A program made the position numbers and the translations under genes. Shown here one piece after another: positions 1 to 64,000 of a stretch of 64,000 bases of DNA. Each line of letters starts with the position of its first letter. Position 1 is the first letter of the stretch. This DNA comes from an uncultured Planctomycetia bacterium (GTDB taxonomy: Bacteria > Omnitrophota > Gorgyraeia > 2-02-FULL-51-18 > JAGOUK01): positions 40,040 through 104,039 of the forward strand of contig CAYSFB010000004.1 of NCBI GenBank assembly GCA_964430735.1, in the 5' to 3' direction. Under the pieces are notes generated by a model. The model was not told the DNA's origin. It was given only the letters and a program-made list of their open reading frames with translations, and did not search any database.

Positions 1-13
1 ATGGGTGTCGGCG

Positions 14-74
14 GTCGGGAATGCGCATGGAGCGCGCCTGCGGCTCTGCGCCGGAGAGCGTATTCCCGACCGCG
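14..74. repeat. Possible truncated copy of the structured intergenic repeat family. A 15-bp inverted repeat (cggtcgggaatgcgc / gcgtattcccgaccg) encloses a 31-nt core (atggagcgcgcc...tgcggctctg) that resembles the 5' and 3' ends of the family core but lacks the internal hairpin.
   Basis: Inverted repeat read directly from the sequence. The core fragments atggagcgcgcc and tgcggct.tg..ccggag match copies at 11851-11870 and 33515-33566. Located upstream of purB. Confidence 0.3.
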
Positions 75-160
75 ACCTTCGTTTGGGGCAGGGTTGAGGG
101 GGACCCCCATATGTGGTAAAGTACGGGCTCTCCGATCCCCTAGATAGAGGAATTTCCCGC

Positions 161-1465
161 ATGATTGACCGCTATAGCTTGCCCGAAATGAACCGCATTT
201 GGACGGAAGAAAACCGCTTCCGCCGGATGCTGGATGTCGAGATCGCCGTGGTCGAAGCCATGGCCGACAAAGGCATCGTGCCCAAGGCCTCCGCCGCCAA
301 TATCAAGAAAAAAGCTTCGTTCAAGCTCGCCGAGATCCACGAGATCGAAAAAGTCACCAAGCACGACGTGACGGCCTTCCTCAAATCCGTCGGCAAGTCC
401 ATCGGTCCCGATGCGCGCTTCGTCCACATGGGGATCACGTCGAGCGACGTCCTCGACACGGCCGTTTCGCTCCAGATCGTCCAAAGCCTCGACGGCATCA
501 TCAAGAAAACGGCCGCGCTCCAGGCGACGGTCAAAAAACTCGCTCTCAAACACAAGCTCACGCCGGCCATGGGCCGCACGCACGGCGTTCACGCCGAGCC
601 GACCACGTTCGGCCTCAAAGTCCTTTTGTACTACCCCGAGCTCGGCCGCGCACTCGGTCGCCTTGATCACGCCCGCCGCACGATCTCGGTCGGCAAGATC
701 TCCGGCGCAGTCGGCACCTACGCCGGCCTTTCGCCCGCGCTCGAAAAGGCCGCCCTCGGCAAGCTCGGCCTTCAAGCGGCTCCCATTTCCACGCAGGTCC
801 TTCAGCGCGACCGCCATGCCGAAGTCATGTCGGCCCTCGCGATCCTCGCCGCGACGCTCGAAAAGTGCGCCGTCGAGATCCGTCATCTCCAGCGCACCGA
901 GGTCCGCGAGGTTGAAGAGGCCTTCAGTGAAGGGCAGACCGGCTCTTCGGCGATGCCGCACAAGAAGAACCCGGTTAACTGCGAGCGGGTGACCGGCCTC
1001 GCGCGTCTGGTCCGCGCGAACCTCATGGCCGCCCTCGAGAACGTCGCCCTCTGGCACGAGCGCGACATCAGCCACTCGTCGGTCGAACGCGTGATTTTTC
1101 CGGACACCTTCCTGGCCGTCGACTTTATGCTCAGCGAAATGGACCGGATCCTCGGGAACCTCAAGGTTTATCCGGAGCGGATGATGGCGACGATCCGGTC
1201 GAACCGCGGCCTTACTTTTTCGCAGCGCCTGCTCACGGCGTCGATCAAGAAGGGCCTCGCGCGCTTCGAGGCGTACGAGATCGTCCAGCGCATCGCGCTC
1301 AAGGTCTGGAACAACCCGGCTGATTCCACGGAGACGATGGAGTCGCTGGCGCGCGCAGACGAGCGGCTCAAGAAGCTTTTTACGGATAAAGAGTTCAAGG
1401 AGATCTTCAACCTCAATGCGTACCTCGAGCATGTGGACGCAATTTTTAAAAAGGCGCTCAAATAA
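161..1465 (+). CDS. purB: Adenylosuccinate lyase (PurB, Bacillus type). The ORF track begins at GTG 113, but ATG 161 (MIDRYSLPEM...) matches the canonical PurB N-terminus.
   Basis: Translation MIDRYSLPEMNRIWTEENRF...SSAMPHKKNP matches the fumarate lyase family / PurB signature. An RBS-like agagg sits 10 nt upstream of ATG 161. Confidence 0.9.
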   Translation: MIDRYSLPEMNRIWTEENRFRRMLDVEIAVVEAMADKGIVPKASAANIKKKASFKLAEIHEIEKVTKHDVTAFLKSVGKSIGPDARFVHMGITSSDVLDTAVSLQIVQSLDGIIKKTAALQATVKKLALKHKLTPAMGRTHGVHAEPTTFGLKVLLYYPELGRALGRLDHARRTISVGKISGAVGTYAGLSPALEKAALGKLGLQAAPISTQVLQRDRHAEVMSALAILAATLEKCAVEIRHLQRTEVREVEEAFSEGQTGSSAMPHKKNPVNCERVTGLARLVRANLMAALENVALWHERDISHSSVERVIFPDTFLAVDFMLSEMDRILGNLKVYPERMMATIRSNRGLTFSQRLLTASIKKGLARFEAYEIVQRIALKVWNNPADSTETMESLARADERLKKLFTDKEFKEIFNLNAYLEHVDAIFKKALK

Positions 1466-1466
1466 C

Positions 1467-1706
1467 ATGAAAGCCCGCGTATTCGTCACGTTGAAAAAGT
1501 CCGTTCTCGATCCCCAGGGCGTTGCCGTCCAGCAGGCGCTCGAGCACATGAACGTGCCCGGCGTGAAGAACGTCCGCATCGGCAAGATGATCGAGCTCGA
1601 GCTCGAAGGCGCGCGCCCGGCCGGCGACAAGGAGATCAAGGACATGTGCGAAAAGCTCCTCGCCAACACTGTGATCGAAGATTACCGTTACGAAATCGAG
1701 AAATAA
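1467..1706 (+). CDS. purS: Phosphoribosylformylglycinamidine synthase subunit PurS
   Basis: [30 protein letters not shown]... is a typical ~80-aa PurS. ATG is 1 nt after the purB stop. Confidence 0.85.
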
Positions 1707-1710
1707 CCCA

Positions 1711-2412
1711 GTGGCCAGGAAGATCAAATTCGGAGTCGTCGCTTTTCCCGGATCCAACTGCGACGAGGACTGCGTCTACGTCCTGCGCGACGTGATCGGC
1801 GCCGACGTGCGCAAGATCTGGCACAAGGACGCGTCGGTCGGAGACGTCGACGCGATCTGCCTTCCGGGCGGATTCAGCTATGGCGATTACCTGCGTACCG
1901 GCGCGATCGCGCGCTTTTCGCCCGTTATGAAAGACGTCGTCCGTTTCGCCGGCACGGGCAAGCCCGTGATCGGCATCTGCAACGGATTTCAGATTCTGCT
2001 CGAGTCGGGCCTTCTGCCCGGCGCGATGCTGCGCAACCGTTCGCTCCTTTTTTCCTGCAAGACCGTGAACCTCAAGGTCGAGAACACCGACACCCCGTTC
2101 ACCCGCAAGTACAAGACGGGCGACGTGCTCCGGATCCCGATCGCGCACGGCGAGGGGAATTATTTCGCGGAACCCGCGACGATCCAGAAGCTCAAGGACA
2201 ACCGCCAGATCCTGGTGCGCTACGTGAACGAGAAGGGGGAGGCGACCGACGCGGCGAATCCCAACGGTTCGCTCGAGAACATCGCCGGCATTTGCAACGA
2301 GAAGCGCAACGTGTTCGGCCTCATGCCGCACCCCGAGCGCGCGTCCGAAACGGCCCTCGGTTCCACCGACGGCAAAAACATGTTTGTTTCCATCGTGGAG
2401 TCCCTGTCATGA
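1711..2412 (+). CDS. purQ: Phosphoribosylformylglycinamidine synthase glutamine amidotransferase subunit PurQ (GTG start)
   Basis: [18 protein letters not shown]...[11 protein letters not shown]...MPHPER matches the class I GATase motifs of PurQ. Confidence 0.9.
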
Positions 2413-4628
2413 CCCAGGTTCAAGAGATCACCCCCGACGTCATTTCGAAGCTGGGTCTCACGCCCGGCGAATACGACCGCATCAAGGGCGTGCTGAAGCG
2501 CGAGCCCAACATCAACGAGCTTGGCGTGTTCAGCGTCATGTACTCGGAGCATTGCTCGTACAAGAACTCGCGCAACGTGCTCAAGCTTTTTCCGAAGGCC
2601 GGTTCGCGCGTCCTCATCGGCGCGGGCGAAGAGAACGCGGGCGTCATCGACATCGGCGACGGCTGGTGCATCAGCTTTAAGATCGAGTCGCACAACCATC
2701 CGAGCGCGATCGAGCCGTTTCAGGGCGCCGCGACCGGCGTCGGCGGCATCCTGCGCGACATCTTCACGATGGGCGCGCGGCCTGTTCTGCTCATGAATTC
2801 GCTGCGCTTCGGCTCGCTCGAAAAAGCCCAGAACCGTCACCTGATGAAGGGCGTCGTCGCCGGCATCAGCCATTACGGCAATTGCATCGGCGTGCCGACC
2901 ATCGGCGGCGAAGTGTATTTCGACGATTCGTACGAGGGCAACCCGCTCGTCAACGCGCTTGCGCTCGGCATCATGCGCAAGGAGCATATCGCGCGCGGCA
3001 AGGCGACGGGCGCGGGGAACCCCGTGTTCTACCTCGGCGCGGCGACCGGCCGCGACGGCATCGGCGGCGCGAGCTTCGCGTCCAAGGAGATCAGCGAAGA
3101 TTCGTACAAGGACCGCCCGGCCGTGCAGGTCGGCGATCCCTTCATGGAAAAACTGTTGCTCGAGGCCGTGCTCGAACTCCTTCAGACCGACGCCGTCGTC
3201 GGCATTCAGGACATGGGCGCCGCCGGCCTGACCTGCTCGACCTGCGAAACCGCTTCGCGCGGCAATTCCGGCATCGAGATCGACGTCACGCTCGTCCCGC
3301 AGCGCGAAACGGGAATGACCCCGTACGAGATTCTGCTCTCCGAATCCCAGGAGCGCATGCTCGTCATCGTCAAAAAGGGCAAGGAGCACGTCGCCAAGGA
3401 CATCTTCGCCAAGTGGGACCTGCACGCCGCTGAGATCGGCTTCGTGACCGACACCGGCCGCATGGTCGTGAAGGAAAACGGCCGCGTCGTCGTCGATGCG
3501 CCTGCCAAGGAACTTGCCGAAGACGCGCCGCTCTACATCCGAGAGGAAAAAAAGCCCGCGTACCTCGAAACGCTCAAAGCCATCCGCGTGCAGGATCTGC
3601 CGCCGACCGGCGACTTCAACGCGGCGCTGCTCAAAATCCTCGACTCGCCGACCGTCGCATCCAAGGAATGGATTTACCGCCAGTACGACCATATGGTCGG
3701 CACGGCGACCGTGATGCTCCCGGGCTCCGACGCGGCCGTGATCCGGATCAAGGGAACCGAGAAGCGCATCGCGATGTCGACCGATTGCAACGCGACCTAT
3801 TGCTACCTCGATCCGTACGAGGGCGGCAAGATCGCCGTCGCCGAAGCCGCGCGCAACCTCGTTTGCTCGGGCGCGCTGCCGTTGTCGGTGACCGACAACT
3901 TGAACTTCGGCAATCCGATGAAGCCGGAAGTATTCTGGACGTTCCGCAAGTGCATCGAAGGCATCCGCGACGCTTGTCTCGAGTTCGAGACTCCGGTGTC
4001 GGGCGGAAACGTTTCTTTTTATAACGAGAGCCCCAAGGGCGCGATCGATCCGACGCCGACCATCGGCATCGCCGGTATCATCGAAGGCCGCGACCCGATT
4101 CCGAGCGCGTTCCAGCAGGCGGGGGATGTGATCCTCTTCCTCGGACCCACGCGCGAAGAGCTCGGTGGTTCCGAATTCCTCAAAGTCGTGCACGGCAAGA
4201 AGGACGGTATTCCGCCGCGCCTGGACCTCAAGGAAGCGGCCGCGTTCAACCGGACGCTGCTCGAATGCGCCGAAGCCAAGCTGCTCCGTTCCGCGCACGA
4301 CCTGTCCGAAGGCGGTCTGGCCGGTGCGCTTGCCGAGTGCGTCATGGCGGACGAGACCAAGTCGTTCGGCGCTGACGTTCAGGTGAAGGTCGACGGCGTT
4401 TCGGCCGAGGCGCTGTATTTCGGCGAGAGCCAGTCCCGCGCGATCCTGTCCTGCGACCCCAGACATTTAGCCGCCGTCGAAGCGGTGATCCGCAAGCACG
4501 GTCTTCCGTATCAAGTCATCGGAAAAACCGGCGGCGACCGCCTCAAGATCAACGACAAGATCAATGTACCAGCCGCCGTGCTCCGTGAAACGTGGGGTCA
4601 AGCCATCCGCCGCAGGATGGAGAAGTAG
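2409..4628 (+). CDS. purL: Phosphoribosylformylglycinamidine synthase II (PurL, small-type)
   Basis: [29 protein letters not shown]...[25 protein letters not shown] matches PurL. ATGA overlap with the purQ stop. Confidence 0.9.
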
Positions 4629-4634
4629 GACGCT

Positions 4635-6035
4635 ATGTCAGATGAATTAAAAGACCATTGCGGCGTATTCGGGGTTTATGGCGACGCATTGGCGGCGTAC
4701 AAAACCTACCTCGGCCTGTACGCGCTGCAGCACCGTGGCGAAGAGTCGGCCGGCATCGTTTCCTGTGACGGCAAGGATATGATCATTCACCGCGGCATGG
4801 GCCAGGTGCAGGACGTGATCACACCCGACGTGCTGAACCGCTTCAAGGGGCATATGGCGATCGGACACGTGCGCTATTCGACCACAGGCTCCTCGAGCCT
4901 CAAGAACGCCCAGCCGATCCACGTCGATTACTCCAAGGGTCAGGTCGCCGTCGCGCACAACGGCAATATCACGAACGCCGAGATCCTGCGCTCGGAACTC
5001 GAAGCTTACGGCGCGATTTTTCAGACGACGACGGACAGCGAAATCATCATTCACCTGATGGCCAAGCCGTCCCTGCGCAACGCGGAAGAGGGTATCCTCC
5101 ACGCGCTGGCCCGGATCGAGGGCGCATTCAGCCTCGTCTTCATCACACCCGAATACATCGCAGCCGCGCGCGACCCGCAGGGCTTCCGTCCGCTGTGGAT
5201 CGGCCAGACCGCCGCCGGCGCCTACGTGTTCGCGTCCGAAACCTGCGCGCTCGACCTCGTCGAAGCCAAGCCGCTCCGCGAAGTGGAACCGGGTGAGCTC
5301 GTCATCGTCGACAAGAACGGCCTGCGCTCCAAGATCTACAAGAAGCAGGACCTGCGCGCCCATTGCATCTTCGAACACGTTTATTTCGCGCGGCCCGACT
5401 CGATGATCTTCGGCGACGTCGTGCACGAAGCCCGCAAGCGCTTCGGCCGCCGCCTGGCCCGGGAGTTCCCGGTCGACGCCGACATGGTCATCCCGGTCCC
5501 GGATTCCGGCAACTCGGCCGCCATCGGCTATTCCCAAGAGTCCGGCATTCCGTTCGAGGTGGGTATCATCCGTAACCATTACGTCGGCCGCACCTTCATC
5601 CAACCGCAGCAGGGGGAGCGCGACTTCAAGGTGAAGATCAAGTTCAACCTGCTCCGCGGCGTGCTGGCCGGCAAGCGCGTGGTCGTCGTCGACGATTCGA
5701 TCGTGCGCGGCACGACGTCGCGCCTGCGCATCAAGAACCTGCGCGAGGCCGGGGCCAAGGAAGTCCATCTCCGGATCAGCTGTCCGCCACACCTGTACCC
5801 GTGCGCGTACGGGATCGACTTTCCGACGAAGGGTGAGCTCATCGCCGACAACAAGTCGATGGAAGACATCCGCAAGTACATGAATTGCGACACGCTGGGC
5901 TATCTTTCGCTCGAAGGCATGCTCGAGAGCGTGAGTCTTCCCAAACAAAATTACTGCACCGCCTGCTGGACCGGCAAATATCCCGTGCCGTTCGGTCAGC
6001 CCAACAAATACTTCGCTGAGAAAGGATGTCCATGA
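4635..6035 (+). CDS. purF: Amidophosphoribosyltransferase
   Basis: MSDELKDHCGVFGVYGD... gives the N-terminal Cys nucleophile after Met. A PRTase motif VVVVDDSIVRGTTS is present. The C-terminus carries a Cys cluster (CPPHLYPCAYG, CTAC), consistent with an Fe-S type PurF. Confidence 0.9.
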   Translation: MSDELKDHCGVFGVYGDALAAYKTYLGLYALQHRGEESAGIVSCDGKDMIIHRGMGQVQDVITPDVLNRFKGHMAIGHVRYSTTGSSSLKNAQPIHVDYSKGQVAVAHNGNITNAEILRSELEAYGAIFQTTTDSEIIIHLMAKPSLRNAEEGILHALARIEGAFSLVFITPEYIAAARDPQGFRPLWIGQTAAGAYVFASETCALDLVEAKPLREVEPGELVIVDKNGLRSKIYKKQDLRAHCIFEHVYFARPDSMIFGDVVHEARKRFGRRLAREFPVDADMVIPVPDSGNSAAIGYSQESGIPFEVGIIRNHYVGRTFIQPQQGERDFKVKIKFNLLRGVLAGKRVVVVDDSIVRGTTSRLRIKNLREAGAKEVHLRISCPPHLYPCAYGIDFPTKGELIADNKSMEDIRKYMNCDTLGYLSLEGMLESVSLPKQNYCTACWTGKYPVPFGQPNKYFAEKGCP

Positions 6036-7039
6036 GCCGCTCCGCCCAAGCCATCACGTACAAAAAGAGCGGGGTCGACGTCGACCTGGCCAACCGCTTC
6101 GTCGAAGAGATCAAACCGCTCGTCAAAATGACCCGCCGTCCGGAAGTCGTCGGCGGCATCGGCGGATTCGGCGCACTCTTCCGCCTCCCGCTCACCAAGT
6201 ACAAGAAGCCTATTCTCGTGAGCTCGACTGACGGCGTGGGAACCAAGCTCGTCGCCGCCAAGCTCGTCGGCAAACCCGAAGTGCTCGGCGTGGACCTGGT
6301 CGCGATGAACGTGAACGACATTGTGACCTGCGGCGCGGAGCCGCTGTTTTTCCTCGATTACTTCGCGGTCGGCAAGCTCGACCTCGGCCTCATGAAGCCC
6401 GTGATGAAGGGCATCGCCGAGGCCTGCAAGGAATCCGGTTGCGCCCTCATTGGCGGCGAAACGGCCGAAATGCCGGGCGTGTATCCTCCGGGCGACTTCG
6501 ATCTGGCCGGCTTCGTCGTCGGCGTGGTCGAGCAGGGCAAGGAAATCACCGGCAAGTCCGTGAAGCCGGGCGACATCATCATCGGCTGCGCGTCCAACGG
6601 CATCCACGCCAACGGTTTTTCGATGGTCCGGCGCGTGTTCGACGACGCTTTCATGAAGGAACATGCGGACGAGATCATCCGGCCCACCCGTCTCTATGTG
6701 AAGCCGGTGCTGGAGCTCCTGAAGCGCGTCAAGGTGAAGGCCATGGCCCATATCACCGGCGGAGGCTTCTATGACAACATTCCGCGGGTCCTGAGCAAGG
6801 GGACCGGCGCTTCGATCCATGCCGGCAGCTGGAAGGTTCCGACCGTGTTCAAGTGGCTGTCCGAAAAATCCAAAGCCCCGTTCAAGGAAATGTACCGGAC
6901 GTTCAATATGGGCATCGGCTACATCATCGTCGTGTCGCCCAAGGACGCCCGCAAGACTCTGGCTTCCTTGAACAAGAGCGGTGTCGAAGCCTCGGTGATC
7001 GGTCAAATCGTGCGCGGGTCGGGCGTTAAGATCCACTAA
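6032..7039 (+). CDS. purM: Phosphoribosylformylglycinamidine cyclo-ligase (AIR synthetase)
   Basis: MSRSAQAITYKKSGVDVDLANRFVEEIKP... matches the PurM family. ATG 6032 overlaps the purF stop (ATGA); the ORF track's alternative ATG is at 6026. Confidence 0.9.
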   Translation: MSRSAQAITYKKSGVDVDLANRFVEEIKPLVKMTRRPEVVGGIGGFGALFRLPLTKYKKPILVSSTDGVGTKLVAAKLVGKPEVLGVDLVAMNVNDIVTCGAEPLFFLDYFAVGKLDLGLMKPVMKGIAEACKESGCALIGGETAEMPGVYPPGDFDLAGFVVGVVEQGKEITGKSVKPGDIIIGCASNGIHANGFSMVRRVFDDAFMKEHADEIIRPTRLYVKPVLELLKRVKVKAMAHITGGGFYDNIPRVLSKGTGASIHAGSWKVPTVFKWLSEKSKAPFKEMYRTFNMGIGYIIVVSPKDARKTLASLNKSGVEASVIGQIVRGSGVKIH

Positions 7040-7052
7040 ATCCAATTCATCT

Positions 7053-8348
7053 ATGGCACAAGCGGGTTTAAAAATTCTGGTGGTCGGTTCGGGCGGACGG
7101 GAACACGTCCTCGCCTGGAAGGCCGCGCAGAGCCCGAGAGTCGCCCGCGTTTTTTGCGCCCCGGGCAACGCCGGAACGGCCGCCGTCGCCCAGAACGTCG
7201 CGATTTCGGCGACGGATGTCGCCGCGCTGGCCGCTTTCGCCCAAAAAGAATCGATCGACCTCACGCTGGTTGGCCCCGAAGCGCCGCTCACGGCCGGCAT
7301 CGTCGATGCGTTCAAGGCCAAGGGGCTCAAAGTTTTTGGCCCCGACCAATACTGCGCCCAGCTGGAAGGCAGCAAAGTTTTTTCCAAGCGCCTCATGCGC
7401 AAGCTCGGGATTCCCACCGCCGCTTCCGAGGAATTCACCGACGCCGCGAAGGCGGTCGAATATTTGCGCCAACACGCGTACCCGGTCGTGATCAAGGCCG
7501 ACGGCCTGGCCGCCGGCAAGGGCGTGACGATCGCCGCGACCTTTGCCGAAGCCGAGCAGGCCGTGCGCGAAGCGATGACCGACCGCGTATTCGGCGACGC
7601 CGGATCCAAAATTCTGATCGAGGAGTGTCTGGTCGGCGAGGAAGCGTCGCTCATCGCCGTCTGCGACGGCGAAACGGCCGTCTGCCTCGCGTCGAGCCAG
7701 GATCACAAGCGCATCTTCGACGGAGACCAGGGCCCCAATACGGGCGGCATGGGCGCGTATTCTCCGGCGCCAGTCGTGACGCCCCAAGTCGACCAGGAAG
7801 CGCTCGATCGGATCTTCAAGCCGGTGCTCAAGGAGCTCAAAGCCCAGGGCCACCCGTTCGTCGGATTTTTGTACGCCGGTCTCATGATCACGGCCAAGGG
7901 CATGTACGTGCTCGAGTTTAATGTGCGGTTCGGCGACCCCGAAGCGCAGGCGGTGCTGCCGCGGCTCAAGACCGACCTTGTCGATGTGGCCGAGGCCTGC
8001 GTGAGCGGCACGCTCAAAGACCTGAAGCTCGAATGGACGAAGGACGTTTCGGTCACGGTTGTTCTGGCCGCGGGCGGATATCCCGGCACGCCGCGCAAGG
8101 GCGACGCGATCGAGGTGCTCGGCACGGGCTGGCCGAAAGAGATTCAGGTATTTCACGCGGGAACCGAAGCGAAGGACGGCAAAGTCGTCACCAGCGGCGG
8201 CCGTGTGCTCGCGGTAACGGCGCTCGGCGCGGACGTCGCGGCGGCCGTCGACCGGGCTTATTGGGGCGTCGGCCGCATCCGGTTCGAGGGGATGCAGTTC
8301 CGCCGGGATATCGCGCATCGGGCTTTGGAACGACTCACGCGCCGTTAA
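7053..8348 (+). CDS. purD: Phosphoribosylamine--glycine ligase
   Basis: MAQAGLKILVVGSGGREHVLAWKAAQSPRV... matches the ATP-grasp PurD. Confidence 0.9.
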   Translation: MAQAGLKILVVGSGGREHVLAWKAAQSPRVARVFCAPGNAGTAAVAQNVAISATDVAALAAFAQKESIDLTLVGPEAPLTAGIVDAFKAKGLKVFGPDQYCAQLEGSKVFSKRLMRKLGIPTAASEEFTDAAKAVEYLRQHAYPVVIKADGLAAGKGVTIAATFAEAEQAVREAMTDRVFGDAGSKILIEECLVGEEASLIAVCDGETAVCLASSQDHKRIFDGDQGPNTGGMGAYSPAPVVTPQVDQEALDRIFKPVLKELKAQGHPFVGFLYAGLMITAKGMYVLEFNVRFGDPEAQAVLPRLKTDLVDVAEACVSGTLKDLKLEWTKDVSVTVVLAAGGYPGTPRKGDAIEVLGTGWPKEIQVFHAGTEAKDGKVVTSGGRVLAVTALGADVAAAVDRAYWGVGRIRFEGMQFRRDIAHRALERLTRR

Positions 8349-8374
8349 TTTTTAAGAAACAAGGAGCTCACCAC

Positions 8375-8869
8375 ATGTCTCAATCTCCCGTGCGCGCCGT
8401 CATCCTCATGGGTTCCGCGAACGACGCGGAACAGCTCAAGCCCGCCGGCCAGGTCTTCAAGGACTTCGGAATTCCGTACGAAGCGCGCGTGCTGTCCGCC
8501 CACCGCACGCCCAACGAAACCGTCCAATTTATCTCCGACGCCGAGAAGCGCGGCTGCGAAGTCGTGATCGCGGCGGCCGGCGGCGCGGCCCACCTGGCCG
8601 GTGTCTGCGCGGCCCACACGCTGCTGCCCGTGATCGGGGTCCCGATCGAATCGAAGAGTCTTAAAGGGCTGGATTCGCTGCTCTCCACCGTGCAGATGCC
8701 TCCCGGCATCCCGGTCGCGACGGTCGGCATCGGCCCCCTGGGCGGCAAGAACGCGGGCCTTTTGGCCGTGCGCATCATGGCCGTCAAAGACAAGGCGCTC
8801 GCGGCGCGGCTCGACGCTTTTCGTGAAAAGATGCGCCAGGAAATTCTGGCCACCAAGATCGACGTCTAG
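8375..8869 (+). CDS. purE: N5-carboxyaminoimidazole ribonucleotide mutase (PurE)
   Basis: MSQSPVRAVILMGSANDAEQL...AAGGAAHLAGVCAAHTLLPVIGVPI matches the PurE signature. An RBS aaggag lies upstream of ATG 8375. Confidence 0.9.
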   Translation: MSQSPVRAVILMGSANDAEQLKPAGQVFKDFGIPYEARVLSAHRTPNETVQFISDAEKRGCEVVIAAAGGAAHLAGVCAAHTLLPVIGVPIESKSLKGLDSLLSTVQMPPGIPVATVGIGPLGGKNAGLLAVRIMAVKDKALAARLDAFREKMRQEILATKIDV

Positions 8870-8888
8870 AGAGGGAAGAGGAATAACC

Positions 8889-9386
8889 ATGGCCGAACCC
8901 ACGCTCCCGGCAAAAGTAAAGGAAGTGCTGTTCGTCTGCACGGGCAACAGCTGCCGCAGCGTGATGGCCGAATACCTGTTCCGGAAGATGGCGGCCGACA
9001 AGGGGCTCGACGTTCACGCGTATTCCGCCGGCATCGCGGCGGCCTACCGGCAGGGGGCGAGCTTTGAGACGCTCGAAGTGCTCAAACGCGACGGCATCGA
9101 CGCCCGCGGCCATTCGAGTCGGATGGTGCACGAGGATTCGATCGAGACCGCGGACATGATCCTGGCGCTCACCGAACAGCACGCGTCGCATCTCAAGAAG
9201 CACTTTCCGGAAAGCGAGTCCAAGATCTATCTTCTGACCGAGTTTTACGGCGGCCAGGATAAGCAGCTTTTTATCCAGGGGATTCCCGACCCGATCGGGA
9301 TGAGCAGTCTTTTTTACCAAAACACGTATCTCGTGATCCGTTCCTGTGTCCAGAATCTCGTGAACCTGCTGGAGGCCCGCAAATGA
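8889..9386 (+). CDS. Low-molecular-weight protein phosphatase (YwlE/LMW-PTP family; P-loop CTGNSCRS)
   Basis: VLFVCTGNSCRSVMAEYLF contains the CX5R(S) P-loop. The gene order phosphatase-rpiB-glyA mirrors B. subtilis ywlE-ywlF-glyA. Confidence 0.75.
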   Translation: MAEPTLPAKVKEVLFVCTGNSCRSVMAEYLFRKMAADKGLDVHAYSAGIAAAYRQGASFETLEVLKRDGIDARGHSSRMVHEDSIETADMILALTEQHASHLKKHFPESESKIYLLTEFYGGQDKQLFIQGIPDPIGMSSLFYQNTYLVIRSCVQNLVNLLEARK

Positions 9387-9832
9387 GAATCGCCGTCGGC
9401 ACCGACCACCGCGGGTTCGAGGCCAAACAGAAGCTCGCCGACGCGCTGCGCCGCGACGGGCACGAGGTGATTGATTGCGGGACGAATTCGGCCGAGCCGT
9501 GCGATTATCCGGACCCGGCGTTCCGCGTCGCGACCCGCGTGTCAAAGGGTGAGGCCGACCGCGGCGTGCTTATCTGCATGAGCGGCATCGGAATGGCCAT
9601 TGCGGCCAACAAGGTCAGGAAGGTCCGCGCCGGCCTCTGCCACAAGAGCGCGACCGCGAAGCTCAGCCGCGAGCACAACGACACCAACGTTCTCGTCCTT
9701 TCGTCCATGGAGGCCCTGGAGCCCATGGAAACCATCGTCCGCGCGTGGCTCGCCACGCCGTTTGAGGGCGGCCGCCACGAACGCCGCGTCGAAAAAATCA
9801 CATTGATCGAAAACGGTCTGATGAAGGAATAA
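9383..9832 (+). CDS. rpiB: Ribose-5-phosphate isomerase B
   Basis: [34 protein letters not shown]... matches the RpiB/LacAB family. Confidence 0.85.
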
Positions 9833-9843
9833 CAGGAGTCCCC

Positions 9844-11106
9844 GTGAAACACCTCAGTAAACAGGACCCGGACATTTACGACGCGATCTGCCGCGAGCAG
9901 CGCCGCCAGCACGAGAACATCGAGCTCATCGCGAGCGAGAACTTCACCAGCGTCGCCGTCATGGAAGCGGCCGGCACCGTCCTTACGAACAAGTATGCGG
10001 AAGGGTATCCCGGAAAGCGCTGGTACGGCGGCTGCGAGAACGTCGACGTGATCGAGCAGTTGGCGATCGACCGGGCGATGAAGCTGTTCGGCGCGGAACA
10101 CGCGAACGTCCAGCCGCATTCGGGCTCGCAGGCCAACATGGCCTCTTATTTCGCGCTGATCAAGCCGGGCGACACCGTCCTCGGCATGAACCTGTCCCAC
10201 GGTGGACATCTGACGCACGGGCACCCGATGAATTTCTCGGGCAAGCTCTTCAACATCGTTCCGTACGGCGTGAGCGAGAAGGACGAGCGCATCGACTATG
10301 ATCAGGTCGAAGCGCTGGCCGTCCAGCACAAGCCCAAGATGATCCTCGTGGGCGCGTCCGCGTATCCGCGCACGATCGACTTCGCTCGTTTCCGCGCGAT
10401 CGCCGACAAGGTCGGAGCCAAGATGATGGTCGACATGGCGCATATCGCCGGCCTCGTGGCCGCGGGCGTGCACCCGAGCCCCGTGCCGTACGCCGACATC
10501 GTGACCACGACCACGCACAAGACGCTCCGCGGCCCCCGCGCCGGTCTCATCCTGTGTAAAAAGGAATACGCCAAGGCGGTCGACGCCGAGGTGTTCCCGG
10601 GCGGCCAGGGCGGCCCGCTGGAGCACATCATTGCGGCCAAGGCCGTCGCGCTCAAAGAGGCGATGTCGGACGACTTCAAGAAATACCAGCGGCAGGTCGT
10701 CGACAACGCCAGGACGCTGGCCGAGGCGATGAAGTCGCACGGCTTCCGGATCGTTTCCGGCGGAACGGACAATCACCTCATGCTCGTCGACGTCACCGTG
10801 AAGGGGACGACCGGCAAGGACGCGTCCGCCGCGCTCGACCACGCGCGCATCACGGTCAACAAGAACACGATTCCGTTCGACAAGAACTCGCCGTTCGTGA
10901 CCTCCGGCATCCGTCTCGGCACGCCGGCCGTCACGACGCGCGGCATGAAGCAGGACGACATGAAGCTCATCGCCGGATGGATCGCCCGGGTCCTCGCCGC
11001 GCCGCAGGATGCGGCCGTGATCGATCAGGTGAAGCGCGAAGTCGAACAGCTCGTGTCCAAATATCCGCTGTACCCGGAACTTTGCCCGAAAGCGATGGCC
11101 GCTTAA
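9844..11106 (+). CDS. glyA: Serine hydroxymethyltransferase (GTG start)
   Basis: [11 protein letters not shown]...GGHLTHG...[12 protein letters not shown] are SHMT signatures. Confidence 0.9.
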
Positions 11107-18585: not shown

Positions 18586-18837
18586 ATGTTCGGCAAGATG
18601 GGTAATATGATGAAGCAGATTCAGATGATGCAGAAGCTGATGAAGGACGAGAACTTCAAGGCGTTCATCTCGCATCCCAAGATGCAGGAACTGATCAAGG
18701 ACCCGCAGTTCATGGAGCTTATGAAGAAGCAGGATATGCCTGCGCTTCAGAAGCATCCCAAGTTCGGTTCCGTAATGAAGGACCCCGAAATTCTGGAGTT
18801 GATCCGGAAGATCGATTTTAAGAAGCTGATGGCCTAG
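18586..18837 (+). CDS. Small (83-aa) Met/Lys-rich protein with two STI1/DP-like repeats (HPKMQELIKDPQFMELMKK and HPKFGSVMKDPEILELIRK)
   Basis: The sequence MFGKMGNMMKQIQMMQKLMKDENFKAFISHPKMQELIKDP... has the repeat pattern of STI1 (Hop/ubiquilin-type) domains, which are unusual in bacteria. Confidence 0.5.
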   Translation: MFGKMGNMMKQIQMMQKLMKDENFKAFISHPKMQELIKDPQFMELMKKQDMPALQKHPKFGSVMKDPEILELIRKIDFKKLMA

Positions 18838-18868
18838 TTTGTTATGATGTTCTCCGGAGGGAACCCCG

Positions 18869-19504
18869 ATGAATCCTTCAGGACCCCGACTCGGACTTCG
18901 GATTGCGCTCGCCGCCGCCTGCATCTTCGCCGCGCCGCTCGCCGCCTCGGCTCAGGAGGAGCTGCCGGAATATTTTAAGATCGGCCCGCAGGGGGATCTG
19001 ACCTGCGTCGGGGCGCTCGAAGACGCCTGCGCCTATTACGACGAAATTCCCGTACCCGGAAAGACGCTTTTTTTGGTCCAGGGCAGCTACTCCGTCAAGT
19101 CCCACCCCGCCCAACTGAGACAGATCGGCCCCCACATCCTCAATTACTACTTTGCGCTCCTGTGCGAGCGCGAGGGTGACACGCTCAAGCCTGTTTTTAA
19201 CTTCCTGGAAGGGCGGGAGCGCGCCAGCGACATCCATTTGCACGATCTGGACGCCGATGGCGTGCCGGAAGTCATCGTCGTCGGAGCCTTTGATTCCCGC
19301 GGTTCCTACGCGTCCGTGTACCGGGTCGAGAGCGGCCGGCAGGTGCAGATCTTCACCCGGCGCGCGAACACCCCCAACATTGATTTTGAAGTCGATCACG
19401 GTGCCGCCGTGATCACGCTCGAGCAGCGCAACCCCAAGACGCACGGCGATCTGGTCCGCGAAGTCTTCGTCTGGAACGGGAAGGAATTCGCCCTCCAGTC
19501 ATGA
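18869..19504 (+). CDS. Hypothetical secreted protein
   Basis: Signal peptide LRIALAAACIFAAPLAASAQE. No recognisable domain. The stop overlaps the dinB start. Confidence 0.5.
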   Translation: MNPSGPRLGLRIALAAACIFAAPLAASAQEELPEYFKIGPQGDLTCVGALEDACAYYDEIPVPGKTLFLVQGSYSVKSHPAQLRQIGPHILNYYFALLCEREGDTLKPVFNFLEGRERASDIHLHDLDADGVPEVIVVGAFDSRGSYASVYRVESGRQVQIFTRRANTPNIDFEVDHGAAVITLEQRNPKTHGDLVREVFVWNGKEFALQS

Positions 19505-20613
19505 GCGCTTTACGCAAGCCGCGTTCGGCGGCGCCGACGGCGGCGGATTGGCCGCGCAAGATCATCCATGTGGATATGGATGCTTTTTTCGCCGCGGTTG
19601 AACAGCAGGACCGTCCGGAATTGCGCGGAAAGCCCGTGATCGTCGGCGGCGAGCCCGGCGGCCGCGGCGTCGTGAGCACGGCTTCGTACGAGGCGCGGGC
19701 CTTCGGCGTACGTTCGGCGATGCCGGCGTTTCAAGCGGTCAAGCTCTGCCCCCAGGGTGTGTTTGTCCGGCCGAGATTCGACCGGTATTCCGAAGTGTCG
19801 GCGCGGGTCATGGCGATCCTGCATCAGCACACGGATTTGGTCGAGCCCGTTTCGCTCGACGAGGCGTACCTGGACGTGACCCGGCACAAGCTCAAATGCG
19901 CGGATCCGGTCCGCGCCGCCCAGATGATCCGCCAGTCGATCCGCGCGGTCACCGGGCTCACGGCCTCGGCGGGGGTCTCCGTGAACTGCTTCGTGGCGAA
20001 GATCGCGTCGGATCAGAACAAGCCGGACGGTCTCACGGTGATCGGCCCGGACGACGTGCAGCGCTTCTTGTCGGATTTGCCGGTGCGGAAGATGCCGGGT
20101 ATCGGCCCGGTCAGCGAAAAGCGTCTGACCGCCCTCGGAATCAAGACCTGCGGCGACTTGGCCGCGGCCGGCCGCGAAAGACTTTTTGACGTATTCGGCA
20201 AAAGCGGAATCGAAATCTGGGAGCGGGCCAACGGCCGCGACGACAGGCCGGTGGAGCCGGCCGGCATGCCGCGCCAGCATTCCAGCGAAGAGACGTTCCG
20301 CACGGACGTCGTCGACGTCGAACGCCTGAAGCTCAAGCTCAAGGAGTTTTCGGGCGCAGTTTTGGAAGGACTCAAAGAAGAAGGGCTCACGGGGCGCACA
20401 ATCGTGCTCAAGATCAAGTACCATGATTTTCAGCAGATCACGCGCTCGCAGACGCTGAGCGCGTCGGTGAAGGGGCCCGAGGATTTGTACCGCGTCGCGT
20501 GCCGGCTGCTCGCGGAAAAAACGGAAGCCGGAAAACGGCCGGTCCGGCTCTTGGGGCTCGGAGTGTCCGGGCTGCAGGAGCGCGGATCGATCCAGGAGGA
20601 TTTGTTCGAATGA
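19501..20613 (+). CDS. dinB: DNA polymerase IV
   Basis: KIIHVDMDAFFAAVEQQDRPELRGKPVIVGG...SLDEAYLDVT is the Y-family polymerase palm. Confidence 0.85.
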   Translation: MSALRKPRSAAPTAADWPRKIIHVDMDAFFAAVEQQDRPELRGKPVIVGGEPGGRGVVSTASYEARAFGVRSAMPAFQAVKLCPQGVFVRPRFDRYSEVSARVMAILHQHTDLVEPVSLDEAYLDVTRHKLKCADPVRAAQMIRQSIRAVTGLTASAGVSVNCFVAKIASDQNKPDGLTVIGPDDVQRFLSDLPVRKMPGIGPVSEKRLTALGIKTCGDLAAAGRERLFDVFGKSGIEIWERANGRDDRPVEPAGMPRQHSSEETFRTDVVDVERLKLKLKEFSGAVLEGLKEEGLTGRTIVLKIKYHDFQQITRSQTLSASVKGPEDLYRVACRLLAEKTEAGKRPVRLLGLGVSGLQERGSIQEDLFE

Positions 20614-20993
20614 AGCGCGTCAACGGAGGATTCGGTATGAAACATTTTCTGGCGGGTGCGGCGCTGGCCGCGGCCGTGGCCGGGGCGGGTTCGGCCGTTC
20701 TGGCGCAGGACTTCGAGACCGGTCCCAATATATCCGGAGAGAGCTCGGCCTCGGACCGACGGCAGCTGCTGCAGGACGAGCGGCCCGTCCGCATGGACGA
20801 CAACATGCGGATCGAGGTCCCGCGAGGACCGAACGGGTTTCCGCAGCGGCCGGTCCGCGGATTGTCGCGCACCGAAGAGATGGAGATGGACGATCTGGAG
20901 CACCGTTTTCAGCAGGGGCAGATCGGCGAAGCGGAATACTATTCCCGGCGCAACGCCCTGATGGAACGGATCGGTCTTGAGGCCGAGTACTAA
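20610..20993 (+). CDS. Hypothetical secreted protein with a SHOCT-like C-terminus (GQIGEAEYYSRRNALMERIGL)
   Basis: ATGA overlap with the dinB stop. The signal peptide ends near AVLAQD. The SHOCT-like motif is recognised by pattern. Confidence 0.45.
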   Translation: MKRVNGGFGMKHFLAGAALAAAVAGAGSAVLAQDFETGPNISGESSASDRRQLLQDERPVRMDDNMRIEVPRGPNGFPQRPVRGLSRTEEMEMDDLEHRFQQGQIGEAEYYSRRNALMERIGLEAEY

Positions 20994-21021
20994 ACATTTT
21001 GAACCCCGGAGAATATCAAAC

Positions 21022-21645
21022 ATGAACAGGCAATTTTGGATCGGAGCGGCGGTTGCGGCGGCGGTGTTGACGGGCGGATCCGCGTGGGCGGACGGCGCTA
21101 GAATCATGGCGGTGACCGGCGATGCCTTCGTGGCGAACCAGGACGGGATTCAGCGGGCCAAAAAGGGCATGACTTGTGAAGCGGGTGACATGGTGATGAC
21201 CCGCCAGGGATGTCATCTGGATCTTTCGGTCGGCGGTCAGGCCGGTTGCCGGATGCTGCCGGGCACGACGGCTGCGATCGGCAGCGTGACGCCGGAGCGC
21301 ATCAAGCTCGTGGTGGCCGAGGGCAACGTGGTTCTCAATGTAAAAAAACTCGCTGCCGGATCCGAGTTTACGGTCGACACTCCGACGTCGGTCGCGGCCG
21401 TCCGCGGAACGCAGTTCTGGGGACGTGTGACAGGTGGCGAAAGCGCAAGTCCGGTCACGACGTTCGCGGTCCGGGAAGGGTCGGTCCAGATTTATGACAA
21501 AGCCTCCTCCAAATCCGTCACGGTGAATGCCGGGCAGGCGGTCGATATGGCCGGCGGAAAGGCCGGGGATCCCGTGGTCCGCACCGCGCTTCCGGACGAA
21601 ATGAACGCGATGGCCGTGGCGGATCAGATTGCGATCTCTGCTTAA
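21022..21645 (+). CDS. Secreted FecR-domain protein (FecR/DUF4974-like beta-sandwich, with no anti-sigma N-domain)
   Basis: Signal peptide, then ...FTVDTPTSVAAVRGTQFWGRV..., the characteristic VRGT.F FecR motif. Confidence 0.55.
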   Translation: MNRQFWIGAAVAAAVLTGGSAWADGARIMAVTGDAFVANQDGIQRAKKGMTCEAGDMVMTRQGCHLDLSVGGQAGCRMLPGTTAAIGSVTPERIKLVVAEGNVVLNVKKLAAGSEFTVDTPTSVAAVRGTQFWGRVTGGESASPVTTFAVREGSVQIYDKASSKSVTVNAGQAVDMAGGKAGDPVVRTALPDEMNAMAVADQIAISA

Positions 21646-21752
21646 AGCCCCTTTCACACTTATTTGAGAATAGGATGCGATTGCGCTTTTTCAGCAGTAA
21701 CTTGTTATTTTTTGCTAAGATATGTGTCTATTAGCTTAAAATTAATAAACTG

Positions 21753-23696
21753 ATGCCACGTTCCGAACCCACCCCCAGCCCCCAACCGTCTTCCGGATCT
21801 TCAAGCCCGGAGATCTCCGATTTTGATCTGCACCTCTTAGCCGAGGGAACCCACCAGCGCAGTTATGATATTCTCGGCGCGCATGAGCGGGTGCGCGGCG
21901 GCGTACGCGGCGTGGACTTCGTCGTCTGGTCGCCGAACGCCAAGGCGGTCTGTGTCGTCGGGGATTTTAACGGCTGGCAGGACGGCTCGCATCCGATGAG
22001 CCGGGTCCGGAACTCGAGTTTTTGGGCGTTGTTCGTTCCGGGGCTGAAGGAAGGCGATCTGTACAAATACGCCGTCCGCGGCTGCGACGATCAGGTCCGG
22101 TTCAAGGCGGACCCCGTCGCGTTCTGGGCCGAACTGCGGCCGAAGACCGCGTCGCGTGTCGCGCGGCTCGACGATTACGCCTGGGGCGATTCCGCGTGGA
22201 TGGCCCAGCGGCGTCAGACCGACCCGTTGCAAAAACCCATGTCCGTTTACGAAGTTCATCTGGGCTCCTGGAAACGCAACGGCGAATCCGGCAATGAATT
22301 CCTCTCCTACCGTGATCTCGCACACCAGATCGTCGACTACTGCAAAAAAATGGGTTACACGCATGTCGAGCTCATGCCCGTCATGGAGCATCCGCTCGAC
22401 GAGTCCTGGGGGTATCAGGTGGTCAGCTATTACGCGCCGACCAGCCGGTTCGGCACGCCGAAGGACTTCATGCATTTTGTTGACCACTGCCACCGCAACG
22501 GCATCGGCGTCATCGTCGACTGGGTGCCCGGACATTTTCCGCAGGACCCGCACGGCCTGGCGAACTTCGACGGCCGCGAGATCTACGCGTACGAGGATTG
22601 GAAAAAGCGCGACCACCGCGACTGGGGAACCTTCGTCTTCGATTACGGCCGCCCGGAGGTCAAAAACTTCCTCATCGCCAATGCCCTGTTCTGGCTGGAT
22701 AAGTATCACGTCGACGGCCTGCGCGTGGATGCGGTCGCCTCGATGATATACCTCGATTACTCGCGCAGCTACGGGGAATGGTCGCCCAACATGTTCGGCG
22801 GCAACGAAAACCTCGAAGCCAAGGACTTCCTGAAGCAGTTCAACGAGATCGTCTACGCGCGCTTTCCGGGCGTGGTCACGGCGGCCGAGGAATCGACCGC
22901 GTGGCCGGGCGTCTCGCGCCCGACGTACCAGGGCGGACTGGGCTTCGGCCTCAAATGGAACATGGGTTGGATGCACGACACGCTCGAGTATTTTTCGAAG
23001 GAACCGGTCCATCGCCGCTGGCATCAGGGGCTGATCACTTTTTCGCTGCTGTACGCGTTCACCGAGAACTTCATCCTGCCCATCTCGCACGACGAAGTCG
23101 TGCACGGGAAGAAAAACCTCCTCGACAAGATGCCGGGCGACGACTGGCAGCGGCTTGCGAATCTGCGGCTGTTCCTGGGCTACATGTTCGCGCATCCGGG
23201 GAAGAAGCTTCTGTTCCAGGGCTGCGACTTCGGCCAGTGGCACGAATGGTCCGCGACGCAGTCGGTCGACTGGCACCTGCTCGACTTCGAGCGGCATCAG
23301 CATATTCAGAAGCTCGTCCAGGACTTGAACCGCGTATACCGGGAGAACCCGGCGCTGTACGAGGTCGACTTCAACGCCGAAGGGTTCGAGTGGATTGACT
23401 TCGCCGACGGCGACGCAAGCGTCATCAGCTTCATCCGCTGGTCGCGCGGCTACCGCGAGCTCATCGTCGGCGTTTGCAACATGACGCCTGTGCCGCGCCA
23501 CGATTACCGCGTCGGCGTCCCGCGCGCGGGCGTCTATCGCGAGCTGCTCAACACCGACGCGGCCGACTACGGTGGCAGCGGCATCGGCAATATGGGCCGC
23601 AAAACCACCGAGAGCGTCCCTCACGAGCACCGGCCGGCGTCGATGGTCCTTCAGCTGCCGCCGCTCAGCATCGTGCTCCTGAAGCACGAAGGATAG
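21753..23696 (+). CDS. glgB: 1,4-alpha-glucan branching enzyme (GH13)
   Basis: VDFVVWSPNAKAVCVVGDFNGWQ (CBM48), then ...GYTHVELMPVMEHP...GVIVDWVPGHF...RVDAVASMIY, the GH13 catalytic regions. Confidence 0.9.
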   Translation: MPRSEPTPSPQPSSGSSSPEISDFDLHLLAEGTHQRSYDILGAHERVRGGVRGVDFVVWSPNAKAVCVVGDFNGWQDGSHPMSRVRNSSFWALFVPGLKEGDLYKYAVRGCDDQVRFKADPVAFWAELRPKTASRVARLDDYAWGDSAWMAQRRQTDPLQKPMSVYEVHLGSWKRNGESGNEFLSYRDLAHQIVDYCKKMGYTHVELMPVMEHPLDESWGYQVVSYYAPTSRFGTPKDFMHFVDHCHRNGIGVIVDWVPGHFPQDPHGLANFDGREIYAYEDWKKRDHRDWGTFVFDYGRPEVKNFLIANALFWLDKYHVDGLRVDAVASMIYLDYSRSYGEWSPNMFGGNENLEAKDFLKQFNEIVYARFPGVVTAAEESTAWPGVSRPTYQGGLGFGLKWNMGWMHDTLEYFSKEPVHRRWHQGLITFSLLYAFTENFILPISHDEVVHGKKNLLDKMPGDDWQRLANLRLFLGYMFAHPGKKLLFQGCDFGQWHEWSATQSVDWHLLDFERHQHIQKLVQDLNRVYRENPALYEVDFNAEGFEWIDFADGDASVISFIRWSRGYRELIVGVCNMTPVPRHDYRVGVPRAGVYRELLNTDAADYGGSGIGNMGRKTTESVPHEHRPASMVLQLPPLSIVLLKHEG

Positions 23697-23700
23697 GACC

Positions 23701-26193
23701 GTGTCGAACACCTGTCTTTGCATCCACGGCCATTTTTATCAGCCTCCGAGGGAAAATCCCTGGATCGAGGGTATTGAACGGCAGGAGAGCGCCGCGCCGT
23801 TCCACGACTGGAACGAACGCATCCACTACGAATGCTACCTGCCGAATTCCCGCGCGCGCGTCATCGACGAGCACAACCACATCATCGACATCGTGAATAA
23901 TTACGAGACGATGAGCTTCAATTTTGGCCCGACGCTTCTGTCGTGGATCCGCGAAAAGCACCGCGATACGTTCCGCCGCATCCTGGAAGCCGACCGCAAA
24001 AGCGTCGAGCGTCACCACGGTCATGGAAACGCGATCGCGCAAGGCTACAACCACATCATCCTTCCGCTTGCGAACCGCCGCGACAAAGTCACGCAGATCC
24101 GCTGGGGCCTCGAGGACTTCCGTCACACCTTCGACCGCGAGTCCGAGGGGATGTGGCTGCCTGAAACGGCGGTCGACGCCCAGACCCTCGAAGTCCTGAT
24201 CGAGGAAAAAGTGAAGTACATCATCCTGTCGCCGTATCAGGCGGAGACCGTGCGGCACTTCGACGCGCACGAATGGCAGGACGTTTCCAGCGGATCGATC
24301 GACCCGCGGCGAGCGTACCGTTATTTCCTGCCGCAGGACCGCGGCCGCTTCATCGACATCTTCTTTTACGACGGCATCATCGCCCAGTCGGTCGCGTTTG
24401 AGAACGCGCTCTCCGACGCCAAGGTGTTCGCCGACCGGATTGCGGCCGCCCGTAATCACGCGCCTGCCGGACCGCAGCTGCTGCACGTCGCGACCGACGG
24501 GGAGACCTACGGACATCACAAATCCTTTGGCGACCGTGTGCTGGCCTATCTGACTCACCGGGAAGCCGAGGCGCGCGGGTGGCGGGTCGTGAATTACGGA
24601 GAATTTTTGGCCGAGAACCCGCCCGTGTGGGAAGTACGGCTCAAGCCCGGTCCCAACGGCGAGGGGACATCCTGGAGCTGCGCGCACGGCGTCGGCCGCT
24701 GGAAGGAAAATTGCGGGTGCCGCGGCGGCGGACCGGAAGAGTGGAGTCAGAATTGGCGCGGGCCGCTGCGCGAGGCGCTGGATTGGCTGCGCGACGAATC
24801 GTCCCGTCTGTTCGAGTCGCGCGGTGCGGAATATCTGAAGGACGTATGGGCGGCGCGAGATGCATACATTCACGTCATCCACGACCGCAAAAAAAACCTC
24901 AAACCGTTTTTGGAAGCCCATGCGGTCCGGCCGCTCGCCGGCAAGGACCTGACGGCCGTCCTCCGACTGCTCGAAATGCAGCGCAACGCGATGTTCATGT
25001 ACACGAGCTGCGGCTGGTTCTTCACCGAAATCTCCGGGATCGAAACCGCTCAAATTCTCCAGTACGCCGCGCGCGTGCTTCAGCTGCTCGCGCAGTCCGG
25101 AGGCCAGGACTTGGAGCCGGAATTCCTCAAGCGCCTGGAGCGGGCCCCGTCCAACGTGGCGGCGTTTGGAAACGGCCGCGGGATCTATGAACGCTTTGCC
25201 AAGCCGGCCGTCGCGACGCTGCGGCACATCGTCAGTTATTACGCGATCGGATCCATCTTTGAGGAGAATCCATCGGGCCGGGCGCACATGAGCTTTTATT
25301 GCTTCGACCTGGACGTGGTCAGCCGGCGCATCGAGCGCTTCGGTACGACGACGCTCAACGTCGGGCGCGTCCGGATCGCTTCGCGCATCACGGGCAGCGA
25401 CGGCGACTTCATGTACGTCGTCGTCCAGTCAGGTCTTTACGACTTCCGCTGTTCGGTGATTCCGTTCCGTTCCGATGAGGAATTCGCACGGATCGAGGCG
25501 GAGCTGTTCGAGGGGCTGCACCTGCATCCGATCTTCGAGCTGCTGCGCAAGATCGACGGATTCTTCGGCGAAGATTACTTCGGTCTCAAGAACCTCCTCA
25601 TCGAAGACCGTCTCAAGGTCATCCGGCTTCTCACCCGCGAGACGCTCGAACGGGTGAGCGACGTGTACCTCAAGCTTTATGACGAAAACCTCTGGATGAG
25701 CCAGATCTACCGATCCATCAATCTGCCCATCCCGATCGAATTCAGTTACGTCGTCGAGTACACGCTGAACAAGCGGGTGGAGGACGGCATCCGGGAGCTG
25801 GCGACGCACCACTTCAGCCCGAAAAAAGCCGCCGCCGTGTTCAAGCTGATGGAGACCGCCGATTCGCTGAACGTCGAGATCCAGAAAAAAGAAACCGCCC
25901 GGCTGCTTTCGCGCGAGCTCGGAAAAAAAGCCCGGGAATTTGTCCAGACCCCGGAGCCGGAACAAATCACCGCCTGTCTGAACATCCTCAAACTCGCCAA
26001 GCGGATGGGGCTCACGCTGGATCTGGGACGTTCCCAGGAAGAAATTTTTCTGCTGCTCAAGCATTGGAACCTCGATCCGACCCTGGCGCCTGATAATCTG
26101 GGCGAATACCAGGCACCGCTGCTGGCGCTGCTGGGAGAACTGCACATTTCGACCGGGAGCTTCCGGCAGATGCTGCAGGCGGAAGCCAAATGA
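23701..26193 (+). CDS. Glycoside hydrolase family 57 enzyme with a C-terminal DUF3536-like extension (GH57-type alpha-glucan branching / amylase-like). GTG start.
   Basis: CIHGHFYQPPRENPW at the N-terminus is the GH57 signature. Confidence 0.8.
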   Translation: MSNTCLCIHGHFYQPPRENPWIEGIERQESAAPFHDWNERIHYECYLPNSRARVIDEHNHIIDIVNNYETMSFNFGPTLLSWIREKHRDTFRRILEADRKSVERHHGHGNAIAQGYNHIILPLANRRDKVTQIRWGLEDFRHTFDRESEGMWLPETAVDAQTLEVLIEEKVKYIILSPYQAETVRHFDAHEWQDVSSGSIDPRRAYRYFLPQDRGRFIDIFFYDGIIAQSVAFENALSDAKVFADRIAAARNHAPAGPQLLHVATDGETYGHHKSFGDRVLAYLTHREAEARGWRVVNYGEFLAENPPVWEVRLKPGPNGEGTSWSCAHGVGRWKENCGCRGGGPEEWSQNWRGPLREALDWLRDESSRLFESRGAEYLKDVWAARDAYIHVIHDRKKNLKPFLEAHAVRPLAGKDLTAVLRLLEMQRNAMFMYTSCGWFFTEISGIETAQILQYAARVLQLLAQSGGQDLEPEFLKRLERAPSNVAAFGNGRGIYERFAKPAVATLRHIVSYYAIGSIFEENPSGRAHMSFYCFDLDVVSRRIERFGTTTLNVGRVRIASRITGSDGDFMYVVVQSGLYDFRCSVIPFRSDEEFARIEAELFEGLHLHPIFELLRKIDGFFGEDYFGLKNLLIEDRLKVIRLLTRETLERVSDVYLKLYDENLWMSQIYRSINLPIPIEFSYVVEYTLNKRVEDGIRELATHHFSPKKAAAVFKLMETADSLNVEIQKKETARLLSRELGKKAREFVQTPEPEQITACLNILKLAKRMGLTLDLGRSQEEIFLLLKHWNLDPTLAPDNLGEYQAPLLALLGELHISTGSFRQMLQAEAK

Positions 26194-27275
26194 CGGGGGA
26201 CGCGCTGGCGTTGACTGGGATTTTTTTGGGCGGGATGGCGCTCAACCTGACCCCCTGCGTCTATCCCATGATGACGGTGACGGCGTCGATTTTTTCCCGC
26301 GGCGAAAAGACGTCGCTGGGGCTTTCGTTTGCGCGGGCGTTCGTGTACGTGCTCGGCATCTGCGTGATGTACAGCGCGCTCGGGACGGTCGCGGCGGTCA
26401 CCGGCGGCTTCTTCGGCGCGGTGCTGCAGAGCGCGGCCGTGCGCTTCCTGATCGCGGCGCTCCTTTTGGCTCTGGCGCTGGCGATGCTCGGCGTGTACCG
26501 GTTCGAATTGCCGGCGTCGCTCGTTTCGCGGCTCGGCGGACGCCGGGTGGGATTCGCGGGGTTGTTCGTGTCGGGGCTCCTCGTCGGTGTTTTTGCGGCG
26601 CCGTGCATCGGGCCGCCGGTGGTGGCGCTCCTGGCGCATGTGGCCGAACGCCGTGACCCCGTCTACGGGTTCTGGCTCTTTTTTGTGATGGCGGCCGGAC
26701 TCGGGTTTCCGTATCTGGTGCTCGGAACCTTTTCGCATCTGATCAAGGCGCTGCCGAAGTCCGGGGCGTGGCTCGTCTGGGTCGAAAAGCTGTTCGGCGT
26801 GATTCTGCTGGGGTTCGCGGCATTTTATTTTTCGCTCGCTGTCGGCGCTTCGGACATCCTGCCGGCCAAGCGCATGCCTGCCGACACCCCCGCCGCGCAG
26901 CAGGATTCCGGAATCGCCTGGAAGCGATACACGCCCGACGTCCTAAAAGCGGCGCTCGCGTCCGGGAAGCCTGTGGTGCTGGACTTCTATGCTGACTGGT
27001 GCCTGCCCTGCCAGGAAATGGAGGCCGTCACCTACCGGAATGCGGAGGTGATCCGGGGGTTGGAGCGGTTCGAAGCCGTCAAAGTCGACCTGACGGATGC
27101 CGGGAATGAGGCCGAAATGGCGCTGGCCGAGCGTTATCAGGTGATGGGGATTCCGACCCTGATCTTTTTTGACGCTCAAGGCCAGGAAATGGCCGAGTTG
27201 AGAGCAATCGGTTACATCGGACCATCAGAATTTAACAAAATTATCAAACAAATCCCTGATTCCGCCGCCCTTTAA
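26190..27275 (+). CDS. dsbD: Thiol:disulfide interchange protein (DsbD/CcdA transmembrane domain plus C-terminal thioredoxin WCLPCQ)
   Basis: TM core with LTPCVYPMM...AAPCIGPPVV (the two Cys of CcdA/DsbD-beta). The C-terminal Trx fold carries DFYADWCLPCQEME. Confidence 0.75.
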   Translation: MTGDALALTGIFLGGMALNLTPCVYPMMTVTASIFSRGEKTSLGLSFARAFVYVLGICVMYSALGTVAAVTGGFFGAVLQSAAVRFLIAALLLALALAMLGVYRFELPASLVSRLGGRRVGFAGLFVSGLLVGVFAAPCIGPPVVALLAHVAERRDPVYGFWLFFVMAAGLGFPYLVLGTFSHLIKALPKSGAWLVWVEKLFGVILLGFAAFYFSLAVGASDILPAKRMPADTPAAQQDSGIAWKRYTPDVLKAALASGKPVVLDFYADWCLPCQEMEAVTYRNAEVIRGLERFEAVKVDLTDAGNEAEMALAERYQVMGIPTLIFFDAQGQEMAELRAIGYIGPSEFNKIIKQIPDSAAL

Positions 27276-27311
27276 TTGCGCGGGGTGGGGCGTTGTGCTA
27301 TAGTCACCGCC

Positions 27312-28196
27312 ATGAAAAACCTTAAATTCCAATCCGCGTTGTTGGCGTCCGCTGTACTTCTTCCCACCCTTTTAATCCTCGGCGTTTCCGGCTGCGGCCC
27401 GAAAGAAGCCAAGGGCAAGGTCCTCGCCAGCTACGATGGCGGATCCGTCACCGAAGCCGAATTCATGAAGGCCGTCCGGAGCATGCCGGTGCATATCCGC
27501 ACCGTGGCCCAGGAAAAGAAAACCGAGTTTCTCGAGAGCTTCGTGACTGAGCGCCTGCTCCTTCAGGAGGCGGAAGCCAAGGGGATTCAGCATCTGGCCG
27601 ACGTTCAGGAACTCGTCCAGCAGGCCCGTAACCGCATCCTCGTGACCAAGTTCATCGAGCAGGATCTTGCGGGCAAGGTCGACGTGACCGACGCCGAGGT
27701 TAAGGCTTACTACGACAAGCACACCGACGAATTCGTGGTTCCTTACCGTCTCCGGGCGTCCCACATCCTTCTGCGCGACCGGGCTGAAGCCGAAGCGCTC
27801 CTCGCCAAGATCAAGGGCGGCGAGCTTTTTGAAGAGCAGGCCAAGAAGTATTCGATGGATCCCACCGCGTCCAAGGGCGGGGATCTGGGTTACGTGGCCA
27901 AGGGCCAGCTCATCCCCGAGGTTGAAGAAGCCTTGTTCGCCCTCAAAAAGGGCGAAATCAGCGACGTCGTCCAGTCGAAGTTCGGTTTTCATATTCTCAA
28001 AGTGACCGGCGAGGCCAAGCCCCAGACCAAGGAATTACACCTGGTGAGCAAGGACATCCGCGAGCGGCTCATGCTCGAGAAGCGGTCGCAGGCCTTCAAC
28101 GATCTGATGGAACGCCTTAAAAAGAAGGCCGGAATCAAAATCAACGATGAAGAACTCAATAAGCTCGACTTTTCCGTCCAGCAGCCGGCCGCTTAA
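27312..28196 (+). CDS. Parvulin-type peptidyl-prolyl isomerase lipoprotein (PrsA/SurA-like)
   Basis: Lipobox LILGVSGC. The PPIase region is RASHILL...AKKYSMDP...GGDLGYVAKGQLIPEVEEALFALKKGEIS...FGFHILKV. Confidence 0.7.
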   Translation: MKNLKFQSALLASAVLLPTLLILGVSGCGPKEAKGKVLASYDGGSVTEAEFMKAVRSMPVHIRTVAQEKKTEFLESFVTERLLLQEAEAKGIQHLADVQELVQQARNRILVTKFIEQDLAGKVDVTDAEVKAYYDKHTDEFVVPYRLRASHILLRDRAEAEALLAKIKGGELFEEQAKKYSMDPTASKGGDLGYVAKGQLIPEVEEALFALKKGEISDVVQSKFGFHILKVTGEAKPQTKELHLVSKDIRERLMLEKRSQAFNDLMERLKKKAGIKINDEELNKLDFSVQQPAA

Positions 28197-29235
28197 GGCA
28201 TGGGCGGCCGTCGCGGCCGCGGCCTGGGTGTTGCTTGGCGCCGGCGTCCCGGTCCACGCGTCGAACACGGTGGACCGCATTCTGGTCGTCGTGAACGACG
28301 AGATCATCACGGAGTCCGACCTGACGCAGGCGCTGTACCCCCTGATCACGCGGCTGCGCGCCACCGCCTCCGGACCCGACCTCGATCTCAAGATCCAGGA
28401 AGTCCGCCGGAACGTTCTGCGGGACATGATCTCCGACCGTCTCATCATCAGCTCTGCCCGCGCGCTGGATCCCCGTTTCAAGATCGTCGCCGAACCCGCC
28501 GAGATCGACGAAATGGTCACGCAGATGCGCGAAAAATTCCCGTCCGAAGAAGTGTTCGATAAGGTGATGCTGGAGCAGGGGATGTCCCACAAAAAGCTGC
28601 GCGACCGGTTCCGGGACGACATCATGAAGCGCAAGATGGTCGACTTCAAGGTCAAATCGCGCGTGACGCTGTCACCCGGCGAAATCAAGGCGTTTTACGA
28701 CGCGCATCCCGACGATTTTCGGGGCGTGCCCGAAATTCATGCCCGCCAGATCCTGGTCCGTGCCGGCACCAACCGGTCGGAAGAGCTGGCGCAGAGCACC
28801 GTCCAATCGATCGTCGATCAGTTGGCCAAGGGCGCCGACTTCGCGGCTCTGGCCAGGGAGTACTCGGAAGGGTCGGAAGCAGCTGAGGGCGGCGACATGG
28901 GCTGGGTTCGGCAGGGACGTTTCATGGACCGCATCGACAACGCGCTTTTTAAGCTTGAGCCGGGTCAGACCAGCGAGCCGGTGAAGACGCAGCTGGGCTT
29001 CCACCTGTTCCGCGTCGAAGAAAAGCGCACGGCTCCGGGTCAGACCTTCCAGGAGGCGATCCCGCGCATCGAAAATTATCTCTACAAGAAAAAAGTGGCC
29101 GATGAGCTTCAGCTTTGGATCAAGGAGCTCAAGGACGCCGCTTTTATTTCCTATCAGGACCCTGCGATCGCCGAACTGATGGCCGATTCGGAGACTGTAG
29201 CCGCCGCCGTTCCGGCTCCGGCGACGGCCTCCTAG
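28147..29235 (+). CDS. SurA-like periplasmic chaperone (SurA_N domain plus one parvulin PPIase domain). The start is uncertain; it overlaps the upstream gene by ~50 nt.
   Basis: Signal peptide ending VHA/SN. SurA_N-like region. PPIase motif HARQILV...GGDMGWVRQGRFMDRIDNALFKL...LGFHLFRV. Confidence 0.7.
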   Translation: MKNSISSTFPSSSRPLKAWAAVAAAAWVLLGAGVPVHASNTVDRILVVVNDEIITESDLTQALYPLITRLRATASGPDLDLKIQEVRRNVLRDMISDRLIISSARALDPRFKIVAEPAEIDEMVTQMREKFPSEEVFDKVMLEQGMSHKKLRDRFRDDIMKRKMVDFKVKSRVTLSPGEIKAFYDAHPDDFRGVPEIHARQILVRAGTNRSEELAQSTVQSIVDQLAKGADFAALAREYSEGSEAAEGGDMGWVRQGRFMDRIDNALFKLEPGQTSEPVKTQLGFHLFRVEEKRTAPGQTFQEAIPRIENYLYKKKVADELQLWIKELKDAAFISYQDPAIAELMADSETVAAAVPAPATAS

Positions 29236-29237
29236 AC

Positions 29238-30107
29238 TTGGACTCCGCTCCGGGCGCGGGGGAGTCGCTCCAGCGCCGTCTCGATACCTTCCTTCGCCAG
29301 CTCCATACCCGTCCCCGCCAGCGACTCGGCCAGAACTTCATGACCGACCGCGCCATCCTTGAGTTGATCGGCGCCGCGGCCGCCCAGGTTCCTGCCCAAG
29401 CCGTTCTCGAAATCGGTCCGGGTGCGGGCTTTTTGACCGAAGAGCTGCTCAAACTGGGGCTTCCACTCACCGCGGTGGACGCGGACCGTCTCTTCGCCGA
29501 AGCTTTGGGCGCCCGGTTCGCCGGACATCCCGGGGTCCGCGTCGTGCATTCGGATATTCTGCGCTGGGACCCGGCCGGAACGCTCCCGGAAGGCACGCTG
29601 GCCGCCGGCAACATCCCCTACAACATCACGTCGCCTATTCTCGAATGGCTCCTGGAGCGCAAGACGCTGTGGGCCGCGGCCATCCTCACGGTTCAACGCG
29701 AATTCGCCGACCGCCTCGTCGCGCCGGCCGGGACGCGGGAGTGCGGACCGATTTCGGTCTGGATGCAGCTGCACGCGGATATCCGGATCGTGAAGATTAT
29801 CGGGCGCGGCGCCTTCAGCCCTCCGCCCAAAGTGGACTCCGCGGTGATCCGCGTCGATTTTTTAAAGGAACCCCGGTATGCGCCCGGCACGGGAGAAACG
29901 CTCGAGCGGGTGATGCGCGCCGCCTTCCAGATGCGCCGCAAGCAGCTGATTCATGCGGTCCGCGCGGCGGCCGGTTCCCGGGAAGCGGCCGAGGCGGTTT
30001 GTCATGCGGCGGCGATCACGTCCGAGCAGCGCCCCGAAACGCTCACCCTGCAAAATTGGATCGACCTGGCCTCCGCCCTCCACCGGGCAAAATCGACGCC
30101 TGCGTGA
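29238..30107 (+). CDS. rsmA: 16S rRNA (adenine1518-N6/adenine1519-N6)-dimethyltransferase. Probable TTG start; the exact start is uncertain.
   Basis: RLGQNFMTDRAIL...VLEIGPGAGFLTEEL...NIPYNITSPIL are KsgA motifs. Confidence 0.8.
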   Translation: MDSAPGAGESLQRRLDTFLRQLHTRPRQRLGQNFMTDRAILELIGAAAAQVPAQAVLEIGPGAGFLTEELLKLGLPLTAVDADRLFAEALGARFAGHPGVRVVHSDILRWDPAGTLPEGTLAAGNIPYNITSPILEWLLERKTLWAAAILTVQREFADRLVAPAGTRECGPISVWMQLHADIRIVKIIGRGAFSPPPKVDSAVIRVDFLKEPRYAPGTGETLERVMRAAFQMRRKQLIHAVRAAAGSREAAEAVCHAAAITSEQRPETLTLQNWIDLASALHRAKSTPA

Positions 30108-30134
30108 TAAAATGCCGGTTTCCCAAACGAATGG

Positions 30135-30431
30135 ATGGCTCTCATGAAAATTGACGTCAAAAAAGTTGCGAGTTTGGCCAAGATTGAGCTGACGGATGAC
30201 GAGTCGGCGAAGCTGGGCCGTCAGTTCGAGGACATTCTCGGTTACATCCAGAAGCTCGAATCGGTCGACACGACGGGCGCCGAGCCCGCCTACCATCCCT
30301 TCGAAATCAAGAACGCCTTCCGGCCAGACGACGTGCATCCGCCGCTCGGCGTCGACCGCCTGCTCGCCATCGCTCCGCGCGCGGGGCGGGGGATGATCGA
30401 AGTTCCGCCCATCATCGAGCGCAAGGACTGA
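30135..30431 (+). CDS. gatC: Glu/Asp-tRNA amidotransferase subunit C
   Basis: KIDVKKVASLAKIELTDDESAKLGRQFEDILGYIQKLESVDTTGAEP matches GatC. Confidence 0.85.
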   Translation: MALMKIDVKKVASLAKIELTDDESAKLGRQFEDILGYIQKLESVDTTGAEPAYHPFEIKNAFRPDDVHPPLGVDRLLAIAPRAGRGMIEVPPIIERKD

Positions 30432-30438
30432 CCGCGTC

Positions 30439-31899
30439 ATGAGTTTCATCCGCAAGCAGCTGGAATCCCGTCGTCCCGCCGCCGACGTGCTTCAGGAGCA
30501 CCTGAAGCGCATCGACGCGCATAACCCCAAAATTCAGGCATTCATCTCAACGGAAGGACGCGACGCGTCGCTGGCGTTTGTATCGGCCGACTCGAATCCC
30601 AAGCTGAAGCTGGCGGGCGTCCCGATCGGCGTGAAGGACAATATCTGCGTCCGCGGATGGGAGATCACCTGCGGTTCCAAAATTCTCAAAGGTTACAAAG
30701 CCCCGTACCACGCGACCGTGATCGACCGCCTTCTCGCCGAAGGCGCGGTGCTCACCGGCCGGGTGAACATGGACGAGTTCGCGTTCGGCTCCTCGTGCGA
30801 AACTTCGGCGTACGGCCCGACCCGGAACCCCTGGGATACGGAGCGCGTGCCGGGAGGATCCAGCGGCGGTTCGGCCGCCGCGGTCGCCGCCGGCCTCGTG
30901 CCGGTCGCGCTGGGTTCGGACACCGGCGGTTCCGTGCGCCAGCCGGCGTCGTTCTGCGGCGTCGTGGGGCTCAAGCCCACCTACGGCCGCGTGTCGCGTT
31001 ACGGACTGGTCGCGTTTGCGTCGAGCCTCGACCAGATCGGCCCGATCACCGCGAACGTCGAAGACAGCGCGCGCATCCTCGAAGTGATCGCAGGCCACGA
31101 TCCGATGGACTCGACCTCGTCTCCGGCTCCCGTCGAGGCTTATTCCAAGAAGCTTGGCGAGTCGATCAAGGGTCTTCGGATCGGATTGCCCAAAGAATTC
31201 CTGTCCTTCCCGCTGCCCAAGGATGTTCAAGCGGCGTTCGATCAGGCGATCCGCACGCTGACCGCCGCGGGAGCGCACATCGTCGACGTGTCGCTGCCGC
31301 ACACGGAACACGCAGTCTCCGTTTATTACATCGTGGGTCCATGCGAGGCGAGCTCCAACCTGTCGCGCTTTGACGGCGTGCGGTACGGCAACCGGGACCT
31401 GACCGCCAAAACGCTCGCGGACCTTTACCTGCGCACGCGCCACGACGGGTTCGGCGCCGAGGCCAAGCGGCGCATCATCCTCGGCACCTTCGCACTTTCG
31501 AGCGGCTACTATGACGCGTACTACCTGAAGGCGATGAAGGTTCGCCGCAAGATGATCGACGATTACGAGCGCGCGTTCGAACAGGCGGACGTCCTGGTCT
31601 GCCCGACCGCTCCGTCCGGCGCCTTTAAAATCGGCGAAAAATCCAGCGACCCCTTGAGCATGTACCTCTCCGATATTTACACGCTGTCCGCCAATCTGGT
31701 CGGCGTCCCGGCCGTTTCCGTGCCGTGCGGATACGATGCTCAGGGCCTCCCGGTCGGACTCCAGTTCATGGCCAAGCCGTTCGCAGAAAGCACGCTGCTC
31801 AAGGCCGCGTACGCGTTCGAGCAGGCCTCCGGCGCGTCGGCCGGCCGTCGTCCCGTCATCGATGCGGAACCAGCGGCAACAGCCAAGGCGGCCCGATGA
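30439..31899 (+). CDS. gatA: Glu/Asp-tRNA amidotransferase subunit A
   Basis: Amidase signature GGSSGGSAAAVAAGLVPVALGSDTGGSVRQPASFCGVVGLKPTYG. Confidence 0.9.
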   Translation: MSFIRKQLESRRPAADVLQEHLKRIDAHNPKIQAFISTEGRDASLAFVSADSNPKLKLAGVPIGVKDNICVRGWEITCGSKILKGYKAPYHATVIDRLLAEGAVLTGRVNMDEFAFGSSCETSAYGPTRNPWDTERVPGGSSGGSAAAVAAGLVPVALGSDTGGSVRQPASFCGVVGLKPTYGRVSRYGLVAFASSLDQIGPITANVEDSARILEVIAGHDPMDSTSSPAPVEAYSKKLGESIKGLRIGLPKEFLSFPLPKDVQAAFDQAIRTLTAAGAHIVDVSLPHTEHAVSVYYIVGPCEASSNLSRFDGVRYGNRDLTAKTLADLYLRTRHDGFGAEAKRRIILGTFALSSGYYDAYYLKAMKVRRKMIDDYERAFEQADVLVCPTAPSGAFKIGEKSSDPLSMYLSDIYTLSANLVGVPAVSVPCGYDAQGLPVGLQFMAKPFAESTLLKAAYAFEQASGASAGRRPVIDAEPAATAKAAR

Positions 31900-33434
31900 G
31901 CGCCGCACCCGCCTCCACAACCCGATACGACGTCGTGATCGGCCTCGAAGTCCACGTGCAGCTGGGCTCGAAGACGAAGATCTTCTGCGGCTGCCCGACG
32001 ACGTTCGGTGCGGCGCCCAACACCCAGGTCTGTCAGATTTGTGCAGGTTACCCGGGAACGCTGCCCGTCCTGAACCAGCGCGTGTTCGAGCTCGGTATGA
32101 CCGCGGTACTGGCGCTGGGGGGCAGGGTCGCGCCCCGCGTGAAGTTCGACCGGAAGAATTACTTTTATCCCGACCTTCCCAAGGGTTATCAGATTTCGCA
32201 GTTCGACAAACCGCTCGGTGAAGGCGGCGGCATCGACATCATCGGCGACGACGGCCAGCCCCGGACGATCCGTCTGACCCGCCTGCATTTGGAAGAAGAC
32301 GCCGGCAAACTCACGCACGAAACGTCCGCCAGCTTCGTCGACCTGAACCGCGCGGGCGTCCCGCTCGCCGAAATCGTTTCGGAACCCGAGATCAAGAGCC
32401 CCGACGAAGCCTATCAATACCTCACGAACCTGAAGGCGATCATCAAAGCCGCGGCCGTTTCGGACGCCGATATGGAAAAGGGCCAGCTCCGCTGCGACGC
32501 GAACGTGTCGCTGCGGCGCAGCGCTTCCGACCCGTACGGCACACGCGTGGAAATCAAAAACGTCAATTCCTTCAAGAACGTCCGCGCCGCGCTGGAGTAT
32601 GAGATCGACCGCCAGGCGAAGCTGCTGGACGCCGGGGAACCGGTTGTCCAGGAGACGCGCCTGTACGACGCGGCCAAGAACTCGACGCATTCGATGCGCT
32701 CCAAAGAACAGGCGCACGATTACCGTTATTTCCCCGAGCCGGACCTCGTACCGTTCGTTGTCACCGAAGCCGAGATCGAGGAGGCCCGCAAACGCCTCCC
32801 CGAATTGCCCACGCAGAAGCGCGAGCGCCTGAAGACCCAATACGGCCTGACCGACTACGACGCCCGCGCCCTCGTCGCATCTCAGGGCCTGGCAGTCGTC
32901 TTCGAGGAGCTCGCCAAAAAAACCTCCCAGCACAAGAGTCTCGTCAACTGGCTCATCGGTCCCGTGTCCGCAGCCGCCAACGAACGCTCCGGTATCATCG
33001 AGGACATGTCCATGGACGGCGATCTCATCATCATCCCGACGCGCCCCGCCGCCGAAGTCCTCGGCGTGGACACGTCCGGCTCCGGCCAACCCATGCACCT
33101 CAAGGCCTCCGGCCTCCTCCAAATCCTCGAACTGATCGAAAAAGGCACGGTCAGTCTGAAGGTTTGTCGTGAAGATGTGTTTCCCGAGTGGCTGAAGACC
33201 GGTGAAGACCCTGGAAAGATCGTTGAGAAAAAGGGCTTGGGACAAATTTCCGACACCGGCGCACTCGAAGCCGCCTGCGACGAAGCCATCGCCAAAAACC
33301 CCAAATCCGTCGAAGACTACAAAGCCGGCAAAGAAAACGCCCTGATGTTTTTGATGGGCCAAGTCATGCGCGCATCCAAGGGCAAGGCGAATCCCAACGT
33401 TGTCAACGAGCTCCTGAAAAAGAAGCTTCAGTGA
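31896..33434 (+). CDS. gatB: Glu/Asp-tRNA amidotransferase subunit B
   Basis: YDVVIGLEVHVQLGSKTKIFCGCPTTFG...NRAGVPLAEIVSEPE plus a C-terminal GatB/YqeY domain. Confidence 0.9.
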   Translation: MSAAPASTTRYDVVIGLEVHVQLGSKTKIFCGCPTTFGAAPNTQVCQICAGYPGTLPVLNQRVFELGMTAVLALGGRVAPRVKFDRKNYFYPDLPKGYQISQFDKPLGEGGGIDIIGDDGQPRTIRLTRLHLEEDAGKLTHETSASFVDLNRAGVPLAEIVSEPEIKSPDEAYQYLTNLKAIIKAAAVSDADMEKGQLRCDANVSLRRSASDPYGTRVEIKNVNSFKNVRAALEYEIDRQAKLLDAGEPVVQETRLYDAAKNSTHSMRSKEQAHDYRYFPEPDLVPFVVTEAEIEEARKRLPELPTQKRERLKTQYGLTDYDARALVASQGLAVVFEELAKKTSQHKSLVNWLIGPVSAAANERSGIIEDMSMDGDLIIIPTRPAAEVLGVDTSGSGQPMHLKASGLLQILELIEKGTVSLKVCREDVFPEWLKTGEDPGKIVEKKGLGQISDTGALEAACDEAIAKNPKSVEDYKAGKENALMFLMGQVMRASKGKANPNVVNELLKKKLQ

Positions 33435-33436
33435 CG

Positions 33437-34912
33437 ATGGCAAATTCGGCGAAGCCGGAATGTCTGTTGTCGCAGGACTTTTTGTCGGAGGCGTCGTCCC
33501 CGACGCCGACGACAAATGGAGCGAGCGCGCCTCGTCTCCGACAGCGCGCGAGCGGCTATGTCCGGAGACAACAGACATTCCGGCTGACCGTAATTTTTCT
33601 CGCACTGAATCTACTTTTTCCCGTCACATCGATCACTCCCGTTTGGTCCGCCGACGACGCTCCGAAGGCTGCCGCCGGAGCCGCGCCTGACGCCAAGCTC
33701 GAGGAGATCTACGGCGATTTGGAAACGTTTGCCGACTCGCTCGCCATCATCGAGAACCATTACGTCGACCCGGTCACGCCCAAGAAGCTCGTGTACGGAG
33801 CGATGAAGGGGATGTTGGCCTCGCTCGACCCGTACAGCCAATTCCTCGAGCCGGCTGACCACGAAGAGATCCGTCAGGAAACCGAAGGCCGGTTCGGCGG
33901 CATCGGCGTCGAAATCTCGGTCCGCGAGGGTGTCCTCTCGGTCGTGACCGCCATCGACGACACTCCGGCCCACCATGCAGGCCTCCTGCCGGAGGACAAG
34001 ATCGTCCAGATCAACGGCGAATCGACGCGCGACCTCATGCTGGACGAGGCGGTCAAAATGCTCCGCGGCGAACCCGGGACCGAAGTCCGGCTCTCCGTCA
34101 TGCGCGAAGGCGAGTCGCGCATCCTCGAATTCAACCTCAAGCGCTCCGTGATCAAGGTTAAGAGCGTCAAGCGCGCCGGATTCATCGAAGACGGCATCGG
34201 GTATATCCGTATCTCGGAATTCCAGGAGAACACTCCGGCCGATTTCAAGCGCGCGCTCGCGTCGCTCGAAAAGCAGAGCCTCCGCGCCCTCATCCTCGAC
34301 CTCCGCAACAATCCCGGAGGACTTTTTCCGGAATCCGTGAAGGTCGCCGAGAACTTCGTACCGGCCGACCAGCTCATCGTATCGACCAAGGGCCGCACGG
34401 CGGAGCAGAACGCGGACTTTTTGTCCTCCGGACCCGCGGAGCGCAAGGCCTACCCCATCGCGGTGCTCGTGAACCGCGGCACGGCCAGCGCGTCGGAGAT
34501 CGTCGCCGGCGCCCTCCAGGACCATCAGCTTGCGATCCTGGTCGGCACGCGCACCTTCGGTAAGGGGTCCGTGCAGACGGTGATCCCGATGAAGGACGGC
34601 TCCGCCGTGCGCATGACCACGAGCCGCTATTACACTCCGAGCGGCCGGATGATCCACGGCGAGGGGATCACGCCCGACATCGAAGCGGCGTACGAGCCGC
34701 CGGTGGAACCGGCCGTTCCAGCGCAGCCGGAACAGGACCCCAAGATCCAGGAAGTGTTCGACCAGGTGGAGACGGTCGTCGACGCGCCCCGTAAAAAGGC
34801 GCCTGAACCCGTCACGCTCCAGACCCTCCGCGAACGCGACAGCCAGATCCGGCGCGCGATCGACATTTTGAAGGCCTTGAAGATTTATGGCACGGCGAAG
34901 CCGCAAGTTTAA
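33437..34912 (+). CDS. ctpA: Carboxyl-terminal processing protease (S41, PDZ-containing). The start is uncertain: ATG 33437 would give a ~50-aa N-extension encoded by repeat copy 3 ahead of the signal/anchor LTVIFLALNLLFPVTSITPVWSA. The alternative is a non-canonical start (TTG/CTG) inside the repeat.
   Basis: S41 motifs are present: a PDZ region, LILDLRNNPGG, VLVNRGTASASEIVAGALQDHQLAILVGTRTFGKGSVQ. There is no in-frame ATG between 33437 and the hydrophobic segment. Confidence 0.8.
   Translation: MANSAKPECLLSQDFLSEASSPTPTTNGASAPRLRQRASGYVRRQQTFRLTVIFLALNLLFPVTSITPVWSADDAPKAAAGAAPDAKLEEIYGDLETFADSLAIIENHYVDPVTPKKLVYGAMKGMLASLDPYSQFLEPADHEEIRQETEGRFGGIGVEISVREGVLSVVTAIDDTPAHHAGLLPEDKIVQINGESTRDLMLDEAVKMLRGEPGTEVRLSVMREGESRILEFNLKRSVIKVKSVKRAGFIEDGIGYIRISEFQENTPADFKRALASLEKQSLRALILDLRNNPGGLFPESVKVAENFVPADQLIVSTKGRTAEQNADFLSSGPAERKAYPIAVLVNRGTASASEIVAGALQDHQLAILVGTRTFGKGSVQTVIPMKDGSAVRMTTSRYYTPSGRMIHGEGITPDIEAAYEPPVEPAVPAQPEQDPKIQEVFDQVETVVDAPRKKAPEPVTLQTLRERDSQIRRAIDILKALKIYGTAKPQV
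33454..33584 (+). repeat. Structured intergenic repeat, copy 3. The core is TTTTTGTCGGAGGCGTCGTCCCCGACGCCGACGACAAATGGAGCGAGCGCGCCTCGTCTCCGACAGCGCGCGAGCGGCTATG, nested in a unique perfect 18-bp inverted repeat (gccggaatgtctgttgtc / gacaacagacattccggc).
   Basis: Read directly from the sequence. It lies immediately 3' of gatB and overlaps the 5' end and start region of ctpA. Confidence 0.65.
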
Positions 34913-35846
34913 ACTCCCCCCGATGTCCCCGGGCGTGCGCAAATGGCTGTTTGCGCTGCTGTTTTTGACCGGTGGACTGCTGCTCGGAATTCAAATCGGC
35001 GAGTGGACCGCGCCCAAGCCGCCTGCGAAGCTGGACGCCCCTGTCCGCAAAGCTGTTGCCAAGCCTGCGGCCCCCAAGCCGGCTGTTCCCAAGCCGGCCG
35101 CGGCGCCGCGTCCGGCTCCGGCTTCGTCCGCGCCCGCGCCGTCCGCCGCTCCAGCCCGTTATTTTTCGTCCGCGCCCAAAGTCGCGATCGTGCTCGACGA
35201 TTGGGGTTACAACCTCAAGGCGATCGGCACCGCCGTCCAGATCAAGGAACCTTTGACCCTCGCCGTCCTTCCGCATCTCCCGTACTCCGCCGAGGTCGCG
35301 CGGCAGGCGCATGCGGCCGGGCACGAGATCATGCTGCATATGCCGATGGAACCGATCAACGACGTTCCGCTCGAAGAGGGGACGATCCTGACGTCGATGG
35401 CCGCCGGAGAGGTCAAAGACCTTCTCGGCTCGGCCATCCGCGGTATTCCGTTCGTCCGGGGCGTGAACAACCACATGGGTTCCAAAGTCACGAAGGACCC
35501 GAGAACGCTCGGGATCGTGATGTCCGAGCTCAAGGCCCGTAACCTGTTTTTTCTCAACAGCATGACGACGGGCAGTCCGGTCGGCCGTGAAACGGCCGGC
35601 GACGTGGGGCTCGATTATGCGGAGCGCGACATTTTTCTCGACAACGAACGGACTGAGGCGGCCATCCTCCGCCAGCTCGAGGAGCTCAAAGCCACGGCGA
35701 TCCGCAACGGCTCCGCGATCGGCATCGGCCACGACGAGCCGGTCACGCTGCGCGCCATCCAAAAAGTCCTGCCCGCCTGGCGCGCCGAGGGCATCGAAGT
35801 CCACAAGCTCTCCGACCTGATCCGGCACAACTCCGAAGGGGTCTAG
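34887..35846 (+). CDS. Divergent polysaccharide deacetylase family protein (YibQ-like) with an N-terminal TM segment and a Pro/Ala-rich linker
   Basis: A VAIVLDDWGYN...LPHLPYS...HEIMLHMPMEP...VNNHMGSKVT architecture typical of YibQ. As in E. coli (envC-yibQ), it is adjacent to a protease gene. Confidence 0.65.
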   Translation: MARRSRKFKLPPMSPGVRKWLFALLFLTGGLLLGIQIGEWTAPKPPAKLDAPVRKAVAKPAAPKPAVPKPAAAPRPAPASSAPAPSAAPARYFSSAPKVAIVLDDWGYNLKAIGTAVQIKEPLTLAVLPHLPYSAEVARQAHAAGHEIMLHMPMEPINDVPLEEGTILTSMAAGEVKDLLGSAIRGIPFVRGVNNHMGSKVTKDPRTLGIVMSELKARNLFFLNSMTTGSPVGRETAGDVGLDYAERDIFLDNERTEAAILRQLEELKATAIRNGSAIGIGHDEPVTLRAIQKVLPAWRAEGIEVHKLSDLIRHNSEGV

Positions 35847-35850
35847 CCCC

Positions 35851-36927
35851 ATGATCACGCTCGGCATCGAAACTTCCTGCGACGAAACCGCCGTGGCGGT
35901 GGTCAGCGGAAACAAAATCCTCTCCGAAGTCGTCGCGTCGAGCATGGACCGGCACGCGCCGTACGGCGGCGTCGTTCCGGAGATCGCTTCGCGCGCCCAC
36001 ACCGAGGCGCTCCTGCCGCTCATCGACGCCGCGCTTCAAAAATCCAAAACTCCGCTCCGCAACATCGGACTCATCGCCGTGACGGGCGGTCCGGGGCTTT
36101 TGGGCTCCGTGCTGGTCGGCGTCGCCGCCGCCAAATCCGCCGCCGTCGCGCTCAAGAAGCCGGTCGCCTTCGTCGATCATGTGCTGGCCCACGCCTACGC
36201 CGGCGTCTGGCGGCTTCCGCCGGCCCGCCGCTATCCCTTTGTCGCGCTGGTGGTTTCGGGCGGACATACGATCCTCATCCATTGGAAATCCGCCGGGGAC
36301 ATCGAGCTCATCGGCAAGACGATGGACGACGCGGCCGGAGAGGCCTTTGACAAGGTCGGCAAGATGCTCGGGCTGGGGTATCCGGGCGGACCGGTGATCG
36401 ACCGCATCGCCCGGACCGGCGACGTCAAGGCGTTCCAGTTCCCGCGATCTCAGATGAACGAAGAGCACCTCGACTTCAGCTTCAGCGGCCTCAAGACGTC
36501 GGTTTTTTACAAAGTCTCGGCGCTCGAAAAGGAAGGGGCGCTGACCGACGCGGTCAAAGCCGACGTCGCGGCCGGCTTCCAGGAAGCGGCCTGCGAAGTG
36601 CTGGCGGCCAAGGCCGTTCGGGCCTGCCGGGAACGGAAGGTTAAAAGGCTCGTCGTCGGAGGCGGTGTGAGCGCCAACAGCCGGCTTCAGGAGCTTTTGA
36701 ATGCGGCGGGCCGGGAGTCGGGGATCGACGTGGTGTTTCCGGGGGTCAAGCTCTCGGTCGACAACGCCGTCATGATCGCGGCTCTGGGGCAGGAGATGGC
36801 CCGGGCCGGGTCGAGCCGGCTGGGCCGGCCGGCGAAGGGCCGCGCGGCGCTGGAATTCGAGCCGTACGCCGATTTCTTCGGGCGCAAATTTTTTTATACC
36901 CATTCCCGGAAGGGTAGGTTAGAATAA
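35851..36927 (+). CDS. tsaD: tRNA N6-adenosine threonylcarbamoyltransferase
   Basis: MITLGIETSCDETAVAVV...HVLAHAYA...VVSGGHT is the Kae1/TsaD signature. Confidence 0.9.
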   Translation: MITLGIETSCDETAVAVVSGNKILSEVVASSMDRHAPYGGVVPEIASRAHTEALLPLIDAALQKSKTPLRNIGLIAVTGGPGLLGSVLVGVAAAKSAAVALKKPVAFVDHVLAHAYAGVWRLPPARRYPFVALVVSGGHTILIHWKSAGDIELIGKTMDDAAGEAFDKVGKMLGLGYPGGPVIDRIARTGDVKAFQFPRSQMNEEHLDFSFSGLKTSVFYKVSALEKEGALTDAVKADVAAGFQEAACEVLAAKAVRACRERKVKRLVVGGGVSANSRLQELLNAAGRESGIDVVFPGVKLSVDNAVMIAALGQEMARAGSSRLGRPAKGRAALEFEPYADFFGRKFFYTHSRKGRLE

Positions 36928-37095
36928 TTCTCAAATTGAATTGAACCGGCCGCCCAGGGCCGGGTCCCGGCTCAGGCCGGCGACCGACCGCTTCCAGCGG
37001 ATGGATCACCCGCACAAATTTAGGTTCCGCTTCTGACAGCGATAATCGCCCGTGTTCCGAGTTGGTCCGCTTCGGCGGTCCGGGAGGAGTCAGCG

Positions 37096-37674
37096 ATGTT
37101 CATGCGAAAAAAGAACCCTCAAGCGGCCCATCCTTTCGTCGAAACGCCGCGGGAAAGAGTCCTCGAAATCGACGCGGCCACGCAAGGCGCCCTCACCTTC
37201 AAAGATCCCGTCAACATTCTGATCAGCGGACGTTTTGAGGGGACCTTGGACGCCGCCGGTTCTTTGACGGTCGGAGAAAAAGCCCAGGTCAAGGCGCGCA
37301 TCAAAAGCGGCCGGGTGCTGATCCATGGCGAAATGGTCGGCGACGTGATCGCGGCCGAATCCCTGAAGATTTGCGCAGGCGGCCGCCTGGTCGGCGACGT
37401 CCGGACGCCGGAGCTGATCGTGGAGCCCGGCGCAGTTCTCCACGGGGACGTGAGCATGATCGTTTCGCCGGACCGCTTTGCGGCGGATTCGAGACTCGTT
37501 CTGTCCGAGGATTTGTGGAGCGTCGACCAATTGGCGGCGTACCTGTCGGTGGAACGATCGATGATTTTTGAATGGGCGGACGCGGGGCGTCTCCCCGGCA
37601 TCAAGGACGAAAACGGCTGGCATTTTGACAAGCGGAAGGTGGACGAGTGGGTGACGAGCGGAAGGATCGGATGA
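37096..37674 (+). CDS. Bactofilin-domain protein fused to a C-terminal excisionase-type helix-turn-helix (HTH_17-like)
   Basis: Bactofilin beta-helix repeats: ILISGRFEGTLDAAGSLTVGEKAQVKARIKSGRVLIHGEMVGDVIAAESLKICAGGRLVGDV. The C-terminal LWSVDQLAAYLSVERSMIFEWADAGRLPGIKDENGWHFDKRKVDEWV fits the excisionase/AlpA-type HTH pattern. Confidence 0.7.
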   Translation: MFMRKKNPQAAHPFVETPRERVLEIDAATQGALTFKDPVNILISGRFEGTLDAAGSLTVGEKAQVKARIKSGRVLIHGEMVGDVIAAESLKICAGGRLVGDVRTPELIVEPGAVLHGDVSMIVSPDRFAADSRLVLSEDLWSVDQLAAYLSVERSMIFEWADAGRLPGIKDENGWHFDKRKVDEWVTSGRIG

Positions 37675-38012
37675 CGGACGAGAGTTTTATCACGCTCAAG
37701 GACGCCGCAGAGATCCTGGAATTGTCCGAGCCCGAGGTCGAGAACCTGATCAACCACCACAAGCTGACCGCCTACCAGCTCGGCGACCAGGTGATCCGCC
37801 TGCGCCGCGACCAGGTGTGGGAGTATCAGTCCAAGGCGCGTCTTTCGGCCGAGCTGTTTCCGGACGACCGGCGCAAGCACCACAATGCGCCGGCGCTGAC
37901 GCCGCCGAACGCGATCGAACGCGCGCTGGACTTCATTTATTTCAACGATTTTTACATCATTTGTTTTGCGGCGATCGGAGTGCTTCTGTATCTGATCCTG
38001 TCGGCGCAGTGA
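37671..38012 (+). CDS. HTH_17-like DNA-binding domain protein with a C-terminal transmembrane anchor. ATGA overlap with the bactofilin-HTH gene.
   Basis: ITLKDAAEILELSEPEVENLINHHKLTAYQLGDQVIRLRRDQVWEY (HTH). The C-terminal hydrophobic FYIICFAAIGVLLYLILSA is a predicted TM segment. Confidence 0.55.
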   Translation: MTDESFITLKDAAEILELSEPEVENLINHHKLTAYQLGDQVIRLRRDQVWEYQSKARLSAELFPDDRRKHHNAPALTPPNAIERALDFIYFNDFYIICFAAIGVLLYLILSAQ

Positions 38013-38095
38013 CCTCGAAGTCCGAACCAACCGCACCCACCCATAACCCCTAAAAAGTTCCTCCAAAAGACGAGTCTGGCGAACCGATAAACAAA

Positions 38096-40786
38096 ATGGT
38101 CTTTTATCTCATCGACGGCACCGCGATCTGCTACCGGGCTTATTACGCGTACGCCACCAAAAATCTCCACAATTCCAAGGGTCTGCCGACGAACGTTCCG
38201 TACGGCTTCCTGCTCGTTTTGCGCAAGCTGCTGGCGGACAACAAGCCCGACGGCATCATGGTCGCCTTTGACGTCAAGGGTCCGACCTTCCGCCACGAGA
38301 AGCTCGATACCTACAAGGCCAACCGAAAGCCGACCCCGGACGACCTCGTCGCCCAGATCCCATACGTGAAGCGCCTCGTCGAAGCCCACCGGATTCCGGT
38401 GATCGAAAAGCAGGGGTACGAGGCCGACGACGTCATGGGGACGCTCGCGCAGCGGTTGAGAAAAAAGGGCCACGAAGTCGTGATCGTGACCAGCGACAAG
38501 GATATCTGCCAGCTCGTGACCGACCACATCCGCGTCATGGACCCGGGCAAGGACTACGCGCTGCTCGGGCCGATGGAAGTCCGAGAGAAGCTCGGCGTTT
38601 CTCCCGACCAGGTCGTCGATTATCTCGCCATGGTGGGGGACGCGTCCGACAACATTCCCGGCGTGCCCGGCATCGGCCCGAAGACCGCCGTGGAGCTCAT
38701 TCAGGAACACAAATCCCTCGACGGCATTTACCGCAATCTCGACAAGATCAAGGGTGAGTCCAAGAAAAAGGCGCTCGCGGAAAACGAGCCGACCGCCCGT
38801 CTCGCGCAGGAATTGGCCACGATCGACTGCGACATTCCCGTTTCGGCGACCGAAGAAGAGATGATGCGCCGCGACCCGGATCCGGCGCTGCTCAAGGCTC
38901 TGTATCAGGAGCTCGAGTTCAAGTCCTTTCTCAAGGAATTGCCGCATCCGACTGTCCAGGATTCCCCGGACAAGAGCTACCATCTGGTCACCAAGCCCAA
39001 GGAATGGAAGGCGCTGCTCGCCCAGCTCAAAAAATTAAGCCGCTTCAGCCTCGACTTCGAAACGACCGGGATCGACGCGCTTACGGTGAAGCCGGTCGGC
39101 CTGTCGTTTTCCTTCAAGTCCCACGAAGCCTACTTCGTCCTGTTCGATATCCACGCGTCAGGAAAAAGCGAATTGTCTGCCGCCGACGTGCTGGCGGATC
39201 TGAAGCCCATCCTCGAGGACCCAGGCGTCAAGAAGATCGGCCAGAACATCAAATACGAAATGATGGTGCTCAAAGCCCATGGGATCGAACTCGCAGGCGC
39301 GGACTTCGACACGATGATCGCGTCGTATCTTCTCAATCCGTCGAAGTCGACCCACAACTTGAGCGAGCTGGCTTCGGAGCATCTGGACGAGCGGCTGGTC
39401 GAGATCGAAACGCTCATCGGGACGGGTAAAAAGCAGATCACGATGGCCGAGGCCGACGTGGACCAGCTGTACCGGTACGGCTGCCAGGATTCGGACGTCG
39501 TCTGGCGCCTGGCCGGCATCCTCGAGCCCCGGGTCGAAGCGTCGGAGATGAAGGACTTGCTCGAAAAGATCGAGATGCCCCTCGTGCGCGTCCTTTGCGA
39601 CATGGAGTCGGCCGGCATCGCGATCGACGTGAAGTTCCTCGAAGATTTTTCCGCGCGGATGGAAAAGGAAATCGCCGCGCTCACCAAAAAGATCCACAAG
39701 CTGGCCGGCGGCGAATTCAACATCAATTCGCCCAAACAGCTCGGCGAGATCCTCTTCGAAAAGCTCAAGCTGCCCCACACCCGCAAGACCAAGACCGGTT
39801 ACACGACCGACGCCGGCGCGCTCGAAGAACTGGCGGCGCTGCACGAACTTCCGGCCCAGATCCTGGATTACCGTGAATTGGCCAAGCTGAAGTCCACTTA
39901 TGTCGATCCGCTGCCCGAGATGCGCAGTCCCAAGGATCACCGCATCCACACCTCGTACAACCAGACGGTTGCGGCCACGGGCCGCCTCTCGTCCAGCGAT
40001 CCGAATCTTCAGAACATCCCGATCCGCACCGAGGAAGGCCGCGAAGTGCGCCGCGCGTTCGTCGCACCCAAGGGCCATTTGCTGCTGTCCGCGGATTACT
40101 CCCAGATCGAATTGCGCATTCTGGCCCATTTGTCGGGCGATCCGAATCTGACGAAGGCTTTTGCTGAGAACCAGGACGTCCACGCGTATACGGCCAGCCT
40201 CGTCTTTGGCGTGGATCTGGCGGACGTGTCGCCGCAGATGCGCGACCAGGCCAAGACGGTCAACTTCGGCGTGCTTTACGGCATGGGACCCTTCGGCCTC
40301 GCCCGGTCGCTCAAAATCACCCAGGAAGCCGCCCGCGACTTCATCAAGGCCTATTTCGAACGCTATCCCAGGATCAAGGCGTTCATGGACGACACGCTCG
40401 ACTTCGCCCGCAAGAAGGGTTATGTCGAAACGCTGCTCAAGCGCCGGCGTTACATCCCGGACATCGAGTCCAAGGACATGCGGATGCGCCAGTTCGCCGA
40501 GCGCACCGCGATCAACGCGCCGGTTCAGGGGACGGCGAGCGACCTGATCAAGATCGCGATGGTTGCGATCCACCGCCGCCTCGGCGAAAAAGGCGCGCCG
40601 GCCGGAACGCGGATGCTCCTGCAGGTGCACGACGACCTGGTGTTCGAAGTTCCCGAAAAAGAATTGCATGCCGCCGCGAAGCTCGTCCGCGAGGAGATGG
40701 AGGGCGCGATCGCTCTCGACGTTCCCGTGCGCGTGAGCGTGAAGGCCGGTCCCAACTGGAAAGACATGGAGAAGCTCAAAGTCTGA
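38096..40786 (+). CDS. polA: DNA polymerase I
   Basis: 5'-3' exonuclease N-terminus. A 3'-5' exonuclease-like middle domain. Polymerase motifs RRAFVAPKGHLLLSADYSQIELRILAHLS (motif A) and QVHDDLVFE (motif C). Confidence 0.9.
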   Translation: MVFYLIDGTAICYRAYYAYATKNLHNSKGLPTNVPYGFLLVLRKLLADNKPDGIMVAFDVKGPTFRHEKLDTYKANRKPTPDDLVAQIPYVKRLVEAHRIPVIEKQGYEADDVMGTLAQRLRKKGHEVVIVTSDKDICQLVTDHIRVMDPGKDYALLGPMEVREKLGVSPDQVVDYLAMVGDASDNIPGVPGIGPKTAVELIQEHKSLDGIYRNLDKIKGESKKKALAENEPTARLAQELATIDCDIPVSATEEEMMRRDPDPALLKALYQELEFKSFLKELPHPTVQDSPDKSYHLVTKPKEWKALLAQLKKLSRFSLDFETTGIDALTVKPVGLSFSFKSHEAYFVLFDIHASGKSELSAADVLADLKPILEDPGVKKIGQNIKYEMMVLKAHGIELAGADFDTMIASYLLNPSKSTHNLSELASEHLDERLVEIETLIGTGKKQITMAEADVDQLYRYGCQDSDVVWRLAGILEPRVEASEMKDLLEKIEMPLVRVLCDMESAGIAIDVKFLEDFSARMEKEIAALTKKIHKLAGGEFNINSPKQLGEILFEKLKLPHTRKTKTGYTTDAGALEELAALHELPAQILDYRELAKLKSTYVDPLPEMRSPKDHRIHTSYNQTVAATGRLSSSDPNLQNIPIRTEEGREVRRAFVAPKGHLLLSADYSQIELRILAHLSGDPNLTKAFAENQDVHAYTASLVFGVDLADVSPQMRDQAKTVNFGVLYGMGPFGLARSLKITQEAARDFIKAYFERYPRIKAFMDDTLDFARKKGYVETLLKRRRYIPDIESKDMRMRQFAERTAINAPVQGTASDLIKIAMVAIHRRLGEKGAPAGTRMLLQVHDDLVFEVPEKELHAAAKLVREEMEGAIALDVPVRVSVKAGPNWKDMEKLKV

Positions 40787-42186
40787 TGAATATTCTTTTT
40801 TGCGCCGCGGAAGTCGTGCCTTTTGCCAAAACGGGCGGTCTCGGAGACGTCGCCGGAGCGCTGCCGATCGCGCTGGGCAAGCTCGGACATCAGGTCCTGA
40901 TCGCGACGCCGCAATACGCCGGACAGGCCGGCCAGCGGCTGGTCCGGATCGCCCCGGGCGTGCGCGTGATTTTTATCGAGCACCCGGGCTACTATCACCG
41001 CGAGGGGATTTACGGAAACGCTCAAGGCGACCATCCGGACAACGCCGCGCGGTTCGCGTTCCTGTGCCATGAGGCGCTCAAAGAGGCGCGCCGGCTCGAC
41101 TTCCAGCCCGACATCGTCCACGCGCACGATTGGCATACGGGGCCGCTCCCGATGATTCTGAAGACGCTGTATGCGAACGACCCCTTTTTCAAGCGCACTC
41201 GTTCCGTTTTCACGATTCACAACCTGGCTTACCAGGGCTTGTTCCCGGCATCCCAGTTCTTCGAGCTGGGTTTGGGGCCCGCGCCCGCCGCGTTCAAAAA
41301 ATCCGAATTTTGGGGCAAGGTGAGCTATATGAAGGCCGGTCTCGAATTCGCCGACCAGATCAATGCGGTCAGTCCGGGTTACGCGCGCGAGATCCTGACC
41401 AAAGAGCTGGGCTGCGGCCTCGACGGCGTGCTCAAGCGCCGCCGCTCGGCCGTGAGCGGCATCCTGAACGGCATCGATACCGACGCCTGGGACCCGTCCA
41501 AAGACCGGTCGCTCAAGGCTTTTTACAGCCCGAAGACGCTCGCGGACCGGGAGTTGAACCGGCGTGCATTGTTGCGTATGACCGGTCTGGAGGACTCGGC
41601 CCATGTACCGCCCGCGCGCCGGAATACCGCCCCGGTTTTTGGTATCGTTTCGCGGCTGGCGGAGCAGAAGGGCTTCGACATCCTGATGGACGCGTTCGAG
41701 GAATTCATGAAGCACGACGTGAAGTTCGTGCTGCTCGGCACGGGCGAGAAGAAATACGAGGATTTTTTCCGCAAGGCGCAGAAGCGTTATTCGCGCCAGG
41801 TCGCGTGCATCCTCCAGTTCTCGGGGGCCGAGGCGAGCGCGATCTACGCCGGCTGCGACTTTTTCCTGATGCCGTCGCGGTTCGAGCCCTGCGGTCTGGG
41901 ACAGCTCATCAGCTTCCGGTACGGCGCGATCCCGGTCGTGCACCGCACCGGCGGGCTGGGCGACACGGTGATCGACGTCACGGCCGATCCGAAGCGCGGC
42001 AACGGCCTGGTCTTCGACAAATACGACGCATTTTCGTTCCTGGCCGCGGTCAACCGGGCGATCCGGCTCCATGCGGACAAGTCGCAGACCGAGCGGGTGC
42101 GCCTGAACGGCATGAATGCGGACTTTTCGTGGAAGCTGTCCGCGAAGAAGTACGAAGCCCTCTACAAGAAGGCGCTGGCGTGCTGA
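40786..42186 (+). CDS. glgA: Glycogen synthase
   Basis: MNILFCAAEVVPFAKTGGLGDVAGALP is the GT5 KTGGL motif. Confidence 0.9.
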   Translation: MNILFCAAEVVPFAKTGGLGDVAGALPIALGKLGHQVLIATPQYAGQAGQRLVRIAPGVRVIFIEHPGYYHREGIYGNAQGDHPDNAARFAFLCHEALKEARRLDFQPDIVHAHDWHTGPLPMILKTLYANDPFFKRTRSVFTIHNLAYQGLFPASQFFELGLGPAPAAFKKSEFWGKVSYMKAGLEFADQINAVSPGYAREILTKELGCGLDGVLKRRRSAVSGILNGIDTDAWDPSKDRSLKAFYSPKTLADRELNRRALLRMTGLEDSAHVPPARRNTAPVFGIVSRLAEQKGFDILMDAFEEFMKHDVKFVLLGTGEKKYEDFFRKAQKRYSRQVACILQFSGAEASAIYAGCDFFLMPSRFEPCGLGQLISFRYGAIPVVHRTGGLGDTVIDVTADPKRGNGLVFDKYDAFSFLAAVNRAIRLHADKSQTERVRLNGMNADFSWKLSAKKYEALYKKALAC

Positions 42187-42782
42187 ACGTCGGATTGACC
42201 GGAGGGGTCGCGTCCGGGAAGTCCGAGACGCTCGCGCTCTTCAAGAAGTTCGGGGCGGCGACGCTCTCGAGTGACGCGATCGTGAGGGATCTGATGAAGC
42301 CCGGCTCTCCGGCCGTACGCAAGATCCGAACGCACTTCGGTCCGGCGGCGGTCGAAAAGAGCGGGAAGGTCTGTCGCGAGTATTTGCGGGAACGGGTGAT
42401 GGCCGACCCGAAGGAATTGGATTGGCTCGAGCGGGTGCTGCACCCGGGTGTCCGCCGGTCGATCCGCGCCGCGATTGCGGAGAACCGAAAGAAGTCCGGC
42501 GTCCTGGTCGTCGAAGTTCCGCTGCTGTTCGAAAACGGATTTGCAAAATTGTTCGACCGCACGGTCGCGGTGAAGGCTTTGAGCGAATTGGCCGAGCGCC
42601 GCGCCGCGCGGCGCAACATGAGCCCTGAACTGTTCTATTTTTTCTCAAAGCGTCAGTGGTCCGCGGCCAAAAAAGCCGCTTCCGCCGACCTCGTCATCAA
42701 CAACAACGGTACGCTCAAAGACCTCGAGCGAGGCGCTCACGACGCGTACAAAAAATTGGTTTCTGGTAAACGTTTCGAATAA
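42180..42782 (+). CDS. coaE: Dephospho-CoA kinase (GTG start overlapping the glgA stop)
   Basis: [17 protein letters not shown]-loop, and ...[14 protein letters not shown]. Confidence 0.8.
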
Positions 42783-42793
42783 GGAGGATACAC

Positions 42794-44056
42794 ATGTCCG
42801 ATCTGGATCTCGCACAACTCAAGCACATGAAAATCAAAGAGCTCGCGGACGTCGCGAAGGAATACAACGTCGAGGGCGTGAGCGGCGTCAAGAAGCAGGA
42901 CCTGATCTTCAAGATCCTGCAGGCGCAGAGCATCCAGACCGGCAACATGTACGGCGAAGGCGTGCTCGAAATCCTGCAGGACGGATTCGGCTTCCTGCGC
43001 GCGGCCAACTACAACTACTTGCCGTCGCCCGACGACATCTACGTCTCGCCCTCGCAGATCCGCAAATTCAACCTGCGGACCGGCGACACGGTCAGCGGCC
43101 AGATCCGTTCGCCGAAGGAAGGGGAGCGCTACTTCGCGATGCTGAAGGTGGACGCCGTCAACTACGAGGCGCCCAACGACGCCAAGAACAAGATCGCCTT
43201 CGACAACCTGACGCCGCTGTATCCCAAGGAGCGCCTCAAGCTCGAGACGTCGCCGCTGGAAGTGTCGATGCGCATCATGGACCTCCTGAGCCCGATCGGA
43301 AAGGGTCAGCGCGGTCTCATCGTCGCGCCGCCGTACAGCGGTAAGACGGTGCTCATGCAGAAGATCGCCAACAGCATCACGACGAACTACCCCGAGGCCT
43401 ACCTCATCGTGCTCCTCATCGACGAGCGTCCGGAAGAAGTCACGGACATGCAGCGGTCGGTGAAGGGCGAAGTCATCGCCTCGACGTTTGACGAACCGGC
43501 GGAACGCCACGTCCAGGTCGCCGAAGTCGTCATCGAAAAGGCCAAGCGCCTGGTCGAGTGCGGCAAGGACGTCATCATCCTGCTCGACTCGATCACGCGT
43601 CTGGCGCGCGCCTACAATCAGACCGAGCCGCATTCCGGCAAGATCCTGTCCGGCGGTGTGGACTCCAACGCCTTGCACAAGCCCAAGCGTTTCTTCGGCG
43701 CGGCCCGCTGCGTCGAGGAAGGCGGGAGCTTGACCATCATGGCGACGGCCCTCGTCGACACCGGCAGCCGCATGGATGAAGTCATCTTCGAAGAGTTCAA
43801 GGGCACGGGCAACATGGAAATCCAGCTCGACCGCAACCTCTTCCAGCGCCGCATCTACCCGGCCATCGACATCAAGCGTTCCAATACGCGCCGCGAGGAA
43901 CTCCTCGTGGAGCAGGAGATGCTGCAGAAGGTCTGGGTGCTGCGCAAGGTGCTCAACGAGCTGTCTTCGGCCGAGGCGATGGAGCTTTTGATCGAAAAGA
44001 TCAAAAAAACCAAGTCCAACGAGGAATTCCTGAAGAATCTGAACAAAGCGGCGTAA
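42794..44056 (+). CDS. rho: Transcription termination factor Rho
   Basis: [28 protein letters not shown]...GFGFLR...[16 protein letters not shown] is the Rho N-terminal domain plus RecA-like ATPase. Confidence 0.9.
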
Positions 44057-44122
44057 CGCGCCATTTTGGGCTTTTATTTAGTACACTACTGGGTCCGATC
44101 AATTACATAGGAGTTCGAGAAC

Positions 44123-44347
44123 ATGAAAAAAGGCATCCATCCCGAATACGTCGTCACCACCGTGACCTGCAACTGCGGCACCGTGATCCACACCCGTTCC
44201 ACGATGCGGAACATCCACGTGGAAACCTGCTCCAAGTGCCACGGCTTCTACACGGGCAAGAACCAGATGACCGCGACCGCCGGCCGCGTCGACAAGTTCA
44301 ACACCAAGTACGCGTCCACTCCGGCCCCCGCGAAGAAGAAAAAGTAA
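44123..44347 (+). CDS. rpmE: 50S ribosomal protein L31 (zinc-binding type; CxxC...CxxC)
   Basis: MKKGIHPEYVVTTVTCNCGTVIHTRSTM...CSKCHGFYTG. Confidence 0.9.
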   Translation: MKKGIHPEYVVTTVTCNCGTVIHTRSTMRNIHVETCSKCHGFYTGKNQMTATAGRVDKFNTKYASTPAPAKKKK

Positions 44348-44350
44348 GGC

Positions 44351-45427
44351 TTGGAAGACCGGCTCGTTCAGCAGGCGAAGGACAAGCTCAGGCGGCTCGA
44401 CGAAATCGAGCGGCTCATGGAGGACTCCGCCGTTACCGCGGACATGGACAAGATGCGGACCCTCGGCAAGGAGCTTCGGGAGCTGCAGAAGGTCCGCGCG
44501 GTGTTCACGTCGTTCAGCGAGGCTGACAAGGCCTTCGCCGAGGCGCGTCAGCTGATCGACGACCCGTCCGCCGACAAGGAGCTCAAGGGCATGGCCGAGC
44601 ACGAGCTCGCCGAGATGACGCCGCGCCGCGCGGCCAAGCTCGCTGAGCTCGAGGACCTGCTGATCAAGAAGGACCCGATGGCCGACAAGGACGTCGTCAT
44701 CGAAGTCCGCGCCGGTACCGGAGGCGTGGAAGCGTCGCTCTTTGCGGCCGAAGTCGTCCGGATGTACAGCCGGTATTCCGCCAACCGCGGCTACAAGGTC
44801 GAAATCCTGAGCCAGGCCGACACCGACGCCGGCGGCGCCCGCGAAGTCATCCTGTCCATTTCCGGCGACGGCGTGTACGGCCGGTTCAAATACGAGTCCG
44901 GCGTGCACCGCGTCCAGCGCGTGCCCCAGACCGAAGCCGCCGGCCGCATCCACACCTCCGCGATCACCGTGGCGGTGATGCCCGAAGCCGAAGAAGTCGA
45001 GGTCAACATCCGCCAGGAAGACCTCAAGATCGACGTGTTCCGCTCCGGCGGTCCCGGCGGTCAGAGCGTCAACACCACCGACTCGGCCGTCCGTATCCTG
45101 CACGTCCCTTCCGGCCTCATGGTCAAATGCCAGGACGAAAAGTCCCAGCTTAAGAACAAGGCCAAGGCGCTCAAGATCCTCCGCGCGCGCCTGTTCGAAA
45201 AAATTCAGAGCGAGCAGCAGTCGGCCATGGACCAGAAGCGCAAGGCGCAGATTGGGTCGGGCGACCGCTCCGAAAAGATCCGCACGTACAACTTTCCGGA
45301 GCGTCGCGTGACCGATCACCGGATCGGGCTGACCATTCATAACCTCGAGGCCATCATGGACGGGGATTTGGATGAAGTCATCGACGCGCTCGTTGCGAAA
45401 GAAAAGGAATTGGCCACGGCCAGTTAA
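44351..45427 (+). CDS. prfA: Peptide chain release factor 1 (TTG start)
   Basis: PQT tripeptide ([13 protein letters not shown]) and the GGQ motif [18 protein letters not shown]. Confidence 0.9.
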
Positions 45428-45449
45428 GCGTTGTTGCGAGCGTTCGTGC

Positions 45450-45583
45450 TGCGGCGGAATACACCCCGCTGCGGACGGAGCCGCTAGCGCGCGGCCGTCG
45501 GCGAGGCGCGCTCGCTCCTTGCTCCTTGGCGGCGGGGACGCCTTCGCGGAGCAAAAGTCCTACGCGGAGTGTATTCCACCGCA
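45450..45583 (-). repeat. Structured intergenic repeat, copy 4 (more diverged). The core is nested in a unique 20-bp inverted repeat (tgcggcggaatacaccccgc / gcggagtgtattccaccgca, 2 mismatches), in the same orientation as copy 1.
   Basis: The reverse complement shares the exact block GGAGCGAGCGCGCCTCG with copy 3, plus GGCGTCCCCGCC and a ...GCGGCT 3' end. It lies between prfA and prmC. Confidence 0.55.
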
Positions 45584-45604
45584 ACCTGACATCTACCTAC
45601 CTTT

Positions 45605-46471
45605 ATGGCGCAATTCATTTCTGTTCTTAACTCACTTAAAGAAAAATTGGAGACTGTTTCGCCGCGGACGGCGGAGTGGGAGGCGAAGGTGATTCTCCGG
45701 CATGTGACGGGGAAGAGCTGGGCGGAGCTTTATGCGGGGGATGGAGCGCTCTCGGAAGATGATGAGCGGGTGATCAACGAATTTGCGGCGCAGCGCGCCG
45801 AAGGCGATCCCTTGGCATATGTTTTGGGGACAGCTCCTTTTAAAGAGAAAGAACTGCGGGTTGGGCCCGGAGTTCTCATTCCTCGAATTGAGACCGAGCT
45901 TCTGGTTCAGGAAGCGGTGGATACCGCCCGGAAGGAATGGGCCAAGGCGGATCCTATTCTGGCGGTGGATTTGGGAACGGGGACGGGATGCATCGCGCTG
46001 GCCCTTGCCGAAGCCGAGCCCCGGGTTCGTGTCGATGCGGTGGAGTTTTCTACGGAAGCGCTTCGTTTCGCCCGTCTCAACGTTGCCGCGAGTCCCGCTT
46101 CGGATCGGGTTCGCATCGTGCCGCTCGACTACTTGAAGGAGTCCTGGACGAAGCTGCAGCCGACCTATCATCTGATTCTGGCGAATCCTCCGTATGTTTC
46201 GCAGGAGGATTGGGATGCGCTGCCGAAGGAAGTAAAGGCGGAGCCGCATCGGGCGCTCGTGGCGGGACCGAAAGGCGACGAAGTGCTGCGCTGGATCATC
46301 GAACACGGACGGAAGCACCTTTTGCCGGGCGGGAAGATGATTTTGGAGGTTGGGATCGGGCAGGCGGAAGGCCTTGCACGCTTTGCAGAAACTTTTCCCG
46401 AACTGCGATGTGATAAAATCATTCCCGACCATCAGAACATCGGCCGTATTTTGGCCGTCAAAAAACTTTAA
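45605..46471 (+). CDS. prmC: Release factor glutamine methyltransferase
   Basis: NPPY motif (LANPPYVSQED) and the SAM-binding motif VDLGTGTGCIAL. Confidence 0.85.
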   Translation: MAQFISVLNSLKEKLETVSPRTAEWEAKVILRHVTGKSWAELYAGDGALSEDDERVINEFAAQRAEGDPLAYVLGTAPFKEKELRVGPGVLIPRIETELLVQEAVDTARKEWAKADPILAVDLGTGTGCIALALAEAEPRVRVDAVEFSTEALRFARLNVAASPASDRVRIVPLDYLKESWTKLQPTYHLILANPPYVSQEDWDALPKEVKAEPHRALVAGPKGDEVLRWIIEHGRKHLLPGGKMILEVGIGQAEGLARFAETFPELRCDKIIPDHQNIGRILAVKKL

Positions 46472-46486
46472 ACATCCGGGGAGCAC

Positions 46487-47758
46487 ATGGACGTCATTGT
46501 CATTGAAGGACCGAGCAGGCTTGAGGGGACGGTGGCCGTTTCGGGCGCGAAGAATTCAATCCTGCCGATTATGGCCGCGACGATTCTCGCCAAGGGGATG
46601 TGCATCCTTAAAAACGTTCCCGACGTGTCCGACATGCACACGATGTGCAAGATCCTCAAGGCGCTCGGCGCGCGCGTGACCTACTCGTCCGACCACGTCC
46701 TCCAGATTGATACCGCCAACCTCAACAAGAACGTCGCCGACTACAAGCACGTGAGCACGATGCGCGCGTCGGTCTGTCTTCTTGGTCCGCTTCTGGCCCG
46801 CTTCAAAAAGGCCCACGTTTCGCTTCCCGGCGGATGCGTCATCGGTCCGCGTCCGATCGACCTGCACTTGAAGGGCATGAAGGCCCTCGGCGCCCAGATC
46901 ACGCTCGAACACGGCTATGTGATCGCCGACGCTTCCAAAAAGGGCCTCAAAGGCACGCGGATGTACCTCGGCGGAGCGTTCGGCTCCTCCGTGCTCGCGA
47001 CCGGCAACATCATGATGGCCGCCGTGTATGCGACGGGCAAAACGACGATCGTCAACGCGGCGTGCGAGCCCGAAGTGATCGATCTCGGTAATTTTCTCAT
47101 CAAGATGGGCGCCAAGATCGAAGGTCTCGGCTCTCCGGTGCTGACGATCACGGGCGTGAAGCGCCTGACCGGTTGCGAGTACGAAATCATCACCGACCGC
47201 ATCGAGGCCGGCACCTTTTTGATGGCCGGCGCGGCGACCCGCGGCGACGTCACGGTCAAGAACTGCTCGTCCCAGTACCTGGGCGCGGTGTTCGACAAGA
47301 TGATGGAAGCCGGCATCACGCTCATCGAAAAAGACGGCCACGTCCGCGTGAAGGCGAAGGGGAAGCTGCAGCCCGTTTCGCTCACGACCCACGTCTATCC
47401 GGGATTTCCGACCGATCTTCAGGCGCAGATGGTGGCGCTCCTGGCCTGCACGCCCGGCATCAGTGTCGTCACCGAAAAAATCTTCCCAGACCGCTTCATG
47501 CACGTCTCAGAGCTCAACCGTATGGGCGCCCAGATCCGCCTCGAGGGACCGAGCGCCATCATCAGCGGCGTCAAAGAGCTCTCGGGCGCTCCTGTGATGG
47601 CGTCGGACCTGCGCGCCTCCGCCGCGTTGGCCATCGCCGGACTTGTCGCAAAGGGCAAGACCGAGATCTCGCGCGTCTATCACCTCGATCGCGGCTACGA
47701 AAAACTCGAAGAAAAGCTCCGCGGCCTCGGCGCCAAGATCCGCCGCGAAAAGCGCTAG
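46487..47758 (+). CDS. murA: UDP-N-acetylglucosamine 1-carboxyvinyltransferase
   Basis: MDVIVIEGPSRLEGTVAVSGAKNSILPIMAA...LPGGCVIGPRPIDLHLKG contains the active-site Cys. Confidence 0.9.
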   Translation: MDVIVIEGPSRLEGTVAVSGAKNSILPIMAATILAKGMCILKNVPDVSDMHTMCKILKALGARVTYSSDHVLQIDTANLNKNVADYKHVSTMRASVCLLGPLLARFKKAHVSLPGGCVIGPRPIDLHLKGMKALGAQITLEHGYVIADASKKGLKGTRMYLGGAFGSSVLATGNIMMAAVYATGKTTIVNAACEPEVIDLGNFLIKMGAKIEGLGSPVLTITGVKRLTGCEYEIITDRIEAGTFLMAGAATRGDVTVKNCSSQYLGAVFDKMMEAGITLIEKDGHVRVKAKGKLQPVSLTTHVYPGFPTDLQAQMVALLACTPGISVVTEKIFPDRFMHVSELNRMGAQIRLEGPSAIISGVKELSGAPVMASDLRASAALAIAGLVAKGKTEISRVYHLDRGYEKLEEKLRGLGAKIRREKR

Positions 47759-47761
47759 TCC

Positions 47762-48673
47762 TTACTGGCCCCCCGGCCCGGCCGATTCCGGACCTTCCTC
47801 CCGAGCTCTAAAGTTTCCGATCGTCTCATGGAACACGGCGTTTTTGCCGCGTTTCTTGGCGCCGTACATGCAGCTGTCGGACGCGCGCAGGATGTCGTCG
47901 ACGCTCGACGGCGCGGCGAGGAATGTGACGGCACCGATGCTGAAATTGATCTTCCAACCCTTTTTCTCCAGCTCCGACCTTAACGATTTGCGCAACTTTT
48001 CGGCGGCAAGCTGAGCCTTGTCCGGATCGGTTTGAAGCAGCAGCACGCCGAATTCGTCGCCGCCCAGCCGCGCGACGCAGTCCGACGCGCGTACGAGTGC
48101 CTGGAGCGCCTGGGCGATGTCTTTGAGGAGACGGTCGCCGCCGGTGTGGCCGAGCCGGTCGTTGACGGCCTTGAAGTCGTCACAGTCAAGATAGAGCGCG
48201 GTGAAGGGCTGATGGTAGCGGCGGCATCGCCGGATTTCCTGTTCGGCAAAGATCTGGAACCAGCGGCGGTTGGCGATTCCGGTCAGGGGATCTTCCAGCG
48301 ATTGCCGGCGTTCCCGCAGAAACAGATCGACCGTGATGCAGAAGGCCGAAAAGATGAGCCCGCGCACGACCCAGTTCCACAGCGGTGCCCACACTGCGCC
48401 GTAGGGGCGGCCGGAGGCGATCTCGGCCCAGGCCCATAGAAGCGACGACACGAAGCACATCACGAGGCCGAAGCGGGCCGAGACCCAGATCACGCCGAGA
48501 AAAATCGGGATCAGGTAAAACGCGGACATCGAGATGAAATAACCGGCGGCGTAATTGATGTAGCCGATGAGCGCGGTGAACAGGACGAGGGCGGCGGACA
48601 AAGCGGCACGCATCCAGGGATTGACCTGGGGCCTGGCCGGCTGGGGAGTCCAAACGAAGTTGGGCTTCATCAA
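47762..48673 (-). CDS. Diguanylate cyclase (GGDEF) with an N-terminal polytopic membrane sensor region
   Basis: DPLTGIANRRWF...YLDCDDFKAVNDRLGHTGGDRLL...RLGGDEFGVLL. Confidence 0.8.
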   Translation of the reverse strand: MMKPNFVWTPQPARPQVNPWMRAALSAALVLFTALIGYINYAAGYFISMSAFYLIPIFLGVIWVSARFGLVMCFVSSLLWAWAEIASGRPYGAVWAPLWNWVVRGLIFSAFCITVDLFLRERRQSLEDPLTGIANRRWFQIFAEQEIRRCRRYHQPFTALYLDCDDFKAVNDRLGHTGGDRLLKDIAQALQALVRASDCVARLGGDEFGVLLLQTDPDKAQLAAEKLRKSLRSELEKKGWKINFSIGAVTFLAAPSSVDDILRASDSCMYGAKKRGKNAVFHETIGNFRAREEGPESAGPGGQ

Positions 48674-48725
48674 GAGCTATTTTAGCCCCGAAAGAGCCGG
48701 TCCGGCGCGCCGCCGCCGAAAAAAG

Positions 48726-49721
48726 TCAGATCGAGAGGATGGGGAGGATCCGGAGCAGGTGAGGGCTGATTTTTTTGCTCCGGCGGATGGCATCCTTGAG
48801 CGGAGTCAAGACGAGTTTCCCGCCGCATTTGCCGGCGGCGACGCCGGTCTTTCCGAGCAACAGCTGTTCCACTGCAAAGCAGCCGAGCTCGCTGGCGAGG
48901 ATGCGGTCCGCCGCGGTGGGCGATCCGCCGCGCTGCATGTGGCCGAGAACGACGACACGGTAGTCATGGCCCGTGACGGCCCGGAGTTTTTTGGCGGCAT
49001 CAAACGCGCCGCCGTGCGTGCTGCCTTCCGCGACGATGAGGATGTTGCTGAGCTTGCCGCATTTTTCGGACGCGACGAGCCGCTTGCCGAGGGCCGCGAC
49101 CGGCTCGTGCTTCTCGGGAATGAGGACTTCCTCTGCTCCGCCGGAGATTGCGACGTCGAGGGCGATGAACCCCGCGTGGCGTCCCATGACCTCGATCAGA
49201 AAGAAGCGCTCATGCGCGTCGGCCGTGTCGCGGATCTTGTCGATCGCTTCGAGCGCCGTGTTGACGGCCGTGTCGTAGCCGATCGTGGAATCGGTTCCGT
49301 ACAAATCGTTGTCGATCGTTCCCGGAAGCGTGAGGATGTTGCCCTTCCAGACCTTCGACAGATCCAGCGCGCCGCCGTAGGTTCCGTTGCCGCCGATGGC
49401 GACGAGTCCGTCGATCCCGCGGCGGTCGAGTTCGCGCGCCGCCTGACGCAGGCCTTTTTGAGTCCGGAAGTCGCCGTGCCGCGACGTTTTGAGGATGGTT
49501 CCGCCGCGCTGAATGATGTTGGACACGCTGCGGGGGACGAGCTTCTCGAAGGCGCCTTCCATCAGGCCGCGGTACCCGCGCAGAACGCCCCATGCTTCCA
49601 GTCCCCGGAAATGCGCCGCGCGCACCACCGCCCGGATCGCCGCGTTCATGCCGGGAGAATCTCCGCCGCTGGTGAGCACGGCGATGCGTTTGATTTTTTT
49701 GGAAGAGGGGCGGGAGGGCAT
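48726..49721 (-). CDS. pfkA: 6-phosphofructokinase
   Basis: RIAVLTSGGDSPGMNAAIRAVVR...LVAIGGNGTYGGA...GTIDNDLYGTDSTIGYDTA...MGRHAGF. Confidence 0.85.
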   Translation of the reverse strand: MPSRPSSKKIKRIAVLTSGGDSPGMNAAIRAVVRAAHFRGLEAWGVLRGYRGLMEGAFEKLVPRSVSNIIQRGGTILKTSRHGDFRTQKGLRQAARELDRRGIDGLVAIGGNGTYGGALDLSKVWKGNILTLPGTIDNDLYGTDSTIGYDTAVNTALEAIDKIRDTADAHERFFLIEVMGRHAGFIALDVAISGGAEEVLIPEKHEPVAALGKRLVASEKCGKLSNILIVAEGSTHGGAFDAAKKLRAVTGHDYRVVVLGHMQRGGSPTAADRILASELGCFAVEQLLLGKTGVAAGKCGGKLVLTPLKDAIRRSKKISPHLLRILPILSI

Positions 49722-49846
49722 AAAAACCTTTGGTTCGGCGCACGGTTAATAACTGGATAAAACTATACATTCATAATCAATACTATTCAATAGTAAGCAT
49801 GAAAAGAATGCGAGGTCGGGGCCCGAGGAAAGGCAGATAAAAAGGG

Positions 49847-49876
49847 TTGTTTTGATTGCGGTGTTAAGGGTATAAT
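49847..49876 (+). promoter_or_regulatory. Sigma70-type promoter TTGTTT-N18-TATAAT upstream of rpsP, followed by a short leader hairpin (AGCCC-TGTGA-GGGCT)
   Basis: Hexamers read directly from the sequence. Confidence 0.4.
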
Positions 49877-49930
49877 TCCGGCTCGTCATTTGAGCCCTGT
49901 GAGGGCTTTCGATCGTTTTTTGGAGGTAGC

Positions 49931-50176
49931 ATGTCAGTTGTCATCCGCATGAAGAAGACCGGCACGAAGAAGAAAATCAAACAGCGCATCGTTGTTTGCG
50001 ATTCCCGTTCCCCCCGGGACGGACGTTTCATCGAACTCCTCGGCACCTGGAATCCGCACACCCAGCCTGCGACGCTCGTTCTCGACGTCGAAAAGGCCAA
50101 GGCGTGGCTTGCCAAAGGCGCCCAGCCCAGCGAGACGATGAAGTCGATTCTTAAAAAAGCCGGCATCAAAAAGTAA
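49931..50176 (+). CDS. rpsP: 30S ribosomal protein S16
   Basis: [42 protein letters not shown]. Confidence 0.9.
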
Positions 50177-50191
50177 CCGTCAGCTTTTTTC

Positions 50192-50231
50192 AAACGTCAC
50201 TCCGGCCCAGGTCGGGGTGACGTTTTGCTTT
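50192..50231 (+). terminator. Hairpin (AAACGTCAC...GTGACGTTT, 17-nt loop) plus U-rich tract directly in front of the trmD start. It is a possible partial terminator/attenuator between rpsP and trmD.
   Basis: Inverted repeat and TTTTGCTTTT read directly. Only 56 nt separate rpsP and trmD. Confidence 0.35.
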
Positions 50232-50232
50232 T

Positions 50233-50940
50233 ATGCCCAAAGCCCCCAAGCTCCGGTTCGATCTGTTGACGCTGTTCCCGCGGATGTTCGACGCGGTGAC
50301 GGGGGAGTCGATTTTAAAGCGCGCTCAAGCCGCCGGCACGATCCGCATCGACGTGCACGACATCCGTTCCTGCGCGACGGACAAACACAAGACCTGCGAC
50401 GACCGGCCGTTCGGCGGCGGGGCGGGGATGCTGATGAAGCCGGAACCGATCGATAAACTCTGCACGCAGCTTTTTCCTAAAAAGCCCGTCAAAGATTTTT
50501 GCTTCATTTACACTTCGCCGGCGGGGAAGCCTTTTACCCAGGCCGTTGCCGCCAAACTGGCGAAGAAAAAGCGCATTGCCATCCTCTGCGGCCGGTACGA
50601 AGGCGTCGATCAGCGTGTGGTCGACCATTGGGGCATGGAGGAATACTCGATCGGCGACTATGTGCTCACCGGCGGGGAGCTGGCGGCCATGGTGATGGTT
50701 GATTCGGTGGCTCGGCTCGTCCCGGGGGTGCTCGGAAACGCGGCGTCAAAATCCTTTGAATCTTTTGAGGGTAATTTGCTAGAATACCCCCAATATACAC
50801 GCCCTTCGGTCTTCCGGGACCTGCCAGTCCCTCCGGTGCTTCTCACAGGAAACCACCTAGCGATCGAGAAATGGCGGCACGCCCAATCGTTGGAGCGTAC
50901 CGCCGCGCGGCGTCCGGATTTATTGAAAGGAAAGCAGTAA
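50233..50940 (+). CDS. trmD: tRNA (guanine37-N1)-methyltransferase
   Basis: RFDLLTLFPRMFDAVTGESILKRA...DDRPFGGGAGMLMKPEP...GRYEGVDQRV. Confidence 0.9.
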   Translation: MPKAPKLRFDLLTLFPRMFDAVTGESILKRAQAAGTIRIDVHDIRSCATDKHKTCDDRPFGGGAGMLMKPEPIDKLCTQLFPKKPVKDFCFIYTSPAGKPFTQAVAAKLAKKKRIAILCGRYEGVDQRVVDHWGMEEYSIGDYVLTGGELAAMVMVDSVARLVPGVLGNAASKSFESFEGNLLEYPQYTRPSVFRDLPVPPVLLTGNHLAIEKWRHAQSLERTAARRPDLLKGKQ

Positions 50941-50941
50941 C

Positions 50942-51334
50942 ATGAGAAACGCATTGATCCAGAAAGTCGAAGCCGCCTCCCTTAAAAAAGCCGGCGAAGT
51001 TCCGTCCTTCAACGTCGGCGACACCGTCAAGGTGATGCAGCGCGTCGTCGAAGGCGCCAAGACCCGTTCCCAGGCGTTCGAAGGCACCGTGATCGCCAAG
51101 GCCGGAACCGGCGTTACGACCAAGTTCACCGTCCGCCGCGTTTCCTTCGGCGAAGGCGTCGAGAAGTCTTTCCCGGTCAATTCCCCGACAGTCCAGAGCA
51201 TCACGGTCACCCGGCAGGGCAAGGTCCGCCGGTCCAAGCTTTTCTACCTCCGCAACAAGAGCGGTAAAGAAGGCCGTATCGACTCCGCTGTCGCCGCCAT
51301 TGCCGCCAAAGAATCCGAAACTGCAGCAGTTTGA
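50942..51334 (+). CDS. rplS: 50S ribosomal protein L19
   Basis: PSFNVGDTVKVMQRVVEGAKTRSQAFEGTVIAK...VRRVSFGEGVEK. Confidence 0.9.
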   Translation: MRNALIQKVEAASLKKAGEVPSFNVGDTVKVMQRVVEGAKTRSQAFEGTVIAKAGTGVTTKFTVRRVSFGEGVEKSFPVNSPTVQSITVTRQGKVRRSKLFYLRNKSGKEGRIDSAVAAIAAKESETAAV

Positions 51335-51971
51335 TCTAGACGTCCGAAAGGGCGGCTGGAACGTCCTCGCCGGCGTCGATGAAGCCGGGCGGGGGCCTCT
51401 CGCCGGCCCTGTCGTTGCTGCTGCGGCGATCGTCCGCGACCTGAGTTCGCCGTTCTCCGCCCGCATCGACGATTCCAAAAAATTGAGTTCCAAAGCCCGC
51501 GACGCCGCGTTTGAAGAAATTCAGACGCGGTGTCTTGTTTCTGTCGCGGTCAAGGACGCCGCGCGGATCGACACGATCAACATTTACGAGGCGACGCTCG
51601 AGGCGATGCGCGAGGCGGTCGAGGATTTGGCGGTTCTGGCTCAGGCTGAGGGCTCCGGGACGGAAAAACCTTCGCTCGTCCTCATCGACGGGCCCATCAA
51701 GCTGGGCGTGCGCTTCCCGGTCCGCGGCATCGTCGGCGGAGACGCCCAGTCGCTCACGATCGCGTGCGCGTCGATCATGGCCAAGGTGACGCGCGACCGG
51801 ATGATGATGCAGTTCCACGAGCAGTACCCGCAGTACGGTTTTGATCAACACAAGGGATACGGGACGGCGCAGCACATGGAAGCGTTGAAGCTGCATGGGC
51901 CGTGTCCGATCCATCGAAGAAGTTTTGCACCCGTGACCGCAGCCGCATACGCTTTTGCCACGAGAGGATAA
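51300..51971 (+). CDS. rnhB: Ribonuclease HII (TTG start per the ORF track; the true start may be slightly downstream)
   Basis: [22 protein letters not shown]...DDSKKLS. Confidence 0.85.
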
Positions 51972-51972
51972 A

Positions 51973-53517
51973 ATGAAGCCCGAGACCATCCTGATCGTCG
52001 ATTACGGTTCCCAGTACAATCTGCTCATCGCCCGTCGCATCCGCGAATTCGGCGTTTATTGCGAAATTCTTCCGCCCAATTTCAAAGCCTCCGACATTGC
52101 CGACAAGCCCATCAAGGGCATCGTGCTCTCCGGCGGTCCGGCATCCATTTATGAGAAGCATGCGCCGGCCTTGAACTCATTGGTGCTGGAGCAGGGCGTG
52201 CCGGTGCTCGGCATCTGCTATGGCATGCAGGCGCTCTGCCACTCGCTCGGCGGCAAGGTCAAGCGCGCCGCGCATCGCGAATACGGACGCGCGCCGCTCA
52301 CGGTGACGCGCTCGGCGTCCGCGTTCTTCAAAGGCGTTCCGAAAACGAGCCAGACCTGGATGAGCCATGGCGACTCGGTCGTCAAGCTTCCGGCCGGGTT
52401 CGTCCCGACAGCCAAGACGGGCAACACGCCCAATGCCGCGTGCGAAAACGCCAAGCGCCGGATCTACGGCGTGCAATTCCATCCGGAAGTCGTGCACACC
52501 GAGCAGGGCGCGAAGATGCTCAAGAACTTCGTCTTCGGCGTTTGCGGCGCGAAGGGGACGTGGACCATCCGTTCGTTCGTCCAGGACGGCATCAAGACCG
52601 CCCGCGCCATCGTCGGCAAGGACCACGTGATCTGCGGTCTGTCCGGCGGCGTCGACTCCTCGGTCGTCGCGGCGCTGTTGTCCAAGGCGGTCGGCAAGCA
52701 GCTGACCTGCATTTTCGTCGACAACGGCTTGCTCCGAAAGGGCGAGCGCGAGCAGGTGAAGCGGATTTTTGGAAATCAGTTCAAGACGGACCTGCACATT
52801 GTCGACGCGCGCAAACTTTTTTTAAAAAACCTCGCCGGCGTCACGGAGCCGGAGAAAAAGCGCAAAATCATCGGCCACACCTTCATCCGCGTGTTCGAAA
52901 AAGAAGCGCGCAAGATCAAGAACGCCAAATGGCTCGCCCAAGGGACGCTGTACCCGGACGTCATCGAAAGCCGCTCCGCGTTCGGCGGTCCGTCAGCGAC
53001 GATCAAGACGCATCACAATGTCGGCGGCCTGCCCGACGACATGCAGTTCAAGCTGATTGAGCCTCTCAAGGAATTGTTCAAGGACGAAGTGCGCAAGGTG
53101 GGACGCGAGCTGGGTCTCTCGAAAGAAATGATCGGCCGGCATCCGTTCCCGGGACCGGGTCTCGCGATCCGTATTTTGGGCGACATCACCGAACAGCGGC
53201 TGACCATCCTCAAGGAGGCCGACTCACGCTTCATCGAAGAACTGCACACGGCGGGGCTGTACGACAAGATCTGGCAGGCGTTCTGCGTCCTGCTTCCCGT
53301 GAAGTCCGTCGGTGTCATGGGTGATCAGCGCACGTACGAGAACGTACTCGCGGTCCGAGCGGTGACCAGTCTGGACGGCATGACGGCCGACTGGGCTGAG
53401 ATTCCGGCGCCGGTCCTCGCCCGCATCTCGAACCGCATCATCAACGAGGTCCGGGGCATCAACCGTGTCGTGTACGATATTTCCTCCAAACCGCCCGCAA
53501 CGATCGAGTGGGAATAA
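51973..53517 (+). CDS. guaA: GMP synthase (glutamine-hydrolysing)
   Basis: [20 protein letters not shown]...GICYGMQ...[10 protein letters not shown] (ATP-PPase P-loop). Confidence 0.9.
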
Positions 53518-53518
53518 G

Positions 53519-54223
53519 ATGAATCAACGCATACGGATCGGTCTCGCAGTGGCTGCGTTCGTTACGATCGCTGCCGGAGCCGTATCGGCGGGTCCCCTGG
53601 ATTTTTGGCGGCCGAAGGGTAAGGACGCCAAATTGACGAAGAAGGTCCAGGACTGCGGTCAGGTGATTGAGGATTTGATGAAAGGGACCGGGAAGGACAT
53701 CCCGAAGAACATGCTCAAGGACGCTCAGGCCGTCGTGATCTTCAGCGACTCTGTGCGCGCGGGGCTGCTCGTCACGGGTCAATTTGCGCAGGGCGTTGCG
53801 CTGGTCAAGCGGGGCGGGGATTGGAGCGCGCCGGCCTTTTTCCGAATGAGCGGCGTCGGGATCGGACTTCAGATTGGCGGAGACGTCAGCGACGTCGTGT
53901 TCGTCATCACGGACAAGGGCGGCATCGACCAGCTGCTCGAGCATCGGTTCACGATGGGGGCGGACGCGTCGGCCGCGGCAGGGGACAAAGGCCGCCAGAT
54001 CAAGGCGACCGCCAACACCAAGACGCATATGCTCGCCTACGGCCGGTCCAAGGGGCTATTTGCGGGCATGAGCTTCGACGGCGCGGTGATCAAGCAGGAC
54101 GCCGGCGCGAACAAAAAATATTACGGCAAAGACTATACTGCCCGCGACATTCTCCTGAACGGCAAGGCCCCCAAAACGGCCGAAGCCGCCGACCTGATCG
54201 CGATTCTCAAAAAACACAGCTAA
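53519..54223 (+). CDS. Secreted SYLF (Ysc84/DUF500) lipid-binding domain protein
   Basis: Signal peptide, then ...AQAVVIFSDSVRAGLLVTGQFAQGVALVKRGGDWSAPAFFRMSGVGIGLQIGGDV, the SYLF pattern. Confidence 0.65.
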   Translation: MNQRIRIGLAVAAFVTIAAGAVSAGPLDFWRPKGKDAKLTKKVQDCGQVIEDLMKGTGKDIPKNMLKDAQAVVIFSDSVRAGLLVTGQFAQGVALVKRGGDWSAPAFFRMSGVGIGLQIGGDVSDVVFVITDKGGIDQLLEHRFTMGADASAAAGDKGRQIKATANTKTHMLAYGRSKGLFAGMSFDGAVIKQDAGANKKYYGKDYTARDILLNGKAPKTAEAADLIAILKKHS

Positions 54224-54239
54224 TGTGACAAATGTCACA
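54224..54239. promoter_or_regulatory. Perfect CRP/FNR-superfamily palindrome TGTGA-caaatg-TCACA, 82 bp upstream of the acidic-protein gene start
   Basis: A 5+6+5 perfect inverted repeat identical to the E. coli CRP consensus half-sites. It lies in an AT-rich intergenic region directly after the stop of the SYLF gene. Confidence 0.5.
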
Positions 54240-54321
54240 CTCGTTGTGAATTTTTTACTTCGCATTTGAGCATCGGCATGAAACAATAAATGCGATTTTT
54301 TATAACAACACCGGAGGAAGC

Positions 54322-54747
54322 ATGTTGAATCATTTCTTGGCGCGACTGTTCCTGATCTTTGCATTTGTATCGCTGCCGATCCACACGCTGAGCGTGCAGT
54401 GGAGCGGTCTTTTACCCCAGGCGCAACCGGCTCTGGTCTGGGCGGATGATGAAGAGGAAGATCCGGCCTTCGACACCGAAGATGAAATTGATGCCCAGGA
54501 AGACGACGAAATCGCCGACGAAATCGACGCCGATGAGCTCGAGGAAGCCGAGGATGAGGAGATCGAGGATGTGGTCGACGATATTTTTGACGACATGAGT
54601 GAGGACGAAGAGGAGTCGGACGATGATACGGACGACGCCGAAGAGGACGAGGACGAGCCGATGGATGCCGAAGACGTCGAAGCGGCGCAGGCGGAAGGCG
54701 GACAGGCGGCGGAAGATGCGGAGGTCGACAATGCGCTTAGAAGCTAA
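54322..54747 (+). CDS. Secreted, extremely acidic protein (about 60% Asp/Glu after the signal peptide)
   Basis: MLNHFLARLFLIFAFVSLPIHTLSV... then DDEEEDPAFDTEDEIDAQEDDEIADEIDADELEEAEDEEIEDVVDD... The frame is confirmed by its overlap with the downstream gene. Confidence 0.55.
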   Translation: MLNHFLARLFLIFAFVSLPIHTLSVQWSGLLPQAQPALVWADDEEEDPAFDTEDEIDAQEDDEIADEIDADELEEAEDEEIEDVVDDIFDDMSEDEEESDDDTDDAEEDEDEPMDAEDVEAAQAEGGQAAEDAEVDNALRS

Positions 54748-56488
54748 AGTATCTTTGTTCAGCCGCGTTCTTTCGGTGCTCGTGGCGGGTATTTTGATCG
54801 GTGCTCCGTCCGCGGCTCTGGCCGACGACGGATTTGACCTGACCGATTATCGCAAAGCGCTCAAGTCCCCGGTTGGAAAGTCGGTCGCCAAGGCCGCTCC
54901 CGCTGAGGCCGTCGCTATTCTTCAGGCGGAGGTCGCCAAGGCCCCCAAAAAGACCGAGTACCAGCGCCTGTTGGCCAGCGTTTATCGCAAGTCGGGCAAG
55001 TTCGAAGAGAGCATCGTCCCGTTGCAGGCCCGCGTGAAGGCGAAGCCTGGTGACGCGGTAGCGGCCTTGTACCTGGCTGAAGCGCAGATTCGCACGTCCC
55101 GGACGGCCGACGCCCAGGCCACGCTGACCGACGTCGTGGCCGCCAACCCCAGCAGTGTGCCCGCCGACGTGGCTTCGCTCATGCTGGCGCAGCTCGCCTC
55201 CGGCAACACGGTGGAATCCCTGGATCCTCCCGCCTCCACGATCAAGCCCAAGGCGTTCATCGCCGCGCCCGCATCGAAGCTGTTTGCCGCGAAGGACTAT
55301 GTCGGCGCCGCGTCCGCGTTCGCGTCCCTGGCGGCCGAGCATCCCCGGGATGCGATGGTGCTGCGCTACTGGGGCGCTTCGCTGACGAAGGCCGGCCGGG
55401 CGGCGGACGCCGTTCCGGTGTTCGAACGCGCATCGCGCCTGGATCCGCTCGGGATCGCGCTGCACGAAGATTGGGGAACGGCGCTCAAGAAGCTCAAGAT
55501 GAAGACCGACGCCAACAAGCACTTGAAGTTCGCCAAGGACTTCGACCCGGCCGGACCCTATGCGAAGAAAGCCGAGAAGAAGGTCTCCAAGGAAAAGAAG
55601 AAAAAGAGCCCTCTGAAGCTCAAGGGCGGCTTCGGCTACACGTACGACACCAACATCAAGAAGCGGTCGAACGTCGCCGAACAGCGCAAGGCGGCCGATA
55701 TCAGCGGCGGCACCTCGGAGTACAATCTGGGCGCGACGCTCAACCTGTACGACAAGGACAAGTGGCTGATCAAGGTCGACGGCTCGCTGAAGCACACCTA
55801 CCTCAACGAAGACCGTGACGAGCGCAACAAGCACACGCATATGACGGGTATTTCGATCGGCCGCAAGACGACCCTCTTCGGCAAGCCGGTCGATATCGCG
55901 ATGCGCAACGGCGGTTCCAACAACCTCAAGCACGGCCAGTACAACAGCTGGGGCTACAAGAACACGGTCAAGCTGGCGTGGGACTGGAACGAGCATTACA
56001 AGCCGTCCATCACCAACAACATCGGCTACAACGACAAGGACGATACGGGGACGCGTCCCGAGTTCACGAATTCGGAAGGATGGAGCGAGCAGGTCGCGCT
56101 GGACCACAAGTTCATCCCGGATCCGAAGAACAAGGACTACTTCTATACCGCCGGAACGTCCTACCAGCACACCTATGCGCTGGGCCGCAACAACGTGCTG
56201 GACAAGGTGGCCGTTGACGCCGGCGTTGGACTTCCGGTCGCGCCCCTGCTGACGAACGAAACGACGGTGACGTATGCCGTTTCTCAGTACCCGGACTTCG
56301 TGAGCTTCCCGCCCCGCACGCGTCAGAAGCGCGGCGACGACTGGACGCTCAAGACGGCCTTTGTGCGCGAGATCAACAGCAACTGGGAAATCGAATTCGA
56401 TTACACGTACCTGAACTTCAACAATCGCAACGACAAGTCCCAATACGACGGGCACTTGTACACGATCATGGGGAACTTCAAGTACTAA
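54731..56488 (+). CDS. Outer-membrane protein with N-terminal TPR repeats and a C-terminal beta-barrel (PgaA/BcsC-like or YaiO-like architecture)
   Basis: Signal peptide LVAGILIGAPSAALADD. TPR-like helices up to about residue 280. An alternating amphipathic-strand region ending ...YTIMGNFKY, the aromatic C-terminus typical of OM beta-barrels. Confidence 0.65.
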   Translation: MRLEAKVSLFSRVLSVLVAGILIGAPSAALADDGFDLTDYRKALKSPVGKSVAKAAPAEAVAILQAEVAKAPKKTEYQRLLASVYRKSGKFEESIVPLQARVKAKPGDAVAALYLAEAQIRTSRTADAQATLTDVVAANPSSVPADVASLMLAQLASGNTVESLDPPASTIKPKAFIAAPASKLFAAKDYVGAASAFASLAAEHPRDAMVLRYWGASLTKAGRAADAVPVFERASRLDPLGIALHEDWGTALKKLKMKTDANKHLKFAKDFDPAGPYAKKAEKKVSKEKKKKSPLKLKGGFGYTYDTNIKKRSNVAEQRKAADISGGTSEYNLGATLNLYDKDKWLIKVDGSLKHTYLNEDRDERNKHTHMTGISIGRKTTLFGKPVDIAMRNGGSNNLKHGQYNSWGYKNTVKLAWDWNEHYKPSITNNIGYNDKDDTGTRPEFTNSEGWSEQVALDHKFIPDPKNKDYFYTAGTSYQHTYALGRNNVLDKVAVDAGVGLPVAPLLTNETTVTYAVSQYPDFVSFPPRTRQKRGDDWTLKTAFVREINSNWEIEFDYTYLNFNNRNDKSQYDGHLYTIMGNFKY

Positions 56489-56509
56489 ACAATCGGTTCG
56501 GACGCATTC

Positions 56510-56550
56510 AAAAGAGCGGGCTGATCACTTCAGCCCGCTCTTTTTCTTTT
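56510..56550. terminator. Bidirectional rho-independent terminator (AAAAGAGCGGGCTG...CAGCCCGCTCTTTT) between the convergent OMP gene and recQ
   Basis: 14-bp inverted repeat flanked by A-tract/T-tract, read directly. Confidence 0.55.
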
Positions 56551-56566
56551 GAGAAGCGGGTGGGGA

Positions 56567-58399
56567 TCAGGCGCTCTTGAGCGCGTCGAGGAAGGTCTGT
56601 CCGTAGCGCTGGATTTTGACCGCGCCGAAGCCGTGCACGCCCTCGAGGTCTTCAAGGGAGCGAGGCTTTTTCATAGAAAGGTCGAGCAGGGAACGGTCCG
56701 ACAGGATGAGGTAGGCGGGGACGTTCTCCGCGTTGGCCAGTGTCTTACGGACGCGGCGGAGCTCCTCAAACAACGCTTCGTCGTAATCGGCGTCGTCAAC
56801 GAGCTCTCTGCGGACGGGTTTTTCCTTAGCCGCTTTTTCCGCCTTGCTCTCGACCACCGACAATTCGACCGCCGCCTCGCCGCTCATCACTTCCTCGGCT
56901 TTCGCGCCCAGCTTCACGACCGGATACTCGAGCCCCTCCTGCCGCAGCACGCCCCGTTCGATGAGTTCCCGGATCCGCCGGCGGATCAGGTCCTTGGTCA
57001 TGTCTTTGAGCGCGCCGTAGCCGGGGAGATCCGTATGGTAACCGGCGTATTTGGCCGAGGCGGCGCCCTTTAAAAAATCCGCCAGCGTCGTGACGCCGAA
57101 GCTGCGGCCGAGCGTCTGCACGGCGCGGATCACGGTCTTGGCCAGATCAGTCTGGTCCTCGCGCTTGCGTTCCTGGGTGCAGTTGTCGCAGGAGTTGCAG
57201 GGCGCGGTGTAGCTCTCGCCGAAATATTCGAGCAGGTGCTTGCGCCGGCAGGTGGTGAGCTCGCAGAAGCGGCTCATTTTGCTCAGCTTGGCGAGCAGGA
57301 TCTGCGTCTGCTGGGGGTTGCCGTCGATTTCGGCGAATTTGGCGAGCTTGGCGTAGTCGCCGGAGCTGTAAAAGAGCAGCGCGTCGGACTTGAGGCCGTC
57401 GCGGCCGGCGCGCCCCGTTTCCTGATAATACCCTTCGATATTCTTCGGCATGTCCATGTGCGCGACGAAGCGGACGTTGGACTTGTTGATGCCCATGCCG
57501 AACGCGATGGTCGCGGCCATGATCTTCACTTCATCCTTGAGAAATAGCTCCTGGTTTTTCTCGCGGGTCTCCTTGTTGAGGCCCGCGTGGTAGGGGAGCG
57601 CCGAAAAACCGTCGGCCTGGAGCTTTTCGCACAGCGTTTCGACGGACTGGCGCGAGAGGCAGTAGACAATGCCGGATTCCTCGCGGCGCTTTTTAATAAA
57701 GGAAACGAGCTGGCCGTAGGACTGATTCTTGGGTTCGACGCGGTAGTGGATGTTGGCGCGGTCGAAGCTGGCGATGTAGGTCTTGGGGTTGCGAAGGCGG
57801 AGTTTGTTCAGGATATCCTTCTGCGTCGCCGGGTCGGCCGTCGCGGTGAACGCGGCGACCGGGACGTCGGGGAAGAATTCCTTGAGCACCGAGAGTTTGA
57901 GGTATTCGGGGCGGAAGTCGTGGCCCCATTGTGAGATGCAATGCGCTTCGTCGATGGCGCAGAGGTCCACCTTGAGGGTGTGCAGGAAATAGAGGAATTG
58001 CCGTTCCTGGGAAAAAAGCCGCTCGGGCGCGATGTAGAGGAGTTTGGTCGTGCCTTCCTTCAGGCCATTGATCACGGCCGCCTGCTCCCCGGCGCTCTGC
58101 GAGGAGTTGAGAAAAGCGGATTCGACGCCGACCAGACGCAGCGCGTCGACCTGGTCCTTCATCAGCGAAATGAGCGGCGAAATTACGACGGTGAGGCCGT
58201 CCGAAAGGAGCGCCGGGATCTGGTAACAGAGCGACTTGCCGCCGCCGGTGGGCATGATGGCGAGCAGGTCTTCGCGCCGGAAAATGGCTTCGAGGATATG
58301 CGCCTGCTCGAGCCGGAAGTCCTCGTACCCGAAGCGGGTCTTGAGGACGCCGAGCGCGTCTTTCATGAGCTGGGCGGGGGACGGAAGGGTGTTCATCAC
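56567..58399 (-). CDS. recQ: ATP-dependent DNA helicase RecQ
   Basis: FRLEQAHILEAI...AIMPTGGGKSLCYQIPAL...DEAHCISQWGHDFRP, a Zn-binding Cys cluster, and a C-terminal HRDC domain. Confidence 0.9.
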   Translation of the reverse strand: MMNTLPSPAQLMKDALGVLKTRFGYEDFRLEQAHILEAIFRREDLLAIMPTGGGKSLCYQIPALLSDGLTVVISPLISLMKDQVDALRLVGVESAFLNSSQSAGEQAAVINGLKEGTTKLLYIAPERLFSQERQFLYFLHTLKVDLCAIDEAHCISQWGHDFRPEYLKLSVLKEFFPDVPVAAFTATADPATQKDILNKLRLRNPKTYIASFDRANIHYRVEPKNQSYGQLVSFIKKRREESGIVYCLSRQSVETLCEKLQADGFSALPYHAGLNKETREKNQELFLKDEVKIMAATIAFGMGINKSNVRFVAHMDMPKNIEGYYQETGRAGRDGLKSDALLFYSSGDYAKLAKFAEIDGNPQQTQILLAKLSKMSRFCELTTCRRKHLLEYFGESYTAPCNSCDNCTQERKREDQTDLAKTVIRAVQTLGRSFGVTTLADFLKGAASAKYAGYHTDLPGYGALKDMTKDLIRRRIRELIERGVLRQEGLEYPVVKLGAKAEEVMSGEAAVELSVVESKAEKAAKEKPVRRELVDDADYDEALFEELRRVRKTLANAENVPAYLILSDRSLLDLSMKKPRSLEDLEGVHGFGAVKIQRYGQTFLDALKSA

Positions 58400-58447
58400 C
58401 GGGAGTATAGAATAAATTATCGCCGGGCGATAGGGTACAATAGCGGC

Positions 58448-59203
58448 ATGAAAAACCTTAATTTTATGCTCAAAGCGGTGCTGGTGGCAGGTGTGGCCGT
58501 GACGGTCGGTTCAGCGGCAGCTCAGGCCGGATGGCAGGATTGGCTCAAGACGGCGGCATCCTCCAACAAATCGACAACGCTCAACGATACGCCGGCGGCC
58601 GGCGCGGTCAAAGAGCTGCTCAAGATCGGCATCGACCAGGCGACGACGCAGCTCGGCAAGGCCGGCGGTTACGCGAACAACAAGGCAATCCAGATCCCGA
58701 TGCCCGAAAAGCTCAAGCCTTTTGAGTCGATGCTGCGCAAGGTCGGCGCCGGCCCCCAGGTGGACGCGTTCGTGCTGAACATGAACCGTGCCGCCGAAAA
58801 AGCCGCGCCTCAGGCCAAGGCCGTGTTCATCGAGTCGCTCGCGAACATGTCGGTGGCCGACGCCGAGGCGCTGTTCAAGGGCGGACCGACTGCGGCGACG
58901 GACTTTTTCAACAAGACCAGCCGTCCGGAGCTCAAGAAGCTGTACGAACCCATCGTGAAGCAGAAGATGCAGGAAACAGCTGTCGGCCAGACCTACGAAA
59001 ATCTCCAGAACCGCTTCAAGCAGATCCCGCTCATGTCCAAGCTGACCCTGCCGCAGATCGAACCCTACGTTGTCGACAAATCCCTCGACGGGATGTTCAA
59101 GGTCATGGCGGAAAAGGAAAAATACGTCCGCGAAAATCCGAAGCAGGTCGCGTCCGACGCGCTCAAGAACATCCTGATCAAGTACGCGCCGACCGCGGGC
59201 TAG
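58448..59203 (+). CDS. Hypothetical secreted protein (DUF4197-like)
   Basis: Signal peptide MKNLNFMLKAVLVAGVAVTVGSAAAQA. ...KAGGYANNKAIQIPMPEKL... pattern. Tentative family assignment from memory. Confidence 0.45.
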   Translation: MKNLNFMLKAVLVAGVAVTVGSAAAQAGWQDWLKTAASSNKSTTLNDTPAAGAVKELLKIGIDQATTQLGKAGGYANNKAIQIPMPEKLKPFESMLRKVGAGPQVDAFVLNMNRAAEKAAPQAKAVFIESLANMSVADAEALFKGGPTAATDFFNKTSRPELKKLYEPIVKQKMQETAVGQTYENLQNRFKQIPLMSKLTLPQIEPYVVDKSLDGMFKVMAEKEKYVRENPKQVASDALKNILIKYAPTAG

Positions 59204-59228
59204 ACCGTACGGAAGGGGGACCGCATTC

Positions 59229-59579
59229 ATGGGCCGACACCACCTGCATTCTCGAAGCCGGCGGACGCTGTATTCGATCGTCATCGTGGCCGCGGTGATG
59301 GGCATCGGCACGATCGGGATGCGGGAGCTGGAAGGGATGGCCTGGGTGGATGCTTTTTATTTCATGAGCATGATCGCCACGGCCCAGGGATCTGCATGGA
59401 CACCGGTGACCGCGGCAGGCAAGCTTTTTGCCTCGCTGATGGCCTTCGTTTCGGTCGGCATGGTCGTCACCACGCTGGGCTTCTTGTTCGGACCCTTCTT
59501 GGGACGCTTGTGGCATATCGGCCGGATCAAACTGCAGGAAGAGATCGACGTCATCGAAAAGCGCGACAAGCGCTCATAG
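59229..59579 (+). CDS. Small two-TM ion-channel protein (Ion_trans_2 / K+-channel-like pore module with non-canonical filter TAQGS in place of TVGYG)
   Basis: TM1, then MRELEGMAWVDAFYFMSMIATAQGSAWTP (pore-helix plus filter-like segment), then TM2. Confidence 0.5.
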   Translation: MGRHHLHSRSRRTLYSIVIVAAVMGIGTIGMRELEGMAWVDAFYFMSMIATAQGSAWTPVTAAGKLFASLMAFVSVGMVVTTLGFLFGPFLGRLWHIGRIKLQEEIDVIEKRDKRS

Positions 59580-59588
59580 CCGGGAAGC

Positions 59589-62500
59589 ATGTCCAACCGC
59601 GAATTTGTCCACCTCCACGTCCATTCCGAATACAGCCTGCTGAGCTCGACCTGCCGGGTCAAGGATCTGGTCGCCAAGGCCTCCGAATACGGCATGAAGG
59701 CGGTCGCCCTCACCGACATGGGCAATCTGTTTGCCGCGATCGAGTTCTACTACCAGTGCCAGCAGAAGAAGATCAAGCCGATCCTGGGCTGCGACCTCTA
59801 CGTCGCGCCGGTGAGCCGGTTCGACCGCTCCAAGTACGGTCTGCCGTTCGCCTCGCACCCGCTCGTCGTTTTGTGCGAAAACAACACCGGATACAAGAAC
59901 CTGCTCAAGCTCGTTTCGGCGGGGTATCTGGAAGGCTTTTTCTACAAGCCCCGGGTCGACAAGGAGCTTTTGCGCGCGCATCACGAGGGCCTGATCGCGC
60001 TGTCCGGCGCGCTGCACAGCGAACTCCCGCATCTGATCAATATCGGTCAGGCGGCCAAGGCGCGCGAAGCGGCGAAGGAATACGTCGAAATTTTTGGCAA
60101 GGACAACTTTTTCATCGAACTCATCGATTCGAAGCTGCGCGATCAGGACAAGGTCAACGCCGAGCTGCGCAACATCGCGTCCGAGCTCGGGATCGGCCTC
60201 GTTGCGGGGAACAACGTCCTCTACACCAACCGCAAGGACGCCAACGCGCTCGAAGCGGTCATCTGCATCCAGGACCGCAAGACGCTGCAGGACGAGGACC
60301 GCTTCCGCATCCATACGACCGAGAACTACTTTAAGTCGCCGGCGGAAATGTGGTCGAGCTTCGAGGATTTGCCGGAGGCGTGCGAGAACACCATCAAGAT
60401 CGCCGACCGCTGCAACGTGACGATCGACTTCAAGACGCTGCACCTGCCGTTCTTTGCGACGCCCGGCAATATTCCGCCCGGCGATTATCTGAAGCAGCTG
60501 ACGTTCGAGGGCGCGGAACGGCGCTACGGCAAGCCGCTCAAGCCCGAGGTCAAGGACCGGATCGACTTCGAGCTCGGAGTCATCGGCAAGCTCGGGTACG
60601 ACTCCTATTTCCTCATCGTCTGGGACTTCGTGCGGTTCGCGCGCGAAAAGGGGATCCCGGTCGGTCCGGGCCGCGGTTCGGCGGCCGGTTCGGTCATCAG
60701 TTACTGTCTCGGCATCACGAACCTCGACCCGCTCCGGTACAACCTCCTCTTCGAGCGCTTCCTGAACCCCGACCGCGTGACCATGCCGGATATCGATATC
60801 GACTTCTGCTACAACCGCCGCGAAGAAGTCATCCAGTACGTCACCGACAAGTATTCCAAGGACAACGTCTCCCAGATCATCACGTTCGGAACCATGCTCG
60901 CCAAGGGCGTGCTGCGCGACGTCGGACGCGTGCTCGGCATCGCCTATGCCGACGTCGACAAGATCGCCAAGCTGGTTCCCCAGGAATTGGGCATCACGCT
61001 GGCCGACGCGCTCGAGAAGGAGCCGGAGCTCAAGGCGCTCGCGACCTCGACCTCCCAGAACAAGCAGCTATTCGAGCTGGCCCAGGCGCTCGAGGGTCTG
61101 CCGCGCCACGCAGGGCTTCACGCGGCGGGCGTCGTGATCTCGAAGGAACCCTTGAGCGAAAACACGCCGCTGTTCAAATCGTCGGACGACCAGATTTCGA
61201 CGCAGTACCCGATGAACTCGCTCGAGAAGCTCAACATTCTCAAGATGGATTTCCTCGGCCTGCGCACGCTCACCGTGATCGACGACGCGGTCAAGATCAT
61301 CAAGCGCACCCGCAAGATCGACATCGACTTGAACGCGATCCCGATCGACGACCCGGCCACGCTGGAGCTGCTCGGCAAGGCGCAGACCTCAGGCGTGTTC
61401 CAGGTGGAATCTTCGGGCATGCGCGATATTTTGCGCAAGCTCAAGCCCAGCCGCTTCGAGGACTTGATCGCCGTGCTCGCGCTGTACCGTCCGGGCCCCA
61501 TCGGCTCCGGCATGGTCGACGACTTCATCCAACGGAAGAACGGGAAGGTGAAGTTCAAATACGACCACCCGCTCCTCGAGCCCATCCTGTCCGAGACCTA
61601 CGGCATCATGGTCTACCAGGAGCAGATCATGAAGGTTGCATCCTCGCTCGCGGGTTTTTCGCTGGCTCAAGCCGATACGCTGCGCCGAGCGGTCTCGAAG
61701 AAAAAGCCCGAACTCACCGAACAGCAGAAGAAGCCCTTCGTCGAAGGTTCCGTCAAAAACGGCGTGCCCGAAAAGCTCGCCGAGCGCATCTTCGAACTCA
61801 TCGATTACTTCTCCGGTTACGGCTTTAACAAGTCGCATTCTGCCGCGTACGCGGTCGTCTCCTGGCAGACGGCCTATCTCAAGGCGCATTACCCGGTCGA
61901 GTTCATGACGGCCCTGCTCACGTCGGAAAAAGACAACACCGACAAGATCGTGCAATACATCGAAGAGACCAAGAAAATGGGGATCCGGGTCCTGCCGCCG
62001 GACGTGAATACGAGCTTTCCGAGCTTCACGGTGGTGGACATCGAAAACGGCGGCGCGATCCGGTTCGGGCTGGCGGCGGTCAAGAACGTCGGCCAAGCAG
62101 CCATCGACTCGGTCATTCAGGGGCGCGTGAAGCACGGACCCTTCAAGAGTCTGCACGACTTCTGTGAGCGCGTTGATTCGCGCGCGGTGAACCGCAAGAC
62201 GATCGAATCGCTCATCAAGGTCGGCGCCTTCGACACGATGGGGGCGCATCGCGCCCAGCTCATAGCGGCGCTCGACGGCGCGATGGCACACGCGGGGGAA
62301 TTGCAGCGCGACCGCGAGCGGGGTCAGTTCTCGCTGTTCGACATGGGCGGCAGCGCGTCGGCTTCGGCGTTCGCGGCCGGAGCGACGGACCTGCCTCAGG
62401 CGGCGGAGTGGGGCGACACGGAGCGGCTCAGCTACGAAAAAGAATTGCTCGGGTTCTACGTGACGGGGCATCCGCTGGACCGGCACAAGCGCGACCTCCA

Positions 62501-63095
62501 GAAGTATTCCGCGGGCGCGCTGAACGACCTGGCCAAATTCAAGAATTCCTCCGAACTCGACGAAGAAATGAGCCCCCGCGAACGCGGCAAAAAGGAAGTG
62601 CTGCTCGGCGGCCTCATCAGCGGTCTGCGTCTCACGGTCACCAAGAAGAACAACGAGCGCATGGCCATCGTCACGCTCGAGGATCTGCACGGCAAACTCG
62701 AAATCATGGTCTGGCCGAAGGTGTACGCGGAGTACGCCGCGCTGCTCAAACAGGACGCCATCGTGTTCATTAAGGGAAGGATCGAGTGGGAGGAGGACAT
62801 GCCGCGGATGATCGCGTCCGAGGTGCATTCGGTCCAGTCCATCGCGGGCCGGATGACGCGCAGTGTCCTCATCGAATTCAAGCCCGAAACGACGAGCGAA
62901 GAATATCTGCACAAGGTCCAATCCGTGCTCTCGCAGAACACCGGTCCGACGCCGGTCTACCTCAGCTTCATCGACCCGCAAGGCAACCGCAACGACATGA
63001 TCATCGACCGCTCCCTCTACGTCAGCCCCAACCAGGAATTCGTCGAAAACGTCGAAAAACTTCTCGGCGAAGGCTCCGTCCACCTTCAGGTTTAG
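59589..63095 (+). CDS. dnaE: DNA polymerase III alpha subunit
   Basis: PHP domain FVHLHVHSEYSLL, ...GPGRGSAAGSVISYCLGITNLDP..., and an OB-fold C-terminus. Confidence 0.9.
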   Translation: MSNREFVHLHVHSEYSLLSSTCRVKDLVAKASEYGMKAVALTDMGNLFAAIEFYYQCQQKKIKPILGCDLYVAPVSRFDRSKYGLPFASHPLVVLCENNTGYKNLLKLVSAGYLEGFFYKPRVDKELLRAHHEGLIALSGALHSELPHLINIGQAAKAREAAKEYVEIFGKDNFFIELIDSKLRDQDKVNAELRNIASELGIGLVAGNNVLYTNRKDANALEAVICIQDRKTLQDEDRFRIHTTENYFKSPAEMWSSFEDLPEACENTIKIADRCNVTIDFKTLHLPFFATPGNIPPGDYLKQLTFEGAERRYGKPLKPEVKDRIDFELGVIGKLGYDSYFLIVWDFVRFAREKGIPVGPGRGSAAGSVISYCLGITNLDPLRYNLLFERFLNPDRVTMPDIDIDFCYNRREEVIQYVTDKYSKDNVSQIITFGTMLAKGVLRDVGRVLGIAYADVDKIAKLVPQELGITLADALEKEPELKALATSTSQNKQLFELAQALEGLPRHAGLHAAGVVISKEPLSENTPLFKSSDDQISTQYPMNSLEKLNILKMDFLGLRTLTVIDDAVKIIKRTRKIDIDLNAIPIDDPATLELLGKAQTSGVFQVESSGMRDILRKLKPSRFEDLIAVLALYRPGPIGSGMVDDFIQRKNGKVKFKYDHPLLEPILSETYGIMVYQEQIMKVASSLAGFSLAQADTLRRAVSKKKPELTEQQKKPFVEGSVKNGVPEKLAERIFELIDYFSGYGFNKSHSAAYAVVSWQTAYLKAHYPVEFMTALLTSEKDNTDKIVQYIEETKKMGIRVLPPDVNTSFPSFTVVDIENGGAIRFGLAAVKNVGQAAIDSVIQGRVKHGPFKSLHDFCERVDSRAVNRKTIESLIKVGAFDTMGAHRAQLIAALDGAMAHAGELQRDRERGQFSLFDMGGSASASAFAAGATDLPQAAEWGDTERLSYEKELLGFYVTGHPLDRHKRDLQKYSAGALNDLAKFKNSSELDEEMSPRERGKKEVLLGGLISGLRLTVTKKNNERMAIVTLEDLHGKLEIMVWPKVYAEYAALLKQDAIVFIKGRIEWEEDMPRMIASEVHSVQSIAGRMTRSVLIEFKPETTSEEYLHKVQSVLSQNTGPTPVYLSFIDPQGNRNDMIIDRSLYVSPNQEFVENVEKLLGEGSVHLQV

Positions 63096-63252
63096 CCCGC
63101 TCCAAAGACGCTGCCTCCGACGCCGCTCCCCGATCACCATTGTTAGTCGAATGAAATTTATACATGCTCTTGAAAAGCATTTATAAGGAATGCATACTTC
63201 AAGGTGACCGATTGGGGATTAGGCAGTTCAACCATGATCGCGGGGGCGTCAT

Positions 63253-64000
63253 ATGCAGTTCATTAAATGTAACGAGCGGCTTTCCATAAGGTCTTGGAGC
63301 ATTCTTGTTATCATGGCCTTCTCGCTCCAGGAAGCCGCTTTTGCCGGGCCGGAGGTGGCGACACTTCTTCAATCCCAGCAAGCCAAGCCCCTCCCGATGG
63401 TTTCCGTCTCCGAAGTCATCCAAGATCCTTCCAAGTTCAATGTGCCCTTCGAGCACACCACCCTCAAGGAGTTTTTCCCCGGCTCCAACGGCAAGCTCAT
63501 CATTCACATTCAGGACGCCCATGCCAATTACTCCGGACAAATGTCCATGGCCAAGGCCCTGGATAAGATGATGTCCGCTTACGGCCAATACCTTGTCCTC
63601 GCCGAAGGCGCTTCGAAGGACGTGACGCTGACGGAGCTCAAGCCCCTGGCGAAGGACTCCGACTGGAAAATCGCCGCCCGGCGCTTTTTGCAGGACAGCG
63701 TGATCGCCGGCGAAGAATATTTGAACCTCACTTCCAAGCATCCGATGAAAATCCGCGGCGTGGAGTATCGGGACTTGTACGATGCGGCTCTTGCGACTTA
63801 CGCCGACCTCGTCGGGAAGCGTCAGGACATCCTGAATTATCTTCACCGCATCCAGGTTTCGATCGAACGCCTCAAGGCCAAGCACTACTCCGAAGCGCTT
63901 CTGGACTACGAGAAAAAAGTCCGCAACCCGCAATCCGAAACGCCCGATCTCACCGTCCAGTTCGACGAACTCCTGAAGCTCATCGGCCCGGCCCAGGTCG
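63253..64000 (+). CDS. Hypothetical secreted protein, 5' partial (it continues beyond the window). It is absent from the ORF track because no stop is reached.
   Basis: In-frame translation from ATG 63253: MQFIKCNERLSIRSWSILVIMAFSLQEAAFAGPEVATLLQS... is open to position 64000. It has high GC3 and a natural amino-acid composition. The 244-aa ORF 63199..63933 (-) on the opposite strand looks like a typical antisense artefact. Confidence 0.4.
   Translation, partial: MQFIKCNERLSIRSWSILVIMAFSLQEAAFAGPEVATLLQSQQAKPLPMVSVSEVIQDPSKFNVPFEHTTLKEFFPGSNGKLIIHIQDAHANYSGQMSMAKALDKMMSAYGQYLVLAEGASKDVTLTELKPLAKDSDWKIAARRFLQDSVIAGEEYLNLTSKHPMKIRGVEYRDLYDAALATYADLVGKRQDILNYLHRIQVSIERLKAKHYSEALLDYEKKVRNPQSETPDLTVQFDELLKLIGPAQV

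Follow-up and report, generated by a model that had tools for sequence, protein, structure and literature searches.

The window, by which we mean the whole 64,000-nucleotide stretch of DNA that was analysed, contains two overlapping genes on the forward strand, ORF1 and ORF2 (Table 1). ORF1 encodes a bactofilin that carries a winged helix at its C-terminus, and ORF2 encodes a second winged-helix protein, which is predicted to be held in the membrane by its C-terminal tail. The coordinates given by the first-pass annotation of this DNA, made from the letters alone, are exact. In relatives from the same clade, GGAAGGAG is kept at the Shine-Dalgarno site of ORF1.

Table 1. Features of the ORF1-ORF2 locus (positions in the window; ORF2 residues counted from the ATG at 37671)
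Feature	Coordinates	Strand	Description	Basis
Shine-Dalgarno GGGAGGAG	37082..37089	+	6 nt before ORF1 ATG	read directly from sequence
ORF1	37096..37674	+	192 aa bactofilin-winged-helix fusion	Pfam Bactofilin and HTH_17
ORF1 N-terminal peptide	37096..37116	+	MFMRKKN, resembles bactofilin membrane-targeting sequence	consensus comparison
ORF1 residues 22-121	37159..37458	+	bactofilin beta-helix core	Pfam, AlphaFold2, Foldseek
ORF1 residues 122-139	37459..37512	+	variable low-confidence linker	pLDDT 54-64
ORF1 residues 140-189	37513..37662	+	MerR/Xis-type winged helix, acidic recognition helix and basic wing	profiles, Foldseek
ORF2	37647..38012	+	tail-anchored winged-helix partner	HTH_17, TIGR01764, codon-position bias
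ORF2 residues 6-55	37686..37835	+	winged helix	Pfam, PDB profile matches, Foldseek
ORF2 residues 63-80	37857..37910	+	variable linker	pLDDT 56-59; length differs between orthologues
ORF2 residues 87-96	37929..37958	+	juxtamembrane motif D-F-I-Y-F-N-D-F-Y-I	partner alignment
ORF2 residues 93-112	37947..38006	+	C-terminal hydrophobic helix, predicted tail anchor	pLDDT 87-97, hydropathy

The start of ORF2 can be read in two ways. From the ATG at 37671, which overlaps the TGA stop codon of ORF1 as ATGA, the protein is 113 aa long; from a GTG at 37647 it is 121 aa long. Comparison of start codons finds CTG, TTG or GTA at the place of the ATG in the closest relatives, while the GTG is conserved among them, which suggests that the true start of ORF2 may be the GTG, 24 nt further upstream, with a 28-nt overlap with ORF1. 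The ATGA coupling noted earlier is thus present in the window but specific to its genome or clade; in other clades the gap between the fusion and partner genes is 0-196 nt, and overlap is not general.

Third codon positions are the richest in substitutions in both ORF frames when the window is compared with three relatives (e.g. 40/32/87 and 11/6/38 across the three codon positions). This bias, together with the recurrence of the architecture elsewhere, means that the ORF1-ORF2 arrangement is not a chance observation. An antisense ORF of 315 aa (37119-38066), which a naive choice of the longest ORF would pick, is spurious, judged by the domain evidence and by the codon-position substitution patterns. 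Terminator-like matches in 36700-38300 are no better than those in shuffled sequence.

The bactofilin part of ORF1 is clear from both sequence and predicted structure. Pfam Bactofilin (PF04519) matches residues 24-119 at E 3.7e-21 (75.6 bits against a cut-off of 27.9), and AlphaFold2 models residues 22-121 as a beta-helix of 13 strands with pLDDT 91-97. Foldseek matches the model to the Thermus thermophilus bactofilin (6rib) with probability 1.00 and to BacA (2n3d) with a target-normalised TM-score of 0.83 and an rmsd of 2.3 Å; a sequence search of the PDB also matches ORF1 to TtBac and BacA. The end-to-end polymerisation interface of bactofilins includes BacA F130 and TtBac F105. At the level of the alignment, L115 of ORF1 falls on BacA F130, in a column where the aligned family members have L or F, and by this alignment ORF1 has a hydrophobic residue at the polymerisation-interface position; we infer that it polymerises.

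At the other end of the beta-helix, residues 1-19 of ORF1 form a disordered tail (pLDDT <50), which begins with a peptide close to the published global membrane-targeting consensus of bactofilins, MFSKKKK (PMC12448750). Across the fusion family the N-terminus follows the pattern M-[MAFIL]-[GLM]-[RK]-[KR]-x-[KR], with basic residues at positions 4, 5 and 7 in some 70-80% of sequences, and ORF1 may bind the membrane through this peptide. The linker that follows the beta-helix differs in length across the family alignment, and its low pLDDT, taken with a pTM of 0.55 for the model, means that there is no fixed arrangement between the beta-helix and the winged helix.

The profile evidence for the two winged helices is closer to threshold. 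Pfam HTH_17 (PF12728) matches residues 142-189 of ORF1 with 29.9 bits and residues 7-55 of ORF2 with 27.8 bits, against a cut-off of 27, and NCBIfam 'excise' (TIGR01764) scores 30.2 and 30.6 respectively against a cut-off of 28.8. Profile searches for the two domains therefore place both past their curated thresholds, the HTH marginally so, and the predicted structures support the marginal scores. AlphaFold2 models residues 140-187 of ORF1 as an alpha-alpha-beta-beta-alpha winged helix (pLDDT 85-89) and residues 6-62 of ORF2 as a winged helix; Foldseek matches both to BldC (rmsd 1.1-1.6 Å over ~50 residues), Pukovnik Xis, RacA and RdfS, with the GIsul2 excisionase also among the fold matches. 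For ORF2, profile matches in the PDB are Pukovnik Xis, Tn916 Xis and BldC, and the fold matches include the MerR-like CbpM, which was solved with the CbpA J-domain. Precomputed PF12728 assignments are present in nearly all members of the fusion and partner families. Pfam, TIGR01764, AlphaFold2, Foldseek and the codon-position patterns thus agree that ORF1 is a bactofilin fused to an HTH_17-like domain, as the first-pass annotation had read it. An HMM of either HTH misses the other, even at E up to 10, and the two may at best be old, diverged paralogues; no other HTH_17-like ORF was found in the 64-kb window.

Past its winged helix and linker, ORF2 is predicted to form a long C-terminal helix (residues 81-112, pLDDT 87-97), and hydrophobicity along the protein peaks over its C-terminal ~20 residues (mean Kyte-Doolittle 2.5). 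In the partner family as a whole, 16-20 residues with a mean Kyte-Doolittle value of 2.7 run from the juxtamembrane motif to the C-terminus, and the protein ends 1-4 residues past the membrane helix. The description of ORF2 as a second HTH_17-like domain with a C-terminal membrane helix is borne out by profile, model and hydropathy alike. The motif itself, D-F-x-Y-F-N-D-F-Y-I, has invariant D87, Y90, D93, Y95 and I96, with F88, F91, N92 and F94 at least 90% conserved, and it occurs in all 120 of the top matches of a partner profile search that gave 2045 matches in all; no Pfam family covering it was found.

The fusions form a compact family that occurs throughout Omnitrophota and, among the loci examined, nowhere else; more than 120 protein clusters share the architecture, and the GTDB species genomes that have it number at least 381. 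In a search of a representative library, ~25 full-length two-domain cluster representatives stood among the 46 matches at E up to 1e-30; the remaining ~30,000 matches were plain bactofilins or HTH repeats, and among the 150 library matches listed there was no clearly separate second fusion family. A close bactofilin relative, P0288, has a PilZ domain in the place of the HTH, which suggests that the C-terminal position of the fusion is an adaptor slot. Databases name the proteins only generically, for example as 'excisionase family DNA binding protein', and searches of full texts that combined bactofilin with HTH, excisionase or Omnitrophota turned up no paper that describes the bactofilin-HTH architecture, which does appear to be undescribed, as had been suspected.

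In each of the 80 loci whose sequence extends far enough, the partner gene comes directly downstream of the fusion gene and on its strand, and the flanking genes differ from locus to locus; this strict co-occurrence and adjacency support the proposal that the two genes are a functional pair. Immediate adjacency to polA, which starts at 38096, 83 nt past ORF2, had also been remarked upon; polA comes next after the pair in only 3 of 66 loci, every one of them from the clade of the window, and elsewhere larB/larC or other genes follow, so that no wider meaning can be attached to it. In every fetched locus that reaches upstream of it, the pair stands within a conserved housekeeping order, gatB-ctpB-tsaD-...-polA or larB, and in most loci a gene for an S41 (CtpB-like) protease is conserved two to four genes upstream of the pair.

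If the database names are taken literally, the pair would be a mobile-element excisionase or a component of a defence system, such as MAD1 of MADS. Besides the TIGR01764 'excise' scores, such a reading could call upon weak matches to MADS MAD1 (39.5 bits in NCBIfam; E 3e-4 in PADLOC) and to PHROG excisionase families. However, 39.5 bits is far under the MAD1 (NF047737) cut-off of 80, the PADLOC and PHROGs hits are weak, generic HTH matches, and no integrase, recombinase-like or defence genes are found among the neighbours listed or scanned, which keep a conserved housekeeping gene order. From 2.9 million viral contigs the pair is essentially absent, the one match being to the HTH only. We regard an excisionase, defence or phage role as effectively refuted by this genomic context.

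A much more serious alternative is the one proposed in the first-pass annotation, namely that the pair tethers DNA to a polymer and to the membrane: the winged helices of the polymer, of the partner or of both would bind chromosomal DNA, many weak sites along the polymer would provide avidity, and the nucleoid or a specific locus would so be held at the membrane. Both HTHs are of a DNA-binding class by profile and by fold, with Pukovnik Xis, BldC-DNA and RacA-DNA as the nearest structures; chromosomes are anchored to the pole by RacA, itself a MerR-like winged helix (cited in PMC5859096). When Xis and BldC-type domains bind DNA, they do so cooperatively and head-to-tail, in a manner that a polymer array would favour, and Myxococcus bactofilins are known to organise ParABS (PMC5703909).

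The residues that would have to touch DNA point the other way. We mapped DNA contacts from the BldC-DNA structure, in which K26, R30 and K33 of the recognition helix and R47/R48 of the minor-groove wing make the contacts, and took column statistics over 121 fusion sequences; the R30A substitution abolishes DNA binding by BldC, and RacA uses the same arginine (PMC5859096). At this Arg30 position the fusions have E (86/121), D (17/121) or Q (16/121) and never a basic residue; at the Lys26 position they have S, A or G, and at the Lys33 position mostly N, D or Q. Their recognition helix averages 0.46 basic and 1.3 acidic residues, and the winged helix of the fusion family has a mean net charge of -2. 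The ORF2 HTH of the window has a net charge of -5, with P21, N25 and N28 at the positions of BldC K26, R30 and K33. In the partner family E20 is 95% conserved, E/D22, at the phosphate-contact position of BldC Thr27, is acidic in 90% of sequences, and D/E28, at the Lys33 position, is acidic in 77%. Basic residues at the Thr29 and Arg30 positions are retained in ~40-45% of partner orthologues, but the Arg30 position flips between R/K (41%) and D/E (45%) and is therefore a poor fit with a conserved DNA contact.

Thus neither ORF1 nor ORF2 has the basic recognition-helix DNA-contact residues of HTH_17/excisionase domains, whereas both keep the basic minor-groove wing. In the partner family R43 (100%) and R/K45 (98%) are conserved, and in the fusion family K/R165, K/R179 and K/R181 are each basic in at least 94% of sequences (K/R179 in 100%); the position of BldC Arg48 is R/K in 95 of 121 fusions (78%), H in the ORF1 of the window and R in 100% of partners. 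Tn916 Xis, which does bind DNA, is likewise acidic early in its recognition helix. These winged helices look poorly suited to the reading of DNA, and the case for it is weakened, the residues arguing against the canonical mode; the conserved basic wings may nevertheless touch DNA weakly and non-specifically. Nor are parS, parAB or origin features found adjoining the pair, the neighbours being housekeeping genes. On balance we think a tether unlikely, although the conserved wings and the kinship with RacA keep it in serious consideration. The boldest form of it would be a 'bactofilin kinetochore', that is, a minimal self-assembling anchor between chromosome and membrane, in use across the phylum, that works through the avidity of wing contacts with no reading of sequence, and this we hold to be doubtful. 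The arrangement that such a kinetochore would require, a nucleic-acid/protein docking domain on every polymer subunit and a dedicated tail-anchored co-receptor, is for us a similarly speculative reading of the pair.

DNA binding might alternatively be regulatory. One or both HTHs could be transcription factors, for example autoregulators of the operon, whose access to DNA is set by sequestration on a membrane-bound polymer or by proteolytic release of the partner. A precedent exists in Bacillus subtilis, where BacR shares an operon with the bactofilins BacE and BacF, regulates that operon, and is bound by the two bactofilins and drawn to the membrane by them (PMC13649987), and the conserved S41 protease gene might supply the protease. 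The residue evidence against DNA reading applies equally here, however, and the HTH of the fusion, as a covalent part of a polymer subunit, could not shuttle. The partner, with its few residues past the helix, offers no extracytoplasmic sensor or cleavage substrate, and an S41 protease would act on the other side of the membrane. Neither protein gave a DUF4004 match, and a simple scan of 36700-38300 found no sigma-70-like promoter and no repeated operator-like motif. A regulatory switch of this kind is improbable.

We propose instead, tentatively and at somewhat less than an even chance, that the winged helices serve for docking: a membrane-bound bactofilin polymer would dock its tail-anchored partner through them, much as the HTH of RodZ docks MreB. 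The two genes would make up a cytoskeletal module in which the fusion protein polymerises through its bactofilin beta-helix, so that a flexible linker of ~18 residues would extend a MerR/Xis-type winged helix from each polymer subunit. This winged helix, stripped of its basic recognition-helix residues, would dock the winged helix of the co-encoded partner, perhaps in a charge-complementary, head-to-tail HTH-HTH pairing like that of Xis and BldC-type domains. In this way the polymer could cluster or position the partner, and the aromatic and acidic juxtamembrane motif of the partner, together with its membrane helix, might be the element that is presented in the membrane.

Conserved acidic helices and conserved basic wings in both proteins would fit with such reciprocal docking, and there are precedents: the HTH of the bitopic RodZ binds MreB and not DNA (PMC6946637), the HTH protein BacR is brought to the membrane by its binding to BacE and BacF (PMC13649987), BacA recruits the bitopic client PbpC via the cytoplasmic tail of PbpC (PMC12448750), and CbpM, from the fold matches, has been solved as a complex with the CbpA J-domain. 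Among 61 unique ORF1-ORF2 pairs, mutual information with average-product correction and charge-swap correlation gave clade signal only, with the top covarying pairs tracking one clade (e.g. K188/D48 in 17-19 sequences). Several points count against docking. To our knowledge, hardly any of the characterised HTH_17, Xis or MerR-like domains do not bind DNA. The head-to-tail pairing of BldC occurs on DNA and not free in solution (PMC5859096). If the bactofilin binds the membrane by itself, a second anchor would be left without an explanation.

Taken together, the pair is real, conserved and unstudied, and its winged-helix domains are more likely to dock two proteins together than to tether the chromosome. 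Bactofilins are widespread scaffolds whose rules for client recruitment are only now being worked out. Omnitrophota, which are mostly ultra-small bacteria, are an uncultivated phylum for which we know of almost no cell biology; at each of the loci examined in this phylum, the fusion has kept its obligate tail-anchored partner. If the winged helices do dock to each other, RodZ-MreB would gain a counterpart with no sequence relationship to it, a second instance in which a DNA-binding fold has been turned into an adaptor for the cytoskeleton, and DFxYFNDFYI would be defined as a new invariant membrane motif. If they bind DNA, nucleoid and membrane would be joined by a polymer that has a DNA-binding domain of its own, the first of its kind. 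The name 'excisionase family DNA binding protein' is misleading in databases, and our finding corrects it.

Considering known systems, ORF1 shares with the canonical bactofilins BacA and TtBac (PF04519) the beta-helix, by profile and by fold, a membrane-targeting-like N-terminal peptide, a disordered N-terminal tail and, by alignment, the hydrophobic interface residue. The C-terminal tail of canonical bactofilins is usually unstructured, whereas in the fusion its place is taken by a folded MerR/Xis-type winged helix. BacA and PbpC, like the fusion and ORF2, are a partnership with a bitopic or anchored membrane protein, but the partner of canonical bactofilins is a cell-wall enzyme and the obligate partner of the fusion is a tail-anchored winged-helix protein.

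BldC, Xis and RdfS have the same fold as the HTHs of ORF1 and ORF2, and are stand-alone winged helices which lack the MerR coiled coil and are known to assemble head-to-tail. They are basic and bind DNA, whereas the recognition helices of ORF1 and ORF2 are net acidic and each domain is linked to either a polymer or a membrane anchor, with no integrase or mobile-element context. For both proteins the RacA winged helix ranks with the best fold matches, and in RacA-DivIVA and Noc the logic of DNA-binding domain, scaffold and membrane is the one that the first-pass annotation had proposed. Where RacA has the arginine with which it reads DNA (equivalent to BldC Arg30), however, the fusion family has an acidic residue or Gln and the partner lacks conservation, and the RacA scaffold DivIVA is a coiled coil and unfused, while here the scaffold is a bactofilin and is fused.

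BacR (YhbD, DUF4004) is likewise an HTH protein from an operon with bactofilins, BacE/BacF, which it binds and through which it is located at the membrane (PMC13649987). It is a soluble, separate DNA-binding regulator, in contrast to the present pair, in which the bactofilin carries one HTH as part of its own chain and a membrane anchor holds the other, DUF4004 finds no match in either protein at E up to 1, and the DNA-contact residues are degenerate. RodZ resembles ORF2 in layout, and in layout only: in both, an HTH at the cytoplasmic N-terminus is joined by a linker to a single membrane helix. The HTH of RodZ belongs to the XRE type and that of ORF2 to the MerR/Xis type (Pfam HTH_17, with no XRE family HTH_25 or HTH_3); RodZ has a periplasmic domain, whereas the ORF2 family ends just past its helix; and MreB is actin-like, whereas the polymer here is a bactofilin that itself bears an HTH, with no sequence relationship to RodZ-MreB. 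ORF2 is thus an analogue of RodZ and not a homologue.

The 192-residue product of ORF1 carries the two domains read into it by the first-pass annotation, a bactofilin (residues 24-119; Pfam, E 3.7e-21) and an HTH_17 domain (residues 142-189; 29.9 bits against a gathering score of 27), and ORF2 encodes a second HTH_17 (residues 7-55; 27.8 against 27) ahead of a C-terminal hydrophobic segment; Pfam and NCBIfam profiles, structure models and Foldseek all support these assignments. The NCBIfam 'excise' family TIGR01764 barely passes its cut-off of 28.8 (30.2 for ORF1, 30.6 for ORF2) and, because the HTH scores were thus marginal, we checked them structurally, with models built from 30 family sequences for ORF1 and 53 for ORF2. 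ORF1 is modelled as a disordered tail (residues 1-19), a beta-helix (22-121; pLDDT 91-97), a low-confidence linker and an alpha-alpha-beta-beta-alpha winged helix (140-187; pLDDT 85-89), and the pTM of 0.55 indicates that the modelled domains have no fixed mutual arrangement. In the ORF2 model a disordered linker joins a winged helix (6-62) to two helices, 81-91 and 93-112 (pLDDT 87-97). In Foldseek searches of the PDB the ORF1 core resembles the T. thermophilus bactofilin and BacA (target-normalised TM-score 0.83), and both winged helices resemble BldC (rmsd 1.1-1.6 Å), Pukovnik Xis, DNA-bound RacA and RdfS; profile-to-PDB searches agree with these matches.

The architecture is confirmed at the coordinates tabulated below. 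Compared with three relatives, most substitutions fall on codon third positions in both the ORF1 and ORF2 frames, so the 315-residue antisense ORF spanning both genes is rejected as spurious; it was the pick of a longest-ORF heuristic, without support and typical of G+C-rich DNA. The window is a housekeeping chromosome stretch (61% G+C) with purB, purL, purF, glyA, hisG, ftsH, dinB, glgB, gatB, tsaD, polA, glgA, rho, prfA, guaA, recQ and dnaE. It also holds two sizeable ORFs of high third-position G+C, for which Pfam gave no match at E up to 1e-5. Upstream of the pair, a TA(G/A)(A/G)AT box kept in four clade relatives and a small GC hairpin found again in three of the four, with differing stem sequence, are candidates for the pair's promoter and 5'-UTR hairpin, respectively.

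Features of the bactofilin pair and of other window regions
Feature	Position	Strand	Remark
ORF1 (fusion)	37096-37674	+	GGGAGGAG 6 nt before ATG
ORF2 (partner)	37671-38012	+	ATG overlaps ORF1 stop as ATGA
Partner motif D-F-[FL]-Y-F-N-D-F-Y-I	37929-37958	+	just before tail anchor
TA(G/A)(A/G)AT box (possible promoter)	36900-36925		TAGAAT, within tsaD 3' end
Intergenic region	36928-37095		168 nt
GC hairpin	37067-37078		CCGC-TTCG-GCGG, just 5' of ORF1 Shine-Dalgarno sequence
Antisense ORF (spurious)	37119-38066	-	315 aa
AIRC-domain gene	8033-8866	+	278 aa
ORF, high third-position G+C	16651-17592	+	313 aa
ORF, high third-position G+C	18869-19504	+	211 aa
GGDEF cyclase gene	47762-48673	-	

The two genes belong together. 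Searching by regular expression downstream of the fusion in 85 fetched loci, we found the partner directly downstream on the same strand in 79, always as an N-terminal HTH_17, a variable linker, the decapeptide motif and, from there to the C-terminus, 16-20 mostly hydrophobic residues. The six exceptions are one variant motif (DLLYTYDFYV, in locus L076), one partner whose start is visible before the contig ends (L072) and four contigs ending within about 160 nt of the first gene; co-occurrence is therefore complete in every locus where it can be judged. The partner profile matched 2045 clusters, and the top 120 matches all contain the motif. This motif, two invariant aspartates amid aromatic residues (partner alignments A2 and A3), is the most conserved feature of the module; D87, Y90, D93, Y95 and I96 are invariant in A3, and no Pfam family covers the C-terminal element of motif and helix.

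The ATGA coupling on which the first-pass annotation had remarked is present in the window but local: elsewhere the genes are 0-196 nt apart, and the closest relatives have CTG, TTG or GTA in place of the ORF2 ATG and retain a GTG 24 nt before it, which makes 37647 a possible true start. Adjacency to polA, likewise present in the window, is incidental, since polA directly follows the pair in only 3/66 loci, all of the window's clade. More usual downstream is larB, generally with larC (39/66). Directly upstream, an mgtC-family membrane-protein gene lies between tsaD and the fusion gene in 56/73 Omnitrophota loci (about 0.4-0.8 kb upstream among loci L002-L085, often with very small gaps) and tsaD itself in 14/73; the window's clade lacks mgtC and has an intergenic region instead. 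The window's AIRC-domain gene, with a 120-residue N-terminal extension, lies a few kb downstream of the purB, purL and purF-like genes. Because most other Omnitrophota have an AIRC (larB-like) gene and larC directly after the pair, a rearrangement has taken place in this clade.

A word-indexed search returned 128 fusion clusters of 160-195 aa, nearly all with both Pfam domains and, where the source names an organism, all from Omnitrophota MAGs; they are called 'polymer-forming cytoskeletal protein' or 'excisionase family DNA binding protein'. Across GTDB, scanned by pattern with each species represented by a single genome, 381 genomes contain relatives. The top 80 are all either MAGs or SAGs of Omnitrophota or TPA assemblies that bear the label 'uncultured Planctomycetia' or 'uncultured bacterium' and, where they reach far enough, show the Omnitrophota gene order. 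Many of the 'Planctomycetia' genomes (loci L006, L012, L017, L019 and others) read ctpB-tsaD-mgtC-fusion-partner-larB; their label probably serves as a placeholder and is no sign of the module in Planctomycetia. When 1.84 billion cluster representatives were searched exhaustively with a profile, 46 matched at E 1e-30 or below, some 25 of these being full-length two-domain proteins; beyond them lie approximately 30,000 weaker matches, ordinary bactofilins or HTH proteins. From these searches the fusion is a compact family, so far found only in Omnitrophota. The fusion is essentially absent from the viral contigs scanned. A mobile-element excisionase or MADS defence role was rejected on genomic context and sub-threshold scores.

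Full-text searches for bactofilins with an HTH, excisionase, HTH_17 or DNA-binding domain, or in Omnitrophota, yielded no description of the architecture, as had been suspected; new here are a folded appendage on a bactofilin and an obligate partner family with an undescribed invariant motif. In P0288 (253 aa), a close relative with a very similar bactofilin domain start, a PilZ c-di-GMP receptor domain replaces the winged helix (Pfam Bactofilin 86 bits, PilZ 39.6 bits), a hint that the C-terminal position serves as a slot in which adaptor or input domains are exchanged; a GGDEF cyclase is also encoded in the window. Two other matches of the profile search are unrelated to the module but unusual in architecture: the giant P0277 (4162 aa), in which HTH_3/HTH_31 repeats follow one another in tandem over 20 times, and P0296 (417 aa), which consists of seven tandem canonical, basic HTH_17 domains.

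The first-pass annotation had proposed that the winged helices hold DNA, tethering it through the polymer to the membrane. We counted equivalent columns in 121 fusion and 205 partner proteins after hand alignment to a BldC sequence consistent with all residue numbers quoted in the BldC-DNA paper. In that structure Lys26 and Arg30 contact bases, Thr27, Thr29, Lys33 and Trp31 contact phosphates, and wing residues His46, Arg47 and Arg48 reach the minor groove; R30A abolishes DNA binding, and RacA relies on the equivalent arginine (PMC5859096). In the fusion, the Arg30 position is never basic (0/121; E 86, D 17, Q 16, N 1, A 1), the Lys26 position is S, A or G in 108/121, that of Lys33 mostly N, D or Q, and that of Arg50 D, E or N in all 121; Trp31 is invariant, the Arg48 position is R/K in 95/121, and K/R165, K/R179 and K/R181 are conserved. 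In the partner, E20 is 95% conserved, the Thr27 and Lys33 positions are acidic in 90% (E/D) and 77% (D/E), those of Thr29 and Arg30 are basic in only 45% and 41%, and the latter, D/E in 45%, alternates between R and D from one orthologue to another; the wing is conserved (R43 100%, R/K45 98%, K/R46 84%).

Mean HTH net charge is -2 for the fusion and -0.4 for the partner (-5 for the window's partner), and over 61 paired sequences the recognition helix averages 0.46 basic and 1.3 acidic residues in the fusion, 1.4 and 3.3 in the partner. By comparison, the charge hand-counted over the aligned region in the profile-to-PDB alignments is about +4 for Pukovnik Xis and about +4 for Tn916 Xis. Acidity alone is no proof against DNA reading, because the recognition helix of Tn916 Xis likewise includes an acidic residue near its start. 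From these residues, canonical sequence-specific major-groove reading is unlikely, above all for the fusion and, within the window's clade, for both proteins; non-specific contact through the wings is possible. The DNA tether keeps the support of its fold class, its conserved basic wings and the RacA precedent, but these residue counts speak against it; it is not the best-supported reading and we consider it doubtful.

We tentatively propose instead, from residue patterns and by analogy, that the winged helices are partner-docking modules. Each subunit of a membrane-associated bactofilin polymer would display a winged helix, flexibly tethered, that docks the winged helix of a tail-anchored partner, and the polymer would so cluster or position the partner and its invariant juxtamembrane/membrane element. 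A conserved acidic helix and a conserved basic wing occur in both proteins, a pattern that would suit reciprocal head-to-tail pairing as in Xis and BldC domains; inter-protein covariation over 61 ORF1-ORF2 pairs held clade signal only. The global bactofilin membrane-targeting consensus is MFSKKKK, with two hydrophobic residues entering the bilayer and lysines touching lipid head groups (PMC12448750). ORF1 begins MFMRKKN, and its family has M, A, F, I or L as second residue, with K/R at positions 4, 5 and 7 in about 70-80% of sequences; the BacA polymerisation residue F130 aligns to L115, in a column of L or F in aligned family members. Polymerisation and membrane binding by ORF1 are therefore both plausible.

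One precedent for the docking logic is the HTH protein BacR, a binding partner of bactofilins BacE and BacF, which carry it to the membrane (PMC13649987). A regulatory switch of the BacR kind is improbable here, as the HTH is fused to the polymer and the partner has no extracytoplasmic part. The docking proposal has further parallels in RodZ, whose XRE-type HTH binds a cytoskeletal polymer, MreB, rather than DNA (PMC6946637); in the recruitment by BacA of a bitopic membrane client, PbpC, via its cytoplasmic tail, PbpC in turn aiding membrane attachment (PMC12448750); and in CbpM, a MerR-like protein among the Foldseek matches, solved in complex with the CbpA J-domain.

What the first reader, a model, noticed from the sequence alone, without database searches (positions are those of the whole stretch)
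54224..56488. Perfect CRP-consensus palindrome in front of a secreted poly-acidic protein and TPR/beta-barrel outer-membrane protein pair
TGTGAcaaatgTCACA matches both E. coli CRP half-sites perfectly with 6-bp spacing. It is the only such site I saw in the window. It lies 82 bp upstream of a two-gene unit: a signal-peptide protein that is about 60% Asp/Glu (about 100 acidic residues), overlapping by 17 nt a TPR-plus-beta-barrel OMP. A periplasmic polyanion paired with a TPR-barrel porin, under a CRP/FNR-type regulator, suggests a regulated cation-binding/export or surface-polymer module. It is not a housekeeping function.
Basis: partly seen in the sequence, partly recalled or inferred. Interest (0 to 1): 0.55.

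Follow-up and report, generated by a model that had tools for sequence, protein, structure and literature searches.

The report
Chance CRP-like palindrome; novel outer-membrane gene pair
The perfect CRP-type palindrome is real but looks like the tip of the upstream gene's terminator hairpin rather than a conserved regulatory site, while the two genes behind it are a rare, conserved pair (a secreted poly-acidic protein plus a TPR/14-strand beta-barrel outer-membrane protein) of untested function in uncultured Omnitrophota.

Summary
TGTGACAAATGTCACA is present at 54224-54239. It is the only such site in the window (0.05 expected). It is absent upstream of the same gene pair in every other lineage recovered. 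Relaxed versions of the motif are not enriched, and no CRP/FNR gene lies in the window. The palindrome starts one base after the stop codon of a SYLF-domain gene. It forms the tip of a 34-nt hairpin (-14.8 kcal/mol, z -4.1) flanked by A6 and T6, the same layout as the window's two clear terminators. I read it as a terminator-type hairpin that may overlap a weak promoter. CRP control is neither supported nor excluded.

The gene pair is real: a 141-aa signal-peptide protein (57 Asp/Glu, not about 100) overlaps by 17 nt a 585-aa protein with a signal peptide, TPR domain, polybasic linker and 14-strand barrel. The pair is conserved in seven other loci from four to five lineages. A 27%-identical relative also has an acidic partner, and more distant relatives have small lipoproteins instead. 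The barrel family is rare (36 of 1.84 billion representatives) and reaches no Pfam or NCBIfam threshold. The closest architecture is Slam/type XI secretion. The likeliest mechanism, inferred only, is that the TPR domain docks the partner and the barrel displays it.

The parts
53519..54223 (+). Upstream gene: signal-peptide SYLF/Ysc84-domain protein (234 aa from the ATG at 53519; the longest ORF starts at 53465)
   Evidence: Pfam Ysc84 at 2.8e-34. The gene is called 1319-2023 in the identical-strain locus L001. NCBIfam gives a weak BPSL1445 SYLF lipoprotein hit.
54224..54239 (.). Perfect palindrome TGTGAC-AAAT-GTCACA (TGTGA-N6-TCACA), starting 1 nt after the TAA stop of the SYLF gene
   Evidence: One match against 0.05 expected. 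It is absent from the orthologous loci L003-L006, L015 and L016.
54209..54256 (+). Terminator-type element: A6 (54209-54214), an imperfect 34-nt hairpin at 54215-54248 (CACAGC/GUUGUG outer stem, 3x3 internal loop, the palindrome as inner stem and loop), then AA and T6 (54251-54256)
   Evidence: RNA fold gives -14.8 kcal/mol, z -4.12, with 1 of 200 shuffles as good. The A-run/hairpin/T-run layout matches the terminators at 14638-14695 and 56510-56545.
54225..54253 (+). Possible weak promoter overlapping the palindrome: GTGACA, 17 nt, then TGtGAATTT (an extended -10-like element). Inferred only.
   Evidence: L003 has GTGACA-17-TATAAT at the matching distance from its acidic gene, and L015 has TGGACG...TAAAAT. 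The window hexamer is weak and fell below the scan threshold.
54260..54301 (+). Second, weak hairpin (UCGCAUUUG...AAAUGCGA) followed by T6, inside the presumed 5' leader
   Evidence: -8.3 kcal/mol, z -0.73, not significant.
54313..54318 (+). Shine-Dalgarno sequence GGAGGA of the acidic gene
   Evidence: Read from the sequence. A strong SD is conserved in all five lineages.
54322..54747 (+). Secreted poly-acidic protein, 141 aa. It has an N-terminal signal peptide, a conserved V/L-Q/E-W segment, a ~100-aa Asp/Glu-rich tract with conserved spaced hydrophobic residues, and the invariant C-terminus AEDAEVDNALRS.
   Evidence: Composition. Alignment of 5 orthologues at 52-58% identity. Differences at the third codon position are about twice those at positions 1 and 2. 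No Pfam or NCBIfam family matches.
54731..56488 (+). Outer-membrane protein, 585 aa. Signal peptide is residues 1-31, TPR domain residues 38-270 (54842-55540), polybasic linker residues 271-298, 14-strand beta-barrel residues 295-585 (55613-56485), ending in GNFKY.
   Evidence: Pfam TPR families. AF2 model has pLDDT 72, TPR about 90, barrel 45-85, 14 strands. Strands show alternating hydrophobic and polar faces. Linker net charge is +8 to +9 in all 7 homologues.
56510..56544 (.). Strong bidirectional intrinsic terminator closing the operon and the convergent recQ gene
   Evidence: 15-bp stem followed by a T-run. -27.3 kcal/mol, z -6.5.

Best explanation
There are two separate things here.

(1) The palindrome. 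It is the apex of a terminator-type hairpin that closes the upstream SYLF gene. It possibly also overlaps the -35 region of a weak promoter for the next operon. Its match to the CRP consensus is most likely coincidental. It is not a conserved regulatory feature of the downstream genes.

(2) The downstream genes. They form a self-contained, translationally coupled outer-membrane module of uncultured Omnitrophota.
- Shown: both products have Sec signal peptides. The larger one is a periplasmic TPR domain joined by a polybasic linker to a 14-strand barrel. The smaller one is a strongly anionic protein, inferred to be disordered, whose charge is conserved more than its sequence.
- Inferred mechanism: the TPR domain and polybasic linker capture the acidic partner in the periplasm. 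The barrel then holds it or threads it to the cell surface, as Slam/type XI translocons do with the cargo encoded next to them. The result would be a polyanionic surface or periplasmic layer.
For: Palindrome:
- It begins 1 nt after the stop codon.
- It sits inside a 34-nt hairpin of -14.8 kcal/mol, z -4.1, bracketed by A6 and T6 like the window's two clear terminators.
- It is not conserved in L003, L004, L005, L006, L015 or L016.
- Relaxed motif: 7 sites observed against 13.3 expected.
- No CRP/FNR homologue in the window or in 134 kb of related loci.

Module:
- The pair is conserved, with a 17-nt overlap or a 4-nt gap, in all lineages that have upstream DNA, while the flanking genes differ.
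- The acidic ORF shows a coding pattern of substitution and a conserved signal peptide and C-terminal motif.
- A relative at 27% identity (P0009) also has an upstream secreted acidic protein ending DAQVDAGLK.
- Four distant relatives have a small lipoprotein directly upstream.
- The AF2 model has TPR plus 14 strands, which is the architecture published for Slam (PMC5449769).
- Relatives' barrels come close to Pfam SlipAM in register: 20.2 and 21.2 bits against a cut-off of 22.
- The polybasic linker is conserved at +8/+9.
Against: Terminator reading:
- The stem is AT-rich with an internal loop, and two A residues separate it from the T-run.
- The tool's strict terminator scan did not call it on the + strand.
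- In this GC-rich window many coding stretches also combine a stable fold with a T-run.
- A hairpin does not explain why the arms spell exactly TGTGA/TCACA.

Module mechanism:
- The window protein itself has no SlipAM hit at E up to 10.
- BBP2_2 and the generic OMP_b-brl family match relatives equally weakly.
- TPR_Slam hits sit among many cross-matching TPR families.
- The acidic partner lacks the 8-strand barrel domain of known Slam cargo.
- The barrel-only model failed (pLDDT 39.5), so the strand count rests on one medium-confidence model.
- No experiment or complex prediction links the two proteins physically.
Confidence: 0.42

Rival explanations
1. The palindrome is a genuine operator for a CRP-family (or other dimeric helix-turn-helix) regulator that controls the acidic/TPR-barrel operon in this species only.
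For: It matches both CRP half-sites perfectly with the correct 6-bp spacing. It is the only one in 64 kb, with 0.05 expected. It lies in the only intergenic space upstream of the operon. No strong sigma-70 promoter was found, which would fit dependence on an activator.
Against: The site is absent in all other lineages carrying the same operon. There is no enrichment of near-consensus sites. No CRP/FNR gene lies in the window. If the promoter is the one suggested by comparison with L003, the site is centred near -28.5. That would make it a repressor-type site, not a class I or class II activating site. The terminator context accounts for the dyad symmetry.
Confidence: 0.2
2. The palindrome has no function. 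It is a chance match in an AT-rich spacer, and the operon is read from another promoter or by read-through from the SYLF gene.
For: 5 of 100 shuffles give at least one site. The site is not conserved.
Against: The dyad extends to 34 nt (13 of 17 positions paired) with z -4.1, and it is flanked symmetrically by A6 and T6. That is more structure than a chance 16-mer needs.
Confidence: 0.25
3. The TPR-barrel protein is a synthase-dependent exopolysaccharide porin of the PgaA/BcsC/PelB kind. The acidic protein would be an accessory that guides a cationic polymer, as the electronegative PelC ring does.
For: BcsC is the only solved structure matching the whole TPR-plus-barrel architecture (Foldseek E 2e-8). 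L003 carries an MBOAT acyltransferase nearby. Weak BBP2_2 and PEP-CTERM outer-membrane-protein hits occur in relatives.
Against: The TM-score is only 0.27. The model has 14 strands, whereas I recall 16 for PgaA, BcsC and PelB (memory, not checked here). No glycosyltransferase or synthase lies next to the pair in any of the loci. The MBOAT block is present in one lineage only.
Confidence: 0.12
4. The acidic protein stays in the periplasm as a cation buffer or electrostatic spacer bound to the basic TPR/linker. The barrel is only a membrane anchor or small porin, and nothing is translocated.
For: The partner carries a net charge of -55, against +8 on the TPR domain and +8 on the linker. Charge is conserved while sequence drifts through Asp/Glu swaps. 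The lumen-facing residues are only slightly basic, 16 K/R against 12 D/E.
Against: Translational coupling to a barrel and the conserved non-acidic N- and C-terminal motifs suggest a specific handover rather than bulk buffering. Distant relatives pair the barrel with small lipoproteins instead, which fits a cargo or accessory role better.
Confidence: 0.15

Closest known systems
Slam / type XI secretion system outer-membrane translocons (Pfam SlipAM PF04575 = DUF560, with TPR_Slam PF24575)
   Same: A periplasmic N-terminal TPR domain followed by a predicted 14-strand C-terminal barrel. The gene sits next to a small Sec-exported partner, which is a lipoprotein in distant relatives. Relatives give borderline, in-register SlipAM hits.
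   Different: The window protein has no SlipAM hit. The family lies outside Proteobacteria (Omnitrophota). The partner here is a non-lipidated, probably disordered polyanion of 141 aa with no 8-strand TbpB-like barrel domain. A polybasic linker joins the TPR domain to the barrel.
Synthase-dependent exopolysaccharide porins BcsC / PgaA / PelB
   Same: Fusion of TPR and beta-barrel. BcsC is the only whole-architecture match among solved structures.
   Different: Much smaller (585 aa). 14 rather than 16 strands. TM-score 0.27. No synthase operon. No family hit.
E. coli-type CRP operator (TGTGA-N6-TCACA)
   Same: The core is identical, with perfect half-sites and spacing.
   Different: No known cognate regulator, no conservation, no enrichment, no activating geometry, and it overlaps a stop codon and a hairpin/T-run.
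Bidirectional intrinsic (Rho-independent) terminators
   Same: The layout is an A-tract, a hairpin and a T-tract immediately after a stop codon. The window's terminators at 14638-14695 and 56510-56545 have the same layout.
   Different: The stem is AT-rich and interrupted by a 3x3 internal loop. It is far weaker than the other two (-14.8 against -27 kcal/mol).

Membership tests
CRP-family operator | Match to TGTGA-N6-TCACA | tested here: met
   Perfect match at 54224-54239.
CRP-family operator | A CRP/FNR-family regulator encoded by the organism | not testable with these tools
   None in the 64-kb window or in 134 kb of related loci.
CRP-family operator | Site conserved upstream of orthologous operons, or motif enriched in intergenic DNA | tested here: not met
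   Absent in L003-L006, L015 and L016. Sites with up to 2 mismatches: 7 against 13.3 expected, all others inside genes.
CRP-family operator | Centre at -41.5, -61.5 or a related position relative to a mapped transcription start | tested here: inconclusive
   No transcription start is known. The candidate promoter inferred from L003 places the centre near -28.5. The candidate ATGAAA-17-TATAAC places it near -81.5 but leaves almost no leader (read directly from the sequences returned).
Intrinsic terminator | Stable hairpin directly followed by a U-run, downstream of a stop codon | tested here: met
   Hairpin at 54215-54248 with -14.8 kcal/mol, z -4.1, followed by AAUUUUUU. The stop codon is at 54221-54223. 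The strict scan did not call it because of the internal loop.
Intrinsic terminator | Transcripts actually end there | not testable with these tools
   No transcript data are available.
Slam / T11SS (DUF560) | N-terminal periplasmic TPR domain | tested here: met
   TPR_19 at 4.8e-10. AF2 helices span residues 38-270 at pLDDT about 90. 16 of 29 relatives also hit TPR_Slam, but this is not specific.
Slam / T11SS (DUF560) | C-terminal barrel scoring above the Pfam SlipAM (PF04575) gathering threshold | tested here: not met
   The window barrel has no hit at E up to 10. The two relatives scored individually reach 20.2 and 21.2 bits against a cut-off of 22. 3 of 29 relatives match at E up to 1.
Slam / T11SS (DUF560) | 14-strand barrel | tested here: inconclusive
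Slam / T11SS (DUF560) | Adjacent cargo with a lipobox and/or a C-terminal 8-strand barrel domain | tested here: not met
   The partner has no Cys and no barrel domain; it is a 141-aa polyanion. Distant relatives do have adjacent lipoproteins, but of only 75-116 aa. The criterion is taken from PMC5449769.
PgaA/BcsC/PelB exopolysaccharide porins | Family-level sequence or structure match, and a neighbouring synthase | tested here: not met
   No Pfam or NCBIfam hit above cut-off. BcsC TM-score is 0.27. No synthase lies in any locus.
YaiO barrel family | Pfam YaiO match | tested here: not met
   YaiO is not among the hits for the window barrel at E up to 10 or for the 29 relatives at E up to 1.

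The most novel reading that the evidence does not exclude
A Slam/T11SS-like translocon lineage exists outside Proteobacteria. Its cargo is not a folded lipoprotein but an intrinsically disordered, strongly polyanionic protein. The TPR domain and polybasic linker capture it, and it is threaded through a 14-strand barrel to coat the cell surface. In this species the system is additionally switched by a CRP-type regulator.
Probability: 0.1. Interest if true: 0.65.

Novelty: new variant of a known kind. Interest (0 to 1): 0.35.

Why it matters
The CRP site itself would matter little. The gene pair is more interesting. It defines a rare family of TPR-plus-barrel outer-membrane proteins, each encoded with a tiny Sec-exported partner, in poorly known phyla such as Omnitrophota. 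If the barrel proves to be a Slam-like translocon, type XI-style secretion would extend beyond Proteobacteria and to a new class of cargo, a disordered polyanion. It would also provide a simple two-gene system for testing how narrow barrels pass proteins. If instead the acidic protein is a periplasmic or surface cation sink, it bears on how ultra-small, possibly host-dependent bacteria manage envelope charge and metal supply.

Tried and rejected
- A barrel-only AlphaFold run gave pLDDT 39.5 and is unusable.
- PDB sequence searches gave only TPR matches with the full-length profile and nothing with the barrel profile at E up to 10.
- A word-indexed search with the 29-member barrel profile returned only 2 fragments. 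The acidic-protein profile returned only the two orthologues already known.
- The genome and metagenome scans with the close family gave only 2 loci each.
- Rfam found no riboswitch or leader in the spacer.
- I could not obtain bona fide Slam sequences for a profile-profile test.
- The shared TGTGACAA 8-mer between the window and L003 was considered as evidence of a conserved operator and rejected. In L003 it is the -35 of a GTGACA-17-TATAAT promoter, and the sister locus L015 has TGGACG there instead.
- The MAFFT alignment of upstream regions suggested a shared TGnTAnAAT plus CGCTCGTTG block in L004, L005 and L006. The window fits it poorly, so I did not build on it.
- MamA or magnetosome relatedness was rejected as generic TPR cross-matching.
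Full report
**Observation**

The sequence TGTGACAAATGTCACA is present at 54224-54239. It is the only TGTGA-N6-TCACA in the window. Dinucleotide-preserving shuffles give 0.05 per window, and 5 of 100 shuffles contain at least one. That is marginal once one allows for the many textbook motifs a reader could have noticed.

82 nt lie between the palindrome and the ATG at 54322. The next gene starts at 54731, overlapping the first by 17 nt.

The composition claim is overstated. The 141-aa protein has 29 Asp and 28 Glu. That is 40% overall and 57% of the ~100-residue acidic part, not about 100 acidic residues.

**Setting**

The window is 61% G+C and mostly housekeeping: purine synthesis, rpsP-trmD-rplS, rnhB, guaA, recQ and dnaE. 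The closest genome record carrying the gene pair is a Candidatus Omnitrophota MAG.

The local gene order is:
- guaA;
- a signal-peptide SYLF/Ysc84 protein (53519-54223);
- the acidic gene;
- the TPR-barrel gene;
- a strong bidirectional terminator (56510-56544; -27 kcal/mol, z -6.5);
- convergent recQ.

**Is the palindrome a CRP site?**

Four tests went against a conserved regulatory role.

1. Orthologous loci. The same acidic/TPR-barrel pair was recovered from lineages at 63-74% protein identity (L003, L004, L005, L006, L015, L016). None has the palindrome.
   - L003 keeps only TGTGACA, where it is the -35 of a clean GTGACA-17-TATAAT promoter.
   - Its sister L015 has TGGACG...TAAAAT at that place instead.
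2. Relaxed motif. Sites with up to 2 mismatches number 7 against 13.3 expected, and all the others lie inside genes.
3. Regulator. No CRP/FNR homologue is encoded in the window. None is found in 134 kb of related loci either.
4. Geometry. No candidate promoter places the site at a class I or class II activating position with a sensible leader.

**What the palindrome looks like instead**

It begins one base after the TAA of the SYLF gene. It is the inner stem of a longer imperfect dyad, CACAGC-UAA-UGUGAC-AAAU-GUCACA-CUC-GUUGUG (54215-54248). This folds at -14.8 kcal/mol, z -4.1, and only 1 of 200 shuffles folds as well.

The dyad is preceded by A6 (54209-54214) and followed by AA and T6 (54251-54256). 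The two unambiguous terminators of the window, at 14638-14695 and 56510-56545, have the same A-run/hairpin/T-run layout. In L006 and, weakly, in L004, unrelated hairpin/T-run elements follow the upstream gene.

I therefore read the element as a terminator-type hairpin for the SYLF gene. Its left arm (GTGACA) may double as the -35 of a weak promoter: GTGACA, 17 nt, then TGtGAATTT. That part is inference from the comparison with L003.

There are weaknesses:
- The stem is AT-rich and interrupted by an internal loop.
- The strict terminator scan did not call it on the + strand.
- Stable folds next to T-runs are not rare in this GC-rich DNA.
- A hairpin does not explain the exact CRP spelling.

My estimates are roughly 0.2 for a real species-specific operator, 0.25 for no function at all, and the remainder for the terminator/promoter reading.

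**The gene pair is real and conserved**

The acidic ORF has:
- a strong Shine-Dalgarno sequence in every lineage;
- a conserved N-terminal h-region with a likely signal-peptidase site before V/L-Q/E-W;
- spaced conserved hydrophobic residues within the acidic tract;
- an invariant C-terminus AEDAEVDNALRS.

Differences at the third codon position are about twice those at positions 1 and 2, and Asp/Glu swaps are frequent. This means it is a coding gene whose charge is conserved more than its sequence. It matches no Pfam or NCBIfam family.

The 585-aa protein has:
- a signal peptide;
- a confidently modelled TPR domain (residues 38-270, pLDDT about 90);
- a conserved polybasic linker, YAKKAEKKVSKEKKKKSPLKLK, with net charge +8 to +9 in all seven homologues;
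- a C-terminal barrel with 14 DSSP strands;
- alternating lipid-facing and polar faces on those strands;
- a terminal GNFKY beta-signal.

The flanking genes differ between lineages, but the pair stays together with a 17-nt overlap or a 4-nt gap.

**How wide is the family?**

A profile of the barrel found only 36 proteins among 1.84 billion cluster representatives. Most of those scanned carry N-terminal TPR repeats.

Genomic context could be read for five distant members:
- P0009 (27% identity) has an upstream secreted acidic protein (130 aa, 40 Asp/Glu, ending DAQVDAGLK) and also a 77-aa lipoprotein.
- P0012, P0013 and P0024 have a 75-116-aa lipoprotein directly upstream. Two of these lipoproteins share a C-terminal motif.
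- P0017 has a 123-aa gene overlapping it by 14 nt, but no DNA was available.

The conserved theme is therefore a TPR-barrel protein plus a small Sec-exported partner encoded immediately upstream.

**Comparison with known systems**

Slam/type XI translocons are defined by an N-terminal TPR domain and a predicted 14-strand DUF560 barrel. They are reported only from Proteobacteria. About half lie next to lipoprotein cargo genes, and that cargo shares an 8-strand barrel domain (PMC5449769; PMC8406197).

The architecture here matches. In addition:
- 16 of 29 relatives hit TPR_Slam, though among many cross-matching TPR families.
- Three relatives' barrels hit SlipAM in register just below threshold. 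The two scored individually reach 20.2 and 21.2 bits against a cut-off of 22.

Against membership:
- The window's own barrel has no SlipAM hit.
- BBP2_2 matches relatives at the same weak level.
- The partner lacks the cargo domain.

Membership is therefore not established. The resemblance is one of architecture and gene arrangement.

BcsC is the only solved structure that matches the whole architecture, with a TM-score of only 0.27. No synthase gene accompanies the pair in any locus. YaiO does not match. NCBIfam gives only sub-threshold TPR hits.

**Mechanism**

Shown:
- Sec signal peptides on both products.
- Translational coupling.
- Co-conservation of the pair.
- Strong charge complementarity: -55 on the partner, against +8 on the TPR domain and +8 on the linker.

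Inferred: the TPR/linker docks the acidic protein in the periplasm, and the barrel anchors it or threads it to the surface in the manner of Slam.

Rival readings are a polysaccharide porin with an electronegative accessory, or a purely periplasmic cation buffer tethered to an anchor barrel. The available tools could not separate them.

**Verdict**

The CRP interpretation is not supported, although the decisive whole-genome test could not be run. The lasting value of the finding is an uncharacterised, rare, two-gene outer-membrane module. I classify it as a new variant of the TPR-barrel translocon kind, of moderate interest.

Noticed in passing
window 56510-56544: A strong bidirectional intrinsic terminator (15-bp stem, -27 kcal/mol, z -6.5) is shared by the TPR-barrel gene and convergent recQ. 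A sub-threshold Rfam L20_leader hit at 56429-56552 spans this hairpin and is probably caused by it.
   Followed up: partly
window 14638-14695: A second clear A-run/hairpin/T-run bidirectional terminator (GCGCCATCCGCGG...CCGCGGGTGGCGC, -25 kcal/mol). I used it as a reference for this organism's terminator style.
   Followed up: partly
L003 3286-9509 (also L015, L016): In one lineage six extra genes sit between the SYLF gene and the acidic/TPR-barrel pair: OsmC, HAMP-HD phosphohydrolase, MBOAT acyltransferase, a 353-aa unknown, a FecR-domain protein and a 373-aa beta-barrel. L005 also has a 371-aa OMP_b-brl protein directly upstream.
   Followed up: no
L013 3903-4130; L017 3765-3992; L011 4645-4995; L009 5762-5995: Distant TPR-barrel relatives are each preceded by a 75-116-aa lipoprotein with a charged, probably helical tail. 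The L013 and L017 proteins share a C-terminal L(E/Q)RQI(T/S)(D/E)P(F/I)Q motif. This is an unnamed small-lipoprotein family.
   Followed up: partly
window 55541-55624 (residues 271-298 of the outer-membrane protein): A conserved polybasic linker, YAKKAEKKVSKEKKKKSPLKLK (net +8 to +9 in all seven homologues), lies between the TPR domain and the barrel. It is the electrostatic opposite of the -55 partner.
   Followed up: partly
L006 1315-1388: A tRNA-Gly(CCC) gene lies about 130 nt upstream of the acidic gene in this lineage. This shows that the module's upstream neighbour is not fixed.
   Followed up: yes
window 37096-37674 and 20977-21645: A bactofilin domain is fused to a C-terminal HTH_17 DNA-binding domain, an unusual pairing. 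Separately, there is a stand-alone FecR-domain protein.
   Followed up: no
P0034 (2192 aa): A giant protein matches profile positions 199-247 of the barrel family nine times. It may be a repeat derived from one beta-hairpin of this barrel.
   Followed up: no
window 59229-59579: A small conserved ORF (116 aa, two hydrophobic segments) lies between the DUF4197 gene and dnaE. A small ORF of similar size (116 and 118 aa) is called at the same position in L001 and L003. No family is assigned.
   Followed up: no
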